Source: Promethearchaeota archaeon (lineage in GTDB: Archaea; Asgardarchaeota; Lokiarchaeia; Sigyniarchaeales; SOKP01). Taken from it: a stretch of DNA of 64,000 nucleotides. The stretch's first letter is position 1. Each line of letters opens with the position of its first letter. Below the pieces are notes generated by a model that did not search any database, had not been told where the DNA came from, and saw only the letters and a program-made list of their open reading frames with translations. This document shows, piece by piece, positions 1 through 64,000 of the stretch. The DNA lies in assembly GCA_048940445.1 (NCBI GenBank), contig JBHLON010000002.1:64001-128000 (forward strand). The letters are read 5' to 3'. Both the position numbers and the translations under genes were made by a program.

Positions 1-656
1 ATCCGTTAGTCATTCTTTTATATTTTCTAAACATTTCTATCACTGGATATGCTATTGCAGCCTTCTTATTATATACGAGCGGTATTTTTCTTCTAATTAT
101 TCTCTTAATGACAAAAGAAGAGAAAATCTCAAAAATAAATATCATATGTTTTATTTTGGCTACAATTGGGGTAGCTATTATAATGGAATTTTGGAATACA
201 AATTTTCTTTCAATAGGAATTATATTTGGGATTTTATCAGGAATAAATCTTGCAATTTTAGTTTATTCCAAAAAGAAAATCTATAACTATAGGTTAAAAA
301 AACAACAAGAAATTAAACTGAATGGAAATTTTGATATATTTTTATCATGGTTTAGCACATTATTATTACTTTTTATTTTTCTACCTTTCGGTTTATTAGA
401 TCTTAAAAAATTGACCTTTATAGATATTATTATTTGCTTATTGTTAGGATTAATCCCCACTGCTTTAGCGTTCACCTTATACAATGTCGGGGTAAAAAGT
501 GATAAAGGAGGTAATATTGTTATTCTTTCTTATTTTGAACCCATTATGGCAACAATTAATACAGCTATTTTTCTGAAAAACTTATCATTCTTTACAATAA
601 TAGGAGGAGCATTAATTCTAACAGCGAACATAATAATCCTAAGATTCTCAAAGTAA
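1..656 (+). CDS. EamA/DMT family transporter (5' partial)
   Basis: Frame 3 is open from the window start through the listed ORF; multi-TM; PTALAFTLYN and SYFEPIMA motifs typical of EamA. Confidence 0.85.
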   Translation, partial: PLVILLYFLNISITGYAIAAFLLYTSGIFLLIILLMTKEEKISKINIICFILATIGVAIIMEFWNTNFLSIGIIFGILSGINLAILVYSKKKIYNYRLKKQQEIKLNGNFDIFLSWFSTLLLLFIFLPFGLLDLKKLTFIDIIICLLLGLIPTALAFTLYNVGVKSDKGGNIVILSYFEPIMATINTAIFLKNLSFFTIIGGALILTANIIILRFSK

Positions 657-718
657 TATTACTTAACAAAAATTAAAAGATATCTTTAAAAATTTGATTT
701 TTTTTTATTATTTAATAA

Positions 719-1474
719 ATGCAGTGGAAATTTGAATTGGGGAAAGAAATGTCAAACGAAGATAATCACGAAATCTCAAGAATTAAGGAACTTGAAAGTA
801 CCAATTTAGCAAGTGATGAAATTAGAGATATAGTAGTACAAACAAAAAAAAAGTTAGAACAAGATAACGATTTACTCGCTCAGAAAATCCATCAAAACTT
901 AAAAGCTAATAATATTCTATCTATTGATATAGTAGGAGCAATTGGTGCTGGAAAAACAGCTTTAATTGAAGAAGTAGTCAAAAAGCTTAGTAATGAAAAA
1001 CGAATTTTAGTGATTAACGGTGATGTAACTACGCGGGTGGATGCAGATCGCATCGAAAAGCACGGTGTTAAAACAATACAAATTAACACAGGACGAGAAT
1101 GTACCTTAAATGCATATCATATTCATCAGATTTTAAAAAACATAGATTTAAAAAATTATGATATTATATTTATTGAAAATGTAGGAAATTTGATTTGCCC
1201 CTCTGAATTTCTCTTAGGAACAGATAAAAGGATTGTTATTGTGTCTATTACAGAAGGGGAATGGGTTATTGAAAAGCATCCAATGTTATTTAAGATGTCA
1301 GATATTGCAGTTATTAATAAGATTGATTTAAAGGAAAGATTAGGGACAAATGTTAACAAGATGATTGCTGATGCAAAGAGGATAAATTCAAATATTGATG
1401 TAATTACTACTAGTGTTAAAACTGGTGAAAATATTGATCAACTCCTTAAATTGATGGAATTAAATATAAAGTAA
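719..1474 (+). CDS. hypB: Hydrogenase nickel incorporation GTPase HypB (start may be 749)
   Basis: GAIGAGKT P-loop, INGD, QINTG, IENVGNLICP, NKID motifs. Confidence 0.9.
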   Translation: MQWKFELGKEMSNEDNHEISRIKELESTNLASDEIRDIVVQTKKKLEQDNDLLAQKIHQNLKANNILSIDIVGAIGAGKTALIEEVVKKLSNEKRILVINGDVTTRVDADRIEKHGVKTIQINTGRECTLNAYHIHQILKNIDLKNYDIIFIENVGNLICPSEFLLGTDKRIVIVSITEGEWVIEKHPMLFKMSDIAVINKIDLKERLGTNVNKMIADAKRINSNIDVITTSVKTGENIDQLLKLMELNIK

Positions 1475-1484
1475 GTGAATAATT

Positions 1485-1904
1485 ATGAGTGAAGAATTAA
1501 AAGAAATAGAACAAGCTTGTACTGATTTAGAAGATATTAAAAAATATAATATTAAAAAGCTATTGAGTACTTTTTTGTCAAAAATTCAAATTAAAATCGA
1601 TAACTATATTGGGGATTATCCTACTTTTATAGAGCCTGTACATTTAGAGGAAAACGTTAAGATTGGTGAAGATGTTCTTATCGGACCAAATGTTTATATA
1701 GGGGCGAATACCGAAATAGGAGATTATGTTGAAATTTCGAATTCAATCATATTCGAAAATGTTAAACTTGGTGAAAATTTTAAATTAGAAAATTGTATCA
1801 TTTTAAAGAATAGCAATTTAAAAATAAGTAACATCAGCTTAAAAAATTGTATTCTTAAAGGTAAATGCAATTCTGAATCTGAACTTGAAAGATATGAGAT
1901 CTAA
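1485..1904 (+). CDS. Stand-alone hexapeptide-repeat (left-handed beta-helix) protein resembling the NDP-sugar synthase C-terminal domain
   Basis: VKIGEDVLIGPNVYIGANTEIG repeats. Confidence 0.75.
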   Translation: MSEELKEIEQACTDLEDIKKYNIKKLLSTFLSKIQIKIDNYIGDYPTFIEPVHLEENVKIGEDVLIGPNVYIGANTEIGDYVEISNSIIFENVKLGENFKLENCIILKNSNLKISNISLKNCILKGKCNSESELERYEI

Positions 1905-1939
1905 TTTTTTATAGTACAATTAAACAAATCTATTATCCC

Positions 1940-2788
1940 TTGATTTTTATGAAGGATCTAGAAAAATATTTTGAATTTAATTTAAAAAGATGGAATGAAT
2001 TAGCAGAAATTAATCCAAAATCGAAATTTTATGATTTAGATGGATTTAAGAAAGGAAAAACCTCATTATTACCAATAGAACTTAAAGAGTTAGGACCAGT
2101 TAAAGGAAAATCTCTATTACACTTGCAATGCCATTTTGGTATGGATACGCTATCCTGGGCACGAAGAGGAGCTATAGTGACTGGAGTTGACTTTTCAGAT
2201 AAAGCAATTAGATATGCAAAACAATTGAGTGAAGAATTAAGGATTAAAGCCAAATTTATTCATGCTAATGTTTATGATATCCCAAAAGTAATAAATCAAA
2301 AATATGATATCGTTTTCACATCCTATGGAGCCATCTGTTGGTTACCTGATTTACCTAAATGGGCAGAAATCATTGAATATTGCTTAAAACCTGGAGGTAC
2401 TTTTTATATTATTGATAATCATCCATTCGGGATTATAGTAGATGAGAAAAAGCAGCCATTCCAAGTAGGCTATAATTATTTTACAGAAGGGAAACCTGTC
2501 TATTGGGATGATTCTGGAACTTATGCTGGAGAAGAAATAGAACTTGAGAATACAACTAGTTATGAGTGGTTTCATAAAATGGGAGACATTGTAAATTCTT
2601 TAATTAATGCTGGTCTCATCATAGACTTTTTACACGAATTTCCCTTTAGTTTTTTTAAATTACATCCTGATATGAAAAAAAGAGAAGATGGCTATTGGGA
2701 ATTTCAAACCTTGAAATTTTCAATACCAATGCTGTTTTCTCTCCGAGTTAAAAAAAGTAAAATATCAAACCCTATATTAGCACATTAA
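1940..2788 (+). CDS. Class I SAM-dependent methyltransferase
   Basis: LLHLQCHFGMDTLSWA and GVDFS motifs. Confidence 0.9.
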   Translation: MIFMKDLEKYFEFNLKRWNELAEINPKSKFYDLDGFKKGKTSLLPIELKELGPVKGKSLLHLQCHFGMDTLSWARRGAIVTGVDFSDKAIRYAKQLSEELRIKAKFIHANVYDIPKVINQKYDIVFTSYGAICWLPDLPKWAEIIEYCLKPGGTFYIIDNHPFGIIVDEKKQPFQVGYNYFTEGKPVYWDDSGTYAGEEIELENTTSYEWFHKMGDIVNSLINAGLIIDFLHEFPFSFFKLHPDMKKREDGYWEFQTLKFSIPMLFSLRVKKSKISNPILAH

Positions 2789-3000
2789 CAATAATGAATT
2801 TCATCTTATATCACCTTAAATGACAAATTCTACCTTATTTGAATAGTCAAAAATTCATCATAAAGCTAGTCTCATGGAATTCTGTTATTAAATCTACTCT
2901 ACAAACTAAAAGGAAAGTAATTAGTAGAAAAATAAAGAATCGTATTTTCATTTGTTCTCAAATATTACAAATTAATATTTTGTAAGCATTAATGTTATAA

Positions 3001-3029
3001 TCATAACACAACTCCAGAGCTTAATAAAC
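3001..3029 (+). promoter_or_regulatory. Conserved 29-bp element, copy 1
   Basis: TCATAACACAACTCCAGAGCTTAATAAAC, 28/29 identical to 3460-3488; just 3' of a TATA-like box. Confidence 0.6.
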
Positions 3030-3083
3030 GAATTATATGATTTTCAAGTAATTTCTATTAAATTTATAAAGGGAAGGGGAAAA

Positions 3084-3269
3084 ATGAATGCCTGGAAATT
3101 AAGGCTCATAGTAATAGGCCTTATAAATGTAATTATAGCTGTTATTTTACTTATTTCAAGAGGTTTTGCAATACTGTATATAGCATATCTTACTGTCGCA
3201 ATAATCGTTTGTGTGATCGGAATTATTTGGAAGCCTAAGGTAAAATCAATTGATAACAGCACGAACTGA
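3084..3269 (+). CDS. Small 2-TM membrane protein (paralog of 3528-3722)
   Basis: Two hydrophobic helices; W-x-L-K/R and IG(I/L)IW motifs shared with the neighbour. Confidence 0.7.
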   Translation: MNAWKLRLIVIGLINVIIAVILLISRGFAILYIAYLTVAIIVCVIGIIWKPKVKSIDNSTN

Positions 3270-3459
3270 AAGATTCTTTCTTACATTATGACCAATATAA
3301 TTTTATAAATTATTGAAAAAAACCTTGAAAAAATTATAATATTAAACTTATAATGTAAAATTTAGAAGATGCATAATAATAAGAAAAATTGCTTTAATTC
3401 ATATTGAAATGTTATGTAATAAACTACTAATTTACAATTTGAAGATAAAAGATTTATAT

Positions 3460-3488
3460 TCATAGCACAACTCCAGAGCTTAATAAAC
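3460..3488 (+). promoter_or_regulatory. Conserved 29-bp element, copy 2
   Basis: TCATAGCACAACTCCAGAGCTTAATAAAC after TTTATAT. Confidence 0.6.
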
Positions 3489-3527
3489 TGACTGTATGGT
3501 TTAAAAATAGCAAAAGATGTACAAAAT

Positions 3528-3722
3528 ATGGCATTGTTCTGGAATTTAAAAGCAAGGTTTATAGTAGCGGGATGTATTGTTGCAATTATTGGCGTTATAT
3601 TGCTCATTATACGCCCTGATTTGTTCATTTCTTATGTACTAATAATCCTGGGAATAATTGTATTAGTGATCGGTTTAATTTGGAGATTTAAGACGAAACC
3701 AAATGATACGAGTACACATTGA
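3528..3722 (+). CDS. Small 2-TM membrane protein
   Basis: Paralog of 3084-3269; directly upstream of the ABC operon. Confidence 0.7.
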   Translation: MALFWNLKARFIVAGCIVAIIGVILLIIRPDLFISYVLIILGIIVLVIGLIWRFKTKPNDTSTH

Positions 3723-3757
3723 AGGAAAAAAGTTTAAAATGATAAAGTGATAAAATA

Positions 3758-4678
3758 ATGATTAAAATTGAAAATTTGACCAAGAAATATGGAAATCTGA
3801 CAGCTGTTGATAACTTATCATTGCAAATTGAAGAAGGAGAAGTATTTGGTTTGCTCGGGCCTAATGGTGCGGGGAAAACCACTACTATTCGGGTGCTTTG
3901 TTGCCTGATATCTAAAACAAGCGGGAAAGCAATGTTGAATAATTTATCGATTGATGATAAAAAAAATAAGATTGAAATTCGTAAAATAATCGGACTATTA
4001 CCGGAAAATGTGGGGCTTTATGAAAGCTTGTCTGCGTATAAAAATTTGGATTTCTATGCAAAACTTTACCACGTTACTGAAACTCAACGAAAAGAACGGA
4101 TTGAATATTATCTCAAAATGTTTGAACTCTGGGATAAAAAAGATGTTGCTGCTGGAACATTTTCTAAAGGAATGAAACAAAAATTGGCATTAGCTCGAGT
4201 TCTAGTTCATGATCCAAAAATCTTATTTTTAGATGAGCCAACAGCAAGTCTGGATCCAGAAGCCACTAAAATGGTTAGGGATTACATCCTAGAACTAAAA
4301 AAAGAAAAGCGGACCATTTTCTTGAATACGCACATGCTCGATGAGGCGGAACGGATCTGTGACCGTGTGGGAATTTTGAAAACTCAATTATTAGACATTG
4401 GATCCCCCGAAAAATTACGGGAGTCCTTGTTGGGAAAGAAATCTGTTGTTGAGGTGGATGCTGTTACAGATAACATCCTCAAAAGCATAAAATCTTTTGG
4501 ATTTGAACAAATTTCGGTAGATAACAATAAAATGACTATTGATGTTAATGATCCTCGCAAAGATAATCCTTCCATCATACAAGCAATCCAAGATGCTGGA
4601 GGACTAGTTCAATCTATTTCAGAACTCCTTCCAAGCTTAGAAGATATTTATTTAAAAAAGGTACGGAGGGAAGAGTAA
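3758..4678 (+). CDS. ABC-2 type exporter ATP-binding subunit
   Basis: GPNGAGKT, FSKGMKQK, LFLDEPT. Confidence 0.95.
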   Translation: MIKIENLTKKYGNLTAVDNLSLQIEEGEVFGLLGPNGAGKTTTIRVLCCLISKTSGKAMLNNLSIDDKKNKIEIRKIIGLLPENVGLYESLSAYKNLDFYAKLYHVTETQRKERIEYYLKMFELWDKKDVAAGTFSKGMKQKLALARVLVHDPKILFLDEPTASLDPEATKMVRDYILELKKEKRTIFLNTHMLDEAERICDRVGILKTQLLDIGSPEKLRESLLGKKSVVEVDAVTDNILKSIKSFGFEQISVDNNKMTIDVNDPRKDNPSIIQAIQDAGGLVQSISELLPSLEDIYLKKVRREE

Positions 4679-4679
4679 A

Positions 4680-5402
4680 GTGAATCGTAAAAATGTTTGG
4701 ATCATAACTACAAAAGATCTTGGGCTCTTTTTTAAAAAGAAAGTGATCCTGTATTCCGCATCGGTTTTACCGTTAGCTCTTTCAATTGTGTTACCCTTAA
4801 TAGTCTGGTATGCTTCAAACAACAGACATGTCCCAATAAATTCCTTACTTCCGGTAATTAACGCGTTTTCGTTCTTTTTTCTGGTTCTTGCTGCGATAAT
4901 TCCAACTGTCATTGCGTCTTACAGTTTCGTAGGGGAAAAAACTGAAAAAACTCTTGAACCCTTATTAGCAACTCCAACTACTGATGATGAAATCTTACTT
5001 GGGAAGAGTTTAGCCGCATTTTTGCCCGTAATATGCATGATATTTATCAGTGCTGTTGTATTCACGGTTTTGATGGACATTTTTATTGGACGTATATATT
5101 TCCCAAACTGGAACTTTGTGATTATAATTCTTTTAGCCACTCCGCTAGCATGCGTTATGAGTATAGAATTTAGTATAATAATTTCTTCTCGCATGAATGA
5201 TGTCCGCTCAGCCCAACAATTAGCTGGACTTATGCTGATTCCATTCGTTTTACTATATCTTCTTCTCGAACTTCATGTCATTGATCTTGAAACTATTACA
5301 TTGCTTATAATTGCTGGAATCCTTGCCGTAATTGACATTTGCTTGTTTTTTATCAGTCGAGGTTTATTTCAACGTGAAGAAATCCTAACAAAATGGAAAT
5401 AA
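4680..5402 (+). CDS. ABC-2 type exporter permease
   Basis: GEKTEKTLEPLLATP motif, 6 TM, coupled to the ATPase. Confidence 0.9.
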   Translation: MNRKNVWIITTKDLGLFFKKKVILYSASVLPLALSIVLPLIVWYASNNRHVPINSLLPVINAFSFFFLVLAAIIPTVIASYSFVGEKTEKTLEPLLATPTTDDEILLGKSLAAFLPVICMIFISAVVFTVLMDIFIGRIYFPNWNFVIIILLATPLACVMSIEFSIIISSRMNDVRSAQQLAGLMLIPFVLLYLLLELHVIDLETITLLIIAGILAVIDICLFFISRGLFQREEILTKWK

Positions 5403-5631
5403 AGACCTTAATTTTTCATCTTCCCTAAATTCTCCATTATTTAGAAATGATTGAAAGATTAAAGGAATAAACAATTTTATCGTAGATTATAAAAGAATCT
5501 ATAATTCGCCTTTTTCAACAAAAAGATGAAATTAGAGGTTTAAAAATGATATATGAGTCAAAATACTTATTTTTTTCCAAGCTCGATTTGAAAAAGTAGA
5601 TTAAAATCTAAATCTTTATTGGAAAACGAAT

Positions 5632-6603
5632 TTAAAAGTTTAATGCACTAATTGGAAAGAAAATTGCAATAGAAATTATTGCGGCAATTGGAAAGGTTAG
5701 TATCCAAATTAATATTATTTTCCGGACATTTTTACTGGTGGGTGCTCTTCTAGCTTTTGCTACTCCTATTAATGATGCGACCAGCATATGAGAGCCAGAT
5801 AATGGGATCCCAAATAAAGTTCCAAAGAATAATATAACTGCCATTGGAATCTCGCTTGCAAATGCAGTACTTGGACGAAGTTCCGTAATGGTACCAACAT
5901 TTCGAATCACATTTCTCCCTAAAATTACTATTCCACTAGCTAAACTTAATCCTGTAATAATTAAAAGGAGAGATAGATCAATATTTGCTTGAGCTCCCAC
6001 TACGATACCTACTGCGTTTGAACAATCATTTCCAGCTCGTGAAAAAGCGGTCCAACATATCACTGCTAATAAAATATAGGAAAAATATTTTTCTGTTCTT
6101 TCAAAGCTCTTAAAACCAGAAAGACGTTTGATGATAAACTTATTTATCGCTTTATATGATACATATGTTACTACATAGCCTATAAGTGGAGATAGTAACC
6201 ACCAAATACCCATCTCGAAAATAGTAAACCAATTTACTCCAAAAAGCCCGCTATGTAAAAGACCAATTCCAATTATACTACCTATAGTTGCATGTGTGGT
6301 TGAGATGGGCAATCCAAACGCAGAAGATATGATAAGCCACATAGCTGTTGAGACTAAAACTGTTAAAACAATTGAATTAGATATTTCAAATGAAAACAAA
6401 TCTTTTCCAACAGTTTCACTAACTGCTCTCCCAAAGATAAATGCCCCCAAAATTGCCAAAATAGTCGCAAGGATTAATAATTCTTTCATTCTTAATGTCT
6501 TTGAGCCATATAAAGTGGCCATAGTTTCGTCGTTAGCACCAATTCCAAAACTTATAATCATTGAAATGATCAAAAAGATGATAATTATAGAGATTAACTC
6601 CAT
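5632..6603 (-). CDS. pitA: PiT family inorganic phosphate transporter
   Basis: GIGAND, GLPISTTH, AGND, PLSGSH signatures. Confidence 0.9.
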   Translation of the reverse strand: MELISIIIIFLIISMIISFGIGANDETMATLYGSKTLRMKELLILATILAILGAFIFGRAVSETVGKDLFSFEISNSIVLTVLVSTAMWLIISSAFGLPISTTHATIGSIIGIGLLHSGLFGVNWFTIFEMGIWWLLSPLIGYVVTYVSYKAINKFIIKRLSGFKSFERTEKYFSYILLAVICWTAFSRAGNDCSNAVGIVVGAQANIDLSLLLIITGLSLASGIVILGRNVIRNVGTITELRPSTAFASEIPMAVILFFGTLFGIPLSGSHMLVASLIGVAKARRAPTSKNVRKIILIWILTFPIAAIISIAIFFPISALNF

Positions 6604-6622
6604 TTTTCACTCCATTTATTGA

Positions 6623-7267
6623 TTATTTAGTGGGATACTTAATGATTAATCCTCTTAGATAATCTGAAATTTCTTCAGCCCAAGACGCAATCTCATATTG
6701 ATAAGTAACAAGCTTAGAAGTTAAGTAAATTTTCATCGGTTCATCTTTTTTTTTATAAAGGATATCAAGCAGTTCAAATTTAGCTCTCCGAGCATCCCTT
6801 CGAATTGATTCTACACTAAAAGTAATTCGATAAGCTTCGCCAAAATCAGTTTCAATTAGAGTTGCGCATTTTAGTAATTCTTTAACTGTTTTATAACAAA
6901 AATTAGATAAACTCTTTAAGAGTTCCTTAATATCCTCATAAATTTCAAAAGGAAAAACTTGAAGAAAGCGAGCAAAAAATTCTGTTTTGTCATTAATTTG
7001 ATCAATCATCATTAGGATGTTGTATCTATCTTCCACAAGGAAAGGTAAAGCTCTTTTTTCGTTATATAGTACTTGGACATATTTTTCTTTAATACGATCA
7101 GACTTTTGCTCTGACAGGATTACATCTTCAAGATCTTCTGGTTTTAGTTTATTATCCAAAAGTTTTCTAACTAAATTATGCATAATTTCAGCAGCATTTG
7201 AAGTTTCTTCTAGAAACTCCTTATTAATTTCAGTTAATTCATTTTTCTTTTCTTTTAAAAATTTCAT
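6623..7267 (-). CDS. DUF47 / PhoU-like phosphate transport regulator
   Basis: All-helical, LPFLVEDR motif, immediately upstream of PiT. Confidence 0.85.
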   Translation of the reverse strand: MKFLKEKKNELTEINKEFLEETSNAAEIMHNLVRKLLDNKLKPEDLEDVILSEQKSDRIKEKYVQVLYNEKRALPFLVEDRYNILMMIDQINDKTEFFARFLQVFPFEIYEDIKELLKSLSNFCYKTVKELLKCATLIETDFGEAYRITFSVESIRRDARRAKFELLDILYKKKDEPMKIYLTSKLVTYQYEIASWAEEISDYLRGLIIKYPTK

Positions 7268-7431
7268 TTTAGACCCATAAAACTAATAAGATTCTCTTAA
7301 ATAGATTCAGAAGTTAATATATTATTCTAAATATGTTTTATTGTTTAAAAGCCTTATATCTTTCGGATAATATCAAGAGAAATACTTTTTTAGAACCGCT
7401 GGTTATTTCAATTAGTGATTTTATAAATTTT

Positions 7432-7959
7432 ATGAGTGATATATTGCCCTTTCTTAAGCTTAAGTTAAAAGATATCTGTTTTGATCCAAATGTACAAAAT
7501 TATTGTAATAATCCAAAATATAAATGTCCAAATTACAATAGCTCGTGGGCTTGTCCTCCACAAGCTCCCTATTTGGAAAAAACAATTTCTAAATTTAAGA
7601 CATTCTTTTTAATATACTTGAAGTTTAATTTAACAGAATTCTATAAAAGAAGTTCATTCTATTCCAATGAAGTCGACCGAGACTACATGGAAAAAGAGAT
7701 CTACGACTTTTTAAATGATTATAATGAAATTTATGTAGATAAACTAATTTTATGGGATGGATATTGCCGAATTTGTTCTAAAGAAGGTAAAAAATGTACA
7801 TATATTTTAAAGAAAGCTTGCCGTTATCCAAATGAGATAAGATATTCAATGGAAGCAGTAGGGATAGATGTTGATAAAACAGTTAAAAATGTTAATATAA
7901 TTTTAGAATGGCCACCACTGAACTATTCTTATCGTTTTGGTTTGATTTGTCTCAAATAA
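7432..7959 (+). CDS. DUF2284 family metal-binding protein (ORF track start 7333; 7432 more likely)
   Basis: CPNYNSSWACPP, CxxC...C...C, RYSMEAVGIDV. Confidence 0.85.
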   Translation: MSDILPFLKLKLKDICFDPNVQNYCNNPKYKCPNYNSSWACPPQAPYLEKTISKFKTFFLIYLKFNLTEFYKRSSFYSNEVDRDYMEKEIYDFLNDYNEIYVDKLILWDGYCRICSKEGKKCTYILKKACRYPNEIRYSMEAVGIDVDKTVKNVNIILEWPPLNYSYRFGLICLK

Positions 7960-7991
7960 AATTTTTTAATGATTAGAGGTGAAAAGTAAAG

Positions 7992-9853
<1,862 letters not shown>

Positions 9854-10000
9854 AATTCAAATCTAATTTAGTTTAAATTTGATTTAATATCAAAAATCTA
9901 GTCCAAAATTGATTATTCTTTAAGATTTAAAAAGTTTTTAGTCTCTTCATTATCAATACAATAATTTTTAAATAATAATTTTCTTGAAGTTTATAGAAAA

Positions 10001-10879
10001 ATGTTGGAAAGAACAATTCTTTTTGATTTATTTCACAATGAAATGTTAAATATTGAAGATAAGGATTTTTCTAATTTCTTAAATTTGCTTAAACAGTTTA
10101 ATTTAAAAATTAAAAAGAACGATACAAAAAGTTTAACAATAAAAGCTTTAGAAAATATAGATATTTTAGTCATTGGAAATCCTATTGATGACTATTTCTC
10201 AAATATAGAAATAAAGGATATTAGTGATTTTGTCAGAAGTGGTGGCTCGTTATTATTAATTAGTGAATATGGAGCAGACTATCTTCAGAAAACAAATTTA
10301 AATGATATTTCTGGTTCAAATTATGGGATTTTTTTCCAAAAAAATCTGGTTAAACAATTAAGTATTACTGACCAAAAAGATTCAAGTATAATAAACGTAA
10401 CTAATTTTAGGAGTGATGAGATTACTAATAATTTACGAGAAATAGTAATTGGAGGATCTTGTTCTTTATTATTAAATAAAAATGCCATCCCATTATTAGA
10501 ATCACGTGATCAGCACATATGGACGGAAGTATTTAAAAATTCAAAAGAAGAATGGGTTAAGGATAAGGAAGAACAACAAATTTTAGCTTCTTATACAGAA
10601 TCTGGGCAAGGAAAGGTCGTTGCCTTAGGTGATATTGACATTTTTACAAACGATAATAATATCGGAATTAATGCTTTAGATAATTACATCTTTATACAAA
10701 ACATTTTAAATTGGCTCACTAAACCCGTAAAAGAATCTAATGTCTTTTCATATGTTTTAAATCAAATAGGAATTTTAGAAGGTAAAATCAGGGAATTAAA
10801 TTTGACAATTAATAATTTGATAGAAACTATAACTATTTTAGAAAAAAGAATTTCCCATTTAGAAGAAGAACATCATTAA
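10001..10879 (+). CDS. GIFT (GldG/IFT52)/DUF4350-like domain protein with C-terminal coiled coil
   Basis: ILFD..H.E, DILVIGNP, DFVRSGGSLLLISEYG, GKVVALGD..IF.N; recognised by eye. Confidence 0.7.
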   Translation: MLERTILFDLFHNEMLNIEDKDFSNFLNLLKQFNLKIKKNDTKSLTIKALENIDILVIGNPIDDYFSNIEIKDISDFVRSGGSLLLISEYGADYLQKTNLNDISGSNYGIFFQKNLVKQLSITDQKDSSIINVTNFRSDEITNNLREIVIGGSCSLLLNKNAIPLLESRDQHIWTEVFKNSKEEWVKDKEEQQILASYTESGQGKVVALGDIDIFTNDNNIGINALDNYIFIQNILNWLTKPVKESNVFSYVLNQIGILEGKIRELNLTINNLIETITILEKRISHLEEEHH

Positions 10880-10996
10880 ATTGTACGTCCAGATTTATTT
10901 ATTATACTAAAATTAAAAACATTTCACAAAATAAATCTAAAATTTCTTTAATTATATTTTATTACTCTTTTTTATTAAAAGACAATAGATGTTATT

Positions 10997-12379
10997 ATGA
11001 TTGAGAACTCTTATGATGAAATTTTCTCTCTTTTTGAAGAAATCTCAAATGGATTTAATCGTAAAAATCAATATTTTGATCTCTTATATGACTCTATGTC
11101 ATCCACGCAAATATTTAAAACACCTTCTACTGAAGATATTTCTGTTAACAAAAAAACTTCTGGTATTGTTGCTCGAACTTTTTTAGGATCTTGGAAAGAG
11201 ATAAGCTTCGATAATCTTTCAGATATTAATATAATTCAAAAGAGAATACCAAGAGTCGCAAATATGGGAGAAAAGATTGCTCAATTTGAAAGCTGGAGAT
11301 TAAATAAAGAAATAATCCCTAAAATCGATCCTTCTACGATTCCGATACAAGATAAAATAAAAAGAGTTAGAGAGATTTATGACTATGTAAAAAATTTTGA
11401 TGAAAGAATTGTAAAAGTAGAAATTAGATACCTTGAATTTCTATTAGAAAGAATCTTTTCTAATAATGAGGGATGTCTCTTAAGACAAGTAATTCCAAGA
11501 CTTAGACTTTTTATTTTCCCAATAGCAAAAGAAGGGAGTGTTATTGATTTCGATTATTATGTTAAAAGCCAAGAAACCGGTTATGAAATTTTTAATGAAA
11601 TCAATAATGAAAAATTAGACGAAATCGCCCAAAATTCAATAGATATGTTAACTGCAAAAACACCGCCTAGTGGGAGATTTCCTGTAATCCTAGATCCTGG
11701 TATGACAGGAATTACAGCCCATGAAAGTTTTGGACATGGTCTTGAGGCTGATCAAGTTTTAAGGGAGAGAAGTTATCTAAAGAAATATTTGAATAAAAAG
11801 GTTGCTTCAACTATATGTAAAATATACGATACTCCTTCACTAAACGGGCCAATAGGATCCTATTTTTTTGATGATGAAGGTATTCGAGCTGGTAAAAATG
11901 TGTTAGTAGAAGATGGAATTTTAAAAAATTTTATATATGACAGAAGAACTGCTTCTGAATTTAATGCTATACCTCAGGGAAATGGACGAAGAGAAAGTTT
12001 TGCCCATCCGATAAATGTGCGTATGTCAAACACATACTTTGAGGCTGGAGATTATTCTTTAGAAGAGATGATATCTGAAATAAGTAAAGGTGTAATACTG
12101 ATACATGGCTACTTTGGAATGGAAGATCCTATAGGTGGTGGTATGCAAAGCACTTCTAAAAAAGGATATTTAATAGAAAATGGAGAAAGAACAAAATTAT
12201 TAAGGAAAATCGCATTAAGTGGATCTGTCTTAGAACTTTTACAGAATATTGATGCTATTTCAAAAGATAATATTAAATTAGATGGAGGCACTTGTGGTAA
12301 AGGTAGTGAAGATTATGTACCTGTAGGTTCTGGTGGAAGTTATATTAGAATCAAGAACGCAATCATAAGTCAAGGGTGA
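10997..12379 (+). CDS. tldD: TldD metalloprotease subunit
   Basis: HESFGHGLEAD, GNGRRE, RMSNTY, GTCGK. Confidence 0.9.
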   Translation: MIENSYDEIFSLFEEISNGFNRKNQYFDLLYDSMSSTQIFKTPSTEDISVNKKTSGIVARTFLGSWKEISFDNLSDINIIQKRIPRVANMGEKIAQFESWRLNKEIIPKIDPSTIPIQDKIKRVREIYDYVKNFDERIVKVEIRYLEFLLERIFSNNEGCLLRQVIPRLRLFIFPIAKEGSVIDFDYYVKSQETGYEIFNEINNEKLDEIAQNSIDMLTAKTPPSGRFPVILDPGMTGITAHESFGHGLEADQVLRERSYLKKYLNKKVASTICKIYDTPSLNGPIGSYFFDDEGIRAGKNVLVEDGILKNFIYDRRTASEFNAIPQGNGRRESFAHPINVRMSNTYFEAGDYSLEEMISEISKGVILIHGYFGMEDPIGGGMQSTSKKGYLIENGERTKLLRKIALSGSVLELLQNIDAISKDNIKLDGGTCGKGSEDYVPVGSGGSYIRIKNAIISQG

Positions 12380-13716
12380 ACGAAAAAATGTCAAAAAATG
12401 CATTAGATCTTATTGAAAGAAGATTGAAATTAAAAAAAGTTCAAGATTATGAAATTTTTTTAGTTGAAAAAAATGTCTTTGAATCGATTTTACTTAAAAA
12501 TAGAGTTGATAATGAGAGGGAAATTTCTAGTACAGAATATTATATTAGAATTTTAGACCAAAATGAAAACAAGACGGGTGTGGGTATAACAAAAGGAAAT
12601 TCCTTAAAACACATAGACATTGATGATAATATCGAAACTTGTCTAAGTTTATCCAAAACTAATAGAAGTTCGAAATATTCTTTTCCAGAAAAAAAACCAT
12701 TTCCAAAACTTATAACAGTAGATAAAAGTATTTTAAATGATCCAGTTGGAATAAAAAGAGACTTATGCGAAGAATTAACTAAAGTAGTAAGTGATCATAA
12801 TGAGATAGTTCCCACTTTCGGAAGGTTCAGAATTCATTATCATAATTCATTTTTACGAAATAGTATAGGACTTGATCTTAAAACATCAAAAACGTTTTTC
12901 TTTATTGAATTGTCATTGAAAGCTGAAAAAAATGGAAAATTGGCTGAATATTGGACTGTAGATTATTATAAAGAACGAAATCATCTAGATTTTGAAAATA
13001 GGGTAGAAAAATGGGCAAAACACGCGAAAGAAAGTCTTTCAGCTGAATTACCAAAGCCAAATCCTGATGCAATAGTAATCTTTCCACCTCATGTACTGAA
13101 AGAAGCAATACATCCAGTGTTGGGCCTACATTCATTAGCTAAAACGCATCATGAAAAAACCTCTGCTTTTGAAATAGGATCTCAAGTAGCATCTGATAAT
13201 TTTTCATTAAGTGATAATGGAATTTTACAAGGCGGATTAAATTCAAGTCCATGGGATCGAGAAGGTAATCCTCATCAAGACACAGAAATCATAAATCATG
13301 GCGTTTTTAAAAATCGATTATACGATGAAAAATATGCGATTTTGGATAACACATCCTCAACCGGAAATAGCGTGATGGGTTTTGGAGGTTCAGTTTCTAA
13401 TGGAATTAGCAATTTTGTGATATTACCTGGAGATATAACTTATGATGATATGATTTCAAACATAAATGAGGGTTATTTAATTGAGAAATTTTCATGGTTA
13501 AATCCAGAATCTCTTTCAGGATTTTTTGGAGCGGAGATTAGAACAGGTTATTACATTAGAGATGGAGAATTCAAAAATCCAATCAAATTTGGTAATGCTA
13601 GTGGAAATATTTTGCAAATGATAAAGAATATCTTATACATTTCAAAAGAACGAGAGTTTGTAGAAAATGGGCTTTTTCCTTATATTGCATTTAAAGGATT
13701 AGAAATATCTTCTTAA
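12376..13716 (+). CDS. pmbA: TldE/PmbA subunit
   Basis: Overlaps tldD stop; PWDREG, STGN; lacks HExxH. Confidence 0.85.
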   Translation: MNEKMSKNALDLIERRLKLKKVQDYEIFLVEKNVFESILLKNRVDNEREISSTEYYIRILDQNENKTGVGITKGNSLKHIDIDDNIETCLSLSKTNRSSKYSFPEKKPFPKLITVDKSILNDPVGIKRDLCEELTKVVSDHNEIVPTFGRFRIHYHNSFLRNSIGLDLKTSKTFFFIELSLKAEKNGKLAEYWTVDYYKERNHLDFENRVEKWAKHAKESLSAELPKPNPDAIVIFPPHVLKEAIHPVLGLHSLAKTHHEKTSAFEIGSQVASDNFSLSDNGILQGGLNSSPWDREGNPHQDTEIINHGVFKNRLYDEKYAILDNTSSTGNSVMGFGGSVSNGISNFVILPGDITYDDMISNINEGYLIEKFSWLNPESLSGFFGAEIRTGYYIRDGEFKNPIKFGNASGNILQMIKNILYISKEREFVENGLFPYIAFKGLEISS

Positions 13717-13794
13717 AAGTATTGCTCATCTTTTTTTTCTACTTCTCTTAACGATTTAAATGGCTTAATTTTATTTAAAAATAAAATTGAAAAA

Positions 13795-15027
13795 TTAAGT
13801 ATTATTTTCAAGTTCTACTTTAACTAAATTATAATCCCGTGTGCCTAAACCTACTTCTTCAGCAGCTTTTAATTGAATCTCCCAATGTTTTGATTTTTTT
13901 CCATTGAAATTCAAATCTAATTTACCAGATTGCGGATCAAATCTTGGTATATAAGAAAACCATTCATTTCCATTATTCTCTAATTTCTTAATGTCACCTA
14001 GCACTGAGTTTTGAATAAAGTTAGAATCATGCACAAGATCTATACATGCTTGATCTAAAGCTACTGGATCTAAAGAGGACAAAATTCCTATATCTGAGAC
14101 AAAAGGAATATCACTAGATCCACAATCACATTGCCAAGATATATCAATCGCATAATTTACATAAAAAATCTTGTCGTTACCAAAATAGTCAACAACACCT
14201 TTAGCATTATCAACTAGTTGAATTATAAATTCTTCCTGTGAAGATGCTCCAATATCTACCACTTTATTCTTAGTAAGATTACAAATAGAATGACACATAT
14301 AACAATAGCGGCATTTATCCCAATCTTTCTTTAAGATTTTGTTAGAACCTTTAATTAATGCACCAGTTGGGCATATATCAACACATTTATTACAATCCTC
14401 AACACATTTACTAAAATCATATTCAAATTTTTTTCCATTATGAGCTTGGACTTTACCTCCTTTACTTACGCATCCAATGCCCAAGTTTTTAATAGCCCCT
14501 CCAAATCCTGCATTTGAATGGCCTTTAAAGTGTGAAGCCAATATCATGTAATCAAATTCACTTAGACGTCCAGCAACTAGAATTTCATTAAATCTATTCC
14601 CATTTATTTTTTGAACTTTATAATCAGTACCTATTGGACCATCCAACATAATTATTGGCGCTCCCATAGTTTCTGGAGTAAATCCGTGGATTAATGCAAC
14701 TTTTAAGTACTCTTTTTCATTTGCTCGACCAGTATATTCTGAATGAACTCCTGAAATACTTTCAGGCAAACCCCACCCACAAGATTCTGCTATTGTGGTT
14801 TTTGCACCAACTTGTTTAAGATAGTCACTTAAAAATCTAATATAAGAAGGTCTGAGGTATCTTGTATTTTCTAACGCCCCAAAATGAGTTTTAATAACTA
14901 CATTATTATCTTTTCCAACCTTACTCTTAATTCCTAGCTGTTCTAATGCAAGTGGCCCTTTTACTTTACTCATTGACTCTTTATATGATTTTGATCTAGA
15001 AGTTAAATAGTATACATCTGATTTCAA
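13795..15027 (-). CDS. DUF362 Fe-S protein with ferredoxin insert
   Basis: KTHFG, SHFKGH..AGFGGAIKNLGIGC, CxxCxxxCP, CDC, DPVALDQA. Confidence 0.9.
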   Translation of the reverse strand: MKSDVYYLTSRSKSYKESMSKVKGPLALEQLGIKSKVGKDNNVVIKTHFGALENTRYLRPSYIRFLSDYLKQVGAKTTIAESCGWGLPESISGVHSEYTGRANEKEYLKVALIHGFTPETMGAPIIMLDGPIGTDYKVQKINGNRFNEILVAGRLSEFDYMILASHFKGHSNAGFGGAIKNLGIGCVSKGGKVQAHNGKKFEYDFSKCVEDCNKCVDICPTGALIKGSNKILKKDWDKCRYCYMCHSICNLTKNKVVDIGASSQEEFIIQLVDNAKGVVDYFGNDKIFYVNYAIDISWQCDCGSSDIPFVSDIGILSSLDPVALDQACIDLVHDSNFIQNSVLGDIKKLENNGNEWFSYIPRFDPQSGKLDLNFNGKKSKHWEIQLKAAEEVGLGTRDYNLVKVELENNT

Positions 15028-15159
15028 AGTCTCTCACTAACAATTTTAAAATAAATTTTAATTTCGAAAATCTAGAATTGAAAATAAATTTGGCTCTTAT
15101 CTAGAATAATTATTTTAACGGCGAACAATTTTATTATATATAAAAAATAAAAAAAAATT

Positions 15160-15393
15160 ATGGCAAATAATTGTCCAGAGTGCGCCGGAAAAATGAAATA
15201 TCAACCCGACATTAAGCATTTAGTTTGTCAGTCCTGTGGTTTGTCTCTTACTCGAGGAGAACTCGAAACATACTGGCAAAAAGTTAGAAATGAAAGAGGA
15301 ACAGAAGCTGATGCGGTTGATAGAGCCAAAAGTCGACGTAAGGAATGGCTTGATTGGTATGCCCAATCTAAAAAAGAAAAGGAGAATTATTGA
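15160..15393 (+). CDS. Small Zn-ribbon protein
   Basis: CPEC...CQSC plus a charged helical tail. Confidence 0.75.
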   Translation: MANNCPECAGKMKYQPDIKHLVCQSCGLSLTRGELETYWQKVRNERGTEADAVDRAKSRRKEWLDWYAQSKKEKENY

Positions 15394-15520
15394 TTAGATT
15401 AGAAAAAGATTATAATCATTAATTATTGGACAGTTGATTTTCTCCTTATAATGAAATGTATATCTTTTTATATATAGTAAACCTATATTTTTACTTATAA
15501 GAAAATTTGAGAGTAAGATT

Positions 15521-16282
15521 TTGATGGATGAACTTATTATTTTTAATTTTATTATGATATTCTTTACGATTGTAGGTATTGCAATGTTTTTTCTTTTATT
15601 TTTTGTGACAGCACCCTATGGACAACATATAAGAGATAAATGGGGACCAAATATTAATAATAAACTAGGGTGGTTTGTTATGGAGGTTCCAACTGTTATA
15701 ATCTACTTAATTTTTTATCTGATTGGAGATAGGAAAACAGATATCGTTTCTATTTTATTTCTATTTATTTGGATGGTGCACTATGGCCAGAGAACCTTCA
15801 TTTTTCCACTTTTAATAAAAGCTAAGCAACCAATGCCGATAACTATTATTAGTTTTGGTCTAATGTTCAATGGAATTAACACTTATTTACAGGCACGGTG
15901 GTTATATACATTTTCCCCTCCTTATCCTTCAAATTGGATAATTACTCCGTTTTTTATAACTGGAATAATCATTTTTATTATTGGAATTGTTATAAATCTT
16001 CATTCTGATCATATTATACGTAATTTAAGAGAACCTGGTGAAACTGAATATAAAATTCCCTATGGGGGTGCATTTAAATATGTAAGCTGTCCCAGCTATC
16101 TTGGAGAAATAACAGAATGGGTAGGATGGGCAGTTATGACATGGAGCTTACCTGGACTTATATTTGCCCTATGGACTTTTTTTAATCTTGGTCCACGAGC
16201 GCGGTCTCATCATAAATGGTATCTTAAAACTTTTCCAGATTATCCTAAGAATAGAAAAGCATTAATCCCCTATATTTATTGA
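15521..16282 (+). CDS. 3-oxo-5-alpha-steroid 4-dehydrogenase (SRD5A)-like reductase
   Basis: APYG, GWFVME, NLHSD.I.RNLR, YKIPYGG.F.YVSCP.Y.GE, HH.WY...F.DYP..RKALIP. Confidence 0.9.
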   Translation: MMDELIIFNFIMIFFTIVGIAMFFLLFFVTAPYGQHIRDKWGPNINNKLGWFVMEVPTVIIYLIFYLIGDRKTDIVSILFLFIWMVHYGQRTFIFPLLIKAKQPMPITIISFGLMFNGINTYLQARWLYTFSPPYPSNWIITPFFITGIIIFIIGIVINLHSDHIIRNLREPGETEYKIPYGGAFKYVSCPSYLGEITEWVGWAVMTWSLPGLIFALWTFFNLGPRARSHHKWYLKTFPDYPKNRKALIPYIY

Positions 16283-16295
16283 AACGGCTCTTAAA

Positions 16296-17282
16296 TTATT
16301 TCTTCCTCTTTTTGTATTCTTTATAATATGCTGATCTTCTAATTAAGTATTTCCTCAAAAACCATTTTATAAGAGGAGCTAGATATCTTTTAAATCCAAT
16401 CCATCTTTTTGCTTCAGCATAAAAATCTTGTAATGTATAATTTTGAAAATTAAGCTTATTTTCTAAACCACTAGGTGTACAATATCCACAGTTGTATCCT
16501 ACTGTAGAAAAAGCTTCTTTCGGTAGAAAATCTCTACCTAATCCCATTATTTTGAACATATTTGCCAGAAATTCACTATATTCGATTCTACAATCAACTC
16601 CACCGCCAATGATATAAATACTTCCCCAAATCTCTTCTAATTCCAAGGCGTTTACTATGGCTCGCCCAACATCCTCTGTTCCCACAATTTCTATTTTTGT
16701 TTCTAATGGTATCCTAAACATAGCTGGATGAAATTTTAGAATGCTTGTTGATGCACAAAATGATAATCTAAAAATACAGTACATCAAACCAGAACTTCGA
16801 ATAATATTTTCAGCTTTTAGTTTCGATTCTCCATAATAGTCACCTGGACTTGTGGTAGTTGGATCGTTAATACTAATCCAAGGATTTTGCACACGATCTC
16901 CATAAACAGCAATCGAAGATGTATAAATTATTTTAGGGGTAGATTTAGATGTTTTTATGGCCAATAATAAATTCTTTGTACCTTCTACATTCACTGCATA
17001 TACATTATCAGGATTATTATATTTTGAAATGGGAATTACTCCAGCTATATGAATAATTATGTCTACATCCTTTACAGCTCGTTCCAGAGAAATTAGATCA
17101 AATAGATCTCCCCAAACTATCTCTATATCATCTTTATATTTCTTAAACAATTTTCTGTTCTTTTTAGAATCTCTTAATAGTAACTTAATTTTATATTTAT
17201 GACTTTTACGATATAAAGCATCAAAAATTTTTATCCCTACGCTTCCTGAAGCTCCAGTTAAAAGAATTACCTGATTAGGCAA
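16296..17282 (-). CDS. Extended SDR, NAD-dependent epimerase/dehydratase (3-beta-HSD-like)
   Basis: TGASGSVG, TSSIAVYG, YGESK. Confidence 0.9.
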   Translation of the reverse strand: MPNQVILLTGASGSVGIKIFDALYRKSHKYKIKLLLRDSKKNRKLFKKYKDDIEIVWGDLFDLISLERAVKDVDIIIHIAGVIPISKYNNPDNVYAVNVEGTKNLLLAIKTSKSTPKIIYTSSIAVYGDRVQNPWISINDPTTTSPGDYYGESKLKAENIIRSSGLMYCIFRLSFCASTSILKFHPAMFRIPLETKIEIVGTEDVGRAIVNALELEEIWGSIYIIGGGVDCRIEYSEFLANMFKIMGLGRDFLPKEAFSTVGYNCGYCTPSGLENKLNFQNYTLQDFYAEAKRWIGFKRYLAPLIKWFLRKYLIRRSAYYKEYKKRKK

Positions 17283-17397
17283 ATTTAATCAAATTGATTA
17301 TGATATAAATTAATTCTTTAAAATTAATTATTATTTTTATAGATTACACAATGAGAGAGCTTTATTTTAAAATTCAATAGGTGAAATGCGAATAAAG

Positions 17398-18591
17398 TTA
17401 ACTAAATTTTCTTTCAAAAATCTCCATTAAGAATTCTTCCAACTTTGGAGCCGGGATATCTAACAAGGTAATTTCTAAGTGTCTCCCGCGATCTTTTTCT
17501 TCAATTCTTACTGTTTTTGAGGCAACTACATTTAAATTATTCAGTTCTCTGACATATTTTCTGAAACTCATTTTAACATGAGGTTCAATTGAATATGCTT
17601 CACATATTGCTTGATATTCTTCATATGCTTCTTCCACAATCGTAAAAGGCTCATCTGTATTCATTAAAGCTCGTGTAATACCGTATAATGCTAATAATTC
17701 TTGATCACTAAGGCGATCTACAATCTCTCCTCGAAAAGTAGGATAAACCTGATTTGAAGCTGCTCTAATGGCATCTGGTAATATTTTTTCCAAACCCTCT
17801 TTATCAACGTGTAACCCGCTCATTCGCAAAATTTCTATTCCATGTCGCATATTCTTATGTTGGGTAACAATTTGACTTACCATATTTAAGATTTCATCAT
17901 TTACTACATTTTCTTTAAAGGCTAAATCACTTCTATATTGCAATATCTGTTTAGATTGCTCTAGGTTATAGGGTTTGAGTTTAATAGTGTGATTAATTCG
18001 ACTTAATATTCTTTCAGTTTCGACTTTCATCCATGCATTACTTCGTGAAACTAAAACAAGTGATAACTTAGCATTCTGATGTCCAAAAGTCTCTGCTATA
18101 TCTAAAAATGCTAATATTTCATCAGATTGCAATAAATGAATCTCATCGATTATGAGGAGCATATATCCAGATTCTCTTACTAACTTTGTTAAGATTAACT
18201 TCAAGGCTTCATCATCGCTGAACCCCCTACCACTTCCATGGGTATATTTAGCCAAAAGATCTCTAATTATTTTACTTTTGGATCTAAAATTAATACAGTT
18301 GTAGTATTCTACAAAAAAGGAAACATCTCTTTCAATTGCTATATTTCTAAAATTTCTACCAAAATATCTAGAAGTCGCTGTCTTGCCTACTCCCGCTTTT
18401 CCTAAAATTAAACAATTAATAGAAGGTTGCTCTTCCTCATCTAAAATTCTTCGGAACGCAAAAATAAGCTCCTTAATTTCTTTATCTCGACAATATAGTT
18501 TGTCTGGGACAAAACTTAAATCAAGAGAATTAAATTGTCTGAAGACAGATTTCTTCATGAATTGTTTTCTAAATTCGTTCTCGTCAGACAT
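17398..18591 (-). CDS. cdc6: Cdc6/Orc1 replication initiator
   Basis: GKAGVGKT, LIIDE, KPYN.EQ...IL..R, C-terminal winged helix (RGRH). Confidence 0.9.
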   Translation of the reverse strand: MSDENEFRKQFMKKSVFRQFNSLDLSFVPDKLYCRDKEIKELIFAFRRILDEEEQPSINCLILGKAGVGKTATSRYFGRNFRNIAIERDVSFFVEYYNCINFRSKSKIIRDLLAKYTHGSGRGFSDDEALKLILTKLVRESGYMLLIIDEIHLLQSDEILAFLDIAETFGHQNAKLSLVLVSRSNAWMKVETERILSRINHTIKLKPYNLEQSKQILQYRSDLAFKENVVNDEILNMVSQIVTQHKNMRHGIEILRMSGLHVDKEGLEKILPDAIRAASNQVYPTFRGEIVDRLSDQELLALYGITRALMNTDEPFTIVEEAYEEYQAICEAYSIEPHVKMSFRKYVRELNNLNVVASKTVRIEEKDRGRHLEITLLDIPAPKLEEFLMEIFERKFS

Positions 18592-18722
18592 CGCGTCATA
18601 TCAACCCATAGTAAATATGCTATATATTTAAATATAGTATGATCTAAGTTTAAAGTTTGTATCAAAAAATATTAGATTAATAAAATAAGCTTATTTTAAA
18701 TTTTTTTACTTTCCACACAAGT

Positions 18723-19646
18723 TTAAAATTTTTTTGAGTTGTTAAGAGGATGCATCATCGAATAAGACTGTTTTAATTTAGTAATATCGTTCTTAGCGTA
18801 TATACGGGTTGTATTAGGAGAACTATGACCCAGAATATCTTGTAACTCACTAATATCCATTCCTGAGCGTCTAAGATGGGTCGCTCCTGTATGTCTAAAC
18901 ACATGTGGGGTAACTGCTTTTGAATCCGGAAATCCACATTTTTCTTTTATAATTTTAATGTCAGATTGTACAACGCGAGGACTTAACTTTTTTCCCCATG
19001 TATTTACCAATAGAAAATCCTCGGATTTGTATGAAATGCGATTTCTAAGATTTTCTTTGAACAATTCTAATGTTTTTTTATCTACTGGAACTATACGTTC
19101 TTTGTTTCCTTTACCACTTAATTTTAAATAACCTTTTTCAAAATCGATATCCTTTATTTGAATATTACATAATTCACTTACTCTTGCCATTGTTGAATAT
19201 AATAACCTTACAATTAAGTAATATCTTTGACTTTTCTTAGAACTAAAAAGCCTTTTATCTTTTAACTTATTAAATATTTCCTCAATATCGGATACTTTAA
19301 GAAACTTTGGAAGACTTTCCTCAAGCTTTATTTTTGGAGAGTGTATTTTTGTCATCGGATTCTTCTCTAAGTACTCATTTAATGATAAAAATTTAAAGAA
19401 AGATCTTAAACAGGCAATCTTTCTCCCAATTCCCTTTTTAGTATATCCCATATCCTTTAATTTTTTTAAAAATAATCTTACTCTCTGTGGCATAACAGGT
19501 GAATCTATTTCAATATCTCCCATTAGTTCAATAAATTTTTCAATATCATACTGATATGCTTTGATAGTTGATTGAGTACATCCTTCTTCAACCTCTTTTG
19601 AAATTAGAAAATCATTAAGGAAATCGGAAATTTTGTATGTTACCAT
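18723..19646 (-). CDS. xerA: Tyrosine recombinase XerA
   Basis: ARVSE, GKGNKER, TPHVFRH, LGH...TT.IY catalytic residues; N-terminal SAM-like domain. Confidence 0.9.
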   Translation of the reverse strand: MVTYKISDFLNDFLISKEVEEGCTQSTIKAYQYDIEKFIELMGDIEIDSPVMPQRVRLFLKKLKDMGYTKKGIGRKIACLRSFFKFLSLNEYLEKNPMTKIHSPKIKLEESLPKFLKVSDIEEIFNKLKDKRLFSSKKSQRYYLIVRLLYSTMARVSELCNIQIKDIDFEKGYLKLSGKGNKERIVPVDKKTLELFKENLRNRISYKSEDFLLVNTWGKKLSPRVVQSDIKIIKEKCGFPDSKAVTPHVFRHTGATHLRRSGMDISELQDILGHSSPNTTRIYAKNDITKLKQSYSMMHPLNNSKKF

Positions 19647-19742
19647 AATAATTTCAATATGATCCGGATATTACATAATACCAAGTAATATCTATGTGAC
19701 ATTTCCAAAAGATGGTATTAAAAAAGAATTCAATTTAGATTT

Positions 19743-20684
19743 TTAATCTTTTTTTAAATGGCGTAAATATTTACTAGCATTAATTGCTGCACGTGCTCCT
19801 TCTGCTGTAGCGAAAACAACTTGAAATAGACCACCAGTAACATCTCCGGCAGCATACACACCCTTTACATTAGTTTGTTGGCTATCATCAACTTTTACAT
19901 TCCCATTCTCATCCAATTCAATTCCTGCTTTTTTAAAAATTGAATTAGAAGGAACATGAGATAATATAAATAAACAGTCTAATTCAACTTCTTTGACATC
20001 TTGTTCACTTGTTCCCTCCTTATTGCTAGATTTAAAAGTCATTTTCTGAATTATGCCTTCCGAATCGGCTATAGCTTCAATAATCTCTGTATTATATAGT
20101 ATTTCTATATTATTTTGCTTTACTTCCTCTATTTTTTCTGGTAGTTCATTTGCACCTAATTTAGTTATAATATGAACTTTACATCCCATCTGCTTGAGAG
20201 CTAATGCGTCTTCCAACATTTCTGCATCATTTCCATAAATATATACTTCCTTTTCTTTATATAAGGGACCATCGCATAAAGCACAATATGAAATACCAAA
20301 ACCTATTAAAGAACTTTCTCCCTTAATTATTTCCTTCCTTTTTCCTGTTCCCGTAGCTATAATGACCACGTCAGAAGTAATGTTGGCTGTACGAGTGGAA
20401 ATCATATTAGCACCCATTCCTATCATTAATGAAATAACATCTCCTTCAATAATTCTCACTTTCTCGAAATTTTCTGCGTGTTCCTTAAACTTTTTCAACA
20501 ATTCAATCCCCGAAGTATCTTTTTCACCAATCCAATTTTGAATTTCTTTTGCTTTTATTAATGCAGAAGGTTCTTTTCCATCTAAAATAATCGTATCTCT
20601 ATTCGCTCGACCACAATAAACACCCGCAGTTAATCCAGCGGGACCTGCTCCAATTATTAAAACTTCGCATTTATATTCATCCAT
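19743..20684 (-). CDS. trxB: Thioredoxin reductase
   Basis: GAGPAG, SYCALCDG, GVYAAGD. Confidence 0.85.
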   Translation of the reverse strand: MDEYKCEVLIIGAGPAGLTAGVYCGRANRDTIILDGKEPSALIKAKEIQNWIGEKDTSGIELLKKFKEHAENFEKVRIIEGDVISLMIGMGANMISTRTANITSDVVIIATGTGKRKEIIKGESSLIGFGISYCALCDGPLYKEKEVYIYGNDAEMLEDALALKQMGCKVHIITKLGANELPEKIEEVKQNNIEILYNTEIIEAIADSEGIIQKMTFKSSNKEGTSEQDVKEVELDCLFILSHVPSNSIFKKAGIELDENGNVKVDDSQQTNVKGVYAAGDVTGGLFQVVFATAEGARAAINASKYLRHLKKD

Positions 20685-20902
20685 AAGAACTAACCTAATA
20701 CTGATACTATATAATTAATGATTTATTGGCTTTCTTAAATTTTTTTACCTTTTTTATTAAAACTAGGTATTTATCCAAATAAAAAATATAGCGCTACAAT
20801 TTAGTATTGCGTGATTAATCAATTTTTACAGCATATTTTTATAGATGATCATAGAGATATATTGTAAAAATCTAATAAAAAAAATCACATATTTGGTGAA
20901 CT

Positions 20903-21571
20903 ATGTTGGAAATGAAGAAAGCATTGAAGATAATAGCTATTATTGGAATTATCTTAATTATTATAGGTCCTATTTTGGGGATTACATTGAATAAAATTAC
21001 AATAGTTTCTCGAGGTCCAGAAAATCCAGTTGTAATACAAGATAGTAGTGCAACTTCGATTCGAGATGCATATGCTCAAGAAGTGACCATTACAGAGAAT
21101 CAAAAAATTGTAATTGAATTTTCAGCTTATTATCCTAATATCTCAGTAACTTTAATTATTTTAGGAAAGGGTACATACGATCACGAATATGCATTAGATC
21201 ATTCGCCTCCTGTATCAGGGTTAAGTTTTATTTATTCACAATTCACTTGGGGGCTTGCTCCCCAAAATTCAGTAAATGATGCTACTTCCCTTACAATAAA
21301 TTATGATGGATTTTGGTATATTGAATTTGCAGGGAGTGTAAATACTATCTATAATTATTTGACATCAATCCCAGGAAATTATATCATTGTAGTATATGGT
21401 ACGAATAGTGGGTCATCAACAGATGTCAGATTCGATCTAAACGTTAAAATGGATGGGCCGGGTGCATTTCTAAACACACTCTTTCTAAGTATTGGCATAA
21501 TACTTCTTGCTGTTGCCGCCATATTGTTTTCTTATAGTTATCTAAATAAATTACGGAGGGGTATTGACTAA
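20903..21571 (+). CDS. Hypothetical membrane protein (N- and C-terminal TM, external beta domain)
   Basis: Hydrophobicity pattern. Confidence 0.75.
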   Translation: MLEMKKALKIIAIIGIILIIIGPILGITLNKITIVSRGPENPVVIQDSSATSIRDAYAQEVTITENQKIVIEFSAYYPNISVTLIILGKGTYDHEYALDHSPPVSGLSFIYSQFTWGLAPQNSVNDATSLTINYDGFWYIEFAGSVNTIYNYLTSIPGNYIIVVYGTNSGSSTDVRFDLNVKMDGPGAFLNTLFLSIGIILLAVAAILFSYSYLNKLRRGID

Positions 21572-22047
21572 TGGGTGAAGAAAGAAAGAAAAAAGGTCGG
21601 TTAATTGATAACATTCCTCTATTAGACAAAAAAAAAGCAATTAAATTTATTATTTACGGTCTAATTGCTGCAATCTTATTTGGTTTAATAATGATGATTA
21701 GTAGGTCTATTGCTCAAAACGCCTCTGCATGGCAAGCCTTAGCTCTTCAAGATAATAATATGGCATATTGGAATGGAGAATATGGTTATAGTGATTTCGT
21801 TCACAGGCAACAAGAGATTTATAGAATAAGCGATTGGATGGCCTTTCAAGATGTAATCTTCGTGAATATAGCTAGAGTTGGAGTAAATATTGCATTGGTT
21901 TTTATGCTTGTTGGTTTTTTAAGTCTAGGTGTTTCTGAAAACATTGACGAAAGAGCAAGGCGAATTTATTTGATTATTTCAGGTCTAATCTTATTTGTAA
22001 TAATGTTTACGACTTTTTTCGCCTCAATTAGCATTTCAGTGTCATAG
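21571..22047 (+). CDS. Hypothetical 3-TM membrane protein
   Basis: TAATG stop/start coupling to the previous gene; hydrophobic segments. Confidence 0.75.
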   Translation: MGEERKKKGRLIDNIPLLDKKKAIKFIIYGLIAAILFGLIMMISRSIAQNASAWQALALQDNNMAYWNGEYGYSDFVHRQQEIYRISDWMAFQDVIFVNIARVGVNIALVFMLVGFLSLGVSENIDERARRIYLIISGLILFVIMFTTFFASISISVS

Positions 22048-22158
22048 ACTAATTCTAAATCTTTTTTTTTAATTTTGAAATTCGTAAAACGTATGTTTCA
22101 CGGCTATTCAATAATATCTGGATCATATTTCGGTATTTTAAAGGTATAATCTTCGTAA

Positions 22159-22425
22159 TATTTAGCGCTTATTATTACAATCAAATTATATAGAATCGAA
22201 TATGATAAGGGTGTTGGAACTATTAATGAATTAATCTGGACTTCTATAAAACCAACTATTGAAGGAATTTTTGAAAAAATACAATGCTGTTTAGAAAATT
22301 ACACGGATGAAACAAGAGATCAACAAGCACATGAAATTGAAGATTATGCTAAACTAATCCATGAAATGTTAAAATATGCTGAAACTTTTTAGACTCTTTT
22401 TTATTGTTTTGTCTACTATTCTAGT
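22159..22425 (+). pseudogene. Start-less ORF remnant (about 88 codons)
   Basis: Open frame RIEYDKGVGTINELIW...YAETFL with no start codon near its 5' end. Confidence 0.4.
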
Positions 22426-22800
22426 GGTCAAAGTAATGGTTACTAACTGGAGCTTTAAATGTTGAAATAGGTTTAAAAGTATTATGGTCGATTTTCCCTG
22501 CCTTAGCGTGTTTATTAGCATTTATCTTCATGTCGTTCTTCAAATTGAATCACCAGAAGAAAAATTAAAGAAAAATTGCTAAATTTTTTTTCCATGTTTT
22601 TCTCTCCATTTATGTCCAATATATAGAAAGAAATAATAAACTTTTAGACTTATTTCAATTAAATTTGAGTAATAGAATATTACAATTTTCTTGGTAGTTG
22701 TTATAAGAAGTAAATTGAAACTTTAAAATCTTGATAGCCTTAAATTTAGTTAATGTTTAACAAATTTTAATTTAATAATTATAATGAAGTAAAATTAGAC

Positions 22801-25311
22801 ATGAGTCAAACAAATAAAAATTTAGATAAAAGAGAAAGACCACAGAAATTTCAAGTAGCCGAATCTCATATTTTGTCTAAACGATCGAAATGGTTAAGAG
22901 ATTATTTCTATAAGGGAAGGGAAAGAGAGTGGAATAATCAATTTATGCCTTTTACTACTGGAACTGAATGGGATATCAATTGGCATGAGGGAGATTGGTA
23001 TATTAATCCAGAAGTATATTTCTTTATACAAGTATTAGGTAAAAAAGATAAAGGAGTCTTTGCATCATCATATAGGTCAATGGCTGTTCCGATTAAGTTG
23101 CCTTCCAATTTCTGGGATTTATCTATTCCAGAGAGAAGAATTTTATTTCTTGAAGAAGTAATGTTGAATTACATCCCGCAAGAGATTATTTCTGAGAATG
23201 ATTTGATTGCGGGAGGACGATTTAATACTCAATTATCCAAATGTTTCAATAAAAAAGAATTTAAAAAATACTGGAAATGGAATATTAGAAACCGAGAAGC
23301 AAACTTTAAGTTTCATTATTCTGGATTTGGAAATGTGGGTGCTGCTCCTGGACATCTTATACCTGACTATAAGACAGTAATACAAAAAGGCTTTAAATAT
23401 ATCCACGATAAAACAAAAAATAGATATGAGAGATTAACCGAAAGAGAAAAGAAAGAATTAAAAGGAAAAGAACTTCGAGGGATTTTGATGGCAACAGAAA
23501 TTCCTAAAAAGCTAGCTCAAAAATATGTTGAAGAGTGTAGAAGATTAAAAGCCGAATCTCCTTCTTCTGAGCGTAGCCAAGAGTTAGAATGGATGGCACA
23601 GAATTTAGAAAAAGTCCCTTGGAAACCCGCAGAGACTTTTTGGGAAGCCCTCCAGTCCTTATGGTTAACCCATTTATTATTGATGGCTGAAGAGTCTTAC
23701 CCCGGAGCAGGATTATCATTTGGTAGAATGGATCAATATTTATGGCCCTACTATAAAAAAGATGTGATAGACGATAAGTTAATAACAAAAGATTTCGCGA
23801 AGGAACTTCTTAGTAGTTTTTGGTTCCATTGTAATACCGCTTACGATGCAATGATACGGTTAGGTAAACAAGGAATAACTTCAGCATACGGACAATTATT
23901 AACACTTTCAGGATGTGGACCTAACGGTGAAGATCTAACAAATGAACTTACCTACACAATTTTAGAGGTAATAGATGAATGGTACCCAAGTTTAGAGCCA
24001 AAACCTAATGTTAAGTTGCACCGAAATACTCCAGATAAGTTTCTTAATACAATAATAGATATGATTTCTCGCGCGCAAGGCGCACCGTTTCTTATCAATT
24101 TTGATGAAAGAAGTATGGCAGGTTTAACTGCTGAAGGAGTTCCCAGAGAAGATGTGTGGAATTATGCTTGTGTAGGTTGCCTTGAAAATACCATGCAAGG
24201 TAATGATCGTTCTGGAACAGTAAACTGTAATCCAAATCTTGTTAAATCAATAGAATTAACATTGTGGAATGGTAAAAATATGCCTGGGAATATTAGAGCA
24301 ACTAAAGAAGGTGAACAAATAGGCCCAAAAACAGGAATTCCAGAAAAATTTGAAATCTGGGAGGAGTTTTGGAATGCTTGGAAAAAACAGATAGAATTTC
24401 TAATTAAATATATGGTTGATGTTTATAATCAAGATGAAAATATTGCAGCTAAGCTTATGCCAACTCCTTTATTATCTTCAATTGTGCGAGGATGCATAGA
24501 AAAAGGTCTAGATATAAGACAAGGAGGTCCTGAGTATCGTTATGTTACTGTTAATGGAGTTGGTTTTGCAACTTTAGTAGATTCTTTACTAGCCATTAAA
24601 AAATTAATTTATGATGAGAAGAGATATACAATAAGTCAATTAAAGGATGCAATTATGAATAATTTTGAAGGATCTGAATATGAAAAAATGAGAATCTTCT
24701 TAAAAAATAAGGTTCCCAAATTTGGAAATGATATTGATGAAGCTGATAATTTTGCAAAGAAGATAATGAAAATTTGGGCGGATGAATGCTGGAAATACAA
24801 AACTCTTAATAATTTTCAGTATCGTCCTGGAATGCTCTCATGGAACTACTGGGCAGGAGAAGATGCGAGTTTAACAATTGCCACACCCAATGGTAGAAAG
24901 AAAGGAACCTTTTTGTCTAATGCGATTTGTCCAACAAGCGGAGCAGATATAGAAGGTCCTACCTCAGTTACTAACTCAGTAGGAAAAGCTTTGGGAGGCA
25001 AAACTGAAAAAGGTGAATTCATTAATTACCTACCAAATGGTTCAAGTCAAACAATTACATTTAATCCTAGTATTTTAAGAGATCCTGAGAATAAAGAAAA
25101 GTTTAAGTCATATTTAAAGAGTTACGTTGAAAATGGAGGTACGTGTTTACAAGTTAATATGTTAGATGCAGAAATGTTAAAAGACGCTCAATCAAACCCA
25201 GATAATTATAAGAATCTCTTAGTCCGGGTAACTGGTTATAATGCCTATTTTACAGCAATAGGGAAAGAACTTCAAGATGAGATTATAGCAAGAGAATGTC
25301 ATAAAATGTAA
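22801..25311 (+). CDS. Glycyl radical enzyme (PflD-like, substrate unknown)
   Basis: RVTGY glycyl motif, single-Cys GCLE loop, SFGRMDQYL, ATPNGR. Confidence 0.9.
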   Translation: MSQTNKNLDKRERPQKFQVAESHILSKRSKWLRDYFYKGREREWNNQFMPFTTGTEWDINWHEGDWYINPEVYFFIQVLGKKDKGVFASSYRSMAVPIKLPSNFWDLSIPERRILFLEEVMLNYIPQEIISENDLIAGGRFNTQLSKCFNKKEFKKYWKWNIRNREANFKFHYSGFGNVGAAPGHLIPDYKTVIQKGFKYIHDKTKNRYERLTEREKKELKGKELRGILMATEIPKKLAQKYVEECRRLKAESPSSERSQELEWMAQNLEKVPWKPAETFWEALQSLWLTHLLLMAEESYPGAGLSFGRMDQYLWPYYKKDVIDDKLITKDFAKELLSSFWFHCNTAYDAMIRLGKQGITSAYGQLLTLSGCGPNGEDLTNELTYTILEVIDEWYPSLEPKPNVKLHRNTPDKFLNTIIDMISRAQGAPFLINFDERSMAGLTAEGVPREDVWNYACVGCLENTMQGNDRSGTVNCNPNLVKSIELTLWNGKNMPGNIRATKEGEQIGPKTGIPEKFEIWEEFWNAWKKQIEFLIKYMVDVYNQDENIAAKLMPTPLLSSIVRGCIEKGLDIRQGGPEYRYVTVNGVGFATLVDSLLAIKKLIYDEKRYTISQLKDAIMNNFEGSEYEKMRIFLKNKVPKFGNDIDEADNFAKKIMKIWADECWKYKTLNNFQYRPGMLSWNYWAGEDASLTIATPNGRKKGTFLSNAICPTSGADIEGPTSVTNSVGKALGGKTEKGEFINYLPNGSSQTITFNPSILRDPENKEKFKSYLKSYVENGGTCLQVNMLDAEMLKDAQSNPDNYKNLLVRVTGYNAYFTAIGKELQDEIIARECHKM

Positions 25312-25347
25312 TTTTACTTTTTAAAAATTATTTATTAGGTAAGAAAT

Positions 25348-26307
25348 ATGGTGGAATCAGATAAGGGATTGATCTTTGAAATTCAGAAAATGTCTACTGA
25401 AGATGGTCCCGGCATTAGAACTACAGTCTTTTTCAAACAATGTCCATTAAGATGTATCTGGTGCCACAATCCTGAATCTATTTTAAAGATTCCTCAATTG
25501 GAATGGATAGAACACAAATGTATCGGTTGTAAAACTTGTATAGAAACATGTAAACAGAATGCATTGACGCTAGATCAAGAAGGGATGCATATTGACAGGG
25601 ATAAGTGTATAAGTTGTGGTGATTGTGTGAAGGAGTGCCCTAGTACAGCACTCCACATGTTTGGAGAGTGGTGGAATATAAACGATTTATATCATGAAAT
25701 CCAAAAAGATAAAGTATATTATCAGCAATCAAAAGGAGGTATTACGGCATCCGGTGGAGAACCTACCCTTCAATCTGATTTTCTTTTGAAATTTCTAAAA
25801 AAGTGTAAAGAAAACGATATTTCAACAGCATTGGACACGTGTGGATTCGTTAATAGAAACACATTAGAAAAATTATTACCTTTTGTTGACCTAGTTTTAT
25901 TAGATATCAAAGAAATCAATTCTGAGAAACACAAAGAATTCACAGGAGTTAGTAATAAACTTATCTTAGAAAATGCTGAGTGGATTGTCGATTATGTTAA
26001 GTGTAATCAAAAGAAGATATGGATTCGTACTCCCATTATCCCAAATTATACCGCTACAGAAGAAAATGTTGAAGGAATAGGAAACTTTATTGTAAAAAAA
26101 TTAAATAATATACCTGAACGTTGGGATTTATTGGCTTTTAATAACTTATGTACTGCTAAATATGAACGTTTAGATATGAATTGGTCATTGAAAGGTACTA
26201 AATTAATGACTAAAGCTGAAATTGAATTTCTTTATCATATTGCAATAGATACAGGAGTAAAAAATGTCCAATGGTCGGGTTTAACACAAATAGAAGAAAA
26301 AAATTAA
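25348..26307 (+). CDS. Glycyl-radical enzyme activating enzyme (radical SAM with ferredoxin insert)
   Basis: DGPGIRTTVF, CPLRCIWCHNPE, two CxxCxxCxxxC, SGGEP. Confidence 0.95.
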   Translation: MVESDKGLIFEIQKMSTEDGPGIRTTVFFKQCPLRCIWCHNPESILKIPQLEWIEHKCIGCKTCIETCKQNALTLDQEGMHIDRDKCISCGDCVKECPSTALHMFGEWWNINDLYHEIQKDKVYYQQSKGGITASGGEPTLQSDFLLKFLKKCKENDISTALDTCGFVNRNTLEKLLPFVDLVLLDIKEINSEKHKEFTGVSNKLILENAEWIVDYVKCNQKKIWIRTPIIPNYTATEENVEGIGNFIVKKLNNIPERWDLLAFNNLCTAKYERLDMNWSLKGTKLMTKAEIEFLYHIAIDTGVKNVQWSGLTQIEEKN

Positions 26308-26342
26308 AAAATCTCAATATAATTAAAAAAACAAGGGTGTGA

Positions 26343-27236
26343 TTGAAATTGGGTAAGAAAAAAGAACCAATAAAATGGTATACGGAATTTTCAGAAGATA
26401 TGATTAAATTTACAGAACCTGTTATGATGGTTAAATTATTGGGAACAATAGATTCTCGAGGTTGGCCTCATTTAACTGTAATTACTTCAAATGCGGCACG
26501 GGGTAAGAATTTGGTGGTGTGGGGCGAAATGACTAGTGGGATGAGTAATAAGAATATTAAAAGTAATCCAAAACAAGGTGTGTTCTATATGACAGCAGAA
26601 ATGCCTTTTAAATTTATCCAAGCTAAAATTAAGTATACCCATTCAAGATCAGATGGTGAAGATTTAGCTTTTTTTAATAGATCTGAATTAATGCGTTATT
26701 TGACCTATATTAACATTTATAAGGCTCATTATAATGAAGTTTACGCGGTAAGTCCAATAAGAAATCTACCTTTAATCGGGATAATCAAAGGAATCTTGAA
26801 AGATATCATCGGAAAAAGAGGAGCAAAAACTAAATTAAATGAAAAGAGATTAAATCCTATTGGATATAAGCTATTCACAAACATGATTGGTGTTAGAGCA
26901 ATCTCCTATGTTGACCCATCTGATGGATATCCTATTATCATTCCATGTATCCCATTACAAGCAGCAGATCATAATCGTCTGGTATTTCCTATAGGGACTG
27001 CTTTAAAACATGATTTACTTGCCATTCCCTATCAGACAAAATTAGCCATTCTTGCTTCAAACTTTGATATGGCATACCAAGTTGTAAAAGGAACTTATAC
27101 TGGAATTCATAGGGTTCGAGGAATAAAGTTTGGAGTAGTTGAAATCGAAGAAATATACAATGGAAGTCCACCTATAATAGGAAAAATTTACCCTGAGATT
27201 GAAGTTTTACCAAAGATCACAGAATTTAAACTTTAA
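26343..27236 (+). CDS. Tandem pyridoxamine 5'-phosphate oxidase-like (split-barrel) protein
   Basis: LLGTIDSRGWPH...NIKSNP in domain 1; ISYVD..DGYP in domain 2. Confidence 0.65.
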   Translation: MKLGKKKEPIKWYTEFSEDMIKFTEPVMMVKLLGTIDSRGWPHLTVITSNAARGKNLVVWGEMTSGMSNKNIKSNPKQGVFYMTAEMPFKFIQAKIKYTHSRSDGEDLAFFNRSELMRYLTYINIYKAHYNEVYAVSPIRNLPLIGIIKGILKDIIGKRGAKTKLNEKRLNPIGYKLFTNMIGVRAISYVDPSDGYPIIIPCIPLQAADHNRLVFPIGTALKHDLLAIPYQTKLAILASNFDMAYQVVKGTYTGIHRVRGIKFGVVEIEEIYNGSPPIIGKIYPEIEVLPKITEFKL

Positions 27237-27335
27237 ATCTAATAATTAAAAAATAAATTGAAAACCTTATTTTGGATTTTAATTTTTTCTATTTAAAATT
27301 TAATTATTAAGCTGTGTATTTTTTCGGTATCGATA

Positions 27336-27509
27336 ATGAGCGAAAAAATGAACATATTGTTTTTTATTACTGATCTACATCGAACTGATATGTTGGGTTT
27401 TATTCCAGAGGATCTATATAGTATTAAATTTGTAGAAGAAAATACGATAAATTTTCTTGAAAGATACTCGGATGGAAAATATGAAGAAAAACCTTATTGC
27501 ACGAAGTAG
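27336..27509 (+). pseudogene. Internally deleted sulfatase remnant (57 aa)
   Basis: MNILFFITDLHRTDMLG (sulfatase N-terminus) fused to IPEDLY...TINFLE...EKPY; no CxPxR. Confidence 0.65.
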
Positions 27510-27589
27510 ACTTTCCAAGAGAGAAGGAGCTACATGAATGAGTAGAGAAGTTTTAATTCTTGGAAAGAAAAAAATTGAATTAATAAATT

Positions 27590-28483
27590 ATGATCTGGAA
27601 AACTAAAATTACCCAAATGTTAGGAATTAAATACCCATTGGTGATGGGAGCATTTGGTGGATGGGGTAAGTCTGATTTTGCCTCAGCATTCTCAAATGCT
27701 GGAGGGCTAGGAGTTATTGCAGCTTTAAATTTTCCAGATATAGATGATTTTAAAAATGATATAAAAAAAATGCGATTACTTACAGATAAACCGTTTGCTA
27801 TAAATCTTTCTTTACCACATCATAAGTTCGAGGACACGGAGGAGAATGAGAAAACCAAAAAACGATACTTAGAATATGTTAGAATGGCAATTAATCAGAA
27901 CTGCAAAGTTTTTACGACTTCAGGTTATAAGGCAGACTTTATTGGAAAAAGAGTTCATGAGTCTGGTGCATACTGGTTTCACAAATGTGTTTTAGTTAAA
28001 CATGCACTTTCTGCTGAAAATCAAGGTGCTGATGCAGTAACATTGGTAGGTTTGGAGGGTACTGGTTTTAAAAATCCTCTGTCACATAGTACATTAGTAA
28101 ATATAACTATGGCAAAAAGATTGCTAAATATTCCCATTATTGCTGCTGGGGGGATAGGTGATACGAGGGGATTTTTAGCTGCTCTAGCTATGGGGGCTGA
28201 TGCAATTTGTCTTGGAACAGCACTAATGGCAACTATAGAATGCCCTGTACCTCAAAAGATCAAAGAAAAATGGATTAATCTTGACATTTTTAATGAGGAT
28301 TTTTATCAAAAAATTTATCATTATAATCTTAAGAATTTTATGGCACCATCAACCGCAATAGGGCATTTTGAAAAAGTGGTTCCAATTTCTAAGTTTATCC
28401 TTGATCTTATAATTAATTCGGAAAATATTCTAAATTTATGGGGATTTAATAATAATCAATTTAATTCAACGGATTTTTATTAG
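27590..28483 (+). CDS. Nitronate monooxygenase / FabK-like flavoprotein
   Basis: LGIKYP, SNAGGLG, IPIIAAGGIGD.RG..AALAMGAD. Confidence 0.9.
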   Translation: MIWKTKITQMLGIKYPLVMGAFGGWGKSDFASAFSNAGGLGVIAALNFPDIDDFKNDIKKMRLLTDKPFAINLSLPHHKFEDTEENEKTKKRYLEYVRMAINQNCKVFTTSGYKADFIGKRVHESGAYWFHKCVLVKHALSAENQGADAVTLVGLEGTGFKNPLSHSTLVNITMAKRLLNIPIIAAGGIGDTRGFLAALAMGADAICLGTALMATIECPVPQKIKEKWINLDIFNEDFYQKIYHYNLKNFMAPSTAIGHFEKVVPISKFILDLIINSENILNLWGFNNNQFNSTDFY

Positions 28484-28690
28484 TATTATTAATGGATATT
28501 CCGATCTAATAAGAATTAAATCAATATACAATTCGACCTCATTTATTATACATCAATTGATATTATATTTATATTCGTAAAATTAAATTCTTTAATTCTT
28601 TCACAAAATTCAAAATATTTAAAGGATTTAGGCAAATAGATAGAATATATTTTGTAAACTAATTTTAAAAAATCTAAAAAATAATAAAAT

Positions 28691-30790
28691 GTGAATAATA
28701 TGTCTGAGACATTTATACTAGTTGCATTAATTGCTGGAATCGTATCTATTTTACTAGCAGCTTACTTTGCGTGGATCGTTTTAAGAAAAGATTCTGGGAA
28801 TGAACGAATGATTGAAGTCTCAGGATACATCGAGAAAGGAGCAAAAACATTTATCAAAGTTCAATATAAGGTATTAGCTGTTTTTGTGATATGTTTAGCA
28901 TTAATAATTTTGTTTTTTATCCAATCACCCCGTGGTTCTGTTGTAAATTGGGAACAATCAATTGCCTATGTTATCGGATCTATAGCTTCTATGTTAGCTG
29001 GTTGGATGGGTATGTATGTAGGTGTAAAAGCAAATACTAGATCCGCTCAAGCATGTACTAAAGGAATTAAAGCAGGTTTTGATGTGGCATTTTTTGGTGG
29101 AGCATTTATGGGATTAGCTGTTGTAGGTTCGGCTCTAATTGGTATCTCAATTATCTATTTAATATTCCAAAATGCATTTGTAGTTTTAGGATTTAGCTTT
29201 GGAGCAAGTAGTATTGCCTTATTTATGAAATGTGGTGGTGGAATCTACACTAAAACAGCAGATGTAGGTGCCGATTTAGTGGGAAAAGCAGAGTATAATC
29301 TTCCAGAAGATGATCCGAGAAATCCTGCAACCATTGCTGATAATGTAGGTGATAATGTTGGCGATATAGCTGGTATGGGATCAGATTTGTTCGATTCATA
29401 TGTGGCATCTATTCTAGCAGCCATGATACTTGCAACATTATTAATTCCTATTACTGAACAGTCGACTTTTATTTTGTACCCACTTGTATTCTCTGGTGTA
29501 GGATTGATTTCCTCTGTAATTAGTATCTACTTAATAAAGTGGAAAGGTTCAGAGGATCCAGGTAAATCACTGAATAGAGGGACCTATGCTGCAACCCTTA
29601 TTTTTGCTGGATTAGCGGCATTATTTGCTTTATTTATGTCATTTGGAGTTTCTGGAGAGTTTATCGCAAAAATATGGAAAAATTATTTTGCAACTCTTTT
29701 TGGACTTGGGAGTGGTATATTGATTGGTTTTACAAGCGATTATTTTACACGGGATGATAGGAAACCTACTCACAATATAGCAGAATCAGCCAAAGAAGGG
29801 CATGCTGTTGTAATTCTTTCTGGTTTTGCATATGGTCTTATAAGTGTTGCTCCTGCTGCAATAGGTATTGTAGTAGCTATGGTTTTTTCTTTCCTTTTAG
29901 ATGGAATATTTGCTATAGCAATGGCTGCAGTTGGAATGCTTTCAATAGTAGGAACAATTGTATCAAACGATGCATATGGCCCAATCGTGGATAATGCTCG
30001 TAGTATTGCCGAACAAGGAGAACTCGGAGAGGATACTATTCGGATCGCTGATAAAATGGATTCGGCTGGAAACACGGCTAAGGCTATAACTAAAGGATTT
30101 GCAATTGGTGCAGCTAACTTAACTGTAATTGCACTATTATTTTCTTATAATGAAGACGCTCAAACCAGACTAATTGACTTGGGCCTCCCTCCTATAAACT
30201 TAAGTCTGTTGAATATTGATGTATTGATCGGAGCATTCATAGGGATAATTGTTCCAGCGTTGTTTTCAGCACTATTAATCCTTGCAGTTCAACGAAATGC
30301 CGCGAAGATGGTTGATGAAATTAGGCGACAATTTGAATCTAACCCGAAAATCCTAACAGGTGAAGAACCTGCTGATTTTACTAAAACCGTGGCCATAGCA
30401 ACTAAAGGTGCCTTGCGAGAATTAATACTTCCAAGTATCATCTCAATTGCTGTTCCATTGGCAGTAGGGTTTCTTTTTGGTGTAGCAGCATTAGGTGCAT
30501 TCCTTGCTGCTTCAATCTTATCTGGTTTCGTATTTGCTATATTCATGGCCAATGCTGGAGGCTCTTGGGACAACGCAAAGAAATGGATCGAAGACGGAAA
30601 TCTTGGTGGTAAAGGTACAAAAGTACATAAGGCTTCTATTACAGGAGATACGGTTGGTGACCCTTTCAAGGATACAGCAGGTCCTAGTATCAACACACTT
30701 CTTGTAGTAATGTCATTGACTGCGACAATCTTCATGCCGTTGTTAATTACGCTCTCTCCTTTCGGTCTGATTATATTCCCAGCTCTATAA
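28691..30790 (+). CDS. hppA: Membrane-bound ion-translocating pyrophosphatase, K+-independent signature
   Basis: GGGIYTKTADVGADLVGK, EDDPRNPA.IADNVGDNVGD, GNTAKA, GDTVGDPFKDT. Confidence 0.95.
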   Translation: MNNMSETFILVALIAGIVSILLAAYFAWIVLRKDSGNERMIEVSGYIEKGAKTFIKVQYKVLAVFVICLALIILFFIQSPRGSVVNWEQSIAYVIGSIASMLAGWMGMYVGVKANTRSAQACTKGIKAGFDVAFFGGAFMGLAVVGSALIGISIIYLIFQNAFVVLGFSFGASSIALFMKCGGGIYTKTADVGADLVGKAEYNLPEDDPRNPATIADNVGDNVGDIAGMGSDLFDSYVASILAAMILATLLIPITEQSTFILYPLVFSGVGLISSVISIYLIKWKGSEDPGKSLNRGTYAATLIFAGLAALFALFMSFGVSGEFIAKIWKNYFATLFGLGSGILIGFTSDYFTRDDRKPTHNIAESAKEGHAVVILSGFAYGLISVAPAAIGIVVAMVFSFLLDGIFAIAMAAVGMLSIVGTIVSNDAYGPIVDNARSIAEQGELGEDTIRIADKMDSAGNTAKAITKGFAIGAANLTVIALLFSYNEDAQTRLIDLGLPPINLSLLNIDVLIGAFIGIIVPALFSALLILAVQRNAAKMVDEIRRQFESNPKILTGEEPADFTKTVAIATKGALRELILPSIISIAVPLAVGFLFGVAALGAFLAASILSGFVFAIFMANAGGSWDNAKKWIEDGNLGGKGTKVHKASITGDTVGDPFKDTAGPSINTLLVVMSLTATIFMPLLITLSPFGLIIFPAL

Positions 30791-30948
30791 ATAGCTATCT
30801 TAAATTATCCTTTATTTTTTTAATATAACTTCTATTCTACTCTCCTTTCAATCTTATTTTGGTAAAAAACTTCTAATATCGTCTTTTAATGTTGTCACTT
30901 TAATAGTGAATTTATTTGATAGGACAAGTAAACTTGAGAATAGAAAAA

Positions 30949-31755
30949 TTATTCTTTATCAGATACTATTTTTTGAATTCCCTTTACTTTAAGTATATCT
31001 GCAACACCAGCTACAGGTAGGTTTGCAGGTACCATTATAATTGTGCTTTTTCCTGTTACCGCTGCTTCGTAGATAAGGTTCATCCATCTTAATTCCATCG
31101 CTTTTTCATTCTTTGTATATTCTTCTGCTGCTTCTACCATTTTGAACGATGCTTGTGCTTCAGCTGTAGCTAATGTCACACGTGCTTGACGCTCTCTCTC
31201 TGCTTCAGCTTGTCTAGCCATTGAATCAATTAGATTCTGAGGTAATACAACGTCTCGAACCTCAACACTTGTGACCTTAATACCCCATCGTTCTGTTTTA
31301 GAATCTATTATTTCCTGTAAATGAGTACTTATTTTGTCTCGTTCACTTAGTAGTTCATTAAGTTCTACTTTGCCCATCACTTCTCGCAATGTTGATTGAG
31401 CAGCCCAATTCGTTGCAACTAAATATTCTTCCACTTCTAAAATAGCTTTTTCAGGATCTACAACTTTATAATACATTATTGCATCTACACTTACACTAAC
31501 ATTGTCTTTTGTTAAGGTTTGTTCACTTCTAAACGTGTATGTTAAGATTCTCGTTGAAATTTTCATTGGTATAGTATAAATTCCTCGGAGATACCAAATC
31601 AAGCCTGGTCCTTTTAACCCCTTGTATTTACCAAACTTTAATAATGGAGCCTTTTCCCATTGTTTTATGACCTTAAAGCCACTCACAAACCAGATAAAAA
31701 GGATAAATCCAATAATAGAGATTATAGTATAAATTGCTATTTGTTCTATGGACAT
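30949..31755 (-). CDS. SPFH/band 7 (stomatin-like) protein
   Basis: LTKDNV.V.VDA, AQSTLREVMG, WGIKVTSVE, MARQAEAERE. Confidence 0.95.
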   Translation of the reverse strand: MSIEQIAIYTIISIIGFILFIWFVSGFKVIKQWEKAPLLKFGKYKGLKGPGLIWYLRGIYTIPMKISTRILTYTFRSEQTLTKDNVSVSVDAIMYYKVVDPEKAILEVEEYLVATNWAAQSTLREVMGKVELNELLSERDKISTHLQEIIDSKTERWGIKVTSVEVRDVVLPQNLIDSMARQAEAERERQARVTLATAEAQASFKMVEAAEEYTKNEKAMELRWMNLIYEAAVTGKSTIIMVPANLPVAGVADILKVKGIQKIVSDKE

Positions 31756-31909
31756 AACAATTCCTCTTATTTTTTTTGATTATAATTCTAGCTAGACATA
31801 GTAAATTCAATTAAAAAATGTAGTTCTAACAAATCCTAGAAAAATCTGATTTCTTACTATATCTATATAAACTCAAATACATTTTATATTGTAATCTATA
31901 AACAAGAGA

Positions 31910-32740
31910 TTGAAATTCAAATACTTCGATAAAATGAACGTATTATTAGAAACAAAAGATATAAAAGTACTTCTAGATGCAATAGAGAGTAATTTAGACG
32001 ATTTTTATATAAAATGCACTTATCATCCTGATTTTGATTTTATGAATAACGATAAAATTAGTTGGGTTCGAGCTAGATATGTTGATTGGCCAAATTGTAT
32101 TTTTAAAGTAAATTTTGAAGGATTAGACCTAAATTCTGAAATTATTAAAGTCAAGACATTGATCGAGAGTAGTAATTCTCCAAATGCGTGGACATTAGGT
32201 CCATTATCAAAACCGCTTAATTTAGGTAGCAAATTAGAGGAAGTTGGTTTTACTAAGGTTTATCAGCAAGCAGGTATGGTTTTATACCTTCAAGATCTTA
32301 ATAATCTGGAGTTGAAATCGAATGAATTGAAAGTAAAATTAGTAGATAGTTGGGGAATGCTACAGCAATGGTCAAACTTAGTTTCTCTTGTTTTTAATAT
32401 CCGGATTGATCAAAATTTACTAAAATACTTATTAAACCAAACGGAAGCATTATTTTATATTGGATATTCTCATGGAATACCAGTTTCAACTCTATTATTA
32501 TATCTGTCGTCAGGAGTAGCAGGATTACATGCGGTTTCCACTCATCCAGGATATAGGAACAAGGGTTTTGGTTTTTTAATAAGTGGAATAGCGTTAAAAG
32601 AAGCTCTCAAGCTAGGTTATAAAGTTGGTGTTCTTCAAGCTTCTAAAATGGGAGAACGTATATATAAGAAATTAAGATTCAAAAAACAATGTGATATTTT
32701 TTCTTATGAACTTCAAGGATTACCATTAAATGAAAGGTAA
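31910..32740 (+). CDS. GNAT acetyltransferase
   Basis: VSTHPGYRNKGFG, LQASKMG..IY.KL.F. Confidence 0.85.
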   Translation: MKFKYFDKMNVLLETKDIKVLLDAIESNLDDFYIKCTYHPDFDFMNNDKISWVRARYVDWPNCIFKVNFEGLDLNSEIIKVKTLIESSNSPNAWTLGPLSKPLNLGSKLEEVGFTKVYQQAGMVLYLQDLNNLELKSNELKVKLVDSWGMLQQWSNLVSLVFNIRIDQNLLKYLLNQTEALFYIGYSHGIPVSTLLLYLSSGVAGLHAVSTHPGYRNKGFGFLISGIALKEALKLGYKVGVLQASKMGERIYKKLRFKKQCDIFSYELQGLPLNER

Positions 32741-33015
32741 AAATAAGAAGAGTAATAAGTTAAACTTGTTGCTCCAAAAAGTTTATAAAATTACATTTAA
32801 ACTAAAGCGAGTCAACTCAAGTAATAAACATAGGTTTATAGAATTTTAGACAAATTAGTGGATTTGATTATTTACAATTTCACAAAATATAAGCAAATTA
32901 TATGCATTATATCTATAACATGACAAATAAGTATAAGTTTAAATATTATCTTAACACAATTTAGTATAACAGCTTTATAAAATGTTATCCAAAATTAATT
33001 TAAAAAAATAACTAG

Positions 33016-33414
33016 TTGGTAATTATGGCTTCAAAAGCAGGATCTATTTTAGCAGAGGTTGGTGTAATTATCTTATTGGCATCGACATTATTTATTATCC
33101 AAATGAACATGTATTTCGGCAATTGGCCTCCTTATGATTGGAAAAATTCTCTTTCATACATCATGACTTTTATATGGGGCGCTGGTGTAATATCAGGGAT
33201 AATTTTAGCAAATAGGGGAATCAAGGTGGGTAATTATCTCATATTATCATTCGGAACAGTTGCTTTGGTTGGTTCATTTATTCCCCTCGAAGTTCATGGT
33301 TTCCCTCCAATGTTTTTTAATATTATTCCTCTGAATCTAACATTTTACTATATTGATGTTATATTAATCATTATAGGTGGCATTCTCGCCGTTGCAATCA
33401 AAGGTAGAGACTAA
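33016..33414 (+). CDS. 4-TM membrane protein (paralog of 33625-34035)
   Basis: Shared MA.K.G..L, TFIW, IPLN..F..ID.ILIIIGGI. Confidence 0.75.
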   Translation: MVIMASKAGSILAEVGVIILLASTLFIIQMNMYFGNWPPYDWKNSLSYIMTFIWGAGVISGIILANRGIKVGNYLILSFGTVALVGSFIPLEVHGFPPMFFNIIPLNLTFYYIDVILIIIGGILAVAIKGRD

Positions 33415-33624
33415 AAAAAATAAATACTCTCTTTTTTTTTAAATATAGAGTAGTTATGAGATACATTAATTGAAAAGAATCTTAAATTAAAATTTTAAAC
33501 TTTAGACTCAATTCTATATTATAAAGTAGATAACTTTGTATAAGTTTAAATAGTATCTTATCACACATTTAAATATAACAATTTTGTAAAATGTAATCCA
33601 TTAAAATACCAAAAAAATAATTAG

Positions 33625-34035
33625 TTGGTAAATATGGCTGCGAAAACGGGAGCTGTTTTAGGTTTAGTTGGAGGATTAATATTAGCAGCACTAAACTTAA
33701 TTGCATTTCAAATTCTACCATGGGTTTTATCTCCCCCGCCCAACATCGTCATGGCTTACATCCTCAACTTTATAATTACTTTTATCTGGGTAGCTATTAC
33801 TGTGACGGGAGCTATTTTAGATTTAAGAGACATTTTCATTGGGAAATATATTATGTTGGCGGGTGGGATTCTAATCTTGATAGGTAAAATGATTCCAATA
33901 GCAACTTGTGGATCTCCACAAGCCTGCTTTCAATTACTACATTTCATTCCGTTAAATCGTTCTTTCTGGTTTATTGATGCTATCCTCATTATTATTGGTG
34001 GAATTACATCTATTGCTAAAGTAAAAGAAGCGTAA
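33625..34035 (+). CDS. 4-TM membrane protein
   Basis: Paralog of 33016-33414 with duplicated upstream region. Confidence 0.75.
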   Translation: MVNMAAKTGAVLGLVGGLILAALNLIAFQILPWVLSPPPNIVMAYILNFIITFIWVAITVTGAILDLRDIFIGKYIMLAGGILILIGKMIPIATCGSPQACFQLLHFIPLNRSFWFIDAILIIIGGITSIAKVKEA

Positions 34036-34104
34036 AAAATATCAAAAATTTTTTTTTTTTATATTGACTTTTTATTCCTTTTTATGTAAATTAAAATGAA
34101 TATG

Positions 34105-34437
34105 AGACGAGTGATATATATACCCACCTTTTTGTAATATTTTTCGTCACCAAAAAATATTTGAGGCATCAAACTACGCGGCCTACCCAAAGCTCGCTCC
34201 AAGTGCCTCATCACTTTCATTTGGCCTTACACCAAGGTTTTTAGCTCGTTCCAACCATTCCTTTAAACAATTTCTTTGGCTTATATCCAAATCATTAATA
34301 TTTGTAAAAAGGCAGTGCCGTTTCAGTTCCTAAAATACGGTTCTCACCGTAGTAACTTTCATTACACCTTGCTTGGAGTGTGAGGTGAGGTTCCTCAGCA
34401 GGTCATACCTACCGTCAGCCTCATATATCACTCGTCT
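34105..34437 (-). ncRNA. rnpB: RNase P RNA (archaeal)
   Basis: 15-bp terminal P1 (AGACGAGTGATATAT/ATATATCACTCGTCT); GAGGAACCUCACC pairing with ACAAAAAGGUGGGUAU (P4); UGAAAC motif; GC-richer 333-nt intergenic island. Confidence 0.9.
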
Positions 34438-34490
34438 GTTTTCTTAATAGGAAAGATTACTATAAAAAATTTTTCTTAATTTTACCGCTC

Positions 34491-35684
34491 TCAAATATTA
34501 AGTGAAAAATTAATAAAATAATTATCAAACTTCATATCATATTTTGGTGTAATATTTTTTAGGGCTATAATAAATTTTTCACTTCTTAGATAATCAATAT
34601 ACTCTTTCTTGTAAAACCAGCCTTGAGGTAATTTAAATGTAAAATTCCATAATTTTGGGATTGAATTCTCTTTCCTATGAATTTTATTAGGAGAATATAA
34701 TACTTTATCGCAACATGTTTGCCAAAACTGAAATAACTTGGTATCTACTTTTTCATTATTTTTAATTGGATCTCTTTTGAAGGAAAATGATGCAAGTATC
34801 ATTAGGACAGGCAATGCATATTTAAATTGTATAAATGTATGTTTATCTTGTAATGATTTAGTAAAATTTTCCCAATTTGTACCACTATCTTTTAATCCAT
34901 CCTCCATAATAGTATAATATAATTGTTTCGTTAATTTTGGTTTAGTATTTACAAATTGGAATATTCTAAGAGCACAAGAAAGACGCCATTTAAAATTTTT
35001 TTTGTCTAGATTAGAAAGAGCGTTAAATAATGTAATTTTTCGTTCCTCCAATGGTAATGATTTGGTTTTATCAGCAATCTCAGTTAAATTTTGACGTATA
35101 GACTCATAATTATCAAAATAGTGATTAAAAATTTTGGCATAGTCATAACCTAAAATATCAATAATAGTAAAAGCAGTTAAAATTTGAAAGAAAATATGGT
35201 TATCTTCTTTAACTTGCCATAAATTTTCTAAATCAAGATCAGTAAAAATAGAACTTGCTCCATAGTAGCTTGATTCTCCAGTAAATATAGTTCCTGGGAG
35301 TAAATGGTATTTTATAGTTCCATATAAAACTGATTGCTGTTTTAAATTCAATTGCAGTTTAGAATACAGCTTAATTTGTTTGATCAAATCAGCGGATTCA
35401 AAATTATGCCATACTCTATTAAATGGTCTTCCAATATCATGAAATAAAAGTAAAAGAGGGAAAATATTTTTGTCATATTGAACAATTTCAATTAAAGTAT
35501 TCTTTAATAAATCTAAATTCTTTGATTTAACTTCAAGCCTAAGGTTTTCATTTAAAGCAGCGTAATAAATCCATAATGAGCGAAAAATATGTCTTAATGT
35601 CCTCAATGTTTCAGTTTGATTATACTCAAGACCGTTCTTTATAAGATACCCCCATTCAGGTAATCTCTTTACAATTTTATTCAT
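34491..35684 (-). CDS. HD-domain hypothetical protein (frame is open further upstream; possible ATT start at 35777)
   Basis: LRH...LFHDIGRP...H...H...D pattern. Confidence 0.75.
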   Translation of the reverse strand: MNKIVKRLPEWGYLIKNGLEYNQTETLRTLRHIFRSLWIYYAALNENLRLEVKSKNLDLLKNTLIEIVQYDKNIFPLLLLFHDIGRPFNRVWHNFESADLIKQIKLYSKLQLNLKQQSVLYGTIKYHLLPGTIFTGESSYYGASSIFTDLDLENLWQVKEDNHIFFQILTAFTIIDILGYDYAKIFNHYFDNYESIRQNLTEIADKTKSLPLEERKITLFNALSNLDKKNFKWRLSCALRIFQFVNTKPKLTKQLYYTIMEDGLKDSGTNWENFTKSLQDKHTFIQFKYALPVLMILASFSFKRDPIKNNEKVDTKLFQFWQTCCDKVLYSPNKIHRKENSIPKLWNFTFKLPQGWFYKKEYIDYLRSEKFIIALKNITPKYDMKFDNYFINFSLNI

Positions 35685-35858
35685 TTGTAAGGAATTTAGT
35701 AAGTTTTCACCTGAAGAATCACAGAACTTTAAATCAATTTTTCCAAAGATTTCATTAAGATAGTCAAAAATGTTAATACTATATTTTCCTCTTTAATTTT
35801 GTTAAAGATAATACAAAAAAACTATTATTGAAGATAAAACTTTCTTTGTATATAATTC

Positions 35859-35966
35859 CTAATCTATTAAACTAAATGTTCCATCTTCAGCACCACATTT
35901 AGGACATTTCTTAGGGATTTCTTCCATTTCAAAGACTGCTTCGCATTTATCGCATTTCCAAGGCAT
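35859..35966 (-). CDS. 35-aa rubredoxin-like / Zn-ribbon microprotein (absent from ORF track)
   Basis: MPWKCDKCEAVFEMEEIPKKCPKCGAEDGTFSLID. Confidence 0.8.
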   Translation of the reverse strand: MPWKCDKCEAVFEMEEIPKKCPKCGAEDGTFSLID

Positions 35967-36085
35967 GATTAATTATCTTGTTATTTAGCAATCCTAATTA
36001 GCTTACAATACAGATACAAAAACATAATAAAAATTTATATTATTAAATTATATTTTTTTATCAGAATATATCAGAAATTTTTATA

Positions 36086-36910
36086 TTAAGACTCAGATAA
36101 GAGTTCTATTTCTTCTTTTGTTAATATAATATCTGCTGCTTCAACATTAGAAATCATGTGTTTTACTTGCTGTGCCTTAGGTATAGTGATCACATTTTTG
36201 TGGTTAATCAACCAAGCAATTGCTATTTGCTGAATCGTAGCATTATGACTCTTCGCGACTCTTTCAAGCCGTTCTCTTAAATCACCATTTATTTTTGTAT
36301 ATCCTCTGTGTGCTAATGGACTGTACGCTGTCATTATGATGTTATGTTCTTGATAATATGGAAGCGATTTGATTATATGTTTTTGAAATGTTAAATTTGC
36401 GTGTAGTTGATTATTAACTAGCTTGCTATCTTTCAGATAATCTTGGGCTTTAATAAATTGATCCACAGAAAAATTACTTACCCCAATATACCTTGTTTTT
36501 TCTTCTTTCAAAAGATCTTCCAGAACTGACATTTGTTTTTTGATCGAAATTAGACTTGATGGCCAATGTATCAAGTACAAATCTAGTTGTTTTATACCCA
36601 AATGTTTTAACGTCTTGTACGCAGCCTTTTTCATAGTTTTATATCTGAAGTGGATTGGAAATAATTTACTGGTTATGAATAAATCATCTCGGTTATATTC
36701 CTTAATAATTTCTCCTACTAATTTCTCAGATTTTCCCATTCCATAAAGTTCAGCTGTATCAATATGAGTTAAACCTAGTTCAATCCCCTTCCTTAAAGAT
36801 TCTTTCCATTCTTCATAAGAGGATTTAGATCCAAACCTCTTTACGCCCCACATTCCTTGACCGAGCACTGGAAGTTTTTCTCTATCCTCACCAATTTCAA
36901 TATATCTCAA
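36086..36910 (-). CDS. Aldo/keto reductase
   Basis: HIDTAELYG, FITSK, DLYLIHWP, IGVSNF, AYSPL, IPK. Confidence 0.95.
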   Translation of the reverse strand: MRYIEIGEDREKLPVLGQGMWGVKRFGSKSSYEEWKESLRKGIELGLTHIDTAELYGMGKSEKLVGEIIKEYNRDDLFITSKLFPIHFRYKTMKKAAYKTLKHLGIKQLDLYLIHWPSSLISIKKQMSVLEDLLKEEKTRYIGVSNFSVDQFIKAQDYLKDSKLVNNQLHANLTFQKHIIKSLPYYQEHNIIMTAYSPLAHRGYTKINGDLRERLERVAKSHNATIQQIAIAWLINHKNVITIPKAQQVKHMISNVEAADIILTKEEIELLSES

Positions 36911-37066
36911 AAAGACTCACCTCAATTTACAGATAACTTAATTAAGATTATATTTTTAATTTCTTCAATTTATTGAAGATTTAAGGATTTAATTTAATTA
37001 AGAATTAAAATATCTCAGAGATCTTTATAATTTATAAAACTTTGAAGCAATTTTATTCAATAGTTT

Positions 37067-37594
37067 TTATATCATATTCAAAATTTTTTCAAATATCTCT
37101 TGTTGATTATTTAGATTCAATAGAAATAATTTTATACTAGGTAGGTTTAGAAGCTCACTTTTTATTGTATGTTTTAACTTTTGTCCGATTGTTGCTATTA
37201 TCCTTACTTTTGAATTGAACATTTTTTTTAAAAATGACAGAAATAGTTGAGAGTTCAATTCCATTTTTCCAATTTCATCAATTATAAGAAGATCAACGTT
37301 CTGTAAATTCCTGAAATTTAAATCTTTTAGATAAGTGTCAAATTCCTCAATAAATATGGAGTAATTTCCTAATCTATATTTTGTATCATAAACTCCTTTA
37401 CGAGCAAGGAGTGAAAACTCACCAGACTGAATGTCTTCGATATCAAAACCAAGTCTCTTCCCTTCTTTCTGTATCTCAGGTGTTAAAAACCCTGCTATAA
37501 CATAATTTTTTGATTTATAATAGGAAATTAATTTTTTTATCAATGTTGATTTTCCACATCTAGGAGGTCCAGTAATTAGGATCTTAGAATACAT
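37067..37594 (-). CDS. Nucleoside-triphosphatase (THEP1/NTPase_1)
   Basis: GPPRCGKST, GFLTPE, IIDEIGKME. Confidence 0.9.
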   Translation of the reverse strand: MYSKILITGPPRCGKSTLIKKLISYYKSKNYVIAGFLTPEIQKEGKRLGFDIEDIQSGEFSLLARKGVYDTKYRLGNYSIFIEEFDTYLKDLNFRNLQNVDLLIIDEIGKMELNSQLFLSFLKKMFNSKVRIIATIGQKLKHTIKSELLNLPSIKLFLLNLNNQQEIFEKILNMI

Positions 37595-37625
37595 AATGAA
37601 ATCATTTTGAACAAAATGGGAATTT

Positions 37626-38774
37626 CTAGCTTTTCTTCTTCGATAATTCCTGAAATTTCAACAATAGTTTCTTTTGTTCATCATTAATGTCTTTCGGAAT
37701 CTCTATCTTGACAACTACATATTGGTCACCTTTAGCTCTCCCTCTCAAATAAGGTACACCGTGATTTTTTATCCGAAATTCTGTTCCATATTGTGTTCCC
37801 GGTGGAATAGATAATTCTCTTTCAGTTAATCGATTATTTTTGTGATCAAGGGTGGGAACCTTTATTTTTCCCCCAGTTATAGCAGTTACTATATCAATGT
37901 TCATCGGAGTATAAAGATCATTACCGCGTCGTATAAAATTCTCGTTTCCATGAATTCTTATTCCTAAATATAGATCTCCAGGAATGGCATTTGTAGATGG
38001 AACATGACCAGCACCTTGTACTTTTAGATGTACACCTTCCTCTATACCTGCAGGAATGTCTACGTGAATAGTTTTAGTTTCTGGTACAACCTTTTTCCCA
38101 TTACACACCTTGCACTTCTTTCCGATTGCCTTCCCTGTTCCATTACAAACATTACATTCAGTAGTACGAATTATAGTACTAAAACCCTGTCTTGACATTG
38201 TTCTAACTTGACCAGTGCCCTCACAATTAGAACAATCTTTAATACTTGAAGGATCTTCAGCTCCGGTACCTTCACACGCGTCACATGGAGTATATCTCTG
38301 TATCTTGATATCTCTTTTTACTCCGAACATAGCTTCTTCAAAGGTAATCTCAACATGATCTTCAATATCTTGCCCTACCTCTCTTCGAGGTCGTGATCTA
38401 GGGCGAGTTCTCCCTCCAAAAAAACTTCCGAATCCAAAGTCATCATCACCAAATATACTTCCTCCTCCAAAAATAGATCTAAATATTTCATTAATTCCTG
38501 GAATACCTCCACTGAAAAAGTCACTCATATCGACATGTACTCCACTAAAACCAAATCGATCATAATTATTTCTCTTTTCGGGATCATTTAACACTTCATA
38601 AGCTTCTTGTAATTCAATAAATTTCTCTTTAGCTTTAGGATCTGTTTTATTAACATCTGGATGAAGCTTTCTTGCTAATCTTCGATATGCTAATTTGATA
38701 TCATCAGTACTAGCATCTTTAGATACACCCAATACCTCATAATAATCGCGTTTTTTTGAGGACACTACATTCAC
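37626..38774 (-). CDS. dnaJ: Chaperone DnaJ
   Basis: J domain HPD, G/F region, four CxxCxGxG-type repeats. Confidence 0.97.
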
Positions 38775-39014
38775 TTAATTTATATCCGTGATCTTTTATA
38801 TTAAAACTGTCTTATATGGTTGCCAATTTAGTAAGTAAAATAAATTCTAACATATATTTTTTTGGGTCATCAAATATTAACAAAATCTGAACTAAATTTG
38901 TATCCCTTCTTTAGTTTCCATTAGAAATAGAGATCTATAAATAAACTACAATCAAAAATTGATATACGAATTTTTTAGTAAAAACAAATAAAAACTAATT
39001 AAAGTGTATATTTA

Positions 39015-39245
39015 ATGGCATGGACTCCACCAAGTAAATTTATCGTGGTATTAACCTTTCTTTTATGGATATTCGGACTCTTTATCCTTTTCGATCTCTC
39101 TGGTATTATTTGGTCTCCTCAACTATTACCCTCATTTTCGCTTTTCACATTTTCCCCAAACCAAACATGGATGCTAATTGCAATAATAATATTCTTTTTT
39201 ACTTGGTTTCTATTTTTTCTCGCAATAAAAGTGCGAGGTATATAA
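39015..39245 (+). CDS. Small 2-TM membrane protein
   Basis: MAWTPPSK, two hydrophobic helices, poly-T after stop. Confidence 0.7.
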   Translation: MAWTPPSKFIVVLTFLLWIFGLFILFDLSGIIWSPQLLPSFSLFTFSPNQTWMLIAIIIFFFTWFLFFLAIKVRGI

Positions 39246-39385
39246 TTTTAAAATTCTTTTTTTTTAATTAATACCTAAAAATTAAAAAATTGAAATAAGT
39301 TAAGATATGAAGAACATTAAGCTTCTTATCAAAAAATGATGTTATAAAAAGAAAGAATTCTATTAAATATTTTATTATATTGTTG

Positions 39386-41383
39386 CTAATCCTCGTCCCA
39401 ATCGACGTCCACAACTTTCTTTTTCTTATCTTCTTCTTCTTTTTTATATGTAGCGCCGCCTTCTCCAGTACCAGCTTCTCCTCCTGGTGGAGCTCCACCC
39501 ATACCTCCAGGTGGAACACCCCCCATACCACTTGCGGCTTTCTGTGCTTGCTCAGCTGCTTGTTGATATACTTGGTCTTGAGCTTGGGAAGCATAAATTC
39601 TTTGAGAAAAGCTATACATAGACTTTTGGAGATTTTCGATTCCTAATTTAATTCTACTTACATCATCTGTTTTGATGTCTTCCTCTAATGATTTAATAGC
39701 AGCTTCAATTTCCTTTTTCTCTTTTTCTTGGATTTTATCTTTATTATCATCCATTAACTTTCGTGTTTGATAGATCATCGAATCTGCGTTATTCTTTGCT
39801 TCAATTAGTTCACGTACTTTTTTATCGGCTTCCTCAAATTTTTCTGCATCTCTGACTTTCTGTTGAATTTCTTCTTCACTTAAACCTTTTGCTCCGGTCA
39901 CTGTAATACCTGTTTCTTTCCCTGTACCTAAATCTTTTGCTGTTACATGAACGATCCCATCAGCGTCAATTGAAAACTTTACCTCAATCTGAGGAATTCC
40001 TCGAGGCGCTGGAGGAATACCAGTTAAATGAAACATTCCTAATGAAATGTTATCCTTTGCCATTGCTCGTTCTCCTTGTAGTACATTAATAGTAACAGCA
40101 GGCTGATTATCTGCAGCAGTGCTAAAGATTTGATGTTTTTCTGTAGGAATGGTTGAATTCCTCTCTATCAATTTAGTAAATACTCCACCTAAAGTCTCTA
40201 CACCTAATGATAATGGAGTAACATCTAAAAGAAGAAGGTCTTCAACATCTCCTGCTATAATTCCACCTTGAATTGCAGCACCAATGGCTACACATTCCAT
40301 TGGGTCGACAGAATGCTCTGGTTCTTGCTTAAAGAATTTTTTAAAGCGTTCTTGAACAGATGGCATTCTTGTAGGACCTCCAACTAAAATAACCTTATCC
40401 ACATCATTAGCAGAAACTTTCGCATCTGATACTGCTCTTTGCATTATAGGATCTAACCTTTTTAATGTGGGTTCGATAAGTTGTTCTAATTTCGCTCGTG
40501 TTAATTCCATCTCCAAATGAACAGGATTTCCTCCTTTCTGTGTAATGTAAGGTAAATTTATTTGGGTTGATAATGTTGTAGATAACTCGATTTTTGCTTT
40601 TTCGGCAGCATCTTTAATTCTAATCATTGCTTTATTGTCCCCTTTTAGATCAATACTTTCCTTTTTTCTAAATTCTTCCTCGACCCAATCAATTATTGCG
40701 TTATCCATGTCTGTTCCTCCTAATTGAGTATCCCCGGCTGTCGAAAGAACCTCCACCACACCTTCACCATACTCCATGAGTGTTATATCGAAGGTTCCAC
40801 CACCCAAATCGAGTACACATATTTTAAGCAACTTATTTTTTGTATCCTTATCTAATCCGTAAGCTAGACAAGCTGCAGTAGGTTCATTAATCATACGTAC
40901 TACTTCTAAACCTGCAATCTCACCAGCATTCTTTGTTGCTGTCCTTTGAGCATCATTAAAATATGCTGGTACAGTAATAACTGCCTTTTTAACCTCCTCA
41001 CCTAAATATGCTGATGCGTCATTCTTGATCTTAGTGAGGATCATGGCACTAATTTCTTCGGGTGAAAACTCTTTCCACTCTTTTCCTACTTTCACCTTTG
41101 CCTTATATGAGAGCCCCATTTTACGTTTAATAGCCGTTATAGTACCATCTGGGTTGCTTACAGCTTGACGACGCGCTGGTTCTCCTACTATCTTTCGACC
41201 ATTTTCATCAAAAGCAACATAGGATGGAAATGCTTTACCTCCTAACGTACGACCTTCAGCAGCTGGAATAATTTCAGGTTTTCCAGTACCACCTAAAACA
41301 GCACATGCACTATTACTAGTGCCGAGATCTATACCGATGATCTTCTCCTTTTTCTTGGCTTTTTGAGCTTTTTCCTCACTCAT
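39386..41383 (-). CDS. dnaK: Chaperone DnaK (Hsp70)
   Basis: [34 protein letters not shown]. Confidence 0.98.
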
Positions 41384-41582
41384 GATAAAAGTTCACTTTC
41401 TAATTATTAATGTTTATAATTTATTTGCAAATAATTATTTTATTCTACATTATTTCTTATTAAGAATATAATTAATGGTAAAATTTTAATTTTTTTTATA
41501 ATGATCTATAAATCATATTTCTAAAAAAGTTTCATTTATATTGATCAAATTAAAACGTTTTGATACATGAAGGTTCATATTT

Positions 41583-42425
41583 ATGGTAGATAAAAAGAAA
41601 ATGGAGAGTAAGAAAGAGCAACCATCTCAATCTAATAACGAAGCTAAAGAAAAAGGTTCTGAGACTGAAGAATCAAATATTGTTGAGAAAAAAGATACTA
41701 AATTGATTGAAGGTGAAGAACCACGAAAATTAGAATACTTTTCTAAAGAGGAATTAGTAGAGAAACTTAACATGTTAGAGAAGGATATTAAAGAAAAAGA
41801 AAAATCTCTCTCTCAATTTCAAGCACAAGCAAAAGATTGGAAGGACAAGTATATGAGACTTCAAGCTGAATTTGAGAATGCTCATAAAAGATGGGAAAAA
41901 AATCGTCAGAACCTACATCTTCAATATACAGCATCGACGTTAAAGAGTTTCTTACCATTATATGATTCTTATAAGAAAGCACTCGAGGGGAATAATCCTC
42001 ATAAAGATATATTGAAAGGTTTTTATGATCAGTTTATGAATATTTTAAAATTTTATAAAGCTGAACCGATAAAAGTTAACATTGGCGATCCTTTCGATTA
42101 TAATTATCATGAAGCTGTAAGCACTATTGAAAAGAATGACGTTCCAAGTAATACAATTATAGACATTATTCAAGATGGATGGAAATTAGATAAAGAAGTT
42201 ATTCGATATGCTAAAGTGGTAATAGCCCGTGAACCTAAGCCTCCAGAACCAGAGCCAGAGCCAGAACCAGAGTTAGCACCGGAACAAGAAACAAAACAAG
42301 AACTAGAACAGGAACGAGAACTAAAACCTGAGGAAAAAAAAGAAGAAGGACAATCAGCTGAAAAAACAAGAGACAAAGAGAAAGATTCTGATTTTGGAGA
42401 AAACACACCGAAAGAAAACCATTAA
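41583..42425 (+). CDS. grpE: Nucleotide exchange factor GrpE with acidic/PE-repeat tail
   Basis: RLQAEFEN, FDYNYHEA, QDGW.L...VIRYAKVVIA. Confidence 0.92.
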   Translation: MVDKKKMESKKEQPSQSNNEAKEKGSETEESNIVEKKDTKLIEGEEPRKLEYFSKEELVEKLNMLEKDIKEKEKSLSQFQAQAKDWKDKYMRLQAEFENAHKRWEKNRQNLHLQYTASTLKSFLPLYDSYKKALEGNNPHKDILKGFYDQFMNILKFYKAEPIKVNIGDPFDYNYHEAVSTIEKNDVPSNTIIDIIQDGWKLDKEVIRYAKVVIAREPKPPEPEPEPEPELAPEQETKQELEQERELKPEEKKEEGQSAEKTRDKEKDSDFGENTPKENH

Positions 42426-42594
42426 AACCGTTCTTTTTTGGATCAAATTTATTTAATCATAATTATATTTTTTAAAATATAAAGAATTTCCTTGTTTTTT
42501 TACCAATTTTAATTATTCTTTATAGACTTCTTATTGCATATAATAAAAATCTATTTTTACTCATTTATACTCTTTCAGAATGTAAGGTGAAAAT

Positions 42595-43458
42595 ATGAAT
42601 AAAATTAGAAAGGTTAAATTAACTTTAAAAAGTCGTCCTACGATAGAAGGAGCTGGAGTAAGATTAAAGAGAGCGTTTGGATATGCTGATTCTTCATTAG
42701 ATCCATTTTTACTTTTAGATGATTTTCATTCGGATGATCCTAATGATTATATAGCAGGATTTCCGTGGCATCCACATCGTGGAATAGAAACCATAACGTA
42801 TATGCTTCATGGAAAAATTGAACATGGTGATAGTTTAGGCAATGGAGGAGTCATTGAAGAAGGAGATGTTCAGTGGATGACTGCTGGCTCTGGGATCATA
42901 CATCAAGAAATGCCAAAGCGAGATAACAGTAAGCCTCTTTTATGGGGGTTTCAACTTTGGGCTAACTTACCTGCGGCGCATAAGATGAGAGACCCTCGTT
43001 ATAGAGATATTAAAAAAAATCAAATTCCAGAAGTTAAAGCAGGGAACGGTGTAAAAGTTAAAATAATATGTGGAGAGATCAATGGAATAAAAGGACCCGT
43101 ACAGGACATCGTAACAGAACCAGAATACTTAGATGTACAAGTAGAAGCTCATTCTGAATTTAAACACTCAACTAAAAAGGAAAATAATGTAATTGCTTAT
43201 GTAATACAAGGTGAAGCTTATTTTGATGAAAGTAATGATAAACTGGTCGGAGCTGAAGGTTTAGTATTATATCAAGAGGGAGACGAAATCTTGATTAGAA
43301 CTGTAAATAACGGTGTTCGATTCCTCTTGATTTCTGGAAAACCATTGAGGGAACCGGTGGCTTGGCGAGGTCCTATTGTAATGAACACAGATGAAGAGTT
43401 AAAAATTGCATTTCGAGAATTTGAAAATGGAACATTTATTAAGCACCACACAAAATAA
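42595..43458 (+). CDS. Pirin family protein
   Basis: DPFLLLD, HPHRGIET, WMTAGSGIIHQE, EPVAWRGPIVMNT. Confidence 0.95.
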   Translation: MNKIRKVKLTLKSRPTIEGAGVRLKRAFGYADSSLDPFLLLDDFHSDDPNDYIAGFPWHPHRGIETITYMLHGKIEHGDSLGNGGVIEEGDVQWMTAGSGIIHQEMPKRDNSKPLLWGFQLWANLPAAHKMRDPRYRDIKKNQIPEVKAGNGVKVKIICGEINGIKGPVQDIVTEPEYLDVQVEAHSEFKHSTKKENNVIAYVIQGEAYFDESNDKLVGAEGLVLYQEGDEILIRTVNNGVRFLLISGKPLREPVAWRGPIVMNTDEELKIAFREFENGTFIKHHTK

Positions 43459-43469
43459 TGAATAGTTAA

Positions 43470-44135
43470 TTAGATATGATACGATGCAAAAAATATTAGA
43501 AATATACCAATAATTATTTCGAATAGAATCGCCGATAGCCCTCCTATTGATGATAGAATTTCATACACTTTGGAGGTAGGTATGATAATTTTTATCCCAT
43601 TAACAATACCAATGAAAATGCTAGTAATAATTCCCAACCATCCAATTGATGACCCTAAAATGATTGAAAATGCGAGTGTACCAATTGACCATGCAATCAT
43701 TGCATATGAAAATCTATTGCTTTTTCTTTGCAGAATGATATGATATGAATCAATCAATGGACTTTTTTCTGTACTACTGGTAACTGAGTATCTTTTTGCT
43801 ATATTGAGAAGCTTCAAGTAATCTTTTTCACTATAAACTTGGATTGAGCCTTCTGTTATTCGAAAGACAATCAATACGATTCCAAGTATTATATTATACG
43901 GACTAAAAACAATAAATAGCAATATAGCAAGTGTAATAACACTAAAGTGCTCTATAAGCGCTAAAACAACGCTCATTAGAAATTTTCTTGGACTATTGTT
44001 AAAGTCTAGCAGTTTAGCATCAGATTTAAAATGTTTTGACGTTGGTTCTAAAATATAGCCAAATGCAGCCATTACAACTTGCAAAGCCAAGATAAATAGA
44101 AAGAAAAAACCAGATAGCCTTGTCAATATAATCAT
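43470..44135 (-). CDS. DUF4386-like membrane protein
   Basis: RLSGFFFL, FRITEG, 6 TM, FE...G..L. Confidence 0.65.
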   Translation of the reverse strand: MIILTRLSGFFFLFILALQVVMAAFGYILEPTSKHFKSDAKLLDFNNSPRKFLMSVVLALIEHFSVITLAILLFIVFSPYNIILGIVLIVFRITEGSIQVYSEKDYLKLLNIAKRYSVTSSTEKSPLIDSYHIILQRKSNRFSYAMIAWSIGTLAFSIILGSSIGWLGIITSIFIGIVNGIKIIIPTSKVYEILSSIGGLSAILFEIIIGIFLIFFASYHI

Positions 44136-44511
44136 AAAGAATCCACCGATTTATTCTACCCTAATCTATGAACCTCGAGGCAGCCATGTCTTTCAGAATC
44201 TATTGCTTTCATCATATAGATAATAGTCTATTTAAACTTATAAATGTAAATATTAATTCCATTTAAACTATGGCCGAAATGTTCATATGTACACCTTAGC
44301 CGAAGAATTACTATAACTATTGACTATATTGAACTTAACTGGTTTTTTCTTTTCAATAATGCCCACAATCACCCTTTATTCTAAGGATAACACCAGATTA
44401 TTTTCTAAAAGTTTCTAATTCCACTTTATAATCTAAAGCAACCTTGAAGATAATTAATTTTTTATACTGAAGATAAGATAATACTATTACTCAGGAAATT
44501 AAATAATCATT

Positions 44512-44691
44512 ATGTCTACTTGTAATTATTGCGGAAAAGAAATCGGTGACTTGCCTTTTAAATGTAAGAATTGCGGAAATCTATTTTGTTCCAAACATAG
44601 ATTACTTGAAAATCATGAATGTAAATTTGATTTTGAAGGTTCTATATTTAATGAAAATCAAAAACTAAAAGCTAAAAAACAAAGCAATTAA
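44512..44691 (+). CDS. AN1-type zinc finger microprotein (59 aa, absent from ORF track)
   Basis: CNYC...LPFKCKNCGNLFCSKHRLLENHEC. Confidence 0.85.
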   Translation: MSTCNYCGKEIGDLPFKCKNCGNLFCSKHRLLENHECKFDFEGSIFNENQKLKAKKQSN

Positions 44692-44926
44692 ATTGGTTTT
44701 TATTGATTTTTAGGAAATTTTTTAAAGAGCTTGTTCCATGGGTCATCTATTTATGATTATTACTAATGTGGAGTTTAAAAAAAACACACTTAGAGAATAT
44801 ATAAGTAGAGATTTCATTAAAAGTAGTCAATTTAATATTAATACTTAAATTTAATATCATCTTACTTCTTTACAATTAATTTAATTAGCAATTGATATTC
44901 TATCATCTTTTTTAATAAATAGTGAG

Positions 44927-45202
44927 GTGTGTTATACGATGAAAAAATCAATTTTATCAATTATAACTCTAGTTTTTGCTTTAGTAACAGCTGTTTTTAT
45001 AGGTTTATGGTTGTATATAATTATATTTCCATTTTTTGATATGGCACAGTTGGCAGCAAATCTAGGATATTCGATACTTGATGCTGTTCCTGTCCCAGTT
45101 ATCCTTGCATATATCTTTTTAAATATCTATTTCATTTTAATGGCGGCATTTGGTATTATTACTTTGATATTAGCATTAATTACAAAAATCGTTAATCGTT
45201 AA
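44927..45202 (+). CDS. Small 2-TM membrane protein (start likely 44939)
   Basis: SD-like GAGGTG; hydrophobic. Confidence 0.65.
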   Translation: MCYTMKKSILSIITLVFALVTAVFIGLWLYIIIFPFFDMAQLAANLGYSILDAVPVPVILAYIFLNIYFILMAAFGIITLILALITKIVNR

Positions 45203-45303
45203 GGGTATAATAGAAAGCTAAATTTTTTAATAATCTTTTTTTCTTCCACTTTTGCCACTTTTATCCTAAAAAAAAAGAAACAACCCTACTTAATTTTAAA
45301 CCG

Positions 45304-45412
45304 AAAAAGCCCTTAAATGGAGCAGTTGCTTGGAGGAGTCTTATCGTTATGAATAGAGATCAAGAGATAAGGATCGTATTTCGTGAATTTATTAATAATT
45401 TTATTAAGTACC
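45304..45412 (+). pseudogene. Orphan pirin 3'-end fragment
   Basis: KPLNGAVAWRSLIVMNRDQEIRIVFREF vs KPLREPVAWRGPIVMNTDEELKIAFREF in 42595-43458. Confidence 0.8.
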
Positions 45413-45513
45413 AATTATTAGATATAATCTAAAAAAATATTAGGTGCAATTCTTTTTAATTCGTAATAAATATTAATTATAAAATCAAAATAAATAGAGA
45501 AAAGTAATCGGAA

Positions 45514-45792
45514 ATGTCTGAAGAGCCTCAGTTCCCTGATATACCGGACTTTAAAGAACGTTCCGTTCTTTAACTGGACATTGGGGAAATAGATAGAAAA
45601 GATAGGTTCATTCAAAAGAAGACAACAGTTATTAAATGTAGAGAGTGCAAGGCAAGGATGGAACGCCCTTTCAAAGCAGGAGACTATACCTTTAAAACCC
45701 TAACTGATGAAGAATGTGAGAAATGTCGCAGTAAAATGTCAACTATAGAAGAGATCTATGCTGAATGGGTAGATCCTAAAAAGATCAAATAA
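45514..45792 (+). CDS. Small Zn-ribbon protein; two exons (45514-45549 and 45580-45792), 82 aa after splicing
   Basis: MSEEPQFPDIPD|IGEIDRKDRFIQKKTTVIKCRECKARMERPFKAGDYTFKTLTDEECEKCRSKMSTIEEIYAEWVDPKKIK. Confidence 0.8.
45550..45579 (+). other. 30-nt BHB mRNA intron
   Basis: TTTAAAGAACGTTCCGTTCTTTAACTGGAC; helix CCGG/CUGG, bulges AC|U and AC|A, perfect 10-bp intron stem, exon stem UUCCCUGA/UUGGGGAA; in-frame TAA. Confidence 0.85.
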
Positions 45793-45885
45793 AATTTGTT
45801 CTATAACAACATAATTAAATCTTTTTTATAGATTATATTTTTAATAATCTTCAATTATTTTAATTTCTATAGAAAGTGAATCTTT

Positions 45886-46992
45886 TTGACAGAGAAAGAA
45901 AATAGATATATAATCAATAATTTTCATGCAAAATCTTTGGAAGATAATCCGTTAAAAAGTCCTGTTGATCGAGACATTAATATATATCTGCCCCCTGATT
46001 ATTATAAAGACATTGATGTCAAATATCCTGTGATTTATTTTCTGCATGGATATTCTGGGAATAATTGGAGTTGGACAACCAACTTTAAAAATGCAAAAGA
46101 TATTGGATTTGATTTTAATGCTGCACCACCCAATATTTTAAACAAATTAGATATTGATCGCTTATTAACTTTTGAAAAGTTAGATGAATTAATTCAAAAA
46201 GGTGAATTAAAGCCATTTATATATGTTCAACCGGATGGAAGCTTAGAAATTCCAAACAAATTCAAACGCAGAGATTTGAGAGGAAAAATAATGACAAAGG
46301 GAAGTTTTTATGTTAATTCGCCCTCTGCTGGAAATTATATGAACTATATCATAAATGATGTAATAGATTTTGTGGATTCACATTACCGAAGCATTCCAGA
46401 TAAGAATCGTAGAGCTTTAATGGGGGGTTCTATGGGTGGTTATGGGGCACTATATTTAGCTCTCCATCATCCTGATAAATTTATTGCGGTATCATTATTA
46501 AGTCCAGGAAATGTTGGCAATCTTGATAGAATAAACTGGGAATTAAGAATTCCAATATATACAGAGCTTTTTGGTGAAAAAACGTCTGCTCAGATAGGTG
46601 ATTTCGCTTGGAAAGATATCATGGATACATATGACTTGATTTTTTCGAATGTTAATAGATTAATCCCTTCTATTAAGAGAGACGAAAATGGAAATATTAT
46701 AGGGTATAATAAAGAAGCATTTAATAATTGGCAACGAAATAATCTTCTTAATTTAATAGAAAAATATCCCGAATCTCTAAAGAAAGTTCATTTACAATTA
46801 AATTGTGAAAGAACTGATGAGTTTGGTCTTGCTGATGCGGCTATTCAGCTTCATGAGAAATTAATAGAAAAGAAAATTGAGCATGATTATGAGTTGTATT
46901 CTGACCCAAAAGCAGCTCTTACACCTCATATTTTAGGAATAGGATATCATATATTACCAGGAATTAAATTTTGCTTACAATTTATAGAATAG
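45886..46992 (+). CDS. Esterase (alpha/beta hydrolase, Fes/XynY-like)
   Basis: IYLPP.Y, YPVIYFLHG, GGSMGGYGA. Confidence 0.9.
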   Translation: MTEKENRYIINNFHAKSLEDNPLKSPVDRDINIYLPPDYYKDIDVKYPVIYFLHGYSGNNWSWTTNFKNAKDIGFDFNAAPPNILNKLDIDRLLTFEKLDELIQKGELKPFIYVQPDGSLEIPNKFKRRDLRGKIMTKGSFYVNSPSAGNYMNYIINDVIDFVDSHYRSIPDKNRRALMGGSMGGYGALYLALHHPDKFIAVSLLSPGNVGNLDRINWELRIPIYTELFGEKTSAQIGDFAWKDIMDTYDLIFSNVNRLIPSIKRDENGNIIGYNKEAFNNWQRNNLLNLIEKYPESLKKVHLQLNCERTDEFGLADAAIQLHEKLIEKKIEHDYELYSDPKAALTPHILGIGYHILPGIKFCLQFIE

Positions 46993-47017
46993 TTTAAATC
47001 ATAATAGGTTTTAAGAG

Positions 47018-47971
47018 ATGATACATGTAGAATCCAGGCTGCTTAGTCCAAAAGATTGTGACACTCTTGGCTATCTCACTGTATCTTCAAGAAAAGGAAC
47101 TATACTGGAATCAGACAGAAGTGCTGAGGAGATAGCAGCCAATATTGAAACTTTAGCTAAAAATCAAGATTATGAAATATTGATAGCATTGGATGAAAAT
47201 CAAGACATCATAGGATGGATTTATTATTATGTCGCTATTCCTCCGATGGCTTTTATTAACGGTTATTTACCAATTGCAGATCAAACTCGTGAATCTGGGA
47301 ATATTATTTTAGCATTAATTAACGCATCAAAGAGAAATATTATTGAACGAGAATATACTCGGTTAGAGATTAATAATGATTTTCCTACAGATGCGCATAA
47401 ACAAATGTCAGATAGACTTCTCAATTGGTATAAAAAATGTGACTTTCAGTTTGCAGCTGAAGAAGCTCATATGAAAACGGACCTCAGAAAAATTAGAATA
47501 CCAGAAAACAGTCTACCAAATGGTTATAGCCTCCAAAGTTTTTCTGAGATTTCTTATGATCAGCTAGAAATTGCTGGATTTCAAGCGCTTCAGAATAGTA
47601 ATGATGAATTATTTATTTCTATGAGTCAATCAGAACAAAAAGTTTCTCTTAAGTATTTCTTCGACAAGTCACGCAATTTTATTAAAGAAGCATCACTTGT
47701 TCTAGAGAAGGATGGTAGGGTAGTTGGTTTTGTAATCACTCGCGTGGATGATGATATAGCAGAGATCGGCCCATTTGACCTAATTCCAGAGGTTAGAGGG
47801 CACGGTCTTGGTAATTATTTGCTTGGATGTGCTTTAAAGAACATAAAAGATGCAGGATTTGTTAGTGTATCTCTTGATGTGTCTAAATCTAATATTCCCG
47901 CGAAAATGCTTTACAATCGATATGGCTTTGAAGAACTATACTCCAAACAATTTTATTTTTGGTCACCCTAA
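47018..47971 (+). CDS. Tandem GNAT acetyltransferase
   Basis: PEVRGHGLG, N.PA..LY.RYGF. Confidence 0.85.
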   Translation: MIHVESRLLSPKDCDTLGYLTVSSRKGTILESDRSAEEIAANIETLAKNQDYEILIALDENQDIIGWIYYYVAIPPMAFINGYLPIADQTRESGNIILALINASKRNIIEREYTRLEINNDFPTDAHKQMSDRLLNWYKKCDFQFAAEEAHMKTDLRKIRIPENSLPNGYSLQSFSEISYDQLEIAGFQALQNSNDELFISMSQSEQKVSLKYFFDKSRNFIKEASLVLEKDGRVVGFVITRVDDDIAEIGPFDLIPEVRGHGLGNYLLGCALKNIKDAGFVSVSLDVSKSNIPAKMLYNRYGFEELYSKQFYFWSP

Positions 47972-48039
47972 ATTGAGGCATCCAAATGGATGAGAATCTG
48001 ATAGTTAACTAAAAATATTAACTATTAATTTTATTATCT

Positions 48040-48561
48040 ATGCTGATTGGAAAAAATGTAAATTTGAGCATCATTGAAAAAACTGATTTACCTCTCCTTA
48101 AGGAATGGATAAATGAATGTAATATTGATGGAGAATTTGAGCCAATAAATCAATTAAGTTTAACAGATATAGAAAAAGAGTTTGAGGGTAATAAGGAAGG
48201 CCAATGGTTTTTTATAGAGAAGAAAGATAAAACTAAAATTGGTTATATTGCCCACTTTCTTTCGAAATCATGTAGAGCAATTGGTTATGCCATATTATTA
48301 AATGAAAGAGCTAAGGGTTATGGATCTGAAGCCGTCCAAATGATGGTAGATTATTTATTTCTATCAAAAAATATAGTAAGGATTCAAGCTGAAACACATC
48401 CCGAAAATTTAGCATCACAGAGAGTCTTAGTTAAATCTGGTTTTACAAAGGAAGGAATAGTCAGGAAAAGCTTCTTTAGCAGAGGAGTATGGCGTGACAC
48501 GGCTTTATACAGTCTCTTAAAGGAAGAATGGAAAGAACCCAAAATTATTACAAAACTATAG
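48040..48561 (+). CDS. RimJ/RimL family GNAT
   Basis: RAKGYGSEA, NLASQRVL.K.GF..EG. Confidence 0.9.
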   Translation: MLIGKNVNLSIIEKTDLPLLKEWINECNIDGEFEPINQLSLTDIEKEFEGNKEGQWFFIEKKDKTKIGYIAHFLSKSCRAIGYAILLNERAKGYGSEAVQMMVDYLFLSKNIVRIQAETHPENLASQRVLVKSGFTKEGIVRKSFFSRGVWRDTALYSLLKEEWKEPKIITKL

Positions 48562-48582
48562 ATTTCGGATATGAGTTCCTAT

Positions 48583-48838
48583 TCAATCAATCCCAAGTAA
48601 TTTAATAATCAAATTTGTCATAGAATAGGGATCGAGGCTTTTATCCATCACTAAGTTAATATATTTCTCAATTTCGGAATTAGACGATAGTAACTTTTCT
48701 ACTTTTTTCGTTAATTTATGTTTTAAAATCTGTATTGTCTCTTTCTTTATTCTATCTTTAACATAACTTTCGATTAATCCCGTATCCTTTAAGAAAATTT
48801 TCTATTGGTTTGCTACTTCGAGAAATTCCTTGAAATTT
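48583..48838 (-). pseudogene. Orphan diverged copy of the meaB 3' end
   Basis: FLKDTGLIESYVKDRIKKETIQILKHKLTKKVEKLLSSNSEIEKYINLVMDKSLDPYSMTNLIIKLLGID*, colinear with 51153-51410; in-frame TAG at its 5' edge. Confidence 0.9.
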
Positions 48839-48995
48839 TATATACTATCCGAAATTAAGTTTTGTTTGCGGTTTATAAATTAGATAAAATCAAAAGAGCT
48901 CCTATAGATTAGATGATTTATGCACTCTTTTTATAGAAAAAGAATTTTATTGTTCGCAAAAGCTTCTTTAGTGGAAGAATATGGAGAGATAAAGG

Positions 48996-49042
48996 AAAGT
49001 GTCTACAGAGTTTACAAAAGTGTCTACAAAATTTTCAAAAGT
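48996..49042 (+). repeat. 21-bp tandem repeat (about 2.2 copies) upstream of a TATA-like box
   Basis: AAAGTGTCTACAGAGTTTACA / AAAGTGTCTACAAAATTTTCA / AAAGT. Confidence 0.7.
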
Positions 49043-49185
49043 ATTAAATATCAAAATATGATCCATAAGCTTTGATCATCTTCGATCCAATTCAATGTTT
49101 TATTTAGCGAAATTCAAAATTTTCTATGTTTAGAAGATTGAATTAGATAATTTTTTGTTTAGATGATCAATTTAAGAAAAAAAAG

Positions 49186-50058
49186 ATGTTGAAAATGAAT
49201 AGTTCTAAGACAAGAAAATTAGCTCTAGTAGTAATTGTAGTGACTTTAGTGTTCTGCTTCATACCAGTAGTTCAAGGAACAAAAACTTCAAACAAAAGTA
49301 TAACTATTTTACCAATAGAAGATTGGCTTATGGGTAATCCATTAGGTGCTGGTCCCGGGTATCTTGATCCGGATTCTATGTTGTCTCAACGATGTTTAGG
49401 TACGGTAGCAGATGCTGAATCATATGAAGGATATGTTGTTGAAAAGATACTGAATGATGGGTCACGCCATTACACAGTGAATATAGAAGTAAAAGGTGTA
49501 CCAATGGCTGTACTCGATTGGATTGCCGGAGAATGGATATTTGTAGGAATGATGGATTTTAGATATACAGCTAAATTTATCCTTGAAGAAGAAATACCTG
49601 GAGGAGAAATTTTGGATTGGGATTATGGAGATTTTGTTCTTGATGAAAATGGAAATCCGGCACCACTTATAGTACCTATTATGCCTACTGTTCCTGCAGG
49701 TAATAGGAATATGGATGGGTGGTACCTTCCATCATGGTGGATTCTTTACTTTTATCAGTACGAAATTGGGGGTTACTTTGAATGGATGGAATTTAAATCT
49801 CAAGCTTCCGGCAACTTTATAGAGCCAGGATGGTACCCCTCTCCAACTGGACCTTCTCCGGTTCTACTTGAAGAAGGAAATGTCATGGTCCATCAAATAG
49901 CAATTTACGGTTATAATCTTCCGTTGAATAATCCCAATGTGAATCAATATACCTCATGGTCTGTTCCAGAGGGTGTGCTTTACGATGGTGGACCTCTAGT
50001 ACAATCTCCTTTGTTAATGCCTGAAATGTGGCCTGTAGAGTACGTTAAATTCTATTGA
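49186..50058 (+). CDS. Secreted hypothetical protein
   Basis: Signal peptide (basic N-region, hydrophobic core, VQG); acidic, aromatic and Pro-rich. Confidence 0.8.
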   Translation: MLKMNSSKTRKLALVVIVVTLVFCFIPVVQGTKTSNKSITILPIEDWLMGNPLGAGPGYLDPDSMLSQRCLGTVADAESYEGYVVEKILNDGSRHYTVNIEVKGVPMAVLDWIAGEWIFVGMMDFRYTAKFILEEEIPGGEILDWDYGDFVLDENGNPAPLIVPIMPTVPAGNRNMDGWYLPSWWILYFYQYEIGGYFEWMEFKSQASGNFIEPGWYPSPTGPSPVLLEEGNVMVHQIAIYGYNLPLNNPNVNQYTSWSVPEGVLYDGGPLVQSPLLMPEMWPVEYVKFY

Positions 50059-50340
50059 TTTATCTAAATGTAATCAAAATACGATTAAACAAAAATAATA
50101 ACTTTCAATATAGTATATAGAATGCGGAGGAAAAAGTTTAGATAATTGGCTTCTCGAATGACCACACCTAAACTAATATTCCCCCAATCTATATATCTTT
50201 TTTTTTTTAATAAATATTGGGTCATAAGCGAAATTTTTTAGAAATAATTATGAAAAATCATGCATATAACTCTTTTTTATCTAAAATTAGAATTTTTGTA
50301 ATAGAAGATTTTTTGGGGTAATTAAATCAGTTTAAGAAAC

Positions 50341-51003
50341 TTATTCTTGAGTATTATATGAAACAAGCCAAAAATATTTAAAAAGTTTTATCTTAAAATT
50401 TTTAATTTTACTACCAAGAGTTTCGAGAATTTCTTGTTGAGTAGGAAAATTTTTCAACACTTCATATTCTCGACCATCTTCTAATTTCCTTATCTGATAA
50501 GTATTTCCATCATTATCAATTCGAATTATTGGCGTAGAGCTTTTCTTCACACGGCGATTATCAACAAAAACAACAAGAGCATCAGATTGAAGTTTTGACT
50601 GAAATAAGGTAAGAAATCCTTTTAATTTGGATTTTAATACATGAGACCACCAAAAACCAGCAAAACCTGCAGAAAAATTATTCTGAATTTTGTTTAATGA
50701 ATAAACATCATCTTGAACAAAGATTACCTTATCTGAAGGAATTTCGCGGCTTTTGGCAATTTGAAGAACTTTATTATTTATATCAACAGCAGTGATAAAT
50801 TTTGAGACAGATGCAATTGTTTTAGTCCAATAACCAGTTCCACATGCAACCTCAAGTACTATATGACCACTCAGCAGATTTTTTAGCAATTTATGAAGCT
50901 TTTTAATATCCTTTTGGCGTTCAGGTCTCAAATACGTCTTATCATATTCATATGCTCTATCTGCATAATACTGCTCGATATCTTTATCAATTTTTCTTGA
51001 CAT
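50341..51003 (-). CDS. Class I SAM-dependent methyltransferase
   Basis: VLEVACGTGYWT, GFWWSH, YEVLKNFP. Confidence 0.9.
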   Translation of the reverse strand: MSRKIDKDIEQYYADRAYEYDKTYLRPERQKDIKKLHKLLKNLLSGHIVLEVACGTGYWTKTIASVSKFITAVDINNKVLQIAKSREIPSDKVIFVQDDVYSLNKIQNNFSAGFAGFWWSHVLKSKLKGFLTLFQSKLQSDALVVFVDNRRVKKSSTPIIRIDNDGNTYQIRKLEDGREYEVLKNFPTQQEILETLGSKIKNFKIKLFKYFWLVSYNTQE

Positions 51004-51152
51004 TTATATGCAATTTTAGGTTAACTATTATTATATACTATTACCTAATCATATTTTATATTGAAATGAAAAATTTTCTAATTTTAGGGTATAACCTATT
51101 TTTTTTTAATAAATTTTTAGAAATAATCTCCCTAAAGGAAAAAAAGTTTGAA

Positions 51153-52145
51153 TTAATCGATTCCAAGTAGTTTTATTATAAGATTTGCCATAGAATAAGG
51201 ATCTAAGCTTTTGTCCATAACTAAATTAATATAGTTATTAATTTCAGAATTAGAAGAAAGCAACTTTTCTACTTTTTTTGTTAATTTATGTTTTAAAATC
51301 TGCAGTGTCTCATTCTTTATCCTATTTTTGGCATAACTATCAATTATCCCAGTATCTTTTAAGAAAGCTTTGTGTAGGTTTACCATTTCAAGAAATTGGT
51401 TAAATCCCTCCTCTGTTTTTGAATTCACTTTCACAATCTTTGGAGTCCACTGGCGGATTTTGGTATATTCTTTGGATAAATCTTGATCATCAAATTTAAA
51501 ACTAGATTCTAATTCTAACATTTGTGAAATCTCAGCTACTTTTTGGTCTGCTCCTGGAAGATCCATTTTATTAACTACAAAAATATCTGTGATTTCCATT
51601 ATTCCTGCTTTTATAGCTTGAATATCATCTCCTACTTCTGGCTGAAGTAACACAGCTACAGTTTGAGCAGACTTAAATATGTCTACTTCAGATTGACCCA
51701 CTCCTACAGTCTCCACAATAATAATATCTGATCCATAAACATCTAAGATTTTAATAACATCTTCAGTGGCTCTCGCCAATCCTCCTAATTGGCCTCTATT
51801 TGCCATGCTTCTAATGAACACATTATTCAAATTAAAATGTTCTTTCATTCTGATGCGATCCCCTAGTATTGCTCCTCCTGTAAGAGGAGATGTTGGATCG
51901 ACACAAATTATCCCGATTTTATTTCCTTGTTCTACAAGAATTTTAGTTAGAGTTGAAATAAAAGTAGATTTTCCGCTGCCTGGTGCTCCAGTTACCCCAA
52001 GAATATAACTATTTCCTGTGTATTTATATATTGAATTAATAATCTGCTCAGCAGCAATGATGTTATTCTCAACGATCGTAATTAAACGAGCTGCAGCTCG
52101 GGGGTCTTTGTTTATAAGCCTTTCGATTAGGTTTGAATAATCCAT
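51153..52145 (-). CDS. meaB: Methylmalonyl-CoA mutase-associated GTPase MeaB
   Basis: TGAPGSGKST, VDPTSP.TGGAILGDRIRM, ETVGVGQSE. Confidence 0.95.
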   Translation of the reverse strand: MDYSNLIERLINKDPRAAARLITIVENNIIAAEQIINSIYKYTGNSYILGVTGAPGSGKSTFISTLTKILVEQGNKIGIICVDPTSPLTGGAILGDRIRMKEHFNLNNVFIRSMANRGQLGGLARATEDVIKILDVYGSDIIIVETVGVGQSEVDIFKSAQTVAVLLQPEVGDDIQAIKAGIMEITDIFVVNKMDLPGADQKVAEISQMLELESSFKFDDQDLSKEYTKIRQWTPKIVKVNSKTEEGFNQFLEMVNLHKAFLKDTGIIDSYAKNRIKNETLQILKHKLTKKVEKLLSSNSEINNYINLVMDKSLDPYSMANLIIKLLGID

Positions 52146-52152
52146 CTATGGT

Positions 52153-52572
52153 TTATCTCTTAAGGTTATTCTTTACAAATTCTACAATTGTTTTTAATTC
52201 AGTACCAGGTCCATGAAAACCCTTCAGTCCATGCTTTTCTAAGAAAGGTTTATCCTCATCGGGAATAATCCCTCCTACAGCAACAAGAACATCATCTATT
52301 CCTTTTTCTTTTAATTTTTCCATTATAACTGGACATAGAGCATTATGAGCTCCTGATAACATACTTAACATAACTGCATCAGGATCCTCCTGTACAACTG
52401 TATTTACAATATCATCAGGTGTTTGATGTAATCCAGTATAAATTACTTCCATTCCTGCATCTCGTAATGCGCGAGCTAAGACTTTAGCCCCCCGATCATG
52501 TCCATCCAATCCTGGCTTACAAACAAGAACCTTTATCTTTCTTTTCTCAGTCATTTTAAAATCTCTCCTCAA
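52153..52572 (-). CDS. Methylmalonyl-CoA mutase small (cobalamin-binding) subunit
   Basis: KPGLDGHDRGAK, GGIIP. Confidence 0.95.
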   Translation of the reverse strand: MRRDFKMTEKRKIKVLVCKPGLDGHDRGAKVLARALRDAGMEVIYTGLHQTPDDIVNTVVQEDPDAVMLSMLSGAHNALCPVIMEKLKEKGIDDVLVAVGGIIPDEDKPFLEKHGLKGFHGPGTELKTIVEFVKNNLKR

Positions 52573-54203
52573 AAAATTGAGTCTTCTTGATATATTCCAA
52601 ATACTTCTTTTAAAGTTTCAATTATTTCACCAATTGAAACAGATTCTCTTACAGCATCAATAATATATGGCATTAAATTTTCAGTACCTTGTGCTGCTTT
52701 TTTAAGACTTTCTAATTTTTCTTGAACCTTCTCATTGTCTCTTTCTTGCTTTAATTTCTTTAACTTTCTTATTTGCTCTTTAGCTACCTGTTCATCAATC
52801 TTTAATAGGGGTGTAGAACAAGGTTCTCTGAAAGTCACATCATTAACTCCTACGATAATTCTTTCCTTCTTTTCCACTTCTTTTTGATATTTGTATGACG
52901 CATTTGCAATTTCTTTTTGGAAGAAATTTGCCTTAATAGCAGGAATTACTCCTCCTAACTCATCAATCCTCTGGAAATAATTTTCAGCTTCCTCTTCCAT
53001 TTTATTAGTAAGCCATTCAACATAATAACTCCCCGCAAGTGGATCCACGGTATCAGCTACTCCCGATTCGTGAGCGATAATTTGCTGTGTTCGCAATGCA
53101 ATTTTAGCTGCTTTTTCAGTTGGTAGACATAATGCTTCATCAAAAGAATTGGTATGTAACGACTGAGTACCTCCAAAAACTGCTGCTAAGGCTTGAAGTG
53201 TAACTCTAGCTATATTATTTTCAGGCTCTTGTGCTGTAAGTGAAACACCTGCAGTTTGAGTATGGAATCTGAGTCTCATTGATTCTGGATTTTTAGCATT
53301 ATATTTATTTTTCAAATGTTTAGCCCAGATCCTTCTAGCAGCTCTATATTTTGCTACTTCTTCAAAAAAATTATTATGAGAATTAAAGAAAAAGGATAAT
53401 CTTGGAGCAAAATCATCAACATTCAATCCTCTCTCCATTGCGGCTTCAACATAAGCGAAACCATCTGCCAATGTAAATGCTAATTCTTGAACAGCAGTTG
53501 AACCTGCTTCTCGAATATGGTAACCACTAATAGATATAGTATACCATTGTGGTACATACTTAGTGCAATATTCTATCGTGTCTATAATGAGTCTCATGGA
53601 CGGCTCAGGTGGAAAAATCCATGATTTTTGAGCAATATATTCTTTTAATATATCATTTTGAATTGTTCCTCTCAACTGATCCGGTTTATGCCCTTGTCTT
53701 TCAGCAGTTACTATATATAATGCTAATAGAATCGCAGCAGGGCCATTGATTGTCATAGAAGTGCTAATCTTGGAAAGATCTATTCCATCAAATAACATTT
53801 CCATATCCTTTATGGTATCAATACTTACACCTTCCTTCCCTATCTCTCCAAGCGCTTTTTCATCTGTTGCTTCAATACCATATATGGTATGTAAACTGAA
53901 AGCAACGCTTAATCCTGTTTGACCATGTTCTAATAAAAATTTATAGCGCTTATTTGTTTGTTCAGCATTCCCAAATCCCGCAAACTGTCTCATGGTCCAA
54001 AGGCGTCCACGATACATATTTTTATATACTCCACGGGTGAAAGGATATTTTCCGGGCTCTCCTAAATCAAGAACATAATTTAAATCTTTTATATCTTCAG
54101 GAGTATATAATCTCTTAATTTCGATGTCAGAAAGATTTCGGAACTTTTCTTTTCGTTCTCCTTTGGTCGGTTTTAATGTTTTTTGTTCATCTATTTCTGT
54201 CAT
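52569..54203 (-). CDS. Methylmalonyl-CoA mutase family large subunit
   Basis: PFTRG, WTMRQFAGFG, GTIQNDILKEY, ISGYHIREAG, QSLHTNSFDE. Confidence 0.95.
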   Translation of the reverse strand: MTEIDEQKTLKPTKGERKEKFRNLSDIEIKRLYTPEDIKDLNYVLDLGEPGKYPFTRGVYKNMYRGRLWTMRQFAGFGNAEQTNKRYKFLLEHGQTGLSVAFSLHTIYGIEATDEKALGEIGKEGVSIDTIKDMEMLFDGIDLSKISTSMTINGPAAILLALYIVTAERQGHKPDQLRGTIQNDILKEYIAQKSWIFPPEPSMRLIIDTIEYCTKYVPQWYTISISGYHIREAGSTAVQELAFTLADGFAYVEAAMERGLNVDDFAPRLSFFFNSHNNFFEEVAKYRAARRIWAKHLKNKYNAKNPESMRLRFHTQTAGVSLTAQEPENNIARVTLQALAAVFGGTQSLHTNSFDEALCLPTEKAAKIALRTQQIIAHESGVADTVDPLAGSYYVEWLTNKMEEEAENYFQRIDELGGVIPAIKANFFQKEIANASYKYQKEVEKKERIIVGVNDVTFREPCSTPLLKIDEQVAKEQIRKLKKLKQERDNEKVQEKLESLKKAAQGTENLMPYIIDAVRESVSIGEIIETLKEVFGIYQEDSIF

Positions 54204-54352
54204 GATAATATGCCTATTTAATCAATAATCTTAAAAATTTCTCTAAATCTCTTTAAAGATATTTAACTACAAGTTTGATAATAAAATAAATTTATTAACT
54301 TTTTTTATAAAATTAGCTCTAAATTAATTTTTTTTTCTAAAGAGTGTTTGTT

Positions 54353-55489
54353 TTATGAAATTTTATACGCTTCATTTATAGCTGAACATCCCCCGCATTT
54401 TACACAACCAGCTTTATTCTCTAACGGATTAACACCATATTCTTTCATTAATTTAGCAGCTTTCTTGTAAATCTTGACTAAAATTAAATGATCAGTGAGC
54501 GGCAATCTTCTACCTCCTGGAATGGATCTTACGGGTGTAATAAGTGGTATAATTCCTATTGAAATAATCTCTTCTAACCCTCTTATTAATTTATTATAAT
54601 CTTCTCCGAATCCAGTTAAAATAAATGTCTCAACTTGGTTATTTCCAAAAATTTGATGTGCATATTCCCAATTTTTCTTAAAAACCTTATATGGAATACG
54701 ATATTTACCAGGAGTTATTTTCTTTCTAATATCTTCATCAAGTACTTCTAAATGGATCCCTATTGTATCCGCTCCCGCTTCTTTTAGCTGTTTAATATAC
54801 GTTGAATCTTCTATTGGTTCGATTTGAACATGGAGCGGAAGTTTTGGATAATTTTTCTTAATCTCTTGCAATAATTTAATATAACGATTAGCACCTTTAT
54901 CTTCAGTTTCATCTGTACCACTTGTTAAAGTCATATGAGTACATCTTCCCTCTTTCTGAGCAGCTTTTATGACCTCAATCATTTGCTGAGGATTTTTTTC
55001 CAGAATTGTAGCATTTGAATGTAAACTTACTTCAATACCACAAAATGCACAACCTTCTCCACAAGCCCAATATATGCATCTTTGATATATTGTACTGGCT
55101 AAACAATCTAATCCATGGACTAACGCTATCTTTTTCATTGGGATTCCATCAGATGTAACATATTCCGGATTGTAATATTTTGGATTAGGAACTAATCTCA
55201 TTTTACTAAAAGAATTATTTGTTTTAGTATCGAAAATTTCAAAATACCCCTCATCATATTCTCCCAATAATAAATTAGTCCTACTTTTATTATCCCAAAG
55301 AGCGACATTTACTAAAACTCCATTTTCAAATAAGAAATAACGCCCCCCAGATGGACCCGCTCCTCCTTTTCGACCAAAATCGATTTCGATCCCTTGTTCT
55401 TGATACTCTCGAATTCGACTTTTATCAAGATACAATCCCTTACATAATAACTCCGTTTTTTTTACAAACGCAGAATAATCATCAATCAT
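54353..55489 (-). CDS. Radical SAM protein (MSMEG_0568-like, biotin synthase-related)
   Basis: RKGGAGPS, IALVHG.DCLAST, Cx8CxxC, C-terminal AGCVKCGGCS. Confidence 0.8.
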   Translation of the reverse strand: MIDDYSAFVKKTELLCKGLYLDKSRIREYQEQGIEIDFGRKGGAGPSGGRYFLFENGVLVNVALWDNKSRTNLLLGEYDEGYFEIFDTKTNNSFSKMRLVPNPKYYNPEYVTSDGIPMKKIALVHGLDCLASTIYQRCIYWACGEGCAFCGIEVSLHSNATILEKNPQQMIEVIKAAQKEGRCTHMTLTSGTDETEDKGANRYIKLLQEIKKNYPKLPLHVQIEPIEDSTYIKQLKEAGADTIGIHLEVLDEDIRKKITPGKYRIPYKVFKKNWEYAHQIFGNNQVETFILTGFGEDYNKLIRGLEEIISIGIIPLITPVRSIPGGRRLPLTDHLILVKIYKKAAKLMKEYGVNPLENKAGCVKCGGCSAINEAYKIS

Positions 55490-55666
55490 ACCATTGAAAT
55501 TAGGTGATTAGAATCCTAATTTAATAAAATTTTTTAATTAGCCTTCATGAAATTTATTTATTACAAGGATTATAAGGATAATTCTTATTAATTGTAAAAT
55601 TTATACTTTTAAAAGTTATATTAAAATTAAAAGCAAATTTTAAAAAAATTATCAGGTGTATTTAAT

Positions 55667-56293
55667 TTGGCACATAAGAGACCTTGGCGTTGTTATTCTA
55701 AGTGGACAAGACGCCCATTTCAACATAAGCGAAGTAAAAATCACCGAAGGGAATATGCACGTGGAGGAAGCCAATCAAAAATCGTTAGATTTTGGGGAGG
55801 CAACAAAGATATTGATTGGAAGGATTGGGAGCTAGTAGTTGGATTAAAATGTGACGCTCAAGTACAGATTTCCTCAAATGCACTTGAAGCGATTAGAGTA
55901 ACCATTAATGGTGCCTTACAAAAATTTTTAGGGAGAACGAATTATAGACTTCGAATGCGTCCTAAGCCTTTTCAGAAATATCGTGAAAACCGTATGTTGG
56001 CATTCGCAGGGGCGGATCGCGTTCAATCAGGCATGAGAAACAGCTTTGGACGTTCTACAGGCGTATGTGCGCGAATTCGGGCCGGTTCTGTGATTTGCGA
56101 TGTTGGTACTCATTTAAGAAACCTCCCTTTAATCCGAGAACGATTAAGAATCGCAAGTATGAAAGTACCTTGTTCCTGTTCGATAGTGATTTTGAGCTAT
56201 AAGGCTCCAGAATTTTTCAAAAAAGCTGGGTTACCTCTATACGATGATAAGAATCGAAAAGAAGTTCCTCTCTATGAACTTGCTTTTACATAA
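55667..56293 (+). CDS. rpl10e: 50S ribosomal protein uL16 (L10e)
   Basis: RP.RCY, QISSNALEA.R, REN.ML..AGADR.Q.GMR.SFG. Confidence 0.95.
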   Translation: MAHKRPWRCYSKWTRRPFQHKRSKNHRREYARGGSQSKIVRFWGGNKDIDWKDWELVVGLKCDAQVQISSNALEAIRVTINGALQKFLGRTNYRLRMRPKPFQKYRENRMLAFAGADRVQSGMRNSFGRSTGVCARIRAGSVICDVGTHLRNLPLIRERLRIASMKVPCSCSIVILSYKAPEFFKKAGLPLYDDKNRKEVPLYELAFT

Positions 56294-56435
56294 ATTGAAT
56301 TAAATTATTTGAAATTTACTTTACACAATTTCTTTTAATAAGAATTATTAATAGAAGTTAAACGACAACTTTTTAATAATTTAAGTTCTCTAATATTATA
56401 ACTTAAAATAAGTAATTGTAGTTTACCAGTAGAAC

Positions 56436-57785
56436 TTGAAAAATCTTGTACCTTTTTTCAATCCTAAAAGTGTGTTAATCATTGGGGTTTCCAGAAAGGC
56501 TCTTTCTTTCAGTTATACGGTCTTAAAAAATTTACTAGAAATCTTTTATCAAGGAAAGCTTTACATATTAAACCCAAACGCAAGTGAAATTTTGGGACTT
56601 CAGGCATATCATTCATTTGAAGAACTTCCAGAAGTACCTGAACTAGCAGTGATTGTTTTAGGTAAAAATATTTTAGAGATTGTTGAAAAGTTAGGTAAAA
56701 TGGGAGTAAAATATGTTGCTATTCAAACTGAATTAAAACCCGGCACAAATATCTCTGATATAACTCTAAAATTGCATGAGATTTGTGAAAAATATAATAT
56801 TACTTATTTAGGGCCTTCTATGTTAGGAGTCATTAATTTTATTGATAATTTTACGACTTCTATTATTCCAGTTAGACAACATATTATGCGGGAGAATAAG
56901 AATGTTAAAGAAGGATTAAGTTTTATTGCTCAAAGTGGAGGTCTAGCAGGAGCAATGGGTTGGTGGACACCATCCCAAAAGTTACCAATTTCGAAAGTCA
57001 TTCATTTGGGAAAAGGGTTTCATATTGATGAGGCAGATATTCTTGACTTTTTCTTAAATGACAGAACAACCAAGGTAATTTCCTTATTCCTTAGAGAAAT
57101 AAAAGAGGAATTAATTGAAGCAGTAAGACGAGTGTCTGGTTTTAAACCGGTACTCTTTTTTCATGTAGGTAAAGACGAAGAAAAAGTAATTAAGATGAAA
57201 CAAGCTGGAGGAATTGAAGTAATTAATTATATAGAACTTTTTGAGATTGCTAAAATATTTTTATGGTGTCCTGAACCAAAAGGTCCAAGATTAGGGCTTA
57301 TTGGGCCCTCCTCGGGAGCAATACATTTGATAGTTAGAGAGATGAGAAAACAAAACCTATCTTTAGCTCAACCTAGTGAAGAATCCAGGAAAGTAATATT
57401 AGATAAAGTGGGAGGTTCAACTTGTGCTTTTGGTAATCCTGTTGATTTTTGGCCCCCTGAAAAGTTTATTGGTATAAAAATATGTGGGATTTACAATACA
57501 GCTTCACAAGCATTATTAGAAGATTCTGCGGTCAATGGTTTAATTTTAGCTTTAGAATTTTTTATTGAAATAGAATTTGATATTGGGATATATTCTTCAT
57601 TAAAATCTAAATTTCCAGATAAACCAATCATAATTATTCTTATTCAGGCAGAGCATGAAGGAGCAAAGCGTTTAATAAAGACTGCAAATGAATTAAAGAT
57701 TCCAGTCTTCGAAAATGAAATAGAACGAGCAGTAAGGGGATATAAACTTCTTTATGATTGGCATTCGAAAATAAAAAAGAAATAG
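56436..57785 (+). CDS. CoA-binding protein, ADP-forming acyl-CoA synthetase alpha-like
   Basis: FFNPKSV.IIG.S, LGP..LG, FIAQSGG, NPVD; phospho-His loop absent. Confidence 0.8.
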   Translation: MKNLVPFFNPKSVLIIGVSRKALSFSYTVLKNLLEIFYQGKLYILNPNASEILGLQAYHSFEELPEVPELAVIVLGKNILEIVEKLGKMGVKYVAIQTELKPGTNISDITLKLHEICEKYNITYLGPSMLGVINFIDNFTTSIIPVRQHIMRENKNVKEGLSFIAQSGGLAGAMGWWTPSQKLPISKVIHLGKGFHIDEADILDFFLNDRTTKVISLFLREIKEELIEAVRRVSGFKPVLFFHVGKDEEKVIKMKQAGGIEVINYIELFEIAKIFLWCPEPKGPRLGLIGPSSGAIHLIVREMRKQNLSLAQPSEESRKVILDKVGGSTCAFGNPVDFWPPEKFIGIKICGIYNTASQALLEDSAVNGLILALEFFIEIEFDIGIYSSLKSKFPDKPIIIILIQAEHEGAKRLIKTANELKIPVFENEIERAVRGYKLLYDWHSKIKKK

Positions 57786-57787
57786 TT

Positions 57788-59041
57788 TTAGCTAAAAAAT
57801 ATATCTTTTAATTCATTGGGTACTTCAGTATCTTCATCCATTAGAGAGACGGCGTAAACAGTTTCTCCACATTTACATTCTGTTCCTTCAAATAAGTAAT
57901 ACTTAAATTCGTTTTTCCAGTTACAGATTTGCACGCTTCTAATATATGTTAATTCCCCACATAAACAATAGATTCCTTTATCTTTAGAGTAGTCTGGGAT
58001 TATCTCATTAAAAGGGCGATGCGCTTCTGAAAATTCAGAATCATTTAACATTTGATTTATCTCATTCGCAAGTATATCTCTTAAAGTAGGAATAAAACTA
58101 GTTATAACTCCATCCTTGGCTTTAACTTCGGTTAGTACTATAAAGTTTTTCTCTGCTTTTTGTTGGGGGAGTATAGGTTGCTCATATTGTTGTAGTCTTT
58201 CTGGGATCTGAAATGGGGCCATCCCTTCTGGATATTCAAATGAAAAATAAAATTGAGTAACTCCTCTGAAAGTTCGTTGATTAATAAGGCTCAAATTTTC
58301 ATAATCTCTACTATATAGTCCAAATTTTATCAATTGTAGTGGAACTTTTAATTCCAGAAGCTTAGCTCTAATGTTATTTAAAATTTCATTTACAAAACTC
58401 TTTAAAATCATAATGTCATTCCGATTTTGAGTAAAAATCTCATTTTTATTTTCTTCTTTAAATCTCAACCATTTTTTTAAATAAGAACTCCTAACAAACT
58501 GAGGTACTATACAAAAAATGCATAATATAGGAAATAAAAATAGATAAAAATCTCCTATATTTGGGATAAACATTAGTACTGTAATTGCAGCAAGGAGAGG
58601 TAACGTTAAAATTAAATTAATATTCCTTAATCGCTTGTCTACTGAGTTCTTTATTCCTTTATTAAAAGCAGTTTCCTCAGCTTTAGCTTTGAGTCTATAA
58701 ATAGTTTCTAATATCTTATTATGATCATAACTTAACTTTAATAATTTATCTTCTTCAGTTCCTTGTTCTGATTTATCTATTTTGTTAGTTAATCTTTTAA
58801 CGTATTGTTCGAGATTACGATCTTTATATATGAAGTCTAAGGTTTCTTCAACAAAATAATCAAGAAATCTAGCAATAAATAATTTGTCCTCAATATCTTG
58901 AATGTCTTCTGGCTTCAATCCTAATTCTTCTTGAATCATTTGACCCTGGGTTTTTTTCGATGACTTTTTCCATCTTGATTTTTTTTCTTTTTTTTCAGAA
59001 GTATCTTTTTCTCTACTTTCATTCATTTCGGTTTCATTCAT
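57788..59041 (-). CDS. Hypothetical 2-TM protein with C-terminal CxC...CxC Zn-binding region
   Basis: Long ORF; two TM helices; YCLCGE and ECKCGE. Confidence 0.75.
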   Translation of the reverse strand: MNETEMNESREKDTSEKKEKKSRWKKSSKKTQGQMIQEELGLKPEDIQDIEDKLFIARFLDYFVEETLDFIYKDRNLEQYVKRLTNKIDKSEQGTEEDKLLKLSYDHNKILETIYRLKAKAEETAFNKGIKNSVDKRLRNINLILTLPLLAAITVLMFIPNIGDFYLFLFPILCIFCIVPQFVRSSYLKKWLRFKEENKNEIFTQNRNDIMILKSFVNEILNNIRAKLLELKVPLQLIKFGLYSRDYENLSLINQRTFRGVTQFYFSFEYPEGMAPFQIPERLQQYEQPILPQQKAEKNFIVLTEVKAKDGVITSFIPTLRDILANEINQMLNDSEFSEAHRPFNEIIPDYSKDKGIYCLCGELTYIRSVQICNWKNEFKYYLFEGTECKCGETVYAVSLMDEDTEVPNELKDIFFS

Positions 59042-59187
59042 AATTCTTAAAAAAGCATATCTAACCTAATAATTAGTTAATAATGGTTGTAAAATAATTA
59101 ACTTTATGAATTTTTTGTTGAAGAATAATAATTTTGTCTTTTTCTCAAAATTAAAAGTTTAAATAATTCTTGAATAGTGTAATAATT

Positions 59188-60030
59188 GTGAGCAAAACGA
59201 TAAATTTGACTACAAAGATTTTATTAAAAGATTTAAAGTTTCCAGAAGCATTAAGATGGTATGATAACAAATTATGGTTTTCTGATATGGAAACTCGTAA
59301 AATAACTTCTGTTGATATGAAAGGAACAGCAAAGTCCATAATTGAAATACCTAATCGACCATCTGGCTTAGGATGGCTACCTGATGGAAGCCTTCTAGTG
59401 GTTTCTATGGAAGACCGTAAATTACTTCAGCTTGAATCAGGGATTATTAAAGAATTTATGGATTTAAGTGGATTTGCAACTTATCCTTTAAACGATATGG
59501 TGGTTAATGAACAAGGATATGCATATATTGGACATTTTGGGTTTGATTATATTAACAACCAACCTTTTGTACCTGCTACGATTATAATGGTTACTTCTGA
59601 AAGAAAGACTAAGATTGTGGCTAAAAATATGTCATTTCCAAACGGTATGGTTATTACTCCTGATGGTAAAACACTTATTGTGGCAGAGACTCTTTCAGCT
59701 CGATTAACAGCCTTTGACATCAGAAATGACGGAACTCTTAATAATCGGCGATTATGGGCGAATCTAAAATCAATACCCCCCGATGGAATCTGTCTTGATG
59801 AGAAAGGAGCTGTTTGGGTTGCTGCACCAGGGAAACATAAAGCAGTACGTGTTCTTGAAGGAGGAGAGATAACTCATGCCGTAAATGTAAAGAATGATGC
59901 CTATGCTTGCATGCTAGGAGGACCAAATCTGACAACTTTATTCATTGCAACATCAAGAAGTCATCAGATAAGAGAAAAAGGTCAGATCGAATATGTAGAA
60001 GTTGAGGTGCCAAAGGCAGGTTTTCCATAA
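59188..60030 (+). CDS. SMP-30/gluconolactonase/LRE family protein, copy 1 (ORF track start 59170)
   Basis: FPE..RW, PSGLGWLPDG, NDMVV, FPNG, PDGICLD. Confidence 0.9.
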   Translation: MSKTINLTTKILLKDLKFPEALRWYDNKLWFSDMETRKITSVDMKGTAKSIIEIPNRPSGLGWLPDGSLLVVSMEDRKLLQLESGIIKEFMDLSGFATYPLNDMVVNEQGYAYIGHFGFDYINNQPFVPATIIMVTSERKTKIVAKNMSFPNGMVITPDGKTLIVAETLSARLTAFDIRNDGTLNNRRLWANLKSIPPDGICLDEKGAVWVAAPGKHKAVRVLEGGEITHAVNVKNDAYACMLGGPNLTTLFIATSRSHQIREKGQIEYVEVEVPKAGFP

Positions 60031-60238
60031 AATCAGTTTTGCTTAAATGCTTATAATAAATGTTAAGTTTTTAAATCTCTATTTTAATCGGCTTTTTCTT
60101 TTTCAGTTATTCCTTTTTTCTCTCAGGCTTATCTTTTTTAAGTTGTGTTCATAACTTTATGAATCTTTTTATTGAAAATTAATAAATTTACATTTTATAG
60201 TTGAAAACTATTTATAATTTTTATATAAAATATCAATT

Positions 60239-61075
60239 ATGAGTAAAACTAAAAGGTTAACTACAAAAATCCTACTTACTGATTTAAAATTTCCAGAAGG
60301 ACCAAGATGGCACGATGGCAAACTTTGGTTCTCTGATATGGAAGATTGCAAAGTAATAATTGTTGATATGAAAGGAAATAAACAAATAGCATTTGACGTG
60401 CCAAATAAACCATCTGGTTTAGGATGGTTGCCTGATGGAAGACTATTGGTGGCCTCTATGAAAGATCGTAAACTTTTCCGACAAAATTTAAAAGGACTAG
60501 AAGAAGTAGCTGATTTGAGCAAGTTAGCAACTTTTGATTTGAATGACATGGTCGTAGATAAGCAAGGACGTGCTTATATTGGAAATTTTGGTTTTGATTA
60601 TCTTAACCACCAACCTTATGTACCTGCTAATATTGTCATGGTATCTCCTGATGAAACTGTTAAGGTAGTGGCAGAAGATATGGCCTTCCCAAATGGCATG
60701 ATTATCACCCCTGATGATAAGACTCTTATTGTAGCAGAAACTTTTTCAGCTAGACTAACAGCTTTTAATATCAGAAATGATGGAACTCTTAAGAATAGGC
60801 AAATATGGGCAAATCTGAAATCTATTCCACCTGATGGAATTTGTCTTGATGAAGAAGGAGGAATTTGGGTTGCTGCTCCAGGACGGCATAGGACTGTAAG
60901 AGTTCTCGAAGGTGGAGAAATAACACATGTTGTAAAGGTGCAGAATGATGCTTATGCCTGTATGTTAGGTGGACCAGATCTTACAACATTATTTATAGCA
61001 ACTGCAGCTTATACCAGAGATAAAGGGCAGATTGAATATGTAGAAGTCAACGTACCAAAAGCTGGGCTTCCGTAA
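60239..61075 (+). CDS. SMP-30/gluconolactonase/LRE family protein, copy 2
   Basis: Close tandem paralog of 59188-60030. Confidence 0.9.
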   Translation: MSKTKRLTTKILLTDLKFPEGPRWHDGKLWFSDMEDCKVIIVDMKGNKQIAFDVPNKPSGLGWLPDGRLLVASMKDRKLFRQNLKGLEEVADLSKLATFDLNDMVVDKQGRAYIGNFGFDYLNHQPYVPANIVMVSPDETVKVVAEDMAFPNGMIITPDDKTLIVAETFSARLTAFNIRNDGTLKNRQIWANLKSIPPDGICLDEEGGIWVAAPGRHRTVRVLEGGEITHVVKVQNDAYACMLGGPDLTTLFIATAAYTRDKGQIEYVEVNVPKAGLP

Positions 61076-61226
61076 CTATTTCCAAAAGTGACTAATCATT
61101 TTAGATGGTTAAAAAATATGTAGATTGACATTTTTATCAAAATGTCTCTTTATCGCATAAATATAAAAACATAATTCAACATCTACTTATAAACTACTTA
61201 ATTTATTTAAAAAAGTGTTAAGGGAT

Positions 61227-63647
61227 ATGAAATCAAAAAATAACAAGTTAGAATCATTAACATTTATTCTTTTTTTCATGATCTCGATGGCTTCTATGAC
61301 TAATTTTATCTTCAATGTTAAAGCTAATTCATACATTCCAGAAGAAAATGAATATAATGGCTGGTACTAGGCAATCAAAGAGGGAGACCAAATTTATTTT
61401 GAAACAGAGTTTATTGTGACTAATTATACCACATCCGAAGTAGAATTAATGTTTAAAGATATATGGATTTATAATATTACGGCTATTGGGAATGTTACTA
61501 TCGATTGGTTAGGAATAAACTCATTTTCTCAGGTAAATGCAACACAATGCTATTATAATACCACATCAGGCGAGCTAGTAGCATATGATGCTCCATCAGA
61601 GTTTGCTCTATTTGGGTATAATAGTTCTGATCCAATAACATATCGATATCGCGCAGGAAATATGGGTATACCTTTAGTATTGCCTCTGAATAGTTCAAGT
61701 GTAGAGGTTGATATTTTGGACGATATTATAAATGAAACTATGTATTATCCAGCCTCTGAAATGGGCGTTTTTAATCAATTCGATTATTATGAATCTGATC
61801 CCGTTCAAAATAGGATTTCATTCTCTAATTCTACAGATGGCTATTTTTCAGAAGCATACTACTATGATAATGGGACTTTGAGAAGTGGAACCGCCTTTTT
61901 AATGGTTCAAATAGGCAGCGGTCCGATGTTAATAAATGCAAATTTTAGAAGAGTATTTGATTACAACATAACAGATCAAGTAGAATGGGGCGTTGATGTT
62001 GGTGATACTCTCTATTACGATTGGTATGAGGGTTATGATTGGGGCGGAGATGCGGATGATTATAGGATGAATATTGTGGATATTTCTGAAGAAATGCTTG
62101 AAAAATCTAAAAATACTTTTAGTGATAACCTAGTTTACATGACATACCAAGTAGTATATGCAGACATATATGCTTGGAATGGAGTCAGTTATGAACTTGT
62201 GGAATCTAATTATGAAATTGGATTTGCTAATAATTTCTATCCATTATATTTTGATGAATTAAACTTTGAGGCTGGATTTTACGCATTTCTTTATCCTAAT
62301 AATTTTGCCATGGAAGACTATGAATTTACGTTAAATAATCATACTCTAAATATATTTCAATTTGTTGTGGATGAGATCTCCTTTTCACAAAATACATTTT
62401 TTGAAACCCTTATTAGAAATTCTACAAGTAATGACTTCATAAAAATCACTTTTGATAAATCGACGGGAATAATTCAATCGAACTTAATGATCTTTGATGA
62501 TTATATATCGTTTATTGAAGTAAAACAACAAAGTCTAGTAGATTGGTCTGTTAATGTAGGGGATGTTTTATATTATAAACAAAATGGTGATTATGTAGCT
62601 GAACAGAGAATAAATATAACTGGTAGTTACACTTTATTCGTGAATATGAGTGAATATTATGACCAATTGAGTTCAATGGGAATCTCATTGACCTTTCCCT
62701 CTTCTCAACCGGAATTGCAATTCTTTTCGTATATTGAGGCTGATTTTGAAGAGTGGGATCCAATTGCAGAATCGTGGCATTATACTGGGAATGATCCTTT
62801 TGCTATTGCAAATATATATTGGCCAATTTCTCCAATTCAGTTCGAATTTGGTCCTCCCTTATTGATGCCTGAAAATACTGATAGCTCCGAACTTATGGAA
62901 CTCTTTAGCGTATATGGTACTGTTTATGATGATATTACCTACGGTCACGGATATGTTATCCTTAAAAATTCTACTTTAGATAGATCATTGAATTATTACT
63001 TTGATGAGGCTTCAGGAAGAGTTACTATGATGTATGGATGGATGACCTCACCAATTCCAGGAGAAGACTGGTCTTATATGTCAATTTATCCGATGTTTCA
63101 TAGAGCTTGTCCAGTTGGTTCTAATTCATTTCAACCACAATCTGATTTCCCAATGAGCATATCAGTTGATATAGAATTTAATGTGAATGTATCTGGTTAT
63201 GGTGTTGAATATATCTACTCCATGTTTCCTTATAACCCTACTAATGATTCTTTACCTCAAGGAACTGCTTTAGCTTATTTTGATCAATTACTTATTAATT
63301 ATACTTACATTGATGGCAATATTTCCATGACAATTACTCTTCCGTCTTCTATAGATCTCAATTCAGCAACGTTATATATTTTTGCGTGGAATATGAGTGG
63401 CACTGAAGATTGGGATACTCCCCCACCAGAATTCTATGATACTATTGTCTATGATTACATTGCGAATAGATTTACCATTCAAATTCCTCCTTGGGGAGCG
63501 TGGCCACTAATCTCCGCTATTTCATATAGTGGCGGTGAAGGAGGAGAACTACCTGGAGAAATACCTGGATACAATCCTATTTTCCTTCTCATTGGAATAA
63601 TAGGCATATCAACGATTTTCATGATAAAAAAAAAGAGAACTAAATAA
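61227..63647 (+). CDS. Secreted surface glycoprotein with Loki-CTERM-like anchor; in-frame TAG at 61368-61370 (nonsense, error or read-through)
   Basis: Signal peptide from ATG 61227 in frame with the 61416 ORF; three W-x-V-x-x-GD-x-L-YY repeats; many N-x-S/T; IPGY-TM-KKKR end. Confidence 0.75.
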
Positions 63648-63832
63648 TTCTAAATTTTTTTATTTTTTTGTTTTAAAGCTTAATAATTTATTAAACTCAT
63701 TTTAAACTATTTTGCCAAAAATAATAGAATTCATTAGTAATCCCATATTTTATTAAGAAACGTTTTAAATAGTAATTCTTATTTAATATAATTAATATAA
63801 CAAGAAAATTATTCATAAAGGAAGGAAGAAAA

Positions 63833-64000
63833 ATGGATAAAGAAAAAGTAAAGCAAGTTATTGAAAAAATTAGGCCTCAGTTGCAAGCTGATGGCGGAGA
63901 TGTTGAAATCGTTGAAATTACTGACGACGGTATAGTTAAAGTACGATTACAAGGAACATGTGCTGGCTGTCCATATAGTCAGCAAACACTTTCAATGGGA
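63833..64000 (+). CDS. NifU/NfuA-like Fe-S scaffold (3' partial)
   Basis: IRPQLQADGGDVE...VRLQGTCAGCPYSQQTL. Confidence 0.92.
   Translation, partial: MDKEKVKQVIEKIRPQLQADGGDVEIVEITDDGIVKVRLQGTCAGCPYSQQTLSMG

What the first reader, a model, noticed from the sequence alone, without database searches (positions are those of the whole stretch)
45514..45792. Hidden Zn-ribbon gene revealed only after removing a 30-nt BHB intron
Seen: ATG 45514 reads MSEEPQFPDIPD-FKERSVL-stop-LD-IGEIDRK...CREC...RPFKAGDY.F...CEKC...IEEIY. The insert 45550-45579 has a perfect 10-bp stem (TTAAAGAACG/CGTTCTTTAA), central helix CCGG/CUGG, 3-nt bulges ACU and ACA, and an 8-bp exon-exon stem (UUCCCUGA/UUGGGGAA) offset by 4 nt. 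The junction is also a near-duplication (CCGGAC...CTGGAC) of a palindromic CCGG site. Inference: a hairpin inserted with a 6-bp duplication at a palindrome creates a BHB automatically, which is a possible intron-birth mechanism. The gene is invisible to standard ORF callers.
Basis: partly seen in the sequence, partly recalled or inferred. Interest (0 to 1): 0.88.

Follow-up and report, generated by a model that had tools for sequence, protein, structure and literature searches.

The report
tRNA-type mini-intron in Asgard zinc-ribbon gene
A small, conserved zinc-binding protein gene of a Loki-type Asgard archaeon is broken by a 30-base hairpin shaped like a tRNA intron, so its messenger RNA very probably has to be cut and rejoined by the tRNA-splicing enzymes, as do those of at least nine other genes in this genome, a kind of splicing I found published for the coding part of only one archaeal gene (cbf5).

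Summary
Observation confirmed. Removing 45550-45579 gives an 82-aa CxxC…CxxC protein. About 100 family orthologues are contiguous across the junction. Two other genomes carry different inserts at the same junction (30 nt with a stop; 31 nt, frameshifting). All three keep the 4-bp central helix, and 6 of 10 intron-stem pairs change on both sides. Exons are under purifying selection (dN/dS about 0.06). The genome encodes two EndA subunits (one with a crenarchaeal-type specificity loop) and RtcB. Comparison with relatives found 11 such inserts in this genome, in about 1,900 partly overlapping gene pairs (uL11 twice, MetRS, DnaG, Sm, PurA, UvrA and others). uL11 has four intron positions across the family. 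So this is very probably one of many EndA/RtcB-spliced mRNA introns (about 0.9). No RNA evidence could be obtained. The proposed birth by duplication at a palindrome is not supported: the other carriers read CCAG/CTGG, and at 16 sites the intron end is the reverse complement of the exon, not a copy (2 of 16 palindromic). The scan noted this system earlier in other Asgard genomes. I found no paper on it.

The parts
45514..45549 (+). exon 1 (12 codons, Pro-rich N-terminus)
   Evidence: identical protein to the intronless sister G017, with 6 synonymous and 0 non-synonymous differences
45550..45579 (+). 30-nt BHB intron with in-frame TAA at 45571-45573
   Evidence: absent in about 100 orthologues; different 30- and 31-nt inserts at the same junction in G036 and G149
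45580..45792 (+). exon 2 (70 codons plus stop); CxxC at 45637-45648 and 45715-45726
   Evidence: four Cys invariant in 25 homologues; three-strand model, pLDDT 69
45544..45547 (+). 5' strand of the central helix (CCGG, exon), followed by bulge ACU; predicted cut between 45549 and 45550
45574..45577 (+). 3' strand of the central helix (CTGG, intron), followed by bulge ACA; predicted cut between 45579 and 45580
   Evidence: invariant in all three carriers, helix 100% paired
45551..45573 (+). intron hairpin (9-10 bp stem, 3-5 nt loop)
   Evidence: 6 of 10 pairs changed on both sides among three carriers
45532..45539 (+). 5' arm of the exon-exon stem, pairs with 45581-45588; 5-bp core conserved in carriers
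   Evidence: Gly codon GGG in 3 of 3 carriers against 3 of 47 non-carriers
9775..9804 (-). second mRNA intron in the same window, in purA (30 nt, helix GGGG/CCCT), shared with G017
   Evidence: excision restores the G-D-E-G-K-G-K motif in the single purA copy

Best explanation
The gene is transcribed as a pre-mRNA. The last exon-1 bases and the intron end form a 4-bp helix flanked by two 3-nt bulges, held by the intron hairpin and a short exon-exon stem. The two-subunit tRNA splicing endonuclease EndA cuts after the second base of each bulge and RtcB joins the exons, giving an mRNA for an 82-aa zinc-ribbon protein of an uncharacterised archaeal family. Shown here: the insert, its exact boundaries, contiguity in orthologues, covariation of the structure, purifying selection on both exons, and the presence of the enzymes. 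Inferred: transcription, cleavage by this EndA, ligation and zinc binding. The intron is one of probably a few dozen of the same build in this genome. It is most likely a tolerated passenger that persists only where a BHB can form; no regulatory role is shown. History at this site: the G000 and G149 introns look homologous (22/30 identical) while their closest relatives lack the intron precisely, which needs several exact losses or lateral exchange; the G036 intron (14/30) is a separate gain or an old diverged copy.
For: Contiguous orthologues in about 100 of 105 family genomes with the gene. Same-site inserts of 30 nt with a stop and 31 nt with a frameshift in two other genomes. Covariation: 7 pairs changed on both sides, 2/500 shuffles, and slid controls fall to 24-56% paired from 86% (only 3 sequences). 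dN/dS 0.057 against G017 and 0.029 for G149 against G018, like intronless pairs. The predicted cut sites give exactly the orthologue sequence. EndA alpha and beta; the alpha subunit aligns over the loop and Lys44 of its best solved relatives 3ajv/3p1z (from memory these are Aeropyrum pernix), the loop tied to relaxed-motif cleavage in PMC6379350. RtcB. A motif-free census found frame-breaking 21-38 nt inserts that all offer a 4-bp helix at an alignment-compatible register (metG 3 of 4 in its best overall register); chance is 0.09-0.25 each. uL11 has four intron positions with covarying helices in 21 genomes examined.
Against: The exon-side helix is relaxed. A de novo genome scan for BHB plus frame repair was not enriched over control geometries, so the census rests on homology with two reference genomes only. 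The gene tree is from 252 columns, and the AU test did not reject one clade of carriers (p 0.08).
Confidence: 0.9

Rival explanations
1. Dead gene: a hairpin insertion made a pseudogene and the BHB is chance.
For: The protein is small and of unknown function, and 30 of 135 family genomes gave no match (many incomplete).
Against: dN/dS 0.06 and no amino-acid change in exon 1. A homologous, diverged intron in G149 implies the insert is old. The same kind of break sits in single-copy metG, uL11 and purA.
Confidence: 0.03
2. No splicing: readthrough, ribosomal bypass of the hairpin, or restart at ATG 45658 gives the protein.
For: The insert here is in frame (30 nt), a downstream ATG exists, and G036 has an in-frame ATG inside its intron.
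Against: The G149 insert is 31 nt and uL11 inserts are 28-38 nt, in all three frames. A restart at 45658 loses two invariant Cys. Bypass would not explain an exon-intron 4-bp helix with A-led 3-nt bulges (first bulge base A at 13/16 and 15/16 sites).
Confidence: 0.04
3. Assembly or sequencing artefact.
For: The genome is a 139-contig draft; no second assembly holding this exact insert was found.
Against: Independent genomes carry related but different inserts at the same base, and the purA and uL11 introns are shared with G017.
Confidence: 0.01
4. Birth mechanism A: a hairpin inserted with a 6-bp duplication at palindromic CCGG made the BHB at once.
For: 5 of 6 junction bases repeat here. The two bases before each cut co-vary with the exon (AC/AC in G000 and G149, AT/AT in G036). 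A path CCGG/CCGG to CCGG/CTGG to CCAG/CTGG is possible. A few other sites are palindromic or nearly so.
Against: It needs more changes than one A-to-G. 2 of 16 sites are palindromic, and 6 of 16 have no direct identity in the helix yet pair fully, e.g. GGGG/CCCT, ATGG/CCAT, GCAT/ATGC.
Confidence: 0.1
5. Birth mechanism B (my preferred, inferred): excised hairpin introns are re-ligated into other mRNAs by EndA/RtcB running backwards where their last bases can pair with the target, then fixed in DNA by cDNA or RNA-templated recombination; the same route from spliced mRNA gives exact loss.
For: Intron ends are complementary to the upstream exon. Unrelated sites share a size (mostly 28-38 nt) and build (11 of 16 sites fold a 5-nt loop, 10 of these with U fourth; no null run). 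Four positions lie within 17 codons of uL11. Loss is exact and patchy.
Against: No donor found: the intron has no match over 14 nt in its own genome. A fold-back template switch during replication would also give reverse complements. For Asgard tRNA introns no general arrival route was found (bioRxiv 10.64898/2026.10.13.758758).
Confidence: 0.4

Closest known systems
cbf5 pre-mRNA intron of Desulfurococcales and Sulfolobales (Yokobori 2009, PMC2738675)
   Same: Short (16-44 nt there) intron in a coding region, often a relaxed BHB, cut between bulge bases 2 and 3 by a hetero-oligomeric EndA, with gains and precise losses on the tree.
   Different: cbf5 is one gene and one site, and its splicing was shown by cDNA. 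Here it is another gene and phylum, many genes per genome, up to three introns per gene, a common 30-nt hairpin build, and no RNA proof yet.
HVO_1309 5'-UTR BHB intron of Haloferax volcanii (Schwarz 2020, PMC7714728)
   Same: An mRNA substrate of EndA.
   Different: Lies in the untranslated leader and does not break the reading frame. That paper names cbf5 as the only other known case.
Non-canonical tRNA introns of Asgard archaea (bioRxiv 10.64898/2026.10.13.758758)
   Same: BHB at the boundaries, repeated gains, two-subunit EndA, arrival route unknown.
   Different: tRNA only; the word mRNA does not occur in its main text.
Uncharacterised archaeal zinc-ribbon family (CxxC, R-x-F, G-D-Y-x-F-K, CxxC)
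   Same: Host protein; relatives of 56-150 aa, some with N-terminal hydrophobic segments; nearest Atlas clusters are unnamed Promethearchaeota and Nitrososphaerota proteins.
   Different: No Pfam or NCBIfam family passes its cut-off and no significant fold match was found.

Membership tests
Archaeal BHB (EndA-type) intron | 4-bp central helix between exon end and intron end | tested here: met
   CCGG/CUGG; CCAG/CUGG in two relatives; 100% paired
Archaeal BHB (EndA-type) intron | Two 3-nt bulges; cuts after the second base restore the mature sequence | tested here: met
   Excision at these points gives the orthologue sequence in all three carriers, including the 31-nt one
Archaeal BHB (EndA-type) intron | Intron-side flanking helix | tested here: met
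   9-10 bp, 6 pairs changed on both sides
Strict canonical hBHBh' motif | Exon-side helix stacked directly on the 3' bulge | tested here: not met
   1 bp, then an internal loop before the 8-bp stem; a relaxed motif, as in most cbf5 introns
Archaeal BHB (EndA-type) intron | Broad-specificity EndA and RtcB encoded | tested here: met
Archaeal BHB (EndA-type) intron | Removal from the RNA in vivo or by EndA in vitro | not testable with these tools
Group I, group II or spliceosomal intron | Ribozyme core or GU-AG ends | tested here: not met
   30 nt, ends U…AC, no Rfam match at the locus
Insertion with target-site duplication at a palindrome | Direct repeat of target bases at both junctions | tested here: inconclusive
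   5/6 here and 4/6 in the other carriers; not the rule at 16 sites
Zinc ribbon protein | Two CxxC knuckles on a beta ribbon | tested here: met
   Invariant C32, C35, C58, C61; strands 23-32, 38-42, 66-76 in a moderate-confidence model; zinc binding itself untested

The most novel reading that the evidence does not exclude
This Loki-type family carries a population of mobile, roughly 30-nt hairpin mRNA introns that use the tRNA-splicing machinery, spread by reverse splicing into conserved core genes, and are gained more than once at the same base (G036 against G000/G149) and lost precisely. This would be an ongoing intron invasion of protein-coding genes in the closest prokaryotic relatives of eukaryotes, without a spliceosome.
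Probability: 0.35. Interest if true: 0.93.

Novelty: new variant of a known kind. Interest (0 to 1): 0.8.

Why it matters
Archaeal mRNA splicing is documented for one coding region (cbf5). If these inserts are spliced, an Asgard family routinely splices mRNAs of core genes (uL11, MetRS, DnaG, EF-1alpha, EF-2, Sm). Many Asgard gene annotations would then be truncated or missing, EndA/RtcB would be general mRNA-processing enzymes there, and intron gain and precise loss could be studied in closely related prokaryotes. This locus is a clean test substrate: one site, three intron versions, many intronless sisters. It does not show any descent of spliceosomal introns from these introns.

Tried and rejected
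A first de novo scan timed out. The C version showed no excess of BHB geometry over mirror or other bulge sizes, and the two-genome filter was dominated by intergenic noise because G017 is too close; neither is used as support except for the purA and own-site rows. In one search the two longin rows and the metG query were taken on the wrong strand; one search corrects them. No donor for the intron in its own genome. ARAGORN gave no reliable tRNA intron set to compare. Foldseek gave only weak USP finger-type hits (E 0.05 or worse), not used. The PNAS 2011 paper on archaeal introns was not held, so I could not check whether it lists further mRNA candidates. In the single-contig genomes G044, G050 and G055 of a neighbouring family, uL11, metG, dnaG and EF-2 looked uninterrupted; four genes cannot show absence.

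Full report
Observation. The window lies on contig C134 of a 3.64-Mb, 93% complete draft genome. Its relatives' records are mostly titled Promethearchaeota. The sequence is as described: 12 codons from ATG 45514, a 30-nt insert with an in-frame TAA, then 70 codons with two CxxC motifs. Excision gives 82 aa. The RNA folds into the stated structure at -22.8 kcal/mol with z of -3.05 to -4.68. A 4-bp helix with a 10-bp stem in this register occurs at 5e-6 of random coding sites. An ORF caller sees only a 44-aa fragment.

Orthologues. The gene was found in 105 of 135 family genomes, and nearly all matches run from residue 1 or 2 to the end without an insert. In 51 sequences aligned at DNA level only three have an insert: this genome, G149 (31 nt, shifts the frame) and G036 (30 nt, in-frame TAG). 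All three lie at the same junction, after the Asp-12 codon. A pattern search of the genus found the same three plus one unrelated match. The central helix is CCAG/CUGG in the other two. On the three-way alignment, 86% of cells pair, 7 pairs change on both sides (6 in the intron stem, 1 in the exon stem), and sliding the partners drops pairing to 24-56%. With three sequences this is suggestive rather than a formal test. All three carriers use GGG for Gly-14, which completes the exon-exon stem; 3 of 47 non-carriers do. Both exons evolve under purifying selection: dN/dS is 0.057 against the intronless sister G017, with six synonymous and no non-synonymous differences in exon 1, and 0.029 for G149 against G018.

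History at the site. The gene tree places this genome with intronless G017 (99/89) and G019 (99/98); starred branches force three changes, though the AU test on 252 columns does not reject one clade of carriers (p 0.08). The G000 and G149 introns are 22/30 identical and include one A-U to G-C change; G036 is 14/30 and 12/30 identical to them, mostly in the fixed 3' end. The simplest readings are one gain before G000/G149 with several exact losses (or lateral exchange) plus a separate gain in G036, or one old gain with many losses.

Machinery. Two EndA paralogues are encoded. The 201-aa one is closest to 3p1z and 3ajv (E 3e-38 and 7.5e-37) and aligns across their specificity loop, keeping the lysine at position 44 (that these entries are Aeropyrum pernix is from memory). 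PMC6379350 ties this loop and lysine to cleavage of relaxed motifs. RtcB is at C94:60701-62002.

It is not alone. Earlier notes on this genome listed other candidates, so I ran a motif-free census by spliced alignment of relatives' proteins. Against close G017 (1,081 pairs) two clean 30-31 nt frame-breaking inserts appeared, this one and a uvrA-like gene; the reverse comparison gave one in G017's EF-1alpha. Against G104 of another genus (844 pairs) there were nine clean ones of 21-38 nt: this gene, uL11 twice, a longin-domain gene twice, metG, dnaG, an Sm protein and a low-molecular-weight phosphatase; G104 had two of its own, one in EF-2. One further 34-nt event with weak flanks and no helix was set aside, as were longer events from mismatched paralogues. 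Each clean insert offers a fully paired 4-bp helix at a compatible register, with chance 0.09-0.25 each; for metG the better overall register pairs 3 of 4 with a 9-bp stem and restores the HIGH-type motif. purA in this window has a 30-nt intron shared with G017. That makes 11 in this genome; about 1% of compared genes, so a few dozen in all (extrapolation). uL11 looks interrupted in roughly half of 86 family genomes. In 21 examined, introns of 28-38 nt sit at codons 17, 24, 28 and 33, up to three per gene, with covarying helices such as TGGG/CCCA and AGGG/CCCT. A de novo scan without homology was not enriched over controls, so the count rests on homology.

Mechanism. Shown: insert, boundaries, structure, covariation, selection, enzymes. 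Inferred from established EndA chemistry (PMC2738675, PMC6379350): cleavage after the second base of each bulge and ligation by RtcB. I put this at 0.9; no RNA data could be read. The host protein is most likely a zinc ribbon of an unnamed archaeal family with soluble and membrane-anchored members. It usually lies just downstream of grpE and a pirin-like gene (named from sequence, not tested) and directly follows grpE in L038, so a role with the DnaK chaperone system is a weak guess (about 0.25).

Birth mechanism. The duplication-at-a-palindrome idea fits this one junction (5 of 6 bases repeat) but not the set. At 16 sites the two helix strands pair at 3.9 of 4 positions and are identical at 1.4 of 4; only 2 are palindromes. 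At this site the other carriers have CCAG, so CCGG is most simply a synonymous change tolerated as G-U. I prefer re-insertion of excised hairpins at sites where their 3' end can pair (0.4), given the shared size and build (11 of 16 sites fold a 5-nt loop, 10 with U fourth; no null run). A fold-back template switch remains open, and no donor was found.

Known work and verdict. cbf5 is the published coding-region case (PMC2738675); PMC7714728 adds a 5'-UTR intron and calls cbf5 the only other one. A 2026 preprint covers Asgard tRNA introns only. Searches of the held library found no paper on Asgard mRNA introns; subscription journals are mostly not held. Earlier reports of this scan describe the same system in other Asgard genomes; these are unchecked notes and not evidence. 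Verdict: real feature, new variant of a known kind, interest 0.8.

Noticed in passing
window 9775-9804 (-): 30-nt BHB intron with stops in purA, just before the E-G-K-G-K motif; also present in G017.
   Followed up: yes
G000 C61:46028-46138; L204-L223: uL11 carries two introns here and has four intron positions across the family, up to three in one gene (G035).
   Followed up: yes
G000 C94:59657-59846: The longin-domain gene with two introns lies on the same strand just upstream of rtcB (60701-62002), the ligase that would splice it.
   Followed up: partly
L070 about 12656 (minus-strand count; G017) and L192:2056 (G104): BHB introns with stops in EF-1alpha (33 nt) and EF-2 (30 nt) of relatives, absent in this genome.
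   Followed up: partly
16 intron sites: Most intron hairpins fold a 5-nt loop with U at the fourth position, often closed by C-G; possible shared origin or recognition element.
   Followed up: partly
window 44512-44691: AN1-type zinc finger ORF of 59 aa; the G017 counterpart is 273 aa with a membrane part that does not align here, so this copy looks truncated.
   Followed up: partly
L018 (G036 C55 about 5190): An in-frame ATG inside the G036 intron gives a 77-aa ORF that annotation would take for the gene.
   Followed up: no
L126 (G074 C41:57973-58221): A second, tandem copy of the zinc-ribbon gene with an internal TAA.
   Followed up: no
G000 C81:1378-1521 (-): Distant paralogue; family members of 145-167 aa carry N-terminal hydrophobic segments before the same zinc ribbon.
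   Followed up: no
window 39386-43458: dnaK divergent from grpE and a pirin-like gene; the zinc-ribbon gene usually follows this cluster in relatives.
   Followed up: partly
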